A DNA stretch of 22,677 bases. Origin: an uncultured delta proteobacterium (GTDB lineage: Bacteria > Desulfobacterota > Binatia > UBA9968). Location: positions 1 to 22,677 of the forward strand of contig CAWJZV010000037.1 in NCBI GenBank assembly GCA_963847445.1, given 5' to 3'. Below, piece after piece: positions 1 to 22,677 of the stretch. Positions within the stretch are counted from its first letter, which is position 1. Each line of letters starts with the position of its first letter. The position numbers and the translations under genes were made by a program. A model generated the notes under the pieces. It was given only the letters and a program-made list of their open reading frames with translations. It searched no databases and had not been told where the DNA came from.

Positions 1-71
1 AAGCAAATGGGCGCAGTTCGAATTGAGATCCCGCACCATCGTTCGGCATGACAGCTATCTCGGCGACACCT

Positions 72-335
72 TGTCATTTCGACTGGAAGGAGAAATTATC
101 CGATTCCGAATTCCCCGCCGTCATTCCCGCGCACGCGGGAATCCAGGTTTATTCCCGTGAATCGAAGATGGATTCCCGTTGTCACGGGAATGACGGAATG
201 AGGCTGCGGCGCGATGCGGGATTTGGTGCGAAGAGAGAAGTGCAGGTTGCGAAGGATACGATGGATTCACCAAGAAGAGCACGTAGGATGGAATAATTTT
301 CCGAACTTCGTGCTCTTAGTGTCCTTCGTGGCGAA
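72..335. repeat. Cluster of short palindromic intergenic repeats (GTCATTTCGAC half unit, GTCATTCCC inverted doublet, TTCACCA-GAAG/CTTCGTGG unit)
   Basis: 118-196 has perfect inverted ends CCGTCATTCCCG...CGGGAATGACGG and two ATTCCC-N8-GGGAAT hairpins. 119-150 is identical over 32 bp to 11167-11198. 266-335 is a TTCACCAAGAAG...CTTCGTGGCGAA unit related to 20897-20937. Confidence 0.9.
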
Positions 336-348
336 AGGTGTTTTCTGA

Positions 349-1068
349 CTACTTCCCCAAGCCGAACTCGCGCAGCACGCTTTCTAACGTATCGAAGTCG
401 GCTAACGTGCGCAGCGACGCGAAGGTCGGGAAGATCATCGGTAGCTCGCCGCGATGGCACAGCTGCATGGCGCGGTCGGGAGTGAGCCAGACGCTGTGGG
501 CGACTTCGTAGGAAGTCGCCAGCGGCGTCTGGCCCGGCGGCAGAGCGGCGAGAAAAAAGCGCGTGTCGAAACGCATGGCGAACCGCGCTGGTGTCTGCCA
601 GTAGGAGAAATGGCTCAAGCTACCGAGATCGCAGTAAAGCTGTTCTCCTTCCAACAGTGCAGTGAAGCTGAGGGTTTGGTTTGACAACTCGCCATGGCGC
701 TCGGCCAAGCGGGCGGCGCGTTCCGGGGTCGTGGAGAGTTTCGCGCCGGACGGTTCGGCGGCGAGAAGCACGCCGACTTCCTCGAAGACCTCGCGCACAG
801 CGGCGATCCACAGGCCGATGGCTTCTTCCGGGGCAAAAGCGGCGCCGATGATCTGGCGCGCCTGTTTAGGCGTCCGGCCCACCGTCCGGGCGATCGCCGC
901 CGCGCGGCAGTCTTGTTTGCTCACGGTGCCGCCGGGATAGCAGTACATGCCGCCTAAAAATGGCATGGCGTCGGGCCGGCGGGTGAGAAATACTTCGAAG
1001 CCGCGGAGCTCGGCTGGACGCAGGAGAATCACGGTGGCAGCCTGTTTGGGTTTGCTCGGCTCGCTCAT
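349..1068 (-). CDS. NUDIX hydrolase, NUDT19-like (acyl-)CoA diphosphatase type
   Basis: AATVILLR...LTRR...FLGGMYCYPGG, split Nudix box AAVREVFEEVG, W-x-TP...RFDTRFF, FPT. Start set at 1068 because its ATG overlaps the upstream TGA (ATGA, 1065-1068). Confidence 0.88.
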   Translation of the reverse strand: MSEPSKPKQAATVILLRPAELRGFEVFLTRRPDAMPFLGGMYCYPGGTVSKQDCRAAAIARTVGRTPKQARQIIGAAFAPEEAIGLWIAAVREVFEEVGVLLAAEPSGAKLSTTPERAARLAERHGELSNQTLSFTALLEGEQLYCDLGSLSHFSYWQTPARFAMRFDTRFFLAALPPGQTPLATSYEVAHSVWLTPDRAMQLCHRGELPMIFPTFASLRTLADFDTLESVLREFGLGK

Positions 1069-1841
1069 CGGATCGCCAAACTCACTGGGCCGGTAAAACT
1101 GTTTTGACAAGGCGGGCCGGGACAGAAAAAAGTATCGAAGCGCGAGCGCGCCGCGGCTAATGCGACCACGCTCGACGACACCGTGCCAGTAGTCTCGCGG
1201 TGCACGCAAATCGCGTCGCCGGGGTCAATGGAGCCTTCGCGCAACGTGTGATCGGCGAGGACGGCACGCAGATCACTCAGCCAATTCGCTGGCTCGGCGC
1301 GGCCTATGAGTGTGCGATCTTTCAAATGGGCGAAGCGCGGATGGGCGCGATCGGCCTTGGCCGAGTTCAAATCGAGCTCTGCGGCGCTGCTGAAAACATG
1401 GAGGCCGGGTTCCAGCCGCCTGCTGACGATCTTGCTGTCGTGATTGTTGTAAGCCACCCAGGCTGATTGACGGTCGGCGAAAACGACCGTGAAAGGATTG
1501 TAAGCGGTGCTGTGACCGGCGATGAACTGCACGCCCTCGGCGGCGCTTTTGCGTTGCAACAGGTCCATGCACAACAAGCCGCGCGAACGGGTCAACGTCG
1601 GTGGCAGTCCATCGCTTCCATTCTCATTTTGACGCCGATTCAAGATGCCGACCAGCAAGCCATGGTCATTGACACCCAACCAGGTGCCGCCAACGCGCAG
1701 ATCGCGCCCGGCAACGATGCGCGGATCGCCGGCTATCTGCGCCGGCGGCGCCGATGGCCGATCGAAGTGTTCGTCCCGATTGGCCGCCACCAGCAGCGGC
1801 AAATCGGCAAAAACCTGAAGATAAAGCGCCAAGGTGCACAT
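1065..1841 (-). CDS. NRDE family (TANGO2/DUF833) protein
   Basis: N-terminal MC, ANRDE motif, GRDLRVGGTWLG, SRGLL, C-terminal GTVSSSVV. Confidence 0.93.
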   Translation of the reverse strand: MCTLALYLQVFADLPLLVAANRDEHFDRPSAPPAQIAGDPRIVAGRDLRVGGTWLGVNDHGLLVGILNRRQNENGSDGLPPTLTRSRGLLCMDLLQRKSAAEGVQFIAGHSTAYNPFTVVFADRQSAWVAYNNHDSKIVSRRLEPGLHVFSSAAELDLNSAKADRAHPRFAHLKDRTLIGRAEPANWLSDLRAVLADHTLREGSIDPGDAICVHRETTGTVSSSVVALAAARSRFDTFFCPGPPCQNSFTGPVSLAIR

Positions 1842-1895
1842 GATTCAATGATTTACCGAATGGTTAGTGCTTGTGCAAACTTCGAACATTTCATG

Positions 1896-2389
1896 CACCA
1901 CGAAGGACCTAGCGCGGCGAAGCCGCAACCAAAAGGGAAAGACCTTTTCACCACGAAGTGCTTCATGGGCTTACGCTCGTCTACTGATCATGAAAATACC
2001 GGAAGCCCTCTCCCGAGGGTTCATTCCTTAGACTCGTCATGCCGGCGCAGGCCGGCATCCAGGGGCGCGAGGGGGGATGGATACCGGCCTGCGCCGGTAT
2101 GACGGAACAGAGAGTCGTTATCGATATGCATATCATCCCCTCACATGAATTTTCGAAGGAGGACACGAAGATCACGAAGGTTGGAGTTCAAATTATCCGA
2201 ATTATCCGAACCCTTCGTACTACTATCCGTGATAGTTTGCGCGGCTTGCGCAAATTTCTCGATGCGCCAAAGCCAAGAGGGCGGGTTTCAAACCCGCCCC
2301 TACGACTCCCGATATTTTTGGCGCTCTTTGCGTTCTTTGCGGGAATTATTCTGTTCGGTTGCGGCGCAGCGCGCGTGATCTTCGTGGTG
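1896..2389. repeat. Nested composite palindromic element (copy A)
   Basis: Terminal inverted repeats CACCACGAAG/CTTCGTGGTG. Second layer GCGCGGCGAAGCCGCAACC (1912-1930) / GGTTGCGGCGCAGCGCGC (2357-2374). Inner GTCAT...ATGAC doublet 2035-2104. GTAG-type REP hairpin 2279-2303. The last ~150 bp resemble 11321-11468 and 19753-19903. Confidence 0.88.
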
Positions 2390-2502
2390 CCCACGAACTT
2401 GGCTTTTTTGCAGCAGGCGAAAAGCTTTTCAAGCTCGCTCTAAGCCTTGATTGTTGTTGAATATTGTTTGTGTTAGCTTCGATAAATTCGGAAAGGGCAA
2501 CC

Positions 2503-3459
2503 ATGTTTCAATCTGTTGACGAAGTGATCGCCGGGCTGGCTACGCAGAAGTATCTGTGCAACAAGAACGTCGCTACCGTGGTCTATCTGGGCACGTCGCT
2601 GCAAAAACCGCTGTTGGTTGAAGGCCCAGCGGGGGTAGGGAAGACCGAACTGGGCAAGGTGTTGGCGGACTCTCTCGGCATGGAGCTGATTCGCCTCCAG
2701 TGCTACGAAGGGCTCGACGAGGCTAAAGCTCTGTACGAATGGGAGTACGCCAAGCAACTGCTCTACACCCAAATCTTGAAAGACAAGATCGGCGAGATCC
2801 TGGAGGGCGCCAAAACCTTACAGGAAGCGGTCGACCATGTCGCTAACCAGGATGGCGTGTTTTACTCCGATCGCTTTCTCCTGCCGCGGCCATTGCTGCG
2901 CGCGGTCTTGTCGGAAAAGCCGGTGGTCCTGTTGATCGACGAGATCGATAAGTCGGACGCCGAGTTCGAGGCCTTTTTGCTCGAAGTGTTGAGCGACTTT
3001 CAAATCACGGTGCCGGAGATCGGCACGCTCAAGGCCAAGCATATTCCGCTGGTGGTGCTGACCAGCAACAACAGCCGGGAAGTGTCCGACGCGCTCAAGC
3101 GCCGCTGTCTGCATTTATTTCTCGACTTCCCCGATCCTGAGCGTGAAAAAGAGATCATCAAGCTCAAGGTGCCCAATGTCGGCGACAAGCTCGCCGATGA
3201 AGTAGTGCGCTTGCTGCACCGCCTGCGCAAGCTCGATTTAAAGAAGACACCGAGCATCAGCGAGAGCCTGGACTGGGTGCGCGCTTTGACGTTGCTCAAT
3301 ATCAAAGACCTCGACAACGAACTGGTCGAGCAGACCATGTCGGCGCTGATGAAGTATGAAGCCGACATCCGCAAGGCACACCAGGAACTCAAGAGTTATC
3401 TAGCTGAGAAGCAAGCCCGGCGTCCCGACGCCAGCAACGATAAGGATCATCTGCATTAG
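2503..3459 (+). CDS. MoxR family AAA+ ATPase (CoxD-like)
   Basis: Walker A EGPAGVGKT, LIRLQCYEG, ALYEWEY, Walker B LLIDEIDK, TSNNSRE, SDALKRRC. ATG 2503 is preceded by GAAAGGG. Confidence 0.95.
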   Translation: MFQSVDEVIAGLATQKYLCNKNVATVVYLGTSLQKPLLVEGPAGVGKTELGKVLADSLGMELIRLQCYEGLDEAKALYEWEYAKQLLYTQILKDKIGEILEGAKTLQEAVDHVANQDGVFYSDRFLLPRPLLRAVLSEKPVVLLIDEIDKSDAEFEAFLLEVLSDFQITVPEIGTLKAKHIPLVVLTSNNSREVSDALKRRCLHLFLDFPDPEREKEIIKLKVPNVGDKLADEVVRLLHRLRKLDLKKTPSISESLDWVRALTLLNIKDLDNELVEQTMSALMKYEADIRKAHQELKSYLAEKQARRPDASNDKDHLH

Positions 3460-3487
3460 CCGCTAGCGCGCGGCGTTCACCAAGACT

Positions 3488-4894
3488 ATGCAAGCGCGGG
3501 TTATCGAGTTCGCCAATGTTTTACGCCGCAACGGCATCCGGGTGTCGTTGTCGGAAAACATGGACGCGTTCCGCGCGCTGGAACTGATCGGCATCGCCGA
3601 CCCGCAAATGTTTCGCAATGCCTTGCGCACCACTCTGATCAAGCGCACCAGCGATCAGAAACCCTTCGATGAACTTTTCGATTATTTTTTCTTGGGCATC
3701 GGCCAGGCCCTCGATGCCATTGACCGCAAGATCATGGAAGAGCTCGGGCTATCGCCGGAAAAGTTTCAGGAGATGCTCGAGCAGATCCAGAAACTCATGA
3801 AGGAGATGGAAGGGGATCTAGCCGATCTCACCAAGGCGCTGCTCAACAATAACCGCGCCGAGCTTGAGCGGTTGCTGCGCCAAGCGATGCAGCAGGAGGC
3901 TCAGGACGGCACGCCGGACAGCCTGCGCCACACGCCCTACACGCGCATGATGATGCGCCTGGGGCTCGACCGGGTGCAGAGCGAGATCGAGCGCTTCCGC
4001 GGCATGCTGCAAATGCTCGGCGAGAACGGCGAGGATCTGCAAAACGTCATGCGCTATTTAGACGAGCGCATGCGCGACTTGAACCGGCTGTTGCGCGAAG
4101 TGATCCAGCAGGAGCAGCGCAAACAGGGCGCTGAACCGCGCGATTACTCCCAGCGCAGCGCGCTGGCGGACAAGAGTTTTTCTTTTTACACCGAAGACGA
4201 TATCCGGCGCATGAACGACGCCGTGGCGCGCCTGGCGCAGCGCTTGAAAAACCGCCTATCGGTGCGGCGCAAAAGAGCCGCCCGTGGCCGCTTCGACGTC
4301 AAAGCGACCTTGCGTAAAAACATGCAATACGGCGGCGTGCCGTTTCTGATTCAACTCGACCGGCGCAAAAAGACCAAGCCGCAGGTGATGGTGCTGTGCG
4401 ATATTTCCGACTCGGTGTTGAACGCCTCGCGTTTCATGCTGCAGTTCGTCTATTCCATCCAGGATCTCTACGCCAAGGTGCGCAGCTTTGTCTTCGTCGC
4501 CGAGATCGGCGAGGTCACCAAGCTCTTCGAAGAACATGACATCCAGACTGCCGTCGAGACCGCTTTGAAAGGGGATGTCATCGACGTTTTCTCCCATTCG
4601 AATTTCGGCCGCGCCTTCGAGCAGTTTCACCGCAACTTTTTCGCCTCGATCACCAGCAAGACCACCGTCTTGGTGATCGGCGACGGGCGCAACAATTACA
4701 ACCGTCCCAACGAATGGGTGCTGCGCGAAGTCAAGCAAAAGGCCAAACAGTTGATCTGGCTCAACCCGGAAAGCCGCATGACCTGGGGCATCGGAGACAG
4801 CGAGATGCCGCGCTACGCGCCCCATTGCCATATCGCCGAGGAGTGCCGCAGCATCAATCAACTTTATAAAATCGTCGATTTGATCGTGCCCTAA
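3488..4894 (+). CDS. VWA domain protein, CoxE-like
   Basis: N-terminal FANVLRRNG, MIDAS DISDS, SNFG, IGDGRNN, WLNPE...WGIGDSEM; lies directly downstream of the MoxR ATPase. Confidence 0.93.
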   Translation: MQARVIEFANVLRRNGIRVSLSENMDAFRALELIGIADPQMFRNALRTTLIKRTSDQKPFDELFDYFFLGIGQALDAIDRKIMEELGLSPEKFQEMLEQIQKLMKEMEGDLADLTKALLNNNRAELERLLRQAMQQEAQDGTPDSLRHTPYTRMMMRLGLDRVQSEIERFRGMLQMLGENGEDLQNVMRYLDERMRDLNRLLREVIQQEQRKQGAEPRDYSQRSALADKSFSFYTEDDIRRMNDAVARLAQRLKNRLSVRRKRAARGRFDVKATLRKNMQYGGVPFLIQLDRRKKTKPQVMVLCDISDSVLNASRFMLQFVYSIQDLYAKVRSFVFVAEIGEVTKLFEEHDIQTAVETALKGDVIDVFSHSNFGRAFEQFHRNFFASITSKTTVLVIGDGRNNYNRPNEWVLREVKQKAKQLIWLNPESRMTWGIGDSEMPRYAPHCHIAEECRSINQLYKIVDLIVP

Positions 4895-4898
4895 GGTT

Positions 4899-6264
4899 AT
4901 GCCGAAAAAGCTTTTTATCCAGACCTACGGCTGCCAGATGAACCAATACGATTCGGAAAAAATCGCCCAGGTCCTGGCGCGCCAAGACTATGTCCGAACC
5001 GATCGTATCGATGGCGCGGATGTGATCCTGCTCAACACTTGCAGCGTGCGCGACAAGGCCGAACAAAAAGTTTACAGCGCGCTCGGCAGCTGGAAGGAAT
5101 TCAAAAACTACCGCGACGGCGTCATCATCGGCGTCGGCGGTTGCGTAGCCCAACAGGAAGGCGAAAATCTCTTAAAGCGCATCCCCCATTTAGATTTGGT
5201 TTTCGGCACCCACAATATTCATAAACTGCCGGAGATGATCGAGCAGGTTGAAATCAGCCGGGCACGCCCGGTGGAGACCGCTTTTTACCGGGATCCGGCT
5301 TACATGGACGATAGCGAACTGCGGACGCAAGTCGACGGCGTCAAGGCTTTTGTGACGATCATGCAAGGCTGTAATAAAGTGTGCAGCTTCTGTATCGTGC
5401 CCCATGTGCGCGGCCGCGAGGTGAGCCGGCCCAGCGCAAAAATTCTCGCCGAAATAGAATCTCTGGCGCGCCACGGCGTCAAGGAAGTCATGCTGCTCGG
5501 CCAAAATGTCAATTCCTACGGCAAACTCACACCTGGCGAGCTGAGCTTTGCCGAGTCTGCTCGCCCAGGTCGACCAGATCGATGGCTTGCGGCGCATTCG
5601 CTTTACCACTTCCCACCCGCAAGATTTGTCGCCCGAGCTGATCGAGGATTTCGCCACGTTGGCAAAATTTATGCGAGCACCTGCATTTGCCGGTGCAGTC
5701 GGGTTCGGACACGGTCCTGGCGCGCATGCGCCGCGGTTATACCAAGGCGGAGTATTCTGGCCCGGCTCAATCGTCTGCGCGATCGTTGTCCGAAAGTGGC
5801 GCTGAGCACCGACATCATTGTCGGCTTTCCCGGCGAAACCGATGGCGAATTCGCCGAGACGCTAGAATTACTCCGCGCGGTGGAGTACGATGATATTTAC
5901 TCGTTCACCTATTCGCCGCGGCCGCAAACCGTCTCCGCGAAAATTTATCCCGACGATGTTCATGACGACGTGAAAAAAGAGCGTTTAAGAATCGGTGCAA
6001 AAATTGCAGCGCGAAATATCTTTGGCGAAAAACCGCCAACGCATCGGCGACCGTGAAGAGGTTCTGGTCGAGGGAGCGGCGAAACTAAAAGCCGAACAAA
6101 TCATGGGCCGCACCCGCGCCAACCGTATCGTCAACCTCACCGGTTCTACCAGTTTGATCGGTGAGTTCGTGCAAGTTCGGATTATCGGCGCTACCGCCAA
6201 CTGATTGCTCGGCGAGTTGATGTGCGCTAATGCTGCGATTAGAGTCCCAGCAAAAAGAGGTTAG
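4899..6264 (+). CDS. miaB: tRNA-2-methylthio-N6-dimethylallyladenosine synthase MiaB (four frameshifts and one in-frame TGA in this sequence)
   Basis: TYGCQMN, LNTCSVR, GCVAQ, radical-SAM [52 protein letters not shown] and a C-terminal TRAM domain. These motifs are spread over frames by +1 shifts near 5556, 5668, 5756 and 5994. TGA 6202-6204 interrupts ATAN-x-LLGEL, and that frame ends at TAG 6262-6264. Confidence 0.93.
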
Positions 6265-6267
6265 GCA

Positions 6268-6797
6268 ATGAGCAAGAAATCAGAATGTATAGAGATGTCG
6301 GTCGGCGGTTTAACCCTCGACCCGGTGACCAAGACACCCATCGTGATCCTCAAAGACAGCGAAAACAAGCTCAATCTGCCAATTTGGATGGCCTGCTGGA
6401 GGCGCACCGCCATGGCGACCGAGATCGAGGGCATAACCATGGCCCGGCCGATGACCCACGATTTGCTCAAGACCTTATTGGGCGAGGTCGGCTGCTCGGT
6501 GCAGTCCATCGAGATCACCGAGCTCAAAGAAAACACTTATTACGCGGCGATTAATCTTACCCTGGCGCGGCGGGCGCCCGCTCATGCTCGACTCGCGCCC
6601 CAGCGATGCCATCGCATTGGCGCTACGCGCCAAATGTCCAATCTATGTCGCCAAGGCGGTGCTGGAAGCATCGAGCGTCTTACAGCAGGACGAAAACCAA
6701 AGACGTGCCGGTTGAGAACGTCTCCAACGTGTCCCAGGAAAAATGGGGCGAGATTCTCGAAAAAATGACCCCGGACGATTTCAAGTACAAGCAATAG
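6268..6797 (+). CDS. Bifunctional nuclease family (DUF151) protein, frameshifted in this sequence
   Basis: PIVILKD...LPIW, RPMTHDL, TYYA, then LDSRPSDAIALALR...PIYV in another frame, and a C-terminal LEKMTPDDFKYKQ ending at 6797. Confidence 0.87.
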
Positions 6798-6870
6798 TTC
6801 GATTTTGCCGGCGTGCTTGATTAACAGTTCAAGTGTTATTGAGAACGCCGCGTAATCCCAATTCAATCCA

Positions 6871-7565
6871 ATGGCCACAACCCAAACTAGAAGAATCAGC
6901 CGTAAAGAACTGCGCCAGCCTGATCGCTTTCAAGTCGCCACTGAGAAGGCGCTGGAATATATCCAATCCCACAAGAATTTAGTCTTCGCTGCGATCGGCG
7001 TGTTAGTGCTGTTCGGTCTGGCAATCTGGGCTGGCAGCTATTTAAGGAAAGGCAAAATGACGCGGCGGCGCTGGAGTTCACCGATGCCACGGCGCTTTAT
7101 CAAGCCGAGAAGTACCGCGAGGCGCTGACAGCCTTCGAAAAGGTTCAATCCTATCGCTGGTCGCGTTACGCCGGCTTGGCCCATCTTTATCAAGCCAATA
7201 CCCATATTGCGTTGGGCGAACTCGACAAGGCGCTGAGTTCGGGTCAACGCGCGGTTACAGCGAGCCGGCCCAACACGCTGTATCGCCAACTAGCTCTGAT
7301 GACCTTGGCCAACGCCGCGGAGCAAAAGAACGACTGTCGCCAAGCTATCGATTCTTACGACGAAGCGCGGAAAATTGTCGCAGCTCAGCAAGACGAAGCT
7401 TTACTCGGTAAAGCACGTTGCCTGGAAAAGACCGGCGATGCAGCCGGCGCCTTGGCAGCCTACAAGGAATATGTAAAAGACCAGCCGGGTTCGATTGCGA
7501 GTGCCAAAGTCGTCGAGCTTGAGGGCAAAGTTTCGACAGCTCCGGTGACACCGGCGGCGAAATAA
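6871..7565 (+). CDS. Membrane-anchored TPR protein (YfgM-like), one frameshift near 7030
   Basis: ISRKELRQPDRF basic N-terminus, one hydrophobic segment, then helical TPR-like repeats that continue in the 7176..7565 frame. Confidence 0.78.
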
Positions 7566-7578
7566 TGAAACATATTTA

Positions 7579-7606
7579 ATGTCTGATAAGATATATTATG
7601 TCAACT
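7579..7606 (+). other. dif site (XerC/XerD chromosome dimer resolution site)
   Basis: ATGTCTGATAA-GATATA-TTATGTCAACT has the 11-6-11 layout of E. coli dif (GGTGCGCATAA-TGTATA-TTATGTTAAAT). The XerD arm matches 9/11. It is intergenic between convergent genes. Confidence 0.88.
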
Positions 7607-7714
7607 TTGATCATCTGCGTTAATTCGGATTTTTGACTGGTCCTATGGCACAGCGCCCTGCACTTCCAAGGCACTTTAATCCCATCCCCACTGAACTCTG
7701 CATCGACCACCGCC

Positions 7715-8709
7715 TCATCGCTTTGCTAACTGATCGATAAAGCCACTGTCGTCGAGTTTTTTCAGTATCGAATGGTTGATCACCATGTCGGGTTTGATCT
7801 TGGCCACTAACGGATCGGATTCGGCGATGAATTCGATCATCGATACAATGCCGGCGCTGTCGACATAAGGTTTTGGCGGCAGCACTTTGAGCGCCGATTG
7901 ATAATGCTCCTCAGCCTTCTCGACTCGATCCGAGTCTTAAATACTTGGCGATGACTTGCTTGACCCGCTCCTTGTTCCGCGGATCGAGACTGAAACTGTT
8001 ACCGGCGACGATGCCCTTTAGCGCCCGCTCGACAAACTCTGGGTCATTCTTGATTGTCCGCTCACGAATGCACATGGTTTGCTGTGGATAGGGAATCGGC
8101 AGCTCGGTGAAATCGGCCAGGATCGAATTACCACGTTCCTTCAGCACGCGGCCCGAGACCGGGATTGACGATGATCGCGTCGCTGCCACCCGACTGCAAC
8201 GAACCGACCCGCGCGGCTTGATTGCCCAATTGAAGAATCGTGATGCGGTCGCGCCGGGCATCGAGGCCCCAATGCTTCAAACCAAGTAACACGGCGTGAT
8301 AGGACGCCGTGCCGGCTTGCGCCGCGCCGATCCGCCTGCCTTTGAGATCTTCGGGTTTCTTGATCGCCGCTGACGTTACCAAGATGTAATTCATCTTATT
8401 GACCATGCCGGCAAACATGGTCAGATCGGCGCCGCGTGCCCGCGCGCTAATCACCGGCTGGCCCGACATGCCCATGATCGGTATGTCTCCCGAAATCAAC
8501 GCTTGGGCACCGCGTGTGCCCCCTTCGATCAAAATCAAATCCGGGTCGCTGCCGTAACGTTTAAACAGCCCCTCTTCTTTAGCAACCCAAAGCGGCGTTT
8601 GATTGGAACTGAAGGAGGAATAACCAAGCAGAAATTTATTCTGCGCCAACCCTAGGGCCTGATAAAGGAGTACGCAGGTGCCAAAAATGAGACCGGATAT
8701 TCGCTTCAT
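7715..8709 (-). CDS. ABC transporter substrate-binding protein, NitT/TauT (NMT1-like) family, two frameshifts (~8147, ~7932)
   Basis: Signal peptide, PLWVAKEEGLFK, ALISGDI, DLKGRRIG. Continues as KERGNSILADF and then as KPYVDSAGI...LDDSGFIDQLAKR, with the stop at 7715-7717. Confidence 0.85.
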
Positions 8710-8781
8710 TTTAAGCTCCTTAGGTGCCGATATCCAATCTAAAACTGAAAATTAGAAAAAGCGACGCTCGGGCGGACGCGA

Positions 8782-9873
8782 CTACGGATGGACATCCTGG
8801 GTAAACCACTCCCCCGGCACTTCCCGTCCCAACCCCTTGGCCTGCGCGGCATCGTAAACCTTCTTCCCGACCGCGGCGAATTGCGCGCCCATGCCGATGT
8901 TATTGACGAAGCCGGTGATTTGCCGATCGTTTTCGCGTCCCTTGATCCGTCTGCAAATGAGATCCGGCAAGGTCGGCAGAGACTGCCAATCGATGGACCT
9001 TGTCGTCGGATGGTCGCGCAGGGTGAAATCGTCGCGCTCGAAATGGGCCAGCGCCGAAGAAGTCACATTGTTCTCAGTCGAATGCGTGTGCAGCACCAAC
9101 GGTTGACAGGCCATTAACGCTTCGTCGTCGAATTCATCGCGCTGCATGGCACTGATGTGCAGGCCTTCGCGCAACGCCCACTTGCCGATAAACGGCTTGC
9201 GCGCATTGGTCGACGTGATCAGGATGTCGACATTTTTGGCCGCCGCCTCGTAGGAGTCCACCGGGACGATCTCAACGCCGACCTGGGCGCTGGTTTCCCT
9301 GGCGAAATTTTCGCGGTTGGCTTTGGTCGGACTGTAGACGTTGATGCGCTTGATCTTGCGCGCCTCGCATACGGCTAACACCTGGGTGCCGGCCTGCCAG
9401 CCGGAACCGATCAGGCCGACGGTTTCGGCATTGGCCCGCGCCAGGTATTTGGTCGACACACCGTTGGCTCCGCCGACGCGGAAACGTTGCAAGACGCCGT
9501 CGTTCATCACTGCCAGCAACTCACCGTTGGCCGAACTGAAAAGCAAAATGACTCCCATCCAGCGCTGCCCCGGCAGCATCGGTAGCTTTTCGCGGCGCAT
9601 GCCGCCGGCGGTATCGCGCCAGGCGACGATGTCGGAGGAAAAGCGCAGTGCTGCGGTGCCAAAGTGCGGACTGGCGCCGCTCATGCTTTTTAAATAGTGC
9701 GCCATCGGCCCCTCGGCGTTCGCCGCGGCGGCGGTCGGACTATGAACATCCGAACGGGGCGCGGTGACCGCCACACCCTGCCCCATTTCACCATAGAGAA
9801 TCTCCAATGCCTCCATCGTGTCCTTCATGGTGATCAATTGACTGACTTCGTCGTTGTTGAGAAATAATGGCAT
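8782..9873 (-). CDS. Ornithine cyclodeaminase / mu-crystallin family protein
   Basis: LFLNNDEV start, GELLAVM, RVGGANG...KYLAR, Rossmann GLIGSGWQA, VYSPT, GMGAQFAA. Confidence 0.92.
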   Translation of the reverse strand: MPLFLNNDEVSQLITMKDTMEALEILYGEMGQGVAVTAPRSDVHSPTAAAANAEGPMAHYLKSMSGASPHFGTAALRFSSDIVAWRDTAGGMRREKLPMLPGQRWMGVILLFSSANGELLAVMNDGVLQRFRVGGANGVSTKYLARANAETVGLIGSGWQAGTQVLAVCEARKIKRINVYSPTKANRENFARETSAQVGVEIVPVDSYEAAAKNVDILITSTNARKPFIGKWALREGLHISAMQRDEFDDEALMACQPLVLHTHSTENNVTSSALAHFERDDFTLRDHPTTRSIDWQSLPTLPDLICRRIKGRENDRQITGFVNNIGMGAQFAAVGKKVYDAAQAKGLGREVPGEWFTQDVHP

Positions 9874-9879
9874 AGGGCC

Positions 9880-9948
9880 TCGTGTTCGTGACTCGTGCTC
9901 GTGATCGTGTTCCGGATCGGACGAACACGAGCGACGAGCACGATCACG
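9880..9948. repeat. (TCGTGC)n / (GCACGA)n inverted short-repeat hairpin
   Basis: TCGTGTTCGTGACTCGTGCTCGTGATCGTGTT...AACACGAGCGACGAGCACGATCACG fills the gap between the two OCD paralogues. Confidence 0.85.
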
Positions 9949-9951
9949 TTT

Positions 9952-11052
9952 TTAATCCCTGATATCCTGCAAGAACCACTCGGTCGGCAGTTCGCGTCCG
10001 AGACCGCGCTCTTTGGCAAGTTCGTAGACCTTCCCCGCCACGGCAAAAAATTGCGCGCCCTGAATATTGCCGCGCTCCGAGTACGTCACCTGCTTGTCGG
10101 AGCTGCGCCCTTTTTTCGCGCCGCCAAGTATCTCCGAAAAAAACACCGCGCGATCTTCGGCGATGACGCCATGACCGCGATTGCCGGCACGCTTCATTTG
10201 AAAGCCGGCATTGTCTTTGGGCTTGGCCGCATAGGTAATGTACTCATCGGCGAGAGCGAATTCCGGCAGCCCCCAAGGCGCCGGTGCCGTGCCCAGTCGC
10301 AGCGAGACATCGATGCGCTTCAAAGTGTCTTCGTCGGGTGTGCCGCCGACGCAGGTAACATGGGTGCCCTCTTCCAGCCATTTACCGATGACGATGGGCA
10401 CGGCGGAGTCGCTGCAACCGGCGACGATATGCGCGCCTTTGTAAACGTCGCGCGGGTGGCTCATCGGCACGACTTCGAGACCGTACGCGGCGCCGATCTC
10501 CTTGGCATAGGCTTCGCGGTTTGCCTTGGTCGGACTATAGACCTGAATCTTTTTAATTTTGCGCGCCTGCAGAAACGACTCGACATGGGAGCGAGCCATG
10601 CCGCCGGAGCCGATCATGCCAACCACGCTGGCGTCTTCCCGCGCCATGTATTTGGCGCCGATGCCGGAATCGGCGCCGACCCGCATATGCTGCAGATAGC
10701 CGTCATTGATCAGCGCCAACGGCTCGCCGTTCTCGATGCTATTCAAGAGAATCAAGCCGCAAAAGTTACCCGGCCGCACGCAGTATTTTTCCTGGGTGAC
10801 TGCGCCCTGATACTCCTGCTCGTAGATCACGTCCGATTTCATGCGGATGGCGAAATAGCCGGACATGGAGCCGCCTTCCATGGTGCCCCACTGATATATT
10901 TTCTCCGGGTCGGTGGTCGGAATCTGAATATCGATGCGCGGCCGGCAGACCGCTTCCTGGCACGCCAATTCCCGATAAGCCTTGTCCAGTGCATTCATGG
11001 TCAGTTCCATGGTCAGCACTTGTTTCACGTCATCGTTGTTGAGAAAAAGCAT
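9952..11052 (-). CDS. Ornithine cyclodeaminase / mu-crystallin family protein (paralogue)
   Basis: MLFLNNDDV, GEPLALIND, MRVGADSG, MIGSGGMA, VYSPT, QGAQFFAVAG, EWFLQDIRD. Confidence 0.92.
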   Translation of the reverse strand: MLFLNNDDVKQVLTMELTMNALDKAYRELACQEAVCRPRIDIQIPTTDPEKIYQWGTMEGGSMSGYFAIRMKSDVIYEQEYQGAVTQEKYCVRPGNFCGLILLNSIENGEPLALINDGYLQHMRVGADSGIGAKYMAREDASVVGMIGSGGMARSHVESFLQARKIKKIQVYSPTKANREAYAKEIGAAYGLEVVPMSHPRDVYKGAHIVAGCSDSAVPIVIGKWLEEGTHVTCVGGTPDEDTLKRIDVSLRLGTAPAPWGLPEFALADEYITYAAKPKDNAGFQMKRAGNRGHGVIAEDRAVFFSEILGGAKKGRSSDKQVTYSERGNIQGAQFFAVAGKVYELAKERGLGRELPTEWFLQDIRD

Positions 11053-11096
11053 CTTGCTCCCCTAGGACTGGCCAATCTAACTCATCGCCAATTCAT

Positions 11097-11469
11097 TTCA
11101 GCGCGAAGTGTCCATGAGCTCGCGCTCGCCTACGAGCATGAAAATGGCTCTGCTCCCTCCTTGATTCGTCATTCCCGCGCACGCGGGAATCCAGGTTTGG
11201 TCAGCACCGAATTAGCCTGGATACCCGCTTTCGCGGGTATGACGGAACACCGGAGGCTCTTCGTTGTACATCTCATCCTCTCACAAGTATTTTCGAAGGA
11301 TCTGACGCAGGACACGAAGCGCGACTGCGCAAATGTTCCGATCGCCGAATACCAGAGGGCGGGTTTCAAAGCCGCCCCTACGAATCCCGATTTTTTTGCG
11401 CCCTTTGCGTTCTTTGCGGCCATTCTGCGTTTTGGTTGCGGCTTCGCCGCGCTAGGTTCTTCGTGGTGA
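11097..11469. repeat. Nested composite palindromic element (copy B)
   Basis: CGAAGTGTCCATG...CATGAAAAT module (cf. 1954-1997), GTCATTCCC doublet 11167-11245, ATTTTCGAAGGA closer (cf. 2135-2160), REP hairpin GGGCGGGTTTCAAAGCCGCCCCTAC, GGTTGCGGCTTCGCCGCGC, CTTCGTGGTG end. Confidence 0.88.
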
Positions 11470-11479
11470 GGATTCCGGT

Positions 11480-12475
11480 TTACGGATTGCGGCCCCATAA
11501 TTTCACGAAGAATCCTTCATCGACCAGCTCTTGCACCAAACTGTTGTCGTAGAACTGCGCCGGCTTAGCCCCCTTTGCCTTGGCATTGGTCCGGCCGATC
11601 TCATCGAGAGTTACCTGGAATCCAGCAGCTTTAACGAACGGGACCTTTTCCATAAACTCGTAGCCATATTTCAAGCTGCCGTCGAGGATTCTTGGATCAG
11701 TGACCTTGGTGTATTTAGCGAATATCGTCTTCGTCTCGGCCGGTCTGTTGTAAATGAAATGCATCGCCTTGCCGTAGGCGCGCAAAAAAGCTTTCGCCGC
11801 TGGCCGCCTTTCTTTGACGAAGCGTTTGGTGGTCGTCAGAGTCAAGTGAACGAAGGGAATCTCATCCTTGGCGAGATTGGCCAGCACCTTTGCCCCTCCC
11901 TGTTCAGCGACATAGACCATCGGATAAGACATTGGCGCCGCCGCGATAATCTTCTTGGACAGCGCCGCGGCGATCTCGGGCATGCCGCCGATTTGAATGA
12001 ACGCTACATCCTTATGAGCTTCGAGCCCATGCTTGGCCAGAAACATGCGCATACCGAAGTCAGTGGCTGCGCCAAAACGCGAGACACCGATAGTTTTGCC
12101 TTTGAGGTCGGCGACGGTTTTTATCTCAGGCGCGGCCATAACATAGAAAGGCACGATATTCACCGTCGCCCCGATCGCCACCAAGTCGCCGCCTTGGAGC
12201 CCCGAGTCCGCAATCACCTGGCTATTTTGCGCGCTAATAACCACATCACCGGCCAGCGTCGCTTTCGCCGCCACCGGCGAGCTGGCGATATACATGGTAT
12301 CGACGTCCAAACCTTCTTCTTTGTAGAATCCTGCGTCGTTCATGATCCAAAACGGCGCATTGAACGCGCTCACCGCAGTCCAGGCAATGACCAGCTTTTG
12401 CGCCTGGGCCGGCACGATGCCGAGAGCGAGCAGCAGAAGTACGATCGCGACGCCAGCACGAACGCGATTCTCCAT
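11480..12475 (-). CDS. ABC transporter substrate-binding protein, NitT/TauT family
   Basis: Signal peptide ending AQA, LAGDV, DLKGKTIGVSRFG, FYDNSLVQELVDEGF. Start 12475 overlaps the upstream stop (TGATG). Confidence 0.92.
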   Translation of the reverse strand: MENRVRAGVAIVLLLLALGIVPAQAQKLVIAWTAVSAFNAPFWIMNDAGFYKEEGLDVDTMYIASSPVAAKATLAGDVVISAQNSQVIADSGLQGGDLVAIGATVNIVPFYVMAAPEIKTVADLKGKTIGVSRFGAATDFGMRMFLAKHGLEAHKDVAFIQIGGMPEIAAALSKKIIAAAPMSYPMVYVAEQGGAKVLANLAKDEIPFVHLTLTTTKRFVKERRPAAKAFLRAYGKAMHFIYNRPAETKTIFAKYTKVTDPRILDGSLKYGYEFMEKVPFVKAAGFQVTLDEIGRTNAKAKGAKPAQFYDNSLVQELVDEGFFVKLWGRNP

Positions 12476-13464
12476 CACGGCGCCCTCCCCCACAGTTTAA
12501 CGAAGAAACCTTCGTCGATCAGTTCCTGCACCAGGCTGTTATCGTAGAACTGTTCCGGCTTGGCGCTCTTCGCTTTGGGATTTTTTTTGGCGATGTCGTC
12601 GAGCGTGACCTGGAAAGCGGCGGCTTTTACCAGCGGCACTTTTTCGATGAAGTCGTAAGCGTACGTCAGACTGCCATCGACCATGCCTTGATCTTTGATC
12701 TTGGTGTATTTGCTAATGATCGCTTTGCTGTCTTCCTTTTTCGAATGCATGAAGTGGACGGCGCGGCCGTAGGCGCGCAGATAAGCTTTAGCCTGGGCGC
12801 GCCGTTCGCGCATGAACTTGCGCGTCGTGGTCACGCCGACATGGAGAAACGGAATGTTTTCCTTCGCCAGATTCGCCAACAGATGCGCCCCGCCCTGCTG
12901 GGCGACGTAGGCCATGGGTTGGGAAAATGCCGCGGCATGCACCGTACGCTTGCCCATCGCCGCGGCGATCTCGGGCAGCCCGCCGAGTTGAATCATCGGC
13001 ACATCCTTCACCGGCTCCAAGCCGTATTTAGTTAAAAACATGCGCATGCCGACATCGCCGGAAGAGCCGAAGCGGGTCACGCCGACGGTTTTCCCCTTGA
13101 GATCGGCGATGGTTTTTATTTCCGGCGTCGCCATGATGTAGAACGCCACGACATTGGTGATGCCGCCCATCGCCACTAGATCGCCGCCTTGCAGGCCGAC
13201 ATCGGCGACCACTTGGCCGTTGGCGGGTGAGATCATCACCTCGCCGGCAAGCGTCGCCTGGGCCACGGTCGACGAACTGGGAATGTAGACCAGCTCGGTG
13301 TCGAGCCCTTCTTGCTTGGCGAATCCGGCGTCTTGGATAATCCAGAAGGTCGCGTTGAGCGCGCTAATCGATGAGTATGCTTGCACGAACTTTTGCGCCT
13401 GTGCCGCGGCGGGCAAGAGCAGCAAGGCGAGAGCGAGTAAAGATTTTGCCAGTTGATTGGTCAT
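12475..13464 (-). CDS. ABC transporter substrate-binding protein, NitT/TauT family (close tandem paralogue of 11480-12475)
   Basis: Signal peptide ending AQA. Shares long segments with its neighbour (GLQGGDLVA, PEIKT, LANLAK, FYDNSLVQEL, FFVKLWGR). Confidence 0.93.
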   Translation of the reverse strand: MTNQLAKSLLALALLLLPAAAQAQKFVQAYSSISALNATFWIIQDAGFAKQEGLDTELVYIPSSSTVAQATLAGEVMISPANGQVVADVGLQGGDLVAMGGITNVVAFYIMATPEIKTIADLKGKTVGVTRFGSSGDVGMRMFLTKYGLEPVKDVPMIQLGGLPEIAAAMGKRTVHAAAFSQPMAYVAQQGGAHLLANLAKENIPFLHVGVTTTRKFMRERRAQAKAYLRAYGRAVHFMHSKKEDSKAIISKYTKIKDQGMVDGSLTYAYDFIEKVPLVKAAAFQVTLDDIAKKNPKAKSAKPEQFYDNSLVQELIDEGFFVKLWGRAP

Positions 13465-13503
13465 ATCCGTCCTATCCGATTGATCCGTCCAATTCTTTCC
13501 AGC

Positions 13504-13579
13504 AGTGGTATCGGCACCTCACAGCGCTGTCAAGCCAGGCCAGATTTCTCTTGAAATGATCTGACAGCTGTCCTATGGT
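13504..13579. promoter_or_regulatory. Putative back-to-back sigma70-type promoters with short palindromes
   Basis: Plus strand: TTGAAA (13551-13556), 17 bp, TATGGT (13574-13579). Minus strand: TTGACA (13533-13528), 17 bp, TACCAC. Palindromes ACAGCGCTGT (13521-13530) and GACAGCTGTC (13563-13572). Confidence 0.5.
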
Positions 13580-13605
13580 CCCGGCTGAAACACATTGGAC
13601 GGACT

Positions 13606-14799
13606 ATGAGCATAACAAACAAAGCGGCAATCGTTGGCATCGGCGACACTCCGACGGATCGCTTGGGCTCCAAGCCCGGCGAGCCACGCAAGTCGAGCGC
13701 CGAATATCTAGCTTGGGCCATGCATCTCGCGTTGGAAGACGCCGGCTTGAGCCTCAAGGATTTCCAGGGACAGGGACTCGGCGTGACGATTCCCACGGCG
13801 TATCCCCAACCGTTCTGGCCGGAAGAGGTCAGCGAGATCCTCGGCATCACGCCGGGCTTCTTGCTCGGCGGCGCCACCGGCGGCGCCGGAGCGGTGTCGC
13901 TGATGGGCGGCATGAGCGCGGCGATCAATTCCGGATTGATCGATCTCGCGCTGGTGATCGGCGCGGCCGCGCCCTTCTCCGAACATTGGGGCGGCGGTAT
14001 TCAGCCCGGCGACATGCGCGACTGGGAAATCCCCTACGGCACCATGGGGCCGAATAGTAAAATCGCCATGGTCATGCGCCGGCACATGCATGAATACGGC
14101 ACGACCCTCGATCATCTCGGCAAGATCGCCGTCACGGCGCGCTATCACTCAAGCTTGAACCCGCTCGGCTACCTGCGCTCGCCGATGACTATCGATGATT
14201 ATAAAAAGTCCCGCCTGGTCGCCGATCCGGTGCGCTTGTTCGACTGCGTGATGCCGGCCAACGGCGGCAAGGCCTATATCTTGGCCTCGCCTGAGCGCGC
14301 CAAGACATTGCGCAAGAAACCGGTGTGGGTCAAAGGCTTCGGCGAACGCAGCAATCCCTCCTACGGCCCGCGCGCCGGTTCCGATGCTCTAATCATGGGC
14401 GTCAAAGACGCCGGCCGAGTCGCCATGGAGATGGCCGGGGTAAAGCACAAGGACATTAATTTCTTGCAGCTCTATGACGACTACGTGATCGTGGTTTACT
14501 TGCAGATCGAAGACTTGGGTTTTTGCCAGAAAGGCGATCTTAAATTCTTCGAGAACACCGACTTTACTTTCAAAGGCCAACTGCCGATCCAAACCGGCGG
14601 CGGCATTATCAACTGCGGCCAGCCTTCCACCGCCGGCGGCGTGCATCATATTTTAGAAGGCGTGCGCCAGTTGCGCGGTGAAGGCGGCGAGCGCCAGGTG
14701 CCCAACGCCAAGATCGGCTTGATCTCCGGATTGGGCGTGCTGCCCTACGGCAAAAATCTCGGTTGCTGTGCCGTGTCGATATTGGGCAACGAACTGTAG
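13606..14799 (+). CDS. Thiolase-superfamily protein, SCP2/Ltp2-like
   Basis: AAIVGIGDT, RHMHEYG, DPVRLFDC, LYDD, LPIQTGGG, EGVRQLRGEGGERQV; adjacent to a DUF35 gene. Confidence 0.92.
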   Translation: MSITNKAAIVGIGDTPTDRLGSKPGEPRKSSAEYLAWAMHLALEDAGLSLKDFQGQGLGVTIPTAYPQPFWPEEVSEILGITPGFLLGGATGGAGAVSLMGGMSAAINSGLIDLALVIGAAAPFSEHWGGGIQPGDMRDWEIPYGTMGPNSKIAMVMRRHMHEYGTTLDHLGKIAVTARYHSSLNPLGYLRSPMTIDDYKKSRLVADPVRLFDCVMPANGGKAYILASPERAKTLRKKPVWVKGFGERSNPSYGPRAGSDALIMGVKDAGRVAMEMAGVKHKDINFLQLYDDYVIVVYLQIEDLGFCQKGDLKFFENTDFTFKGQLPIQTGGGIINCGQPSTAGGVHHILEGVRQLRGEGGERQVPNAKIGLISGLGVLPYGKNLGCCAVSILGNEL

Positions 14800-14810
14800 A
14801 GACATAAAAT

Positions 14811-14840
14811 CCGTTCGTGCTTGTCGAAGCGCGAACTCGG
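14811..14840. repeat. Remnant of CCGTTCGT...TGTCGAAG repeat
   Basis: CCGTTCGTGCTTGTCGAAGCGCGAAC resembles a shortened form of CCGTTCGTCCTGAGCGATGTCGAAGGAC near 22044-22071. Confidence 0.55.
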
Positions 14841-14856
14841 CGAAAAGAATAAAACC

Positions 14857-15285
14857 ATGGCTGAACTAGATGTAAGAAAACCCCTGCCGGCGATCACCAA
14901 CGAAGCGAAAGCCTTTTGGGACGCCGCGGCGCAACAGCAACTTTCCATCCAGCGCTGTCAAGATTGCCGCGCCTGGGTCTGGACCCCGCGTCCGTCGTGT
15001 AACGAATGCGGCAGTCAAAAAGTTGAGTGGACACCGATGAGCGGCAAGGGCGAAGTCTATTCGTTCACGGTCATCCGCCAGGTTGTCGGCCGCGCCGCAT
15101 CGAAGGCCTTCGAGCCCGACATCCCCTATGTCATCGCGTGGGTGGACCTCGACGAAGGCCCGCGCCTGATCACCAACGTTATTGGATGCCCTGTGGAAGA
15201 CGTGAAACTGGGAATGAAAGTAACCGTGCAGTTCGAGAAGGCGTCCGAGAAAATTTGGCTGCCGAAGTTCAAACCGGCGGCCTAG
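14857..15285 (+). CDS. Zn-ribbon OB-fold protein (DUF35 / ChsH2-like)
   Basis: FWDAA, QRCQDC...PRPSCNECGS, SGKGEVYSFTV, PYVIAWVDLDEGPRL, IGMKV-like LGMKV. Confidence 0.93.
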   Translation: MAELDVRKPLPAITNEAKAFWDAAAQQQLSIQRCQDCRAWVWTPRPSCNECGSQKVEWTPMSGKGEVYSFTVIRQVVGRAASKAFEPDIPYVIAWVDLDEGPRLITNVIGCPVEDVKLGMKVTVQFEKASEKIWLPKFKPAA

Positions 15286-15367
15286 CCGCCGACGAGATCC
15301 TCGAGTTTTACGTTTTATAAATCTAGGAGATCTTCGAAATCCCTGGTTTTCCAGAAAAACGCGGCTT

Positions 15368-15457
15368 CGTCTTGCCGGCTCAGGCCGGCAGCCACCTTCC
15401 TTGTTAGTCGAAGCCAATTTAACAAAGCCTGGATACCGGCTTTCGCCGGTATGACGG
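15368..15457. repeat. GTCAT-type inverted palindrome doublet
   Basis: CGTCTTGCCGGCTCAGGCCGGCAGCCA...TGGATACCGGCTTTCGCCGGTATGACG; same family as 2035-2104. Confidence 0.85.
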
Positions 15458-15519
15458 AAGAGGCAGTCGAGTATCAGCCGACGAACTCGCGAATACTTGG
15501 CCCGGCTTAGTGTCCAGAT

Positions 15520-15984
15520 CTATCCACCGATCAACCCCGCTTGCCGCAGCACGCCGGCATGGTCCCAATAGATCCGCTCGCAAGCGAGCTTGTCGCCGCG
15601 AAATTGCACGATCACGACAAAGTCCACGGCGATCTTTCTGTGAGTTGCTGGAACACCGGGCAAAAACCAAGGCATGGGATTGCTATGGGTAATTTCGACA
15701 TGGAGCTCGTCGACTAAATGCCCGGCGCCGATTACACGGTTTACCGGGGTTATCCGCATATCGTCCGGCCAGGACGGAATAAAGTCGTCGCGATAAAATT
15801 TGCGCAGCGCATCCTTGCCGCGTCCGCCGGTGTTTACCGGCATATGGTTGACCTAAGCGTCGTCGACCATGGTTGCCAGTGTAGCCTCGACATCGCGAGT
15901 CTCGAACTCGCCGCGCAAATGCTCGGCCCAGAGTTGCTCGAGTTGTTCGGCACTGAGCGCCGATCGGTAATCATGCTCTGCCAT
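15520..15984 (-). pseudogene. SnoaL-like / ester cyclase (NTF2-fold) protein with an in-frame TAG (nonsense mutation or base error)
   Basis: Reads MAEHDY...LWAEHLRGEFETRDVEATLATMVDDA*VNHMPVNTGG...FY...ERIYWD. The TAG at 15853-15855 falls where homologues, as I recall them, have Tyr (DAYVNH). Confidence 0.75.
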
Positions 15985-16011
15985 TACCAGTCCCTTTCTG
16001 TCTAAACGGCG

Positions 16012-16245
16012 TTAGCTGCTGGTTATGACAATGCCACATTCCTCGCAGCGATAACGTGCCCCATTGCCGCCTGTCTGTGCGAGTTCCTCAAAATCGAAGT
16101 TCTTAATGCCGCTGCTATCGAAACACTCAGGGCAATAACCATCGCCCAAATCTTCGGCGGCCAGAGTCAGATGGCAGAGGCGGCAGCGCATGGTGCTTTT
16201 GCGCTCGGCGAGCAGTTCTAAAGTGGAATGTTTGCAATCCGTCAT
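16012..16245 (-). CDS. Small Cys-rich, probable zinc-binding protein
   Basis: 77 aa with CKH, CRLC, CPEC and CEEC motifs; starts 16 bp downstream of the uup stop. Confidence 0.75.
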   Translation of the reverse strand: MTDCKHSTLELLAERKSTMRCRLCHLTLAAEDLGDGYCPECFDSSGIKNFDFEELAQTGGNGARYRCEECGIVITSS

Positions 16246-16261
16246 CGCCGCGAAGGGTCCA

Positions 16262-18175
16262 TCAGTTATTGGCAGCCACCGCCACTAGCTCTAGAACCTG
16301 CCAGCGCGCATAGCAGGATTCCAACTCGCTTTTAACCGCTTCGATGCGGGCCATGGCCGCGGATATCTTTTCATTGCCCTGGCGGTAGAACTCCGGCTCG
16401 CCCATGCGCGCGTTGAGCTCCGCCGCCTCTGCCTCAAGGGCTTCAATTTTCTCCGGCAACGCCGTCAATTCACGCTGCTCTTTGTAGCTGAGCTTGCGCG
16501 GCTTTTCAGTTCGCTTGCTGTCAGCCGGTGGCGGCATCGCGACGCCATTGGTGCGCTTGCTTATGTCACTGGGTGCGTCGGGAATTTGCCGTTGGTAGCG
16601 CGCCCAGTCTTCGTAGCCGCCGGCGTATTCGTTGAACTTGCCGTCGCCTTCGAAGACCAGCGTGCTGGTGACGACATTGTCGAGAAAGGTGCGATCGTGG
16701 CTGACCAACAGGAGCGTGCCTTCGTATTCGGACAAGAGTTCTTCGAGCAGTTCCAAGGTGTCGACATCGAGGTCGTTGGTCGGCTCGTCGAGCACCATCA
16801 GATTGGCCGATTGAGTAAATAGTTTCGCCAACAGCAAACGGTTGCGCTCGCCGCCGGACAGCGCGTTCACCGGTGAGTCGATGCGCTGGGGCGGGAACAG
16901 AAAATCCTTCAAATAGCCGACCACATGGCGCGATCGGCCGCGCACGGTGACGATATCCGAATCGCTCAGGTTCGCGCGCACGGTTTTTTCCGGGTCGAGG
17001 GTGCGGCGATGCTGATCGAAGTAGGCCACCTGCAGCCGGGTGCCCAACAACACTTCCCCGGTGGTCGGCGCCAGCTCAGCCAGGATCAATTTGAGCAACG
17101 TGCTCTTGCCCGAACCATTGGGGCCGATGATGCCGACACGGTCGCCGCGCATTATTCTCGTCGAGAGCTCGCGAATGATCGCATTCTCACCATAGTGAAA
17201 CCCGACCCGGCGCAGGTCGACGACCAGCTTACCCGAGGACGCGCCGGCGTCGAGGGTGAAACGCGCCTTTCCCTGGGCATCCAGGCGGTCGGCCTTTTCT
17301 TTACGCAGAGCTTGAAGCTCGCGCACCCGGCCCTCGTTACGAGTGCGGCGAGCCTTGACCCCCCGGCGAATCCACGCCTCTTCCTCGGCGAGCTTTTTGT
17401 CGAACTTGGCCGAGGCCCGTTCCTCGATCGCCAAGAGCTCGTCTTTTTTCTGTAAGTAGCGATCGAAATCGCCGGGAAACGACGTGAGCTTGCCGCGGTC
17501 GAGCTCGACGATGCGCGTCGCTAAGCGCCGGACCAGAGTCCGGTCATGGGTAATGAACATCACCGCGCCTTGGTAATTGAGCAGATATCTTTCCAGCCAA
17601 TCGATGGCATTGATATCCAGATGGTTGGTCGGCTCATCGAGCAGCAATAAATCGGGCTCGCTGGCGAGTGCGCGGGCGAGCATCACCTGGCGGCGAATGC
17701 CGCCGGAACAATCGGCGAGCCGCTTATCCTCAGGCAGATTCAATCTCGTCAGCACGGTCTCGACTCTTTGATTGATGTTCCAGCCGCCCAGGGTCTCGAT
17801 CCTGGCTTGCAAGCGCGCCAGCTGCAGCAACGAGTCGCGATTCGCCAGTTGACCACCATGGGTTAGATTGTGATATTCCGCTAATAGCGCGCCGATCTCG
17901 CCGATGCCGCCGGCGACGACTTCGAAAACCGTTTGGTCGGTGTCGGGCGGCACTTCCTGTTCCAGGTGCGCTACGCGCAACGATTCGGCGCGCCAGATTT
18001 CGCCCTCATCCGGCAACAACTGCCCCGCGATCACGCGGAACAGCGTGGTCTTGCCGGTGCCGTTGCGCCCGACCAAACAGACCCGCTCGCCGGCGTCGAT
18101 CTGAAAACCAACCTGAGACAATAATGGAATATGGCCGTAGGCGTGGGAGATGTTATCGAGGCGAAACAGAGGCAT
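16262..18175 (-). CDS. uup: ABC-F family ATPase Uup
   Basis: Two ABC cassettes (GRNGTGKT, GPNGSGKS, two LDEPTN), linker WIRRGVKARRTRNEGRVR, C-terminal KLSYKEQREL coiled coil, no transmembrane segments. Confidence 0.93.
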   Translation of the reverse strand: MPLFRLDNISHAYGHIPLLSQVGFQIDAGERVCLVGRNGTGKTTLFRVIAGQLLPDEGEIWRAESLRVAHLEQEVPPDTDQTVFEVVAGGIGEIGALLAEYHNLTHGGQLANRDSLLQLARLQARIETLGGWNINQRVETVLTRLNLPEDKRLADCSGGIRRQVMLARALASEPDLLLLDEPTNHLDINAIDWLERYLLNYQGAVMFITHDRTLVRRLATRIVELDRGKLTSFPGDFDRYLQKKDELLAIEERASAKFDKKLAEEEAWIRRGVKARRTRNEGRVRELQALRKEKADRLDAQGKARFTLDAGASSGKLVVDLRRVGFHYGENAIIRELSTRIMRGDRVGIIGPNGSGKSTLLKLILAELAPTTGEVLLGTRLQVAYFDQHRRTLDPEKTVRANLSDSDIVTVRGRSRHVVGYLKDFLFPPQRIDSPVNALSGGERNRLLLAKLFTQSANLMVLDEPTNDLDVDTLELLEELLSEYEGTLLLVSHDRTFLDNVVTSTLVFEGDGKFNEYAGGYEDWARYQRQIPDAPSDISKRTNGVAMPPPADSKRTEKPRKLSYKEQRELTALPEKIEALEAEAAELNARMGEPEFYRQGNEKISAAMARIEAVKSELESCYARWQVLELVAVAANN

Positions 18176-18242
18176 GCTTGAATATGGTTTCCTATCGTGA
18201 CAGGGAAATTTTGCCGCACAGTCAGCGCGGGCTACGAAGCCA

Positions 18243-18539
18243 TTAGCGCATCAACGCCGCCGCCAAAGCGATCGCGGCAATCGTCGCGGTGGCGATCAGG
18301 GCGATGAGCAGAAATTGCACGGTCTTGCGCAGCCTGGCCAGTTGCGCCTGCAACACTGTGATCTGCACGTCCATGGTCGCGTTGAGTTCGTTTTGAATCT
18401 CGAAACCCTTCTCCAGCGCCGTTAGCCGATTCGCGCTGTCATCGGATCGCAGGTCGCCAAGCCGCCTACGTAGCGCTCCCACCGCCGCCGTCCCGCCGGC
18501 CACCACCAGCGGTCGCAATTTCGTCAATAACTGTCTCAT
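18243..18539 (-). CDS. Hypothetical protein with coiled coil and C-terminal transmembrane anchor
   Basis: 98-aa ORF with a heptad-like middle and a hydrophobic C-terminus; co-oriented with its neighbours. Confidence 0.65.
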   Translation of the reverse strand: MRQLLTKLRPLVVAGGTAAVGALRRRLGDLRSDDSANRLTALEKGFEIQNELNATMDVQITVLQAQLARLRKTVQFLLIALIATATIAAIALAAALMR

Positions 18540-18619
18540 CGCTAGGTTCTTGGTAGCACGGTCATGATTGGGATCTTACCCTAATCGCCGGCCGGGATAA
18601 ACTCGCCGCGTCGGTGTCT

Positions 18620-18739
18620 TTAGCGCAGGATATCGTTGATCAAGCTGTTGTCGAAGAATCCCTGGAGTCGAGGGATCCGTCCGTCACCTGAAAAAACGTT
18701 TTGAACGGCTTGCCGGCGATAAACGCAGGTCCCGAGCAT
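18620..18739 (-). pseudogene. Probable relic C-terminal fragment of a NitT/TauT substrate-binding protein gene
   Basis: Minus strand encodes ...AVQNVF...QGFFDNSLINDILR*, similar to FYDNSLVQELID at the C-termini of the intact paralogues in this window. Confidence 0.45.
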
Positions 18740-18777
18740 GCCGACGGAAAAGATTGGCAAGTTTTGAACAGCTAACT

Positions 18778-19311
18778 TTATGGATCGTGATAATTCATCG
18801 TGTTGTGTTGGATCGAGTTCATGAAATATAGCGCCAGCGGCCGGCTCGTCGCTTCTGCAGCCGCAAGCAGGCGCGCCGAAGTCTCATAACGGCGAAAGAA
18901 ATTCTGATAACCCAACCGTTCGTAAGCGCTCTGTTCGGGCAAACTGCTGGCGTAAATGATTCCCGAACGAGTCGCCCGCAGCGCTTGCGGCACGGCCTGC
19001 GCCAGCGGCAGACCCTGGCCGGCGTTGTTGCCGATGACGACGTAGTCTAGCGCGTCGGTTAACTCTGCCAGGGTTCTGACCATGCCATGCAGCGAGACCT
19101 CGTCCCAATTTCTCATTTCCGCTTTGCCCAGCGCCGCGTTCAACACCTTGGGATATCCGTCGGCAATTTGAAACACGCCGCCAATCTGGACGATGCGCGC
19201 CCAGGGCAGCGGCGGTTCGGTGACGAACTCGCCGACGGTGACTTCGTTGTCTAGGATCAGCGCGACAAACTGCTTGCTCCTCGCCTGCTGAAGCTGTGTA
19301 GCTAAATTCAT
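18778..19311 (-). CDS. Hypothetical protein (177 aa)
   Basis: Long ORF with AAGGAA before ATG 19311 and alpha/beta-like patterning (DYVVIGNNAGQGLPLA). No family recognised. Confidence 0.75.
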   Translation of the reverse strand: MNLATQLQQARSKQFVALILDNEVTVGEFVTEPPLPWARIVQIGGVFQIADGYPKVLNAALGKAEMRNWDEVSLHGMVRTLAELTDALDYVVIGNNAGQGLPLAQAVPQALRATRSGIIYASSLPEQSAYERLGYQNFFRRYETSARLLAAAEATSRPLALYFMNSIQHNTMNYHDP

Positions 19312-19365
19312 CTGAATATATTCCTTCCGAACTTTGTCGTCATCGAAACAACCAGATCCCATCAA

Positions 19366-19903
19366 ACCACGAAGCTCACGAGGGGTTTGGCAAAGGGCGC
19401 AGCGTGCTGCGCCCCTACAACTTTGTGCTACAACTTTGTGCTCTTCGTATTGCTATCCAAAAACTAACACCACCATGTTTGTCATATCGTGCGACTTTAA
19501 TATTCCGGGAGTCGAAGATTTTCGGATTCGGAAATTCCTCTCGCCAAGGCGCAAAGACGCCAAGTTCGAAGAGAAAACAATAGTACTCTTACAAACGGTC
19601 ATCATCACTATTTTATTTTCCGAGCTTTGCGAGCTTAGCGACTTTGCGAGAGATATTCCGAGTTTCGATTGCGGCTGTTCGCCTACAGGCGCACCTCTTT
19701 TCCCCCAGCGAAGTCTGGGGAAAAGCGTGTATTACCATGCCTCGAAGTTTACGCGGCTTGCGCAAATTGCCCGAGCGCCAAATCCAAGAGGGCGCCTTTC
19801 AAACCACGCCCCAACCAATCCCGATTCTTTTTTGCGTCCCTTGCGTTCTTTGCGGCCAATCTTCAATTCGGTTGCGGCAGAGCCGCGCCAGGTCCTTCGT
19901 GGT
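19366..19903. repeat. Nested composite palindromic element (copy C)
   Basis: Inverted ends ACCACGAAG/CTTCGTGGT. REP hairpin GGGCGCAGCGTGCTGCGCCCCTAC. CTCTCGCCAAGGCGCAAAG...CTTTGCGAGAG pair (~19538-19652). Hairpin ~19698-19725. ~150-bp tail shared with copies A and B. Confidence 0.86.
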
Positions 19904-19935
19904 AAACATCTTCTGCCGCATACGTCTAAACATCG

Positions 19936-21144
19936 CTATTCGTACAGACTCTTGATGAACCCGCTATCTTCGATGGACTTGAGGATAGTCGGATCGCTGA
20001 ACGATGCCGGGTCGGCAGATTTAGCTTTGGGAAACTCCTTGGCGATGGAGTCGAGCACCGTGCGTATGCCGCTCACGGAAGGATACGGCACGCGGTCGAA
20101 ATAGGTGTTGGCATACTGGTCGTAGGTGCGCTCGGCGTATTTCTCCTTGTCCGCCTCCATGCGCATTTTCTTCAGGATGATGCGGATGCTTTCCTTCTTG
20201 TTGCGCTTGAAATAGGCAATCCCTTCGACGTAGGCGCGCATCACTCGAGTCGCCTGATCACGGTTGCCGCGCAGGTAGCCGCGCGTCGACACCAGCATGC
20301 TTTGCAAATAGTGAATGTTCATCTTGGCGAGATCGGCTAAGACGCGGAAGCCATTGTCTTCGGCGATGAAATAGGACGGGTCGGTCAGCACCGCGCCGTC
20401 GACGACTTTCTTTTGCAAGCTCACCAGCATGGTCGGCGACGAACCGATCTGCAAGACGTTCAAATCCTCCTGGCGCAGGTTCCAATGATTGAGCAAGAGG
20501 GTCAGAACCGTATGGGATGCGGTGCCAAAGGCGGTAATGGCGATGCGCTTGCCTTTTAGGGCCTCTGGCGTATCGACATCCGGCCGCACCAGTAGCCGAT
20601 GCACGCCTTTGTTGTTGAGCGCGGCGATCATCGTCACATCGCTGCCTTTTAGCATGGAGCTAATCACCGGCCCGCCGCTGGCGCTGGCGAACTGGATATC
20701 GCCCGCCAATAAGGCGTTAATGCCACGTGCCGCCCCACCGCCGATAAAGATCGCCTCGACGTCGAGACCATGCTTTTTGAAAAAACCGCGTTCCTCGGCC
20801 ACCCATATGGCGCTATTGCTCGGGCTAAAAGCGCCCATGCCGATGCGAATCTTGTCCATCGCTTGGGCGTATTCTGGCGGGCTGATGAAGAACGCATTCA
20901 CCAAGAAGGACACGAAGAGCACGAAGGTCGGAAAATTACTTGACCGAAAACTTCGTGCTCGGGGCCTATGGTGAGCGTAGGTTTGTAGGATGTGGTGACC
21001 AAAGGGAACCGCATCGTTGGTAAGTCGCATTCGTTCGATGCGGTTCGCGGACTCACCACATCCTACGGGTTTCGCCATTTTGATTTTCCGCAGGTGTGCG
21101 TAATCACATGAAACACTTCGTGGTGAAAATGAATTTGTCATCAT
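19936..21144 (-). CDS. ABC transporter substrate-binding protein, NitT/TauT family; 5' end overlaps a repeat element, start codon uncertain
   Basis: Mature part AQA-MDKIRIG, IWVAEERGFFKKHGLDVE, ALLAGDIQF, LKGKRIAIT, PYPSVSGI, IEDSGFI. The frame is open back to ATG 21144, 6 bp after the upstream stop. Confidence 0.88.
   Translation of the reverse strand: MMTNSFSPRSVSCDYAHLRKIKMAKPVGCGESANRIERMRLTNDAVPFGHHILQTYAHHRPRARSFRSSNFPTFVLFVSFLVNAFFISPPEYAQAMDKIRIGMGAFSPSNSAIWVAEERGFFKKHGLDVEAIFIGGGAARGINALLAGDIQFASASGGPVISSMLKGSDVTMIAALNNKGVHRLLVRPDVDTPEALKGKRIAITAFGTASHTVLTLLLNHWNLRQEDLNVLQIGSSPTMLVSLQKKVVDGAVLTDPSYFIAEDNGFRVLADLAKMNIHYLQSMLVSTRGYLRGNRDQATRVMRAYVEGIAYFKRNKKESIRIILKKMRMEADKEKYAERTYDQYANTYFDRVPYPSVSGIRTVLDSIAKEFPKAKSADPASFSDPTILKSIEDSGFIKSLYE
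20897..21127. repeat. Nested composite palindromic element (copy D) inside the 5' end of the CDS
   Basis: Inverted ends TTCACCAAGAAG/CTTCGTGGTGAA. Inner GTAG-REP inverted pair GTAGGATGTGGTGA...TCACCACATCCTAC (20985-21066). 20897-20937 matches intergenic 295-335 at 37/41 nt as the reverse complement. Confidence 0.88.
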
Positions 21145-21150
21145 AATTGA

Positions 21151-21849
21151 TCAACTCGGCCAGTCGGCGAGCAGTTTGCCGTAACCTTGGATCGGCGCGC
21201 GGCGGCCCAATTGTGAAAGTATCTCCCAGAGCATCGCGGGATTGCTGGCGATGGCGGTGATCTTTAGGTCGTTCTCGATCTGTTGCAACACCGGCAATGG
21301 ATCGAGCACGGCGCCTTGAAAGTATATGGCATCGACAGAGCCGACTTCGGCCAACGCCTGAAGGGTGAGATCGTAGACCGCTGCCGGCCCCAAACGGCCG
21401 GCCTCGCCGATATTGGCGAATGACTTAGGCGCGCGCACTGAGAAACCGGCATCAGTCAAATATTCTTCGATCATGCCGTTCAAGCGGGTCTCGAATGGCG
21501 TCAGCAGCAGCAGATGCCTGGCGTCGTACTTTTGCAACGCATGCACCGACGCCGTCAAAGCGGTGGTCACGGGGATTCGCAGCGCCGCCTTGAGTTCCGC
21601 GAACAGTCCGGGATTCATCACCTCGGTGGGCGCGCCGATGAGTATGACCGCATGCCATTTCTTTGCAGCGGCAAGTTCACTGACGCGGCGCACGACTTGC
21701 TGTTTCTTGCCGGTGATTTCGTAAAGCGATTGGCCGAATAGTCCCAAGCCGTGAAAGTCGAACTGGACAAAGTCCGGCACCAGCTTCATGAAACCATCGT
21801 AATGCGGCCAGGTCGCCGGTCCAGGACTAACGAAACCGATATTGAGCAA
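21151..21849 (-). CDS. Asp/Glu racemase superfamily protein (maleate isomerase / arylmalonate decarboxylase-like), lacking cysteines
   Basis: IGFVSP, IPVTTALTA, LLTPF, DAIYF, IE-x2-L-x5-SNPAMLW, GYGKLL. The TTG start is uncertain. Confidence 0.85.
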   Translation of the reverse strand: MLNIGFVSPGPATWPHYDGFMKLVPDFVQFDFHGLGLFGQSLYEITGKKQQVVRRVSELAAAKKWHAVILIGAPTEVMNPGLFAELKAALRIPVTTALTASVHALQKYDARHLLLLTPFETRLNGMIEEYLTDAGFSVRAPKSFANIGEAGRLGPAAVYDLTLQALAEVGSVDAIYFQGAVLDPLPVLQQIENDLKITAIASNPAMLWEILSQLGRRAPIQGYGKLLADWPS

Positions 21850-21961
21850 TAGAGATTCGATCGGTCAATTCCTCGCTTCACTAGATCAATAGCATAGCGA
21901 GTCAAGAAAACCAGGTTCGGCGATGAGTTGTATTGTCGCCGAAGGCCGGGCTAAAGAGAGG

Positions 21962-22099
21962 CTAGCAGCCTGCTTAAAGACCAGTCGGAATGCTTCGAGT
22001 GCCTCGGCATGAACGGAAAATCATCGATGATTTCAACCCCCCTCCGTTCGTCCTGAGCGATGTCGAAGGACTCTGCGAGGGTTTTCAGCCACCTGCTAG
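21962..22099. repeat. MITE-like element with CTAG ends enclosing a CTTCGA...GAACGG / CCGTTC...TCGAAG palindrome
   Basis: CTAGCAGCCTGCT...AGCCACCTGCTAG inverted ends around an internal imperfect inverted repeat. Confidence 0.75.
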
Positions 22100-22128
22100 A
22101 AGAATAGCACCATAGGAGATTACTTTTC

Positions 22129-22677
22129 ATGACGAACTTAACCGACGCCCCCCTCGAAGATCGCCTAATCGAGCTCATGCGTCACCTTGGCATCGAGCGC
22201 GCACATTTCGCCGCCTGCATGCCGCGCGACTGGGTGGGACTGCTTAATCGTCACAAGAACGCGGTCGCATCGCTGACCCTGATGTGCCCTATGGGCATCG
22301 ACTTAGCGCCTATGTCCGCTGAACCGCCGCCGCTGCTCATCGTCACCGGCGACCAAGGACGCGGCGGACTCGACGCGATCAGAGATGGGCAAAAGATCGC
22401 CGGCTCGCGCTCGCTGATTCTAAAGAACTACTTTAGCCCGCCTTGGGCCGACCCGATTGGCGATCGGCGCGACGCCATCGGAATGGCGATGAGGGAATTT
22501 ATCGAAACCAATGCTCTCGGCGATACGCAGCGAATCGCAAAATTTTTGTCCCGGTCCGGCGAATGCGCCGGCATCACCTATTCCTGTCATGGCAGTGGCG
22601 AGCCCCTGTTGCTCATGCCGCTGGCGCTCTCCCCTTCCCAGTGGCAACCGCTCATCGAGCAGTTCGGCGAAAAATTT
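22129..22677 (+). CDS. Partial (3'-truncated) protein with an alpha/beta-hydrolase-like N-terminal region
   Basis: Absent from the ORF track because it has no stop in the window. AGGAGA precedes ATG 22129 and 183 open codons follow: MTNLTDAPLEDRLIELMRHLGIERAHF...PLLIVTGDQG...GITYSCHGSGEPLLLMPLALSPSQWQPLIEQF. Confidence 0.85.
   Translation, partial: MTNLTDAPLEDRLIELMRHLGIERAHFAACMPRDWVGLLNRHKNAVASLTLMCPMGIDLAPMSAEPPPLLIVTGDQGRGGLDAIRDGQKIAGSRSLILKNYFSPPWADPIGDRRDAIGMAMREFIETNALGDTQRIAKFLSRSGECAGITYSCHGSGEPLLLMPLALSPSQWQPLIEQFGEKF

Follow-up and report, generated by a model that had tools for sequence, protein, structure and literature searches.

What are the four gaps, A (1896-2389), B (11097-11469), C (19366-19903) and D (20897-21127), in the 22,677-nt stretch of environmental DNA analysed here (the window), and how did their layers of inverted repeats come to lie inside one another? 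An earlier note, made from the letters only, had described a family of nested palindromic elements with shared insertion rules. The letters match that description, and the sequence features that it claimed for the gaps were borne out. In a 15-mer count, 1896-2389 is a single repeat-dense interval, with coordinates identical to those given before. We found that all four gaps are mosaics of repeat modules that occur genome-wide, with about 20 to 200 copies of each in the assembly, and that all module copies in the window are intergenic.

The assembly comprises 7.19 Mb and is 91.8% complete, with 6.9% contamination and duplicate regions in the bin. The modules M2L, M2R, REPa, REPb, GTAG, W (Wcac), G, S, H and Ccore were located with nhmmer. 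The profile scan, run for each module, recovered many copies of every module in the assembly. Counted as non-overlapping matches, there were 82 copies of M2L, 62 of M2R, 20 of GTAG, 175 of W, 150 of G, 98 of S and 67 of H, together with 203 GTCAT doublets (REPa 112, REPb 91). Repeat abundance is far above chance: the assembly contains 303 copies of the word CACCACGAAG, compared with ~17 expected from base composition. The inner units also occur alone in the window, as had been noticed. These are a solo GTCAT (NTS-type) hairpin dimer at 118-198, a solo W hairpin, degenerate in its left arm, at 267-336, and a degenerate solo GTCAT dimer at 15366-15459.

The contamination and the duplicate regions could point to an artefact of mixed-strain assembly or binning. 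We regard this as extremely improbable, as the same modules were matched in 24 out of 24 other genomes of the genus (including the unpublished G005), in some of them in 10 to 40 contigs, and in contigs of four independent runs. Most joints in those run contigs fall in repeats belonging to other loci or organisms and were left out of the interpretation. The duplicate regions are also colinear outside the gaps.

The outermost words of the gaps belong to W, a hairpin of ~78 nt in which each arm carries three CACGAAG words. At locus A, the outer first word CACCACGAAG lies at 1896-1905 (plus strand), the same word recurs at 1949, and the outer last word CTTCGTGGTG lies at 2380-2389 (plus strand). 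Between them is a W remnant at 2162-2218 (Wcac match 2154-2218), in which the words GACACGAAG and ATCACGAAG are preserved together with the loop and a portion of the right arm. At locus B, the first word is degenerate, as stated earlier (AGCGCGAAG, 11100-11108, plus strand; the allele on contig C1 has TCACCACGG at the same position), and the outer last word CTTCGTGGTG is at 11459-11468 (plus strand). At locus C, words one and two (ACCACGAAG, starting at 19366, and CTCACGAGG; together 19366-19383, plus strand) form an empty M2 site, and the outer last word CTTCGTGGT is at 19895-19903 (plus strand). The W of copy D lies on the minus strand at 20897-20960 (Wcac match 20896-20960) and is 90% complementary to 294-335 of the solo W. 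One of its arms is complete, with three words; the first word of the other arm lies past the insert, as CTTCGTGGTG at 21116-21125 (plus strand), which in the minus-strand reading is the first word, preceding M2. In the sister genome G003, locus A holds a bare W alone, and we therefore read the outer words as the landing pad provided by W. The inverted ends CACCACGAAG...CTTCGTGGTG of the earlier note are thus not the termini of an outer element; they are the outermost words of a W hairpin that was already in place.

In the first element type, M2, the left end is TG..CATG...GAAAAT and the right end is ..TATTTTCGAAGGAG. The claim that a TG..CATG...AAAAT module directly follows CGAAG in three copies held: this module is the left end of M2, at 1959 in A, at 11109 in B and at 21115 (minus strand) in D. 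M2 copy A (1959-2161, plus strand; M2L 1951-1997, M2R 2120-2161) has the left part TGCTTCATG...CATGAAAATACC, a core and the right part CATGAATTTTCGAAGGAG. Its core at 2033-2107, a REPa match, is a GTCAT doublet, that is, a head-to-head dimer of CGTC-tagged NTS/SRM-like hairpins, whose arms at 2035-2061 and 2078-2104 are 93% complementary. M2 copy B (11109-11301, plus strand; M2L 11104-11147, M2R 11261-11300) carries a GTCAT doublet of the REPb type at 11165-11247. Both copies terminate in ATTTTCGAAGGA, as described before. In variant D, the left end of M2 (21067-21115, minus strand; M2L 21075-21123 minus, 74% complementary to 1938-2007) is joined to a different cargo, a GTAG REP dimer (REPIN) at 20983-21066 with a GTAG match score of 83.3, and the cargo difference reported for the three copies was thus confirmed. 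The right end of M2 is degenerate in copy D, and other GTAG-type M2 copies keep ...TATTTTCGAAGGAG. Copy C fits the common plan in part: its outer words and its H-G-S part are shared with A and B, but it has no M2.

The same cargo types are found genome-wide. A GTCAT dimer followed by M2R was found in 58 out of 82 M2L copies and a GTAG dimer in 10; eight have a GTCAT dimer without M2R and six have neither. Conversely, 53 of the 91 GTCAT dimers defined by a regular expression are located within M2. The position of the REP core within M2 is not fixed to the nucleotide, with offsets from the M2 start ranging from 53 to 149 nt. No consensus structure was obtained from the 82 copies of the M2 left end.

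In the second element type, S...H, the two ends are formed by different hairpins, S (GCGGCnnnGCCGC) and H (TTTGCGC...GCGCAAA), and the hairpin cargo enclosed by them varies. Copy A contains an S...H with G cargo at 2213-2379 on the minus strand (H 2213-2257, G 2262-2342, S ~2350-2379), the S end of which adjoins the last W word. A short S unit lies at 1906-1948 (plus strand; hairpin GCGGC-GAA-GCCGC, in the 'left end' direction, with the S model on the minus strand), followed by the second CACCACGAAG at 1949-1958; its nhmmer match, 1896-1934, is 97% complementary to 11430-11468. Copy B has a truncated S...H at 11320-11458 (minus strand; G 11343-11419, S 11430-11458) with the direct-repeat families D3 and D4, and copy C has an S...H with G cargo at 19729-19894 (minus strand; H 19729-19769, G 19775-19855, S 19866-19894). 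Copy C also contains a second word-hairpin, Ccore, with CGCCAAG/CGCAAAG words, as the cargo of an S...H-type unit (19522-19678, plus strand; score 144.8). The order S-G-H is recurrent, with G ~11 nt and H ~97 nt from S. The neighbours of the 98 S copies were Ccore (35), G (32), M2L (11), W (9), S (5) and GTAG (2), with none in four cases, and a CTTYRYR word follows 60 of the 98 copies.

We compared filled and empty alleles, using co-binned strain duplicates and the sister genome. Four pairs were informative, all from metagenome bins. In each pair, M2 or S...H is present or absent directly after a CGAAG or CAAAG word, and target duplication is absent in all four; in three out of four, the unit lies behind the first word of a W arm. 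At locus C, the C1 allele has M2 exactly between ACCACGAAG and CTCACG, and the window has both words adjacent. Contig C8 carries M2 at 132310-132498, and contig C29 has an uninterrupted ctacgaag|gacgaagagcacgaag at 3932. Both of these alleles retain the unusual second word GACGAAG, so that M2 is the only difference between them; the loop is identical too. A 209-nt H-W-S unit on contig C14 (138389-138599) is absent at 11080 of contig C39 and follows ACCACAAAG on the other strand; this event is not letter-perfect, as the GT of the empty allele is replaced. At locus A, W is bare in G003, and an S-Ccore-H unit separates words 1 and 2 in the C1 allele. The content of this locus varies among G003, G014, G021, G002 and G023.

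The alternative is that no insertion step took place and that homologous or microhomology recombination, together with gene conversion among dispersed repeats, built the stacks, with the words serving as homology. Gaps A, B and C differ entirely between the C37 and C1 alleles, which are 95.6% identical, and the outer words are kept; the contig of run X1 has 37 other letters in place of 19349-19899. The assembly also offers hundreds of near-identical words, and no enzyme was found. The wholesale difference of the three gaps indicates that turnover does not proceed by simple insertion alone, and they cannot be read as single insertions. Recombination as the whole explanation nevertheless seems unlikely to us. 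The C8 and C29 alleles share the atypical second word and the loop and differ solely in M2, homology on the left side of the insert extends over only ~10-12 nt, and M2 and S...H have their own conserved ends, which are unlike the words. The junctions argue in the same direction. The possibility that they are random genome-wide, named in the earlier note, was examined, and an exact CACGAAG precedes 67 out of 81 M2 left ends, so that these junctions coincide to the nucleotide; when one mismatch is allowed, the count is 75 out of 81. Together with the allele pairs, these 75 junctions uphold the proposal of several non-autonomous modules that are independent and nested at a fixed position. Viewed from the word, the letters after the 303 CACCACGAAG sites are another word in 156, M2 in 44, S in 34 and 'other' in 69. 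Judged by eye, there are further M2 copies among these 69 sites.

Overall, the gaps resemble REP, BIME and REPIN repeats, and nested, site-specific insertion is directly evidenced. We consider it probable, with moderate confidence, that small non-coding hairpin elements of at least five families are piled up in the gaps, through repeated site-specific insertion of these elements into one another. In this model, W, with three CACGAAG words per arm and present in many intergenic regions, is the landing pad, and M2 and S...H lie directly after a CGAAG or CAAAG word on either strand of W, with no target duplication; the data show both of these points. As M2 ends in ...CGAAGGAG, every M2 insertion makes a fresh target, leading to tandem and nested stacks. 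Downstream of 62 M2 right ends, a word was found in 36 cases and S in three; one tandem M2-M2 was seen, on contig C18 (8978/9187). The data also show the third point: M2 contains, at its centre, a dimer of REPs belonging either to NTS/SRM or to GTAG, two systems that are unrelated to each other and were described before. Finally, insertion may proceed through single-stranded DNA by an IS200/IS605-like 'peel and paste' reaction with an enzyme acting in trans, and later recombination among the many similar words may reshuffle and delete parts. The former is suggested by cleavage 3' of a short target, dissimilar end hairpins and the lack of duplication; the latter would lead to 95.6%-alike alleles with quite different stacks.

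IS200/IS605 elements insert 3' of a short specific target, make no target duplication and have unlike subterminal hairpins. Gene-less derivatives of such elements would be alike in the word-specific 3' insertion without duplication in the four allele pairs, and in the unlike S and H hairpins at the ends of S...H with no terminal inverted repeat. They would differ in that no TnpA/TnpB element with these ends was found in the assembly or among the Y1 loci fetched from the genus, and in that M2 has no clear strand bias (34 vs 43 relative to GC skew, Fisher p = 0.35). A lagging-strand ssDNA mechanism predicts an orientation bias, and M2 shows no clear one. S is weakly biased (p = 0.049) and G strongly (p = 2e-6); the control for this test, ORFs of at least 500 aa, gave p = 7e-8. 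The strand bias of G is equally explicable by selection relative to transcription. Classical MITEs, derived from DDE elements, have terminal inverted repeats and a target-site duplication; the modules do not fit them, as duplication is absent in the four events and both M2 and S...H have dissimilar ends. IS200/IS605 is mentioned in connection with the NTS-Ssn work (PMC11893778).

The modules could instead be structural signals selected by the host, acting for instance as terminators, as stabilisers of mRNA or as sites for protein binding, which spread slowly and owe their order to function. Composite A folds strongly as ssDNA (-112.7 kcal/mol, z = -7.97; 0/100 shuffles equal it), all copies in the window are intergenic, G orientation follows GC skew, and REPs have frequently been proposed as RNA elements (PMC3733652). 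We consider this explanation improbable, as presence and absence vary between near-identical alleles and locus A varies in content in five genomes; mobility as such is compatible with a host function. In a search of the window against Rfam, no family reached its gathering score, and 1850-2420 gave only sub-threshold, chance-like matches.

Both cargo types of M2, the GTCAT doublet and the GTAG pair, belong to published repeat families. In the GTCAT hairpins, which mostly occur as head-to-head dimers, the tag is CGTC, the stem is AT-first and the tail is CCA. The doublet fits the Neisseria NTS/SRM motif, a published CGTC-1 REP, by its letters (CGTC-1 REPs, or dRS3: Di Nocera et al. 2013, PMC3733652, where the CGTC tag, AT-first stem and CCA tail are given). 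The published NTS definition CGTCATTCCCGCGMAVGCGGGAATCYRG has 38 exact matches in the assembly, two of them in the window: 119-146 in the solo dimer and 11167-11194, the left hairpin of the doublet in copy B. The definition and the NTS-ssnA-NTS architecture were described by Chenal et al. 2025 (PMC11893778); according to that paper, Ssn is a single-domain GIY-YIG ssDNA nuclease, the partner of NTS/SRM hairpins, and was analysed by a phyletic association search. The system is defined by homologues of N. meningitidis SsnA (cd10448) of ~100 aa that cut ssDNA a few nucleotides 5' of the motif. We found two GIY-YIG genes, on contigs C24 (23815-24126) and C13 (5514-5750), with GTCAT hairpins flanking both sides. 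Their proteins have 78-103 aa and Pfam GIY-YIG scores of 52.8 and 57.6 bits, and NCBIfam gave only a weak match to a group I intron endonuclease. Among 28 GIY-YIG loci in relatives (not counting two from the unpublished G005), hairpins occur on both sides in 13, on one side in five and on neither in 10. A small Ssn-like GIY-YIG gene elsewhere in the genome is thus the putative partner of the GTCAT hairpins. The likeness to NTS/SRM-Ssn lies in the NTS-fitting dimers and the single-domain GIY-YIG gene flanked on both sides. The dimers here, in contrast, are mostly inside another element (53 of 91 in M2), and the bacterium is environmental and uncultured rather than a symbiont.

The search for a RAYT gene suggested in the earlier note found one outside the window, on contig C39 (607-1149), flanked on both sides by GTAG REP pairs (~500-607 and 1151-1269). 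Its product scored 190.6 bits against NCBIfam REP_Tyr_transpos (cut-off 80). The GTAG unit of copy D matches the REPs flanking this gene, with 35 invariant alignment columns; by this match the pair is a REPIN of the published GTAG family, with its RAYT partner on C39. REPIN-RAYT systems of the GTAG REP superfamily (PMC3116915, PMC2817692 and PMC3733652) are among the closest known. The GTAG-tagged inverted dimer and the same unit on either side of a RAYT gene agree with them; the differences are that 10 out of 20 GTAG matches lie inside the M2 scaffold beside W and that there are only ~20 non-overlapping copies.

According to PMC3733652, GTAG-15 dimers in A. variabilis and all CGTC-1 dimers in H. 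neapolitanus lie inside longer palindromes. The earlier claim of a hierarchy more elaborate than BIMEs or REPINs therefore concerns a difference of degree, since REP dimers inside host palindromes had already been reported there. Compared by eye, the H. neapolitanus consensus ..GAAAaACC--..GGTaTTTCgAAGC.. given in that source resembles the inner ends of M2 (GAAAATACC ... GTATTTTCGAAGG). In that work, the host palindromes were not found without REPs. M2 is unlike them in accepting two unrelated REP types and in being itself inserted in a hairpin at a defined word. An intergenic mix of REP-type hairpins and short motifs is shared with BIMEs and with the Neisseria intergenic mosaics, the latter mentioned in PMC3733652. 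Here there are no regular alternating REP arrays, and each composite in the window has one REP dimer; the other modules are independent families, and their order reflects nesting at a specific word. The BIMEs of E. coli are arrays of REPs in alternating orientation with a small set of fixed linker motifs.

As stated in the earlier note, no mobilising enzyme is encoded in the window. In the assembly, we found no mobilising gene for W, M2 or S...H. There are four Y1_Tnp, one IS110 and two IS91-type matches, of which the RAYT alone is flanked by modules; there is no match to TnpB. No module was found at the ends of the IS110 element, the IS91-plus-integrase unit on contig C30 (196782-198652) or the Y1 genes on contigs C2 and C7. 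None of 29 Y1_Tnp loci of the genus, nor the four of this genome, has M2, S or H at its ends. A multi-copy 1.02-kb Y1-HTH element of G015 was ruled out as the mobiliser, as it has inverted ends of its own. Locus L051 of the unpublished G005, in which half of a GTCAT hairpin adjoins a truncated fragment of IS200 type, was uninformative and was excluded.

These searches also bear on the idea that the composites derive from a single known insertion sequence, as its ends or remnants, which is suggested by the resemblance of the outer inverted words to terminal inverted repeats. We judge it very improbable: every module is also found alone and in other combinations, and no gene cassette in the assembly is framed by M2L...M2R or H...S pairs 350-4000 nt apart. 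The six M2L...M2R and four H...S pairs at this distance are neighbouring composites or an intron-bearing copy. There are no target duplications, and among 80 S-bearing loci from other taxa, no transposase was found beside the S core and no family of recurrent ORFs occurred in more than three loci.

The modules are not restricted to the genus. They were found in nine out of 11 genomes of one other family in the order and in one out of five of another family. The S hairpin core was found in MAGs labelled as many phyla, beside heptamer words that differ between records. Beside S in other taxa, a strict word-array test, which required two or more further copies of one 7-mer within 200 nt, was positive in only 9/81 cases vs one control, and a looser test in 40/81 vs 155/2528. 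A limited literature search, including GGTTGCGGC repeats, found no description of W, M2 or S...H. We tentatively suggest, as a doubtful but possible reading, that the S core AGCGCGGCnnnGCCGCAACC (usually followed by AA) with its lineage-variable heptamer words may constitute a third multi-phylum system of ssDNA hairpins mobilised in trans, alongside RAYT-REP and Ssn-NTS. The three-word hairpins would be dedicated landing pads, and several selfish elements, unrelated to one another, would accumulate on them in intergenic 'dumps', where they do no harm, and not in genes.

Enzyme partners are now known for two families of hairpin repeats, RAYT for GTAG REPs and, since 2025, Ssn for NTS/CGTC REPs. 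The natural filled and empty alleles of this genus give the insertion sites of two further element types to the nucleotide, and Ssn-type and RAYT-type repeats are carried inside one and the same carrier element. If the stacks were products of recombination only, they would be an ordinary mosaic, if a well-documented one. Should the S-plus-word system prove to be as common across lineages as the pattern scan suggests, it would offer a tractable route to a new ssDNA-acting enzyme, for which a candidate could be nominated by a phyletic association search. If true, this would help explain the intergenic 'repeat dumps' of large environmental genomes.

The contig C37 is a whole contig of 22,677 bases in a metagenome bin of 7.19 Mb (48 contigs, 91.8% complete, 6.9% contamination). 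The genes around the four repeat-filled gaps, A (1896-2389), B (11097-11469), C (19366-19903) and D (20897-21127), are those of ordinary metabolism, including TANGO2/AAA ATPase, an ornithine cyclodeaminase-like gene and NMT1-like binding proteins. Two of the latter (11480-13464) are tandem paralogues forming direct repeats with 995-nt spacing and 71-75% identity. On direct inspection, every sequence feature listed in the earlier note was found in its place, and an independent 15-mer count marked 1896-2389 as one repeat-dense block. When each gap was compared with the genome by BLAST, copy coverage changed stepwise from a few copies to about 160. Ten modules taken from the window served as seeds for iterated nhmmer searches of the genome, and non-overlapping matches were counted. 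This search returned 82 left ends (M2L) and 62 right ends (M2R) of an element denoted M2, 203 GTCAT doublets (REPa 112, REPb 91), 20 GTAG units, 175 copies of the hairpin W, 203 of a second word hairpin, Ccore, 150 of G, 98 of S and 67 of H. The pattern is real and far from chance.

The outer inverted ends had been read as element termini. We found that they are instead words of a landing-pad hairpin, W, as indicated by the polarity of S, decamer counts and a bare W in the related genome G003. The 39-nt "end" at 1896-1934 has 56 BLAST matches, with only one plus/minus pair within 6 kb, so it is a polar module, S, rather than half of an end pair; the neighbours of S differ among aligned copies. 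The decamer CACCACGAAG occurs 303 times in the assembly, against about 17 expected, and is the first word of a hairpin, usually 78-80 nt long, with three CACGAAG words in each arm. Simple W hairpins numbered 85 by pattern search. Other hairpin families of the same design were found in this genome, built from the words CGCAAAG, CGCCAAG, GTTCAAG, GGAACG and ACTCCAT; genome-wide seeds of such three-word families numbered about 125 for GTTCAAG, 110 for CGCAAAG, 88 for ACTCCAT and 39 for GGAACG.

Downstream of the 82 M2L copies, a hand count gave a GTCAT dimer plus M2R in 58, a GTAG dimer in 10, a GTCAT match without an M2R match in 8 and neither in 6. The 98 S copies abutted Ccore (35), G (32), M2L (11), W (9), another S (5) or GTAG (2), and four had no known neighbour; H stood at a set distance after G or Ccore. 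Based on these orders, the modules form two types of carrier: M2, in which a core lies between a left and a right end, and S...H, with an S hairpin, a variable hairpin cargo and an H hairpin. The junctions are precise. Genome-wide, an exact CACGAAG directly precedes 67 of 81 M2 left ends (75 with at most one mismatch). A word follows 36 of 62 M2 right ends (...TATTTTCGAAGGAG) and S follows three, while a CTTYRYR word follows 60 of 98 S copies. Since M2 ends in ...CGAAGGAG, each insertion creates a new target and elements can stack; at C18:8978/9187 one M2 right end is directly followed by another M2. Measured against GC skew, which is informative for long ORFs (p = 7e-8), the orientation of G, a hairpin GGGCGGGTTTCAAACCCGCCC with CGCAAAG words, tracked local skew (104 vs 44, p = 2e-6; window 2262-2342, 11343-11419 and 19775-19855 plus 147 other copies). 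S showed a weak association (p = 0.049); that of M2 did not reach significance (p = 0.35).

Two close relatives were co-assembled into this bin, which allowed filled and empty alleles to be compared. C37 and C1 (window 1-22671 vs G000:C1:10718-32376) align over about 20 kb at about 95.6% identity in six colinear blocks, with gaps A, B and C among the breaks; further duplicate contig pairs are C14/C34, C29/C8, C14/C39 and C40/C45. At locus C, C1 reads ACCACGAAG, then an element TGTCCATG...TTTTCTAAGGAG, then CTCACG, while the window runs uninterrupted from ACCACGAAG to CTCACG. C8 likewise carries TGTCCGTG...TGTAAGAG between accacgaag and gacgaagagcacgaag, which in C29 directly follows ctacgaag, the odd second word being kept in both. 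A 209-nt H-W-S unit at C14:138389-138599 is missing at C39:11080; read on the opposite strand it comes after ACCACAAAG, and two letters (GT) of the empty allele are replaced. At locus A, G003 (flanks 93-98% alike) has the W hairpin only, and in the C1 allele an S-Ccore-H unit separates words 1 and 2. The comparison of filled and empty loci proposed earlier thus yielded four informative pairs with the element present or absent, and no target duplication at any of them. The strain alleles also differ at three loci (C14:260085-260214, C14:273140-273254 and C40:7973-8093) in the presence of another element, CCGGGCATTTCGCGATCGGGG...GGGGAATATTAGA, which is about 116 nt long and has at least 45 copies.

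Insertion is not the only source of turnover. The contents of gaps A, B and C differ wholly between C37 and C1 with the outer words kept; copy D is conserved, as are the solo units at 118-336. Locus A has five different contents in five other genomes: the bare W of G003, a reversed M2 (G014), a solo GTCAT dimer (G021), nothing recognisable (G002) and a hairpin with CACAGAG words (G023). One contig of sequencing run X1 joins 19348 to 19900 via 37 other letters, so that the 551-nt composite (19349-19899) is missing; even the W hairpin may be missing from this variant. Recombination and deletion among words must contribute besides insertion. At 15294-15948 the window has 655 nt with a degenerate GTCAT dimer and, on the minus strand, a SnoaL-like ORF (15520-15843), where the C1 allele has 89 nt.

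Judged by sequence, the two types of M2 core, GTCAT and GTAG, are already published families. CGTC-tagged REPs are described as having AT-first stems, CCA tails and mostly head-to-head dimers (Di Nocera et al. 2013, PMC3733652). The NTS is defined as CGTCATTCCCGCGMAVGCGGGAATCYRG; SsnA, a GIY-YIG protein of 94 aa with a single domain, was shown to bind this motif in single-stranded form and to cut a few nt upstream of it, and the NTS-ssnA-NTS architecture is reported across phyla (Chenal et al. 2025, PMC11893778). Exact matches to the NTS number 38 in the assembly, of which the window has two, and a less strict rule finds 614 GTCAT-tagged hairpins in the assembly. The search for partner genes flanked by modules succeeded for both cores. 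GTCAT hairpins flank each of two GIY-YIG genes (C24:23815-24126, 103 aa; C13:5514-5750, 78 aa), and the hairpin variant GTCATTTCGA flanks a broken GIY-YIG gene at C1:5499. Homologous loci in relatives had hairpins on both sides in 13 of 28, on one side in 5 and on neither in 10, by a detector that demanded perfect stems, with two loci of the unpublished genome G005 left out and the last 10 being mostly distant homologues. The GTAG pair of copy D shares its unit with the REPs that lie on either side of the RAYT gene at C39:607-1149, whose protein scores 190.6 bits on NCBIfam REP_Tyr_transpos. A group II intron without an ORF (C11:108-848; 5' GTGCG; Rfam Intron_gpII 55.6 bits, gathering score 40; group-II-D1D4-3 31.9 bits) lies directly after the first NTS hairpin inside an M2. 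Two DUF559 nuclease-like genes (C3:25002-25325 and C30:568617-568934) each have hairpin repeats of their own on both sides, of the CCTCCCTTTnCAAAAGGGAGG and CCCTCGCC...GGCGAGGG types.

The nesting of REP dimers in palindromes also has a precedent: in A. variabilis the GTAG-15 dimers, and in H. neapolitanus all the CGTC-1 dimers, are described inside longer palindromes, and the H. neapolitanus consensus ..GAAAaACC--..GGTaTTTCgAAGC.. resembles, by eye only, the inner ends of M2 (PMC3733652). The core of the Russian-doll reading is right, with direct allelic evidence for nesting, but two of the nested layers belong to known families whose partner genes are known, and the outer ends are a landing-pad hairpin.

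We searched for an enzyme mobilising W, M2 and S...H. TnpB had no match in the assembly, and one IS110, one IS91-plus-integrase unit and two Y1-HTH genes there lacked the modules at their ends. No Y1 locus fetched from the genus had M2, S or H at its ends; genus-wide tallies include G005, on which no specific claim is based. The sister genome G015 has 32 Y1 matches, including a multi-copy 1.02-kb unit (G015:C8:233500-244500, at 2220-3249, 4330-5358 and 7369-8398 of that locus) encoding a Y1_Tnp protein of about 320 aa, presumably with a C-terminal HTH. This unit was rejected as a candidate, as it has its own inverted ends, GTCAGGCCTGAGTATTGA. Both carriers resemble IS200/IS605 in inserting 3' of a short target without duplicating it, and S...H also has dissimilar hairpins at its two ends; this anatomy suggests that M2 and S...H may insert by an IS200/IS605-like single-strand mechanism.

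When one genome per species was scanned by pattern, the S core AGCGCGGCnnnGCCGCAACC was found in at least 124 stretches, some of which are noise, since 17 fixed bases in about 1.2e12 positions would give, by a rough estimate, tens of random matches. Among the matches listed, the MAGs were labelled Binatia, Verrucomicrobiota, Planctomycetota, Terriglobia, "delta proteobacterium", Hydrogenedentota and others, often with several matches per MAG. In 80 fetched loci, AA directly follows the core in 53 of 81 matches, and 40 of 81 have a C[AG]C-type heptamer word immediately upstream, compared with 155 of 2528 control positions. The words vary by record (CACAGAG, CGCCAAG, CACGGAG, CACGGAT and others); CACGAAG is common to Binatia-labelled MAGs and the window, so the source organism probably belongs to Binatia. 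Within a limited literature search, the following appear to be new: the landing pad of three words, the carriers M2 and S...H together with an insertion rule exact to the nucleotide, the use of one carrier by repeats of both the Ssn and the RAYT type, and the occurrence of the S core in records labelled as many phyla.

Follow-up and report, generated by a model that had tools for sequence, protein, structure and literature searches.

A dispersed palindromic repeat probably took over the front of a signal peptide in one clade of NMT1-family binding proteins

Within the window, the whole 22,677-nt stretch of DNA from an uncultured Binatia-type bacterium analysed here, a dispersed palindrome of about 80 bp with a nested REP module occupies positions 20897-21126, in frame ahead of an NMT1-family gene. 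We consider it very probable that this repeat replaced the front of the gene's signal peptide, is translated, and is used as a predicted Sec-type signal. In the history that we propose, a repeat copy would have taken over the front of the binding protein's ordinary signal in the ancestor of one clade, with its left arm supplying the basic n-region, its right arm the hydrophobic core, and 13 non-repeat codons the predicted cleavage site. Translation would begin at the ATG at 21144 or 21141 through coupling to the upstream stop, followed by export and cleavage after the AQA motif. The leader has probably been overwritten repeatedly through recombination with free copies or between species, or through arm-to-arm inversion, while selection would keep only in-frame versions built from 9-nt units. 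The 95-residue leader in the window would be a recent long variant that arose by uptake of a composite copy bearing a REP doublet.

The locus and the architecture of its leader

The open reading frame at 19936-21144 (minus strand) extends for 402 codons. Its mature part (19936-20859, minus strand) is an NMT1/THI5-like (SsuA/TauA-type) ABC substrate-binding domain (PF09084, 77.4 bits against a cut-off of 20.5) that scores below the SsuA and TauA equivalog cut-offs and whose closest solved structures are periplasmic binding proteins. The TGA stop of an arylmalonate decarboxylase/racemase-like gene (21151-21849, minus strand; PF17645, 67 bits, below the NCBIfam equivalog cut-off) sits 6 bp before the leader ATG at 21144, and this upstream gene is syntenic in the repeat-clade orthologues as well as in the ordinary-leader orthologues L025, L050, L051, and L079. 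Solute-binding proteins are very greatly expanded in the genome as a whole, with 487 NMT1-like and 172 TctC-like ORFs. Several window genes (4899-6056, 6268-7565, and an NMT1 paralogue at 8128-8709/7911-8261) appear to be split by single-base indels, probably long-read errors; one of the split genes is, judging by its motif, presumably miaB-like. The first-pass annotation had counted three other intact paralogues with ordinary signals, a number that falls to two since the third (8128-8709) is split in the assembly.

Read on the minus strand, the leader opens with two ATG codons and a run of AT-rich codons ahead of the palindrome arm (21127-21144), with no Shine-Dalgarno match. The left end of the palindrome (21116-21126), which reads S-P-R and whose anchor lies 267 nt from the mature start, is followed by a spacer module of the composite repeat (21067-21115; 60-70 similar genome copies by blastn coverage) and by a nested GTAG-tagged REP doublet that folds into a long hairpin (20985-21066). 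The next segment (20926-20984) aligns as a 24-nt variant insert, an inner left-arm unit, and the loop, and encodes the basic/polar n-region HHRPRARSFRSSNFPT; the 24-nt variant also occurs in the free copies G007:C13 and G000:C4. The right arm (20897-20925) comprises three 9-nt units that encode FVLFVSFLV, the predicted h-region core, with a mean hydropathy of 3.09. The leader ends outside the repeat with NAFFISPPEYAQA (20860-20898), which carries the A-x-A of the predicted signal peptidase I site and has a fixed length across clade members. The first-pass annotation had described a 231-bp element in an open frame, with an ATG 6 bp past the upstream stop, and a 37/41 identity between 20897-20937 (minus strand) and 295-335; both descriptions are confirmed, with the element counted from 21127. 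Its statement that the h-region is largely repeat-encoded stands for nine of roughly 14 residues, the remainder (NAFFI) lying outside the repeat.

The window's leader is 95 residues long. In the typical short leader, the start codon is located 8-12 nt past the upstream stop; four or five codons rich in AT precede the left arm (SPRR..RR..), and after the loop come the right arm (FVxFVxFVV) and 13 non-repeat codons with an A-x-A-like end. The spacing from start to arm is 12-18 nt and 67-92% AT in 18/18 leaders, and 16 of the 18 in-frame leaders lack the nested REP doublet.

These leaders conform to Sec/signal peptidase I signals in all three regions. The n-region has a net charge of +3 to +13 (+8 in the window), the uncharged hydrophobic core (FVLFVSFLVNAFFI in the window) has a best 9-mer hydropathy of 3.09 that lies inside the spread seen for 297 ordinary leaders of paralogues, and the predicted cleavage site has Ala at -1 in every one of 18 leaders with A, V, T, or G at -3. 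Length departs from the usual ~20-30 residues, with 40-54 aa in most orthologues and 95 aa in the window against a median of 28 for ordinary paralogues. The Tat consensus is S/T-R-R-x-F beside the h-region; a Tat reading was rejected with this pattern in just 2/18 leaders and none in the window, as was a lipoprotein reading, with a lipobox pattern in 1/18 leaders (L040) and again none in the window.

A Shine-Dalgarno match is absent at 21144 and present in 146/231 ordinary paralogues, and strong hairpins form in the folded leader mRNA (z of -5.9 for the window and -6.8 for the short form), which could hold expression down. Given these two features and the 95-residue length, internal initiation or weak export is possible. 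A 70-residue n-region is unusual, and the internal ATGs at 21078 and 21030 could be used, yielding leaders of 73 or 57 residues. In an RNA library, a gap-free contig of 240 nt covers 20818-21057; the RNA runs contain only small shares, and the contig may represent DNA carry-over.

Over 20600-21009 and 20603-21013, short-read contigs from two runs are identical to the window and free of gaps, and a contig from a third run matches 20603-20933 with two differences and no gap; 21013-21061 is bridged solely by pieces with 3-7 differences, possibly derived from other copies. Runs from three samples of one study contain the window's version of the leader. An assembly artefact as the source of the frame is ruled out by the short-read contigs together with 17 in-frame orthologue loci. 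A second copy of nearly the whole window, 95-97% identical and with many single-base indels, lies at G000:C1 10,700-32,400 and belongs to a second strain or haplotype in the bin. A single additional base ahead of the mature start puts this duplicate out of frame, and its upstream gene contains several indels. Across the mature-start junction, independent short-read contigs have the sequence of the window rather than that of C1, and the extra base is seen in none of them.

Direction of change and selection on the leader

The tree on which we rely was built from mature DNA. It groups the 22 repeat-leader loci in a single clade (SH-aLRT 97) that falls within 11 ordinary-leader loci, some of which occupy the same syntenic site as repeat-leader loci. 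A quick protein tree, which includes one mis-framed row (L009), recovers a repeat-type group of 32/86 rows with a support of 93. Among 120 listed protein homologues, with 6 clipped or unalignable rows left out and leaders read by eye, a repeat-type leader is found in 15/15 at ≥91% identity and in 0/99 at ≤89%. The signals of sister and outgroup orthologues are ordinary and 22-26 residues long, which makes the repeat the derived state, one that took the place of both the n-region and the h-region of a pre-existing signal. The direction is thus shown by the tree: the repeat displaced an ordinary signal in the ancestor of a single clade.

An alignment of orthologue N-termini had been set beforehand as a check, and it returned short repeat-built leaders (40-54 aa) as the rule, with 72-99 aa in 3/18 in-frame leaders. 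Against these orthologues, the two central proposals of the first-pass annotation, that a repeat was exapted as a Sec h-region and that the n-region was lengthened later, both hold, with the addition that the left arm also provides the basic n-region. For the lengthening, exchange of the leader for a composite free copy with the same left arm (eight free modules) is a better account than the insertion of a lone REP, as nested insertions would have it. Some ordinary signals (L025, L050, and L093 and L097, the last two being orthologues of the C18 gene) weakly resemble the repeat arm at the DNA level, and ancient repeat-built leaders that have since decayed may therefore hide among them. In the ordinary-leader orthologue L069, a different GTAG doublet is inserted in the n-region, leaving a 301-nt gap.

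An in-frame start is present in 18/19 leaders that have the upstream stop in view, the sole exception being C1, and among the in-frame leaders the distance from the arm to the mature start takes seven values between 102 and 279 nt. The chance of staying in frame over the six length changes among these seven classes is about 0.002, a value that, like the Fisher test below, overstates significance because the orthologues are kin. Among free palindromes, the length is a multiple of three in 41/117, and 33/117 are open as well. The hydrophobic character of the arm is likewise maintained. Of the distinct codon changes in the arm, those to polar, charged, or stop codons number 0/27 in 18 leaders versus 14/71 in 84 ungapped free arms (Fisher p=0.007), a count that leaves out four leaders with unit loss (L005, L006, L037, and L041). 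Leaders missing a unit have a greasier c-side. An uncharged 9-mer occurs in 17/20 leaders versus 89/223 free arms, and the commonest free arm, which contains an 8-nt unit and reads LRVLRAFVV (44/223), is absent from all leaders of this gene. The arm also appears to be needed: the best 9-residue hydropathy is 0.34 without it, lower than in all but 4 of the 297 ordinary paralogue leaders, and 3.09 with it, higher than in 202 of them.

Mature dN/dS is 0.026-0.071 at a dS of 0.26-0.98 versus 15 orthologues, and the values for the repeat clade and its ordinary-leader relatives are 0.045 (120 pairs) and 0.079 (10 pairs), respectively. The low value in the repeat clade rules out a pseudogene or relaxed selection. 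The first-pass annotation had set a destroyed signal with relaxed selection against its own proposal, and the strong purifying selection on the gene is at odds with that outcome. Amino acid pN/pS in the arm is 0.65, far above that of the mature domain, which is compatible with signal peptides but also with constraint at the DNA or RNA level. Frame, hydrophobicity, need for the arm, purifying selection, and a mature Met that is not conserved all point in the same direction at the level of sequence.

The leader is in orientation A in 15 of 23 cases, B in 4, and unclear in 4; the window and L004, labelled A by eye in the tree, are unclear in this count. B-type leader peptides also occur in P0003, P0011, and P0121-P0123. 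Because the element is palindromic, either orientation gives the same kind of basic-then-hydrophobic peptide. Monophyly of the B-orientation rows is compatible with the data (p-AU 0.18), so the DNA proves one flip only. Between the window and L045, 173/180 nt of the long leader are identical, against 812/918 in the mature gene, and the window's nearest relatives have leaders of 54 and 40/43 residues. Arm pS (0.37) is lower than that of the adjoining non-repeat codons (0.55). The occurrence of both orientations, along with leader variants that match free-copy variants, suggests that the leader has been overwritten repeatedly.

Other readings of the leader

Three alternatives were weighed. According to the one that survives best, though we regard it as unlikely, the short leaders work and the window's long composite is a recent variant that is poorly exported or merely tolerated. 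The long form postdates the split from L002 (96% DNA identity, 54-aa leader), it stacks two hairpins, and its C1 duplicate is out of frame. However, a near-identical long leader is in frame in the divergent L045, another long one is found in L040, and the window's version is carried by the runs from all three samples mentioned above. Moreover, composite modules with the REP doublet exist as eight free copies that share the left arm, and just two of the eight are open in the leader's frame.

The translated leader could instead be an uncleaved membrane anchor, or be routed to Tat via the twin arginines of the left arm, a reading that we judge improbable. Its n-regions are long and very basic (net +3 to +13), their range of 18-77 residues among orthologues would be tolerable for an anchor, and most short leaders contain SPRR or RR pairs, with S-R-R-x-F in 2/18. 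The window leader, in contrast, has no RR pair, and the S/T-R-R-x-F pattern is missing in 16/18. All 18 leaders keep Ala at -1 and a Pro-rich, helix-breaking c-region, and in the CopC case described below (P0148) the leader stops immediately ahead of the His with which mature CopC begins in every located orthologue.

It is very improbable that the repeat is an untranslated RNA or DNA element, with translation starting at MDKIRIG or at a GTG in the arm to give a cytoplasmic protein: the window does have ATG as its first mature codon, a strong hairpin, and no Shine-Dalgarno match at 21144, many N-terminal REPs are mis-annotated and really extragenic according to the available part of PMC3733652, and a cytoplasmic ABC ATPase (P0153) also has the repeat as its called N-terminus, but the first mature codon is ATG in only 4/22 loci (CTG in 12, TTG in 2, and CTC, CTA, or CAG in 4), the frame and hydrophobicity of the arm are constrained, the A-x-A-type site is kept, and the ordinary signals of the outgroups indicate that the protein is an exported one.

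Origin of the repeat, recurrence, and comparison with known systems

The repeat that we propose to have become a predicted Sec-type signal is an imperfect palindrome of ~72-91 bp, usually intergenic, in which arms of 8- or 9-nt units flank an AT-rich loop. Its arm has 289 matches in the genome versus 3 per 1.5 Mb of Markov-simulated DNA, which excludes chance, and a profile search located 192 palindrome loci. Two free copies lie in the window, one intergenic at 265-336 (plus strand, 39.1 bits) and another at 2159-2219 (minus strand, 26.6 bits). The exact pattern is present in 9/151 genomes of the class and abundant only in this genus (3/4 genomes). The outer palindrome has no Rfam match at E≤1. 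Its consensus bears neither a GTAG nor a CGTC tag, and its arms bracket GxxExxY genes rather than a RAYT. The nested doublet (20985-21066), by comparison, has the properties of a GTAG REP/REPtron: a RAYT gene (NF047646, 190.8 bits) at L184:500-1230 (G000:C39) is bracketed by the same doublets. Intergenic mosaics of CGTC-tagged REP pairs and a sister nonamer family also occur in the window (119-198, 2035-2107, 11167-11247, and 15368-15459; 1896-1934, 11392-11468, and 19828-19903).

The leader's repeat arms are those that bracket GxxExxY (TIGR04256/PF13366) genes, with both arms at 10/31 genus loci and at least one at 15/31, counted over the 31 located loci out of 32. The genes that lie between both arms are L152-L157, L159, L166, L168, and L175; in other GxxExxY subgroups, sister repeats built of different units flank the genes. 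Because the arms are shared, the free hairpins look, from their sequence, like gene-less forms of GxxExxY cassettes. By analogy with RAYT/REP, these may be mobilised by the GxxExxY protein, a family for which the literature searched describes no function. A parallel with Rickettsia palindromic elements, which insert in frame into proteins and for which Ogata 2000 is cited, had been raised in the first-pass annotation; the origin of the repeat appears to be of the gene-less cassette kind instead.

The same repeat is found in the leaders of four other exported-protein genes. In a second NMT1 gene it overlaps the leader, in frame in L090, L091, and L095 and frameshifted in this assembly on C18; there, an arm with an 8-nt unit encodes a basic n-region together with the first part of the h-region, and the FVxFV form is seen in P0133. 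In a TctC-like gene it overlaps the leader at 3/11 orthologue loci as well as in P0130 and P0134, the other eight loci being ordinary. The repeat also overlaps the leader of the CopC protein P0148, with L103 retaining its own hydrophobic stretch, and that of a third NMT1 gene in P0135, P0144, and, weakly, L124. L098 was not counted among these loci. Per genome such leaders are rare, with the repeat in 3 ORFs (the window, the C1 copy, and C18) of 346 NMT1-type N-termini and in 0/127 TctC-like ones. A heptamer palindrome occurs in the leaders of 12/127 TctC-like genes of this genome, and a sister repeat supplies the hydrophobic stretch of one NMT1 leader on C24; the heptamer-unit and sister-repeat leaders map to G000:C30 about 577,700-597,100, C8 95,354, and C24 70,733 (strand offsets). 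A leader profile run against 1.84 billion representatives gave 24 matches, mostly short spurious ORFs made of repeat, and no new exported protein.

As a more tentative proposal, the gene-less GxxExxY hairpins of this genus might constitute a standing, orientation-independent, swappable signal-peptide cassette that takes over export when it lands behind the start codon of an exported protein. Recombination with hundreds of free copies would then rewrite the leader in length, orientation, and nested REPs, tuning expression and export across the expanded repertoire of binding proteins. Gene callers often clip repeat leaders at an internal GTG or ATG (P0006, P0013), so the exported proteins look cytoplasmic; annotators should be warned that they may pass for such.

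Among the open-access articles searched, in their main text, none deals with this repeat or with repeat-built signals in this group. Orthologous bacterial proteins that gain or lose signals are described as differing by wholesale N-terminal insertion or deletion, and the part of the same study seen here reports that ISEScan detected no transposable elements near the N-termini of Enterobacterales signal gains (PMC5952966). The source in our case is a small repeat, which a scan of the ISEScan type would likely miss. It thus names a concrete DNA source for wholesale replacement of a bacterial signal peptide, where that study, in the portion available, could not trace signal gains to mobile elements. 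In-frame MITE fusions have been described, with no mention of signals in the available portion of the report (PMC5896051). Rickettsia palindromic elements and intragenic GTAG/CGTC REPs also sit in frame in protein genes (PMC3733652, available part), and the nested doublet of this leader is one of the GTAG REPs and has a partner RAYT. Those elements, as the same part of the source presents them, are tolerated additions in protein loops or ends, many of them in DNA repair, whereas here the repeat replaced a part that was needed.

The closest precedent is the Yersinia RU-2/YPAL repeat, which makes up a portion of the signal peptide predicted for YPO1552 (PMC2759123, PMC2229807). In the available text of these sources, that case is a single locus, 100% conserved among strains, with a SignalP prediction only and no selection test. 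Here, in contrast, a clade at dS values of up to ~1 keeps both frame and hydrophobicity, the two arms provide the n- and h-regions, both orientations occur, the leader appears to have been swapped among repeat variants, and five genes are involved. The present locus thereby extends a single, prediction-only example to one that is phylogenetically polarised and accompanied by evidence of selection. We regard it, on its sequence, as a well-supported instance of signal-peptide takeover by a repeat, of a kind already known rather than a new category.
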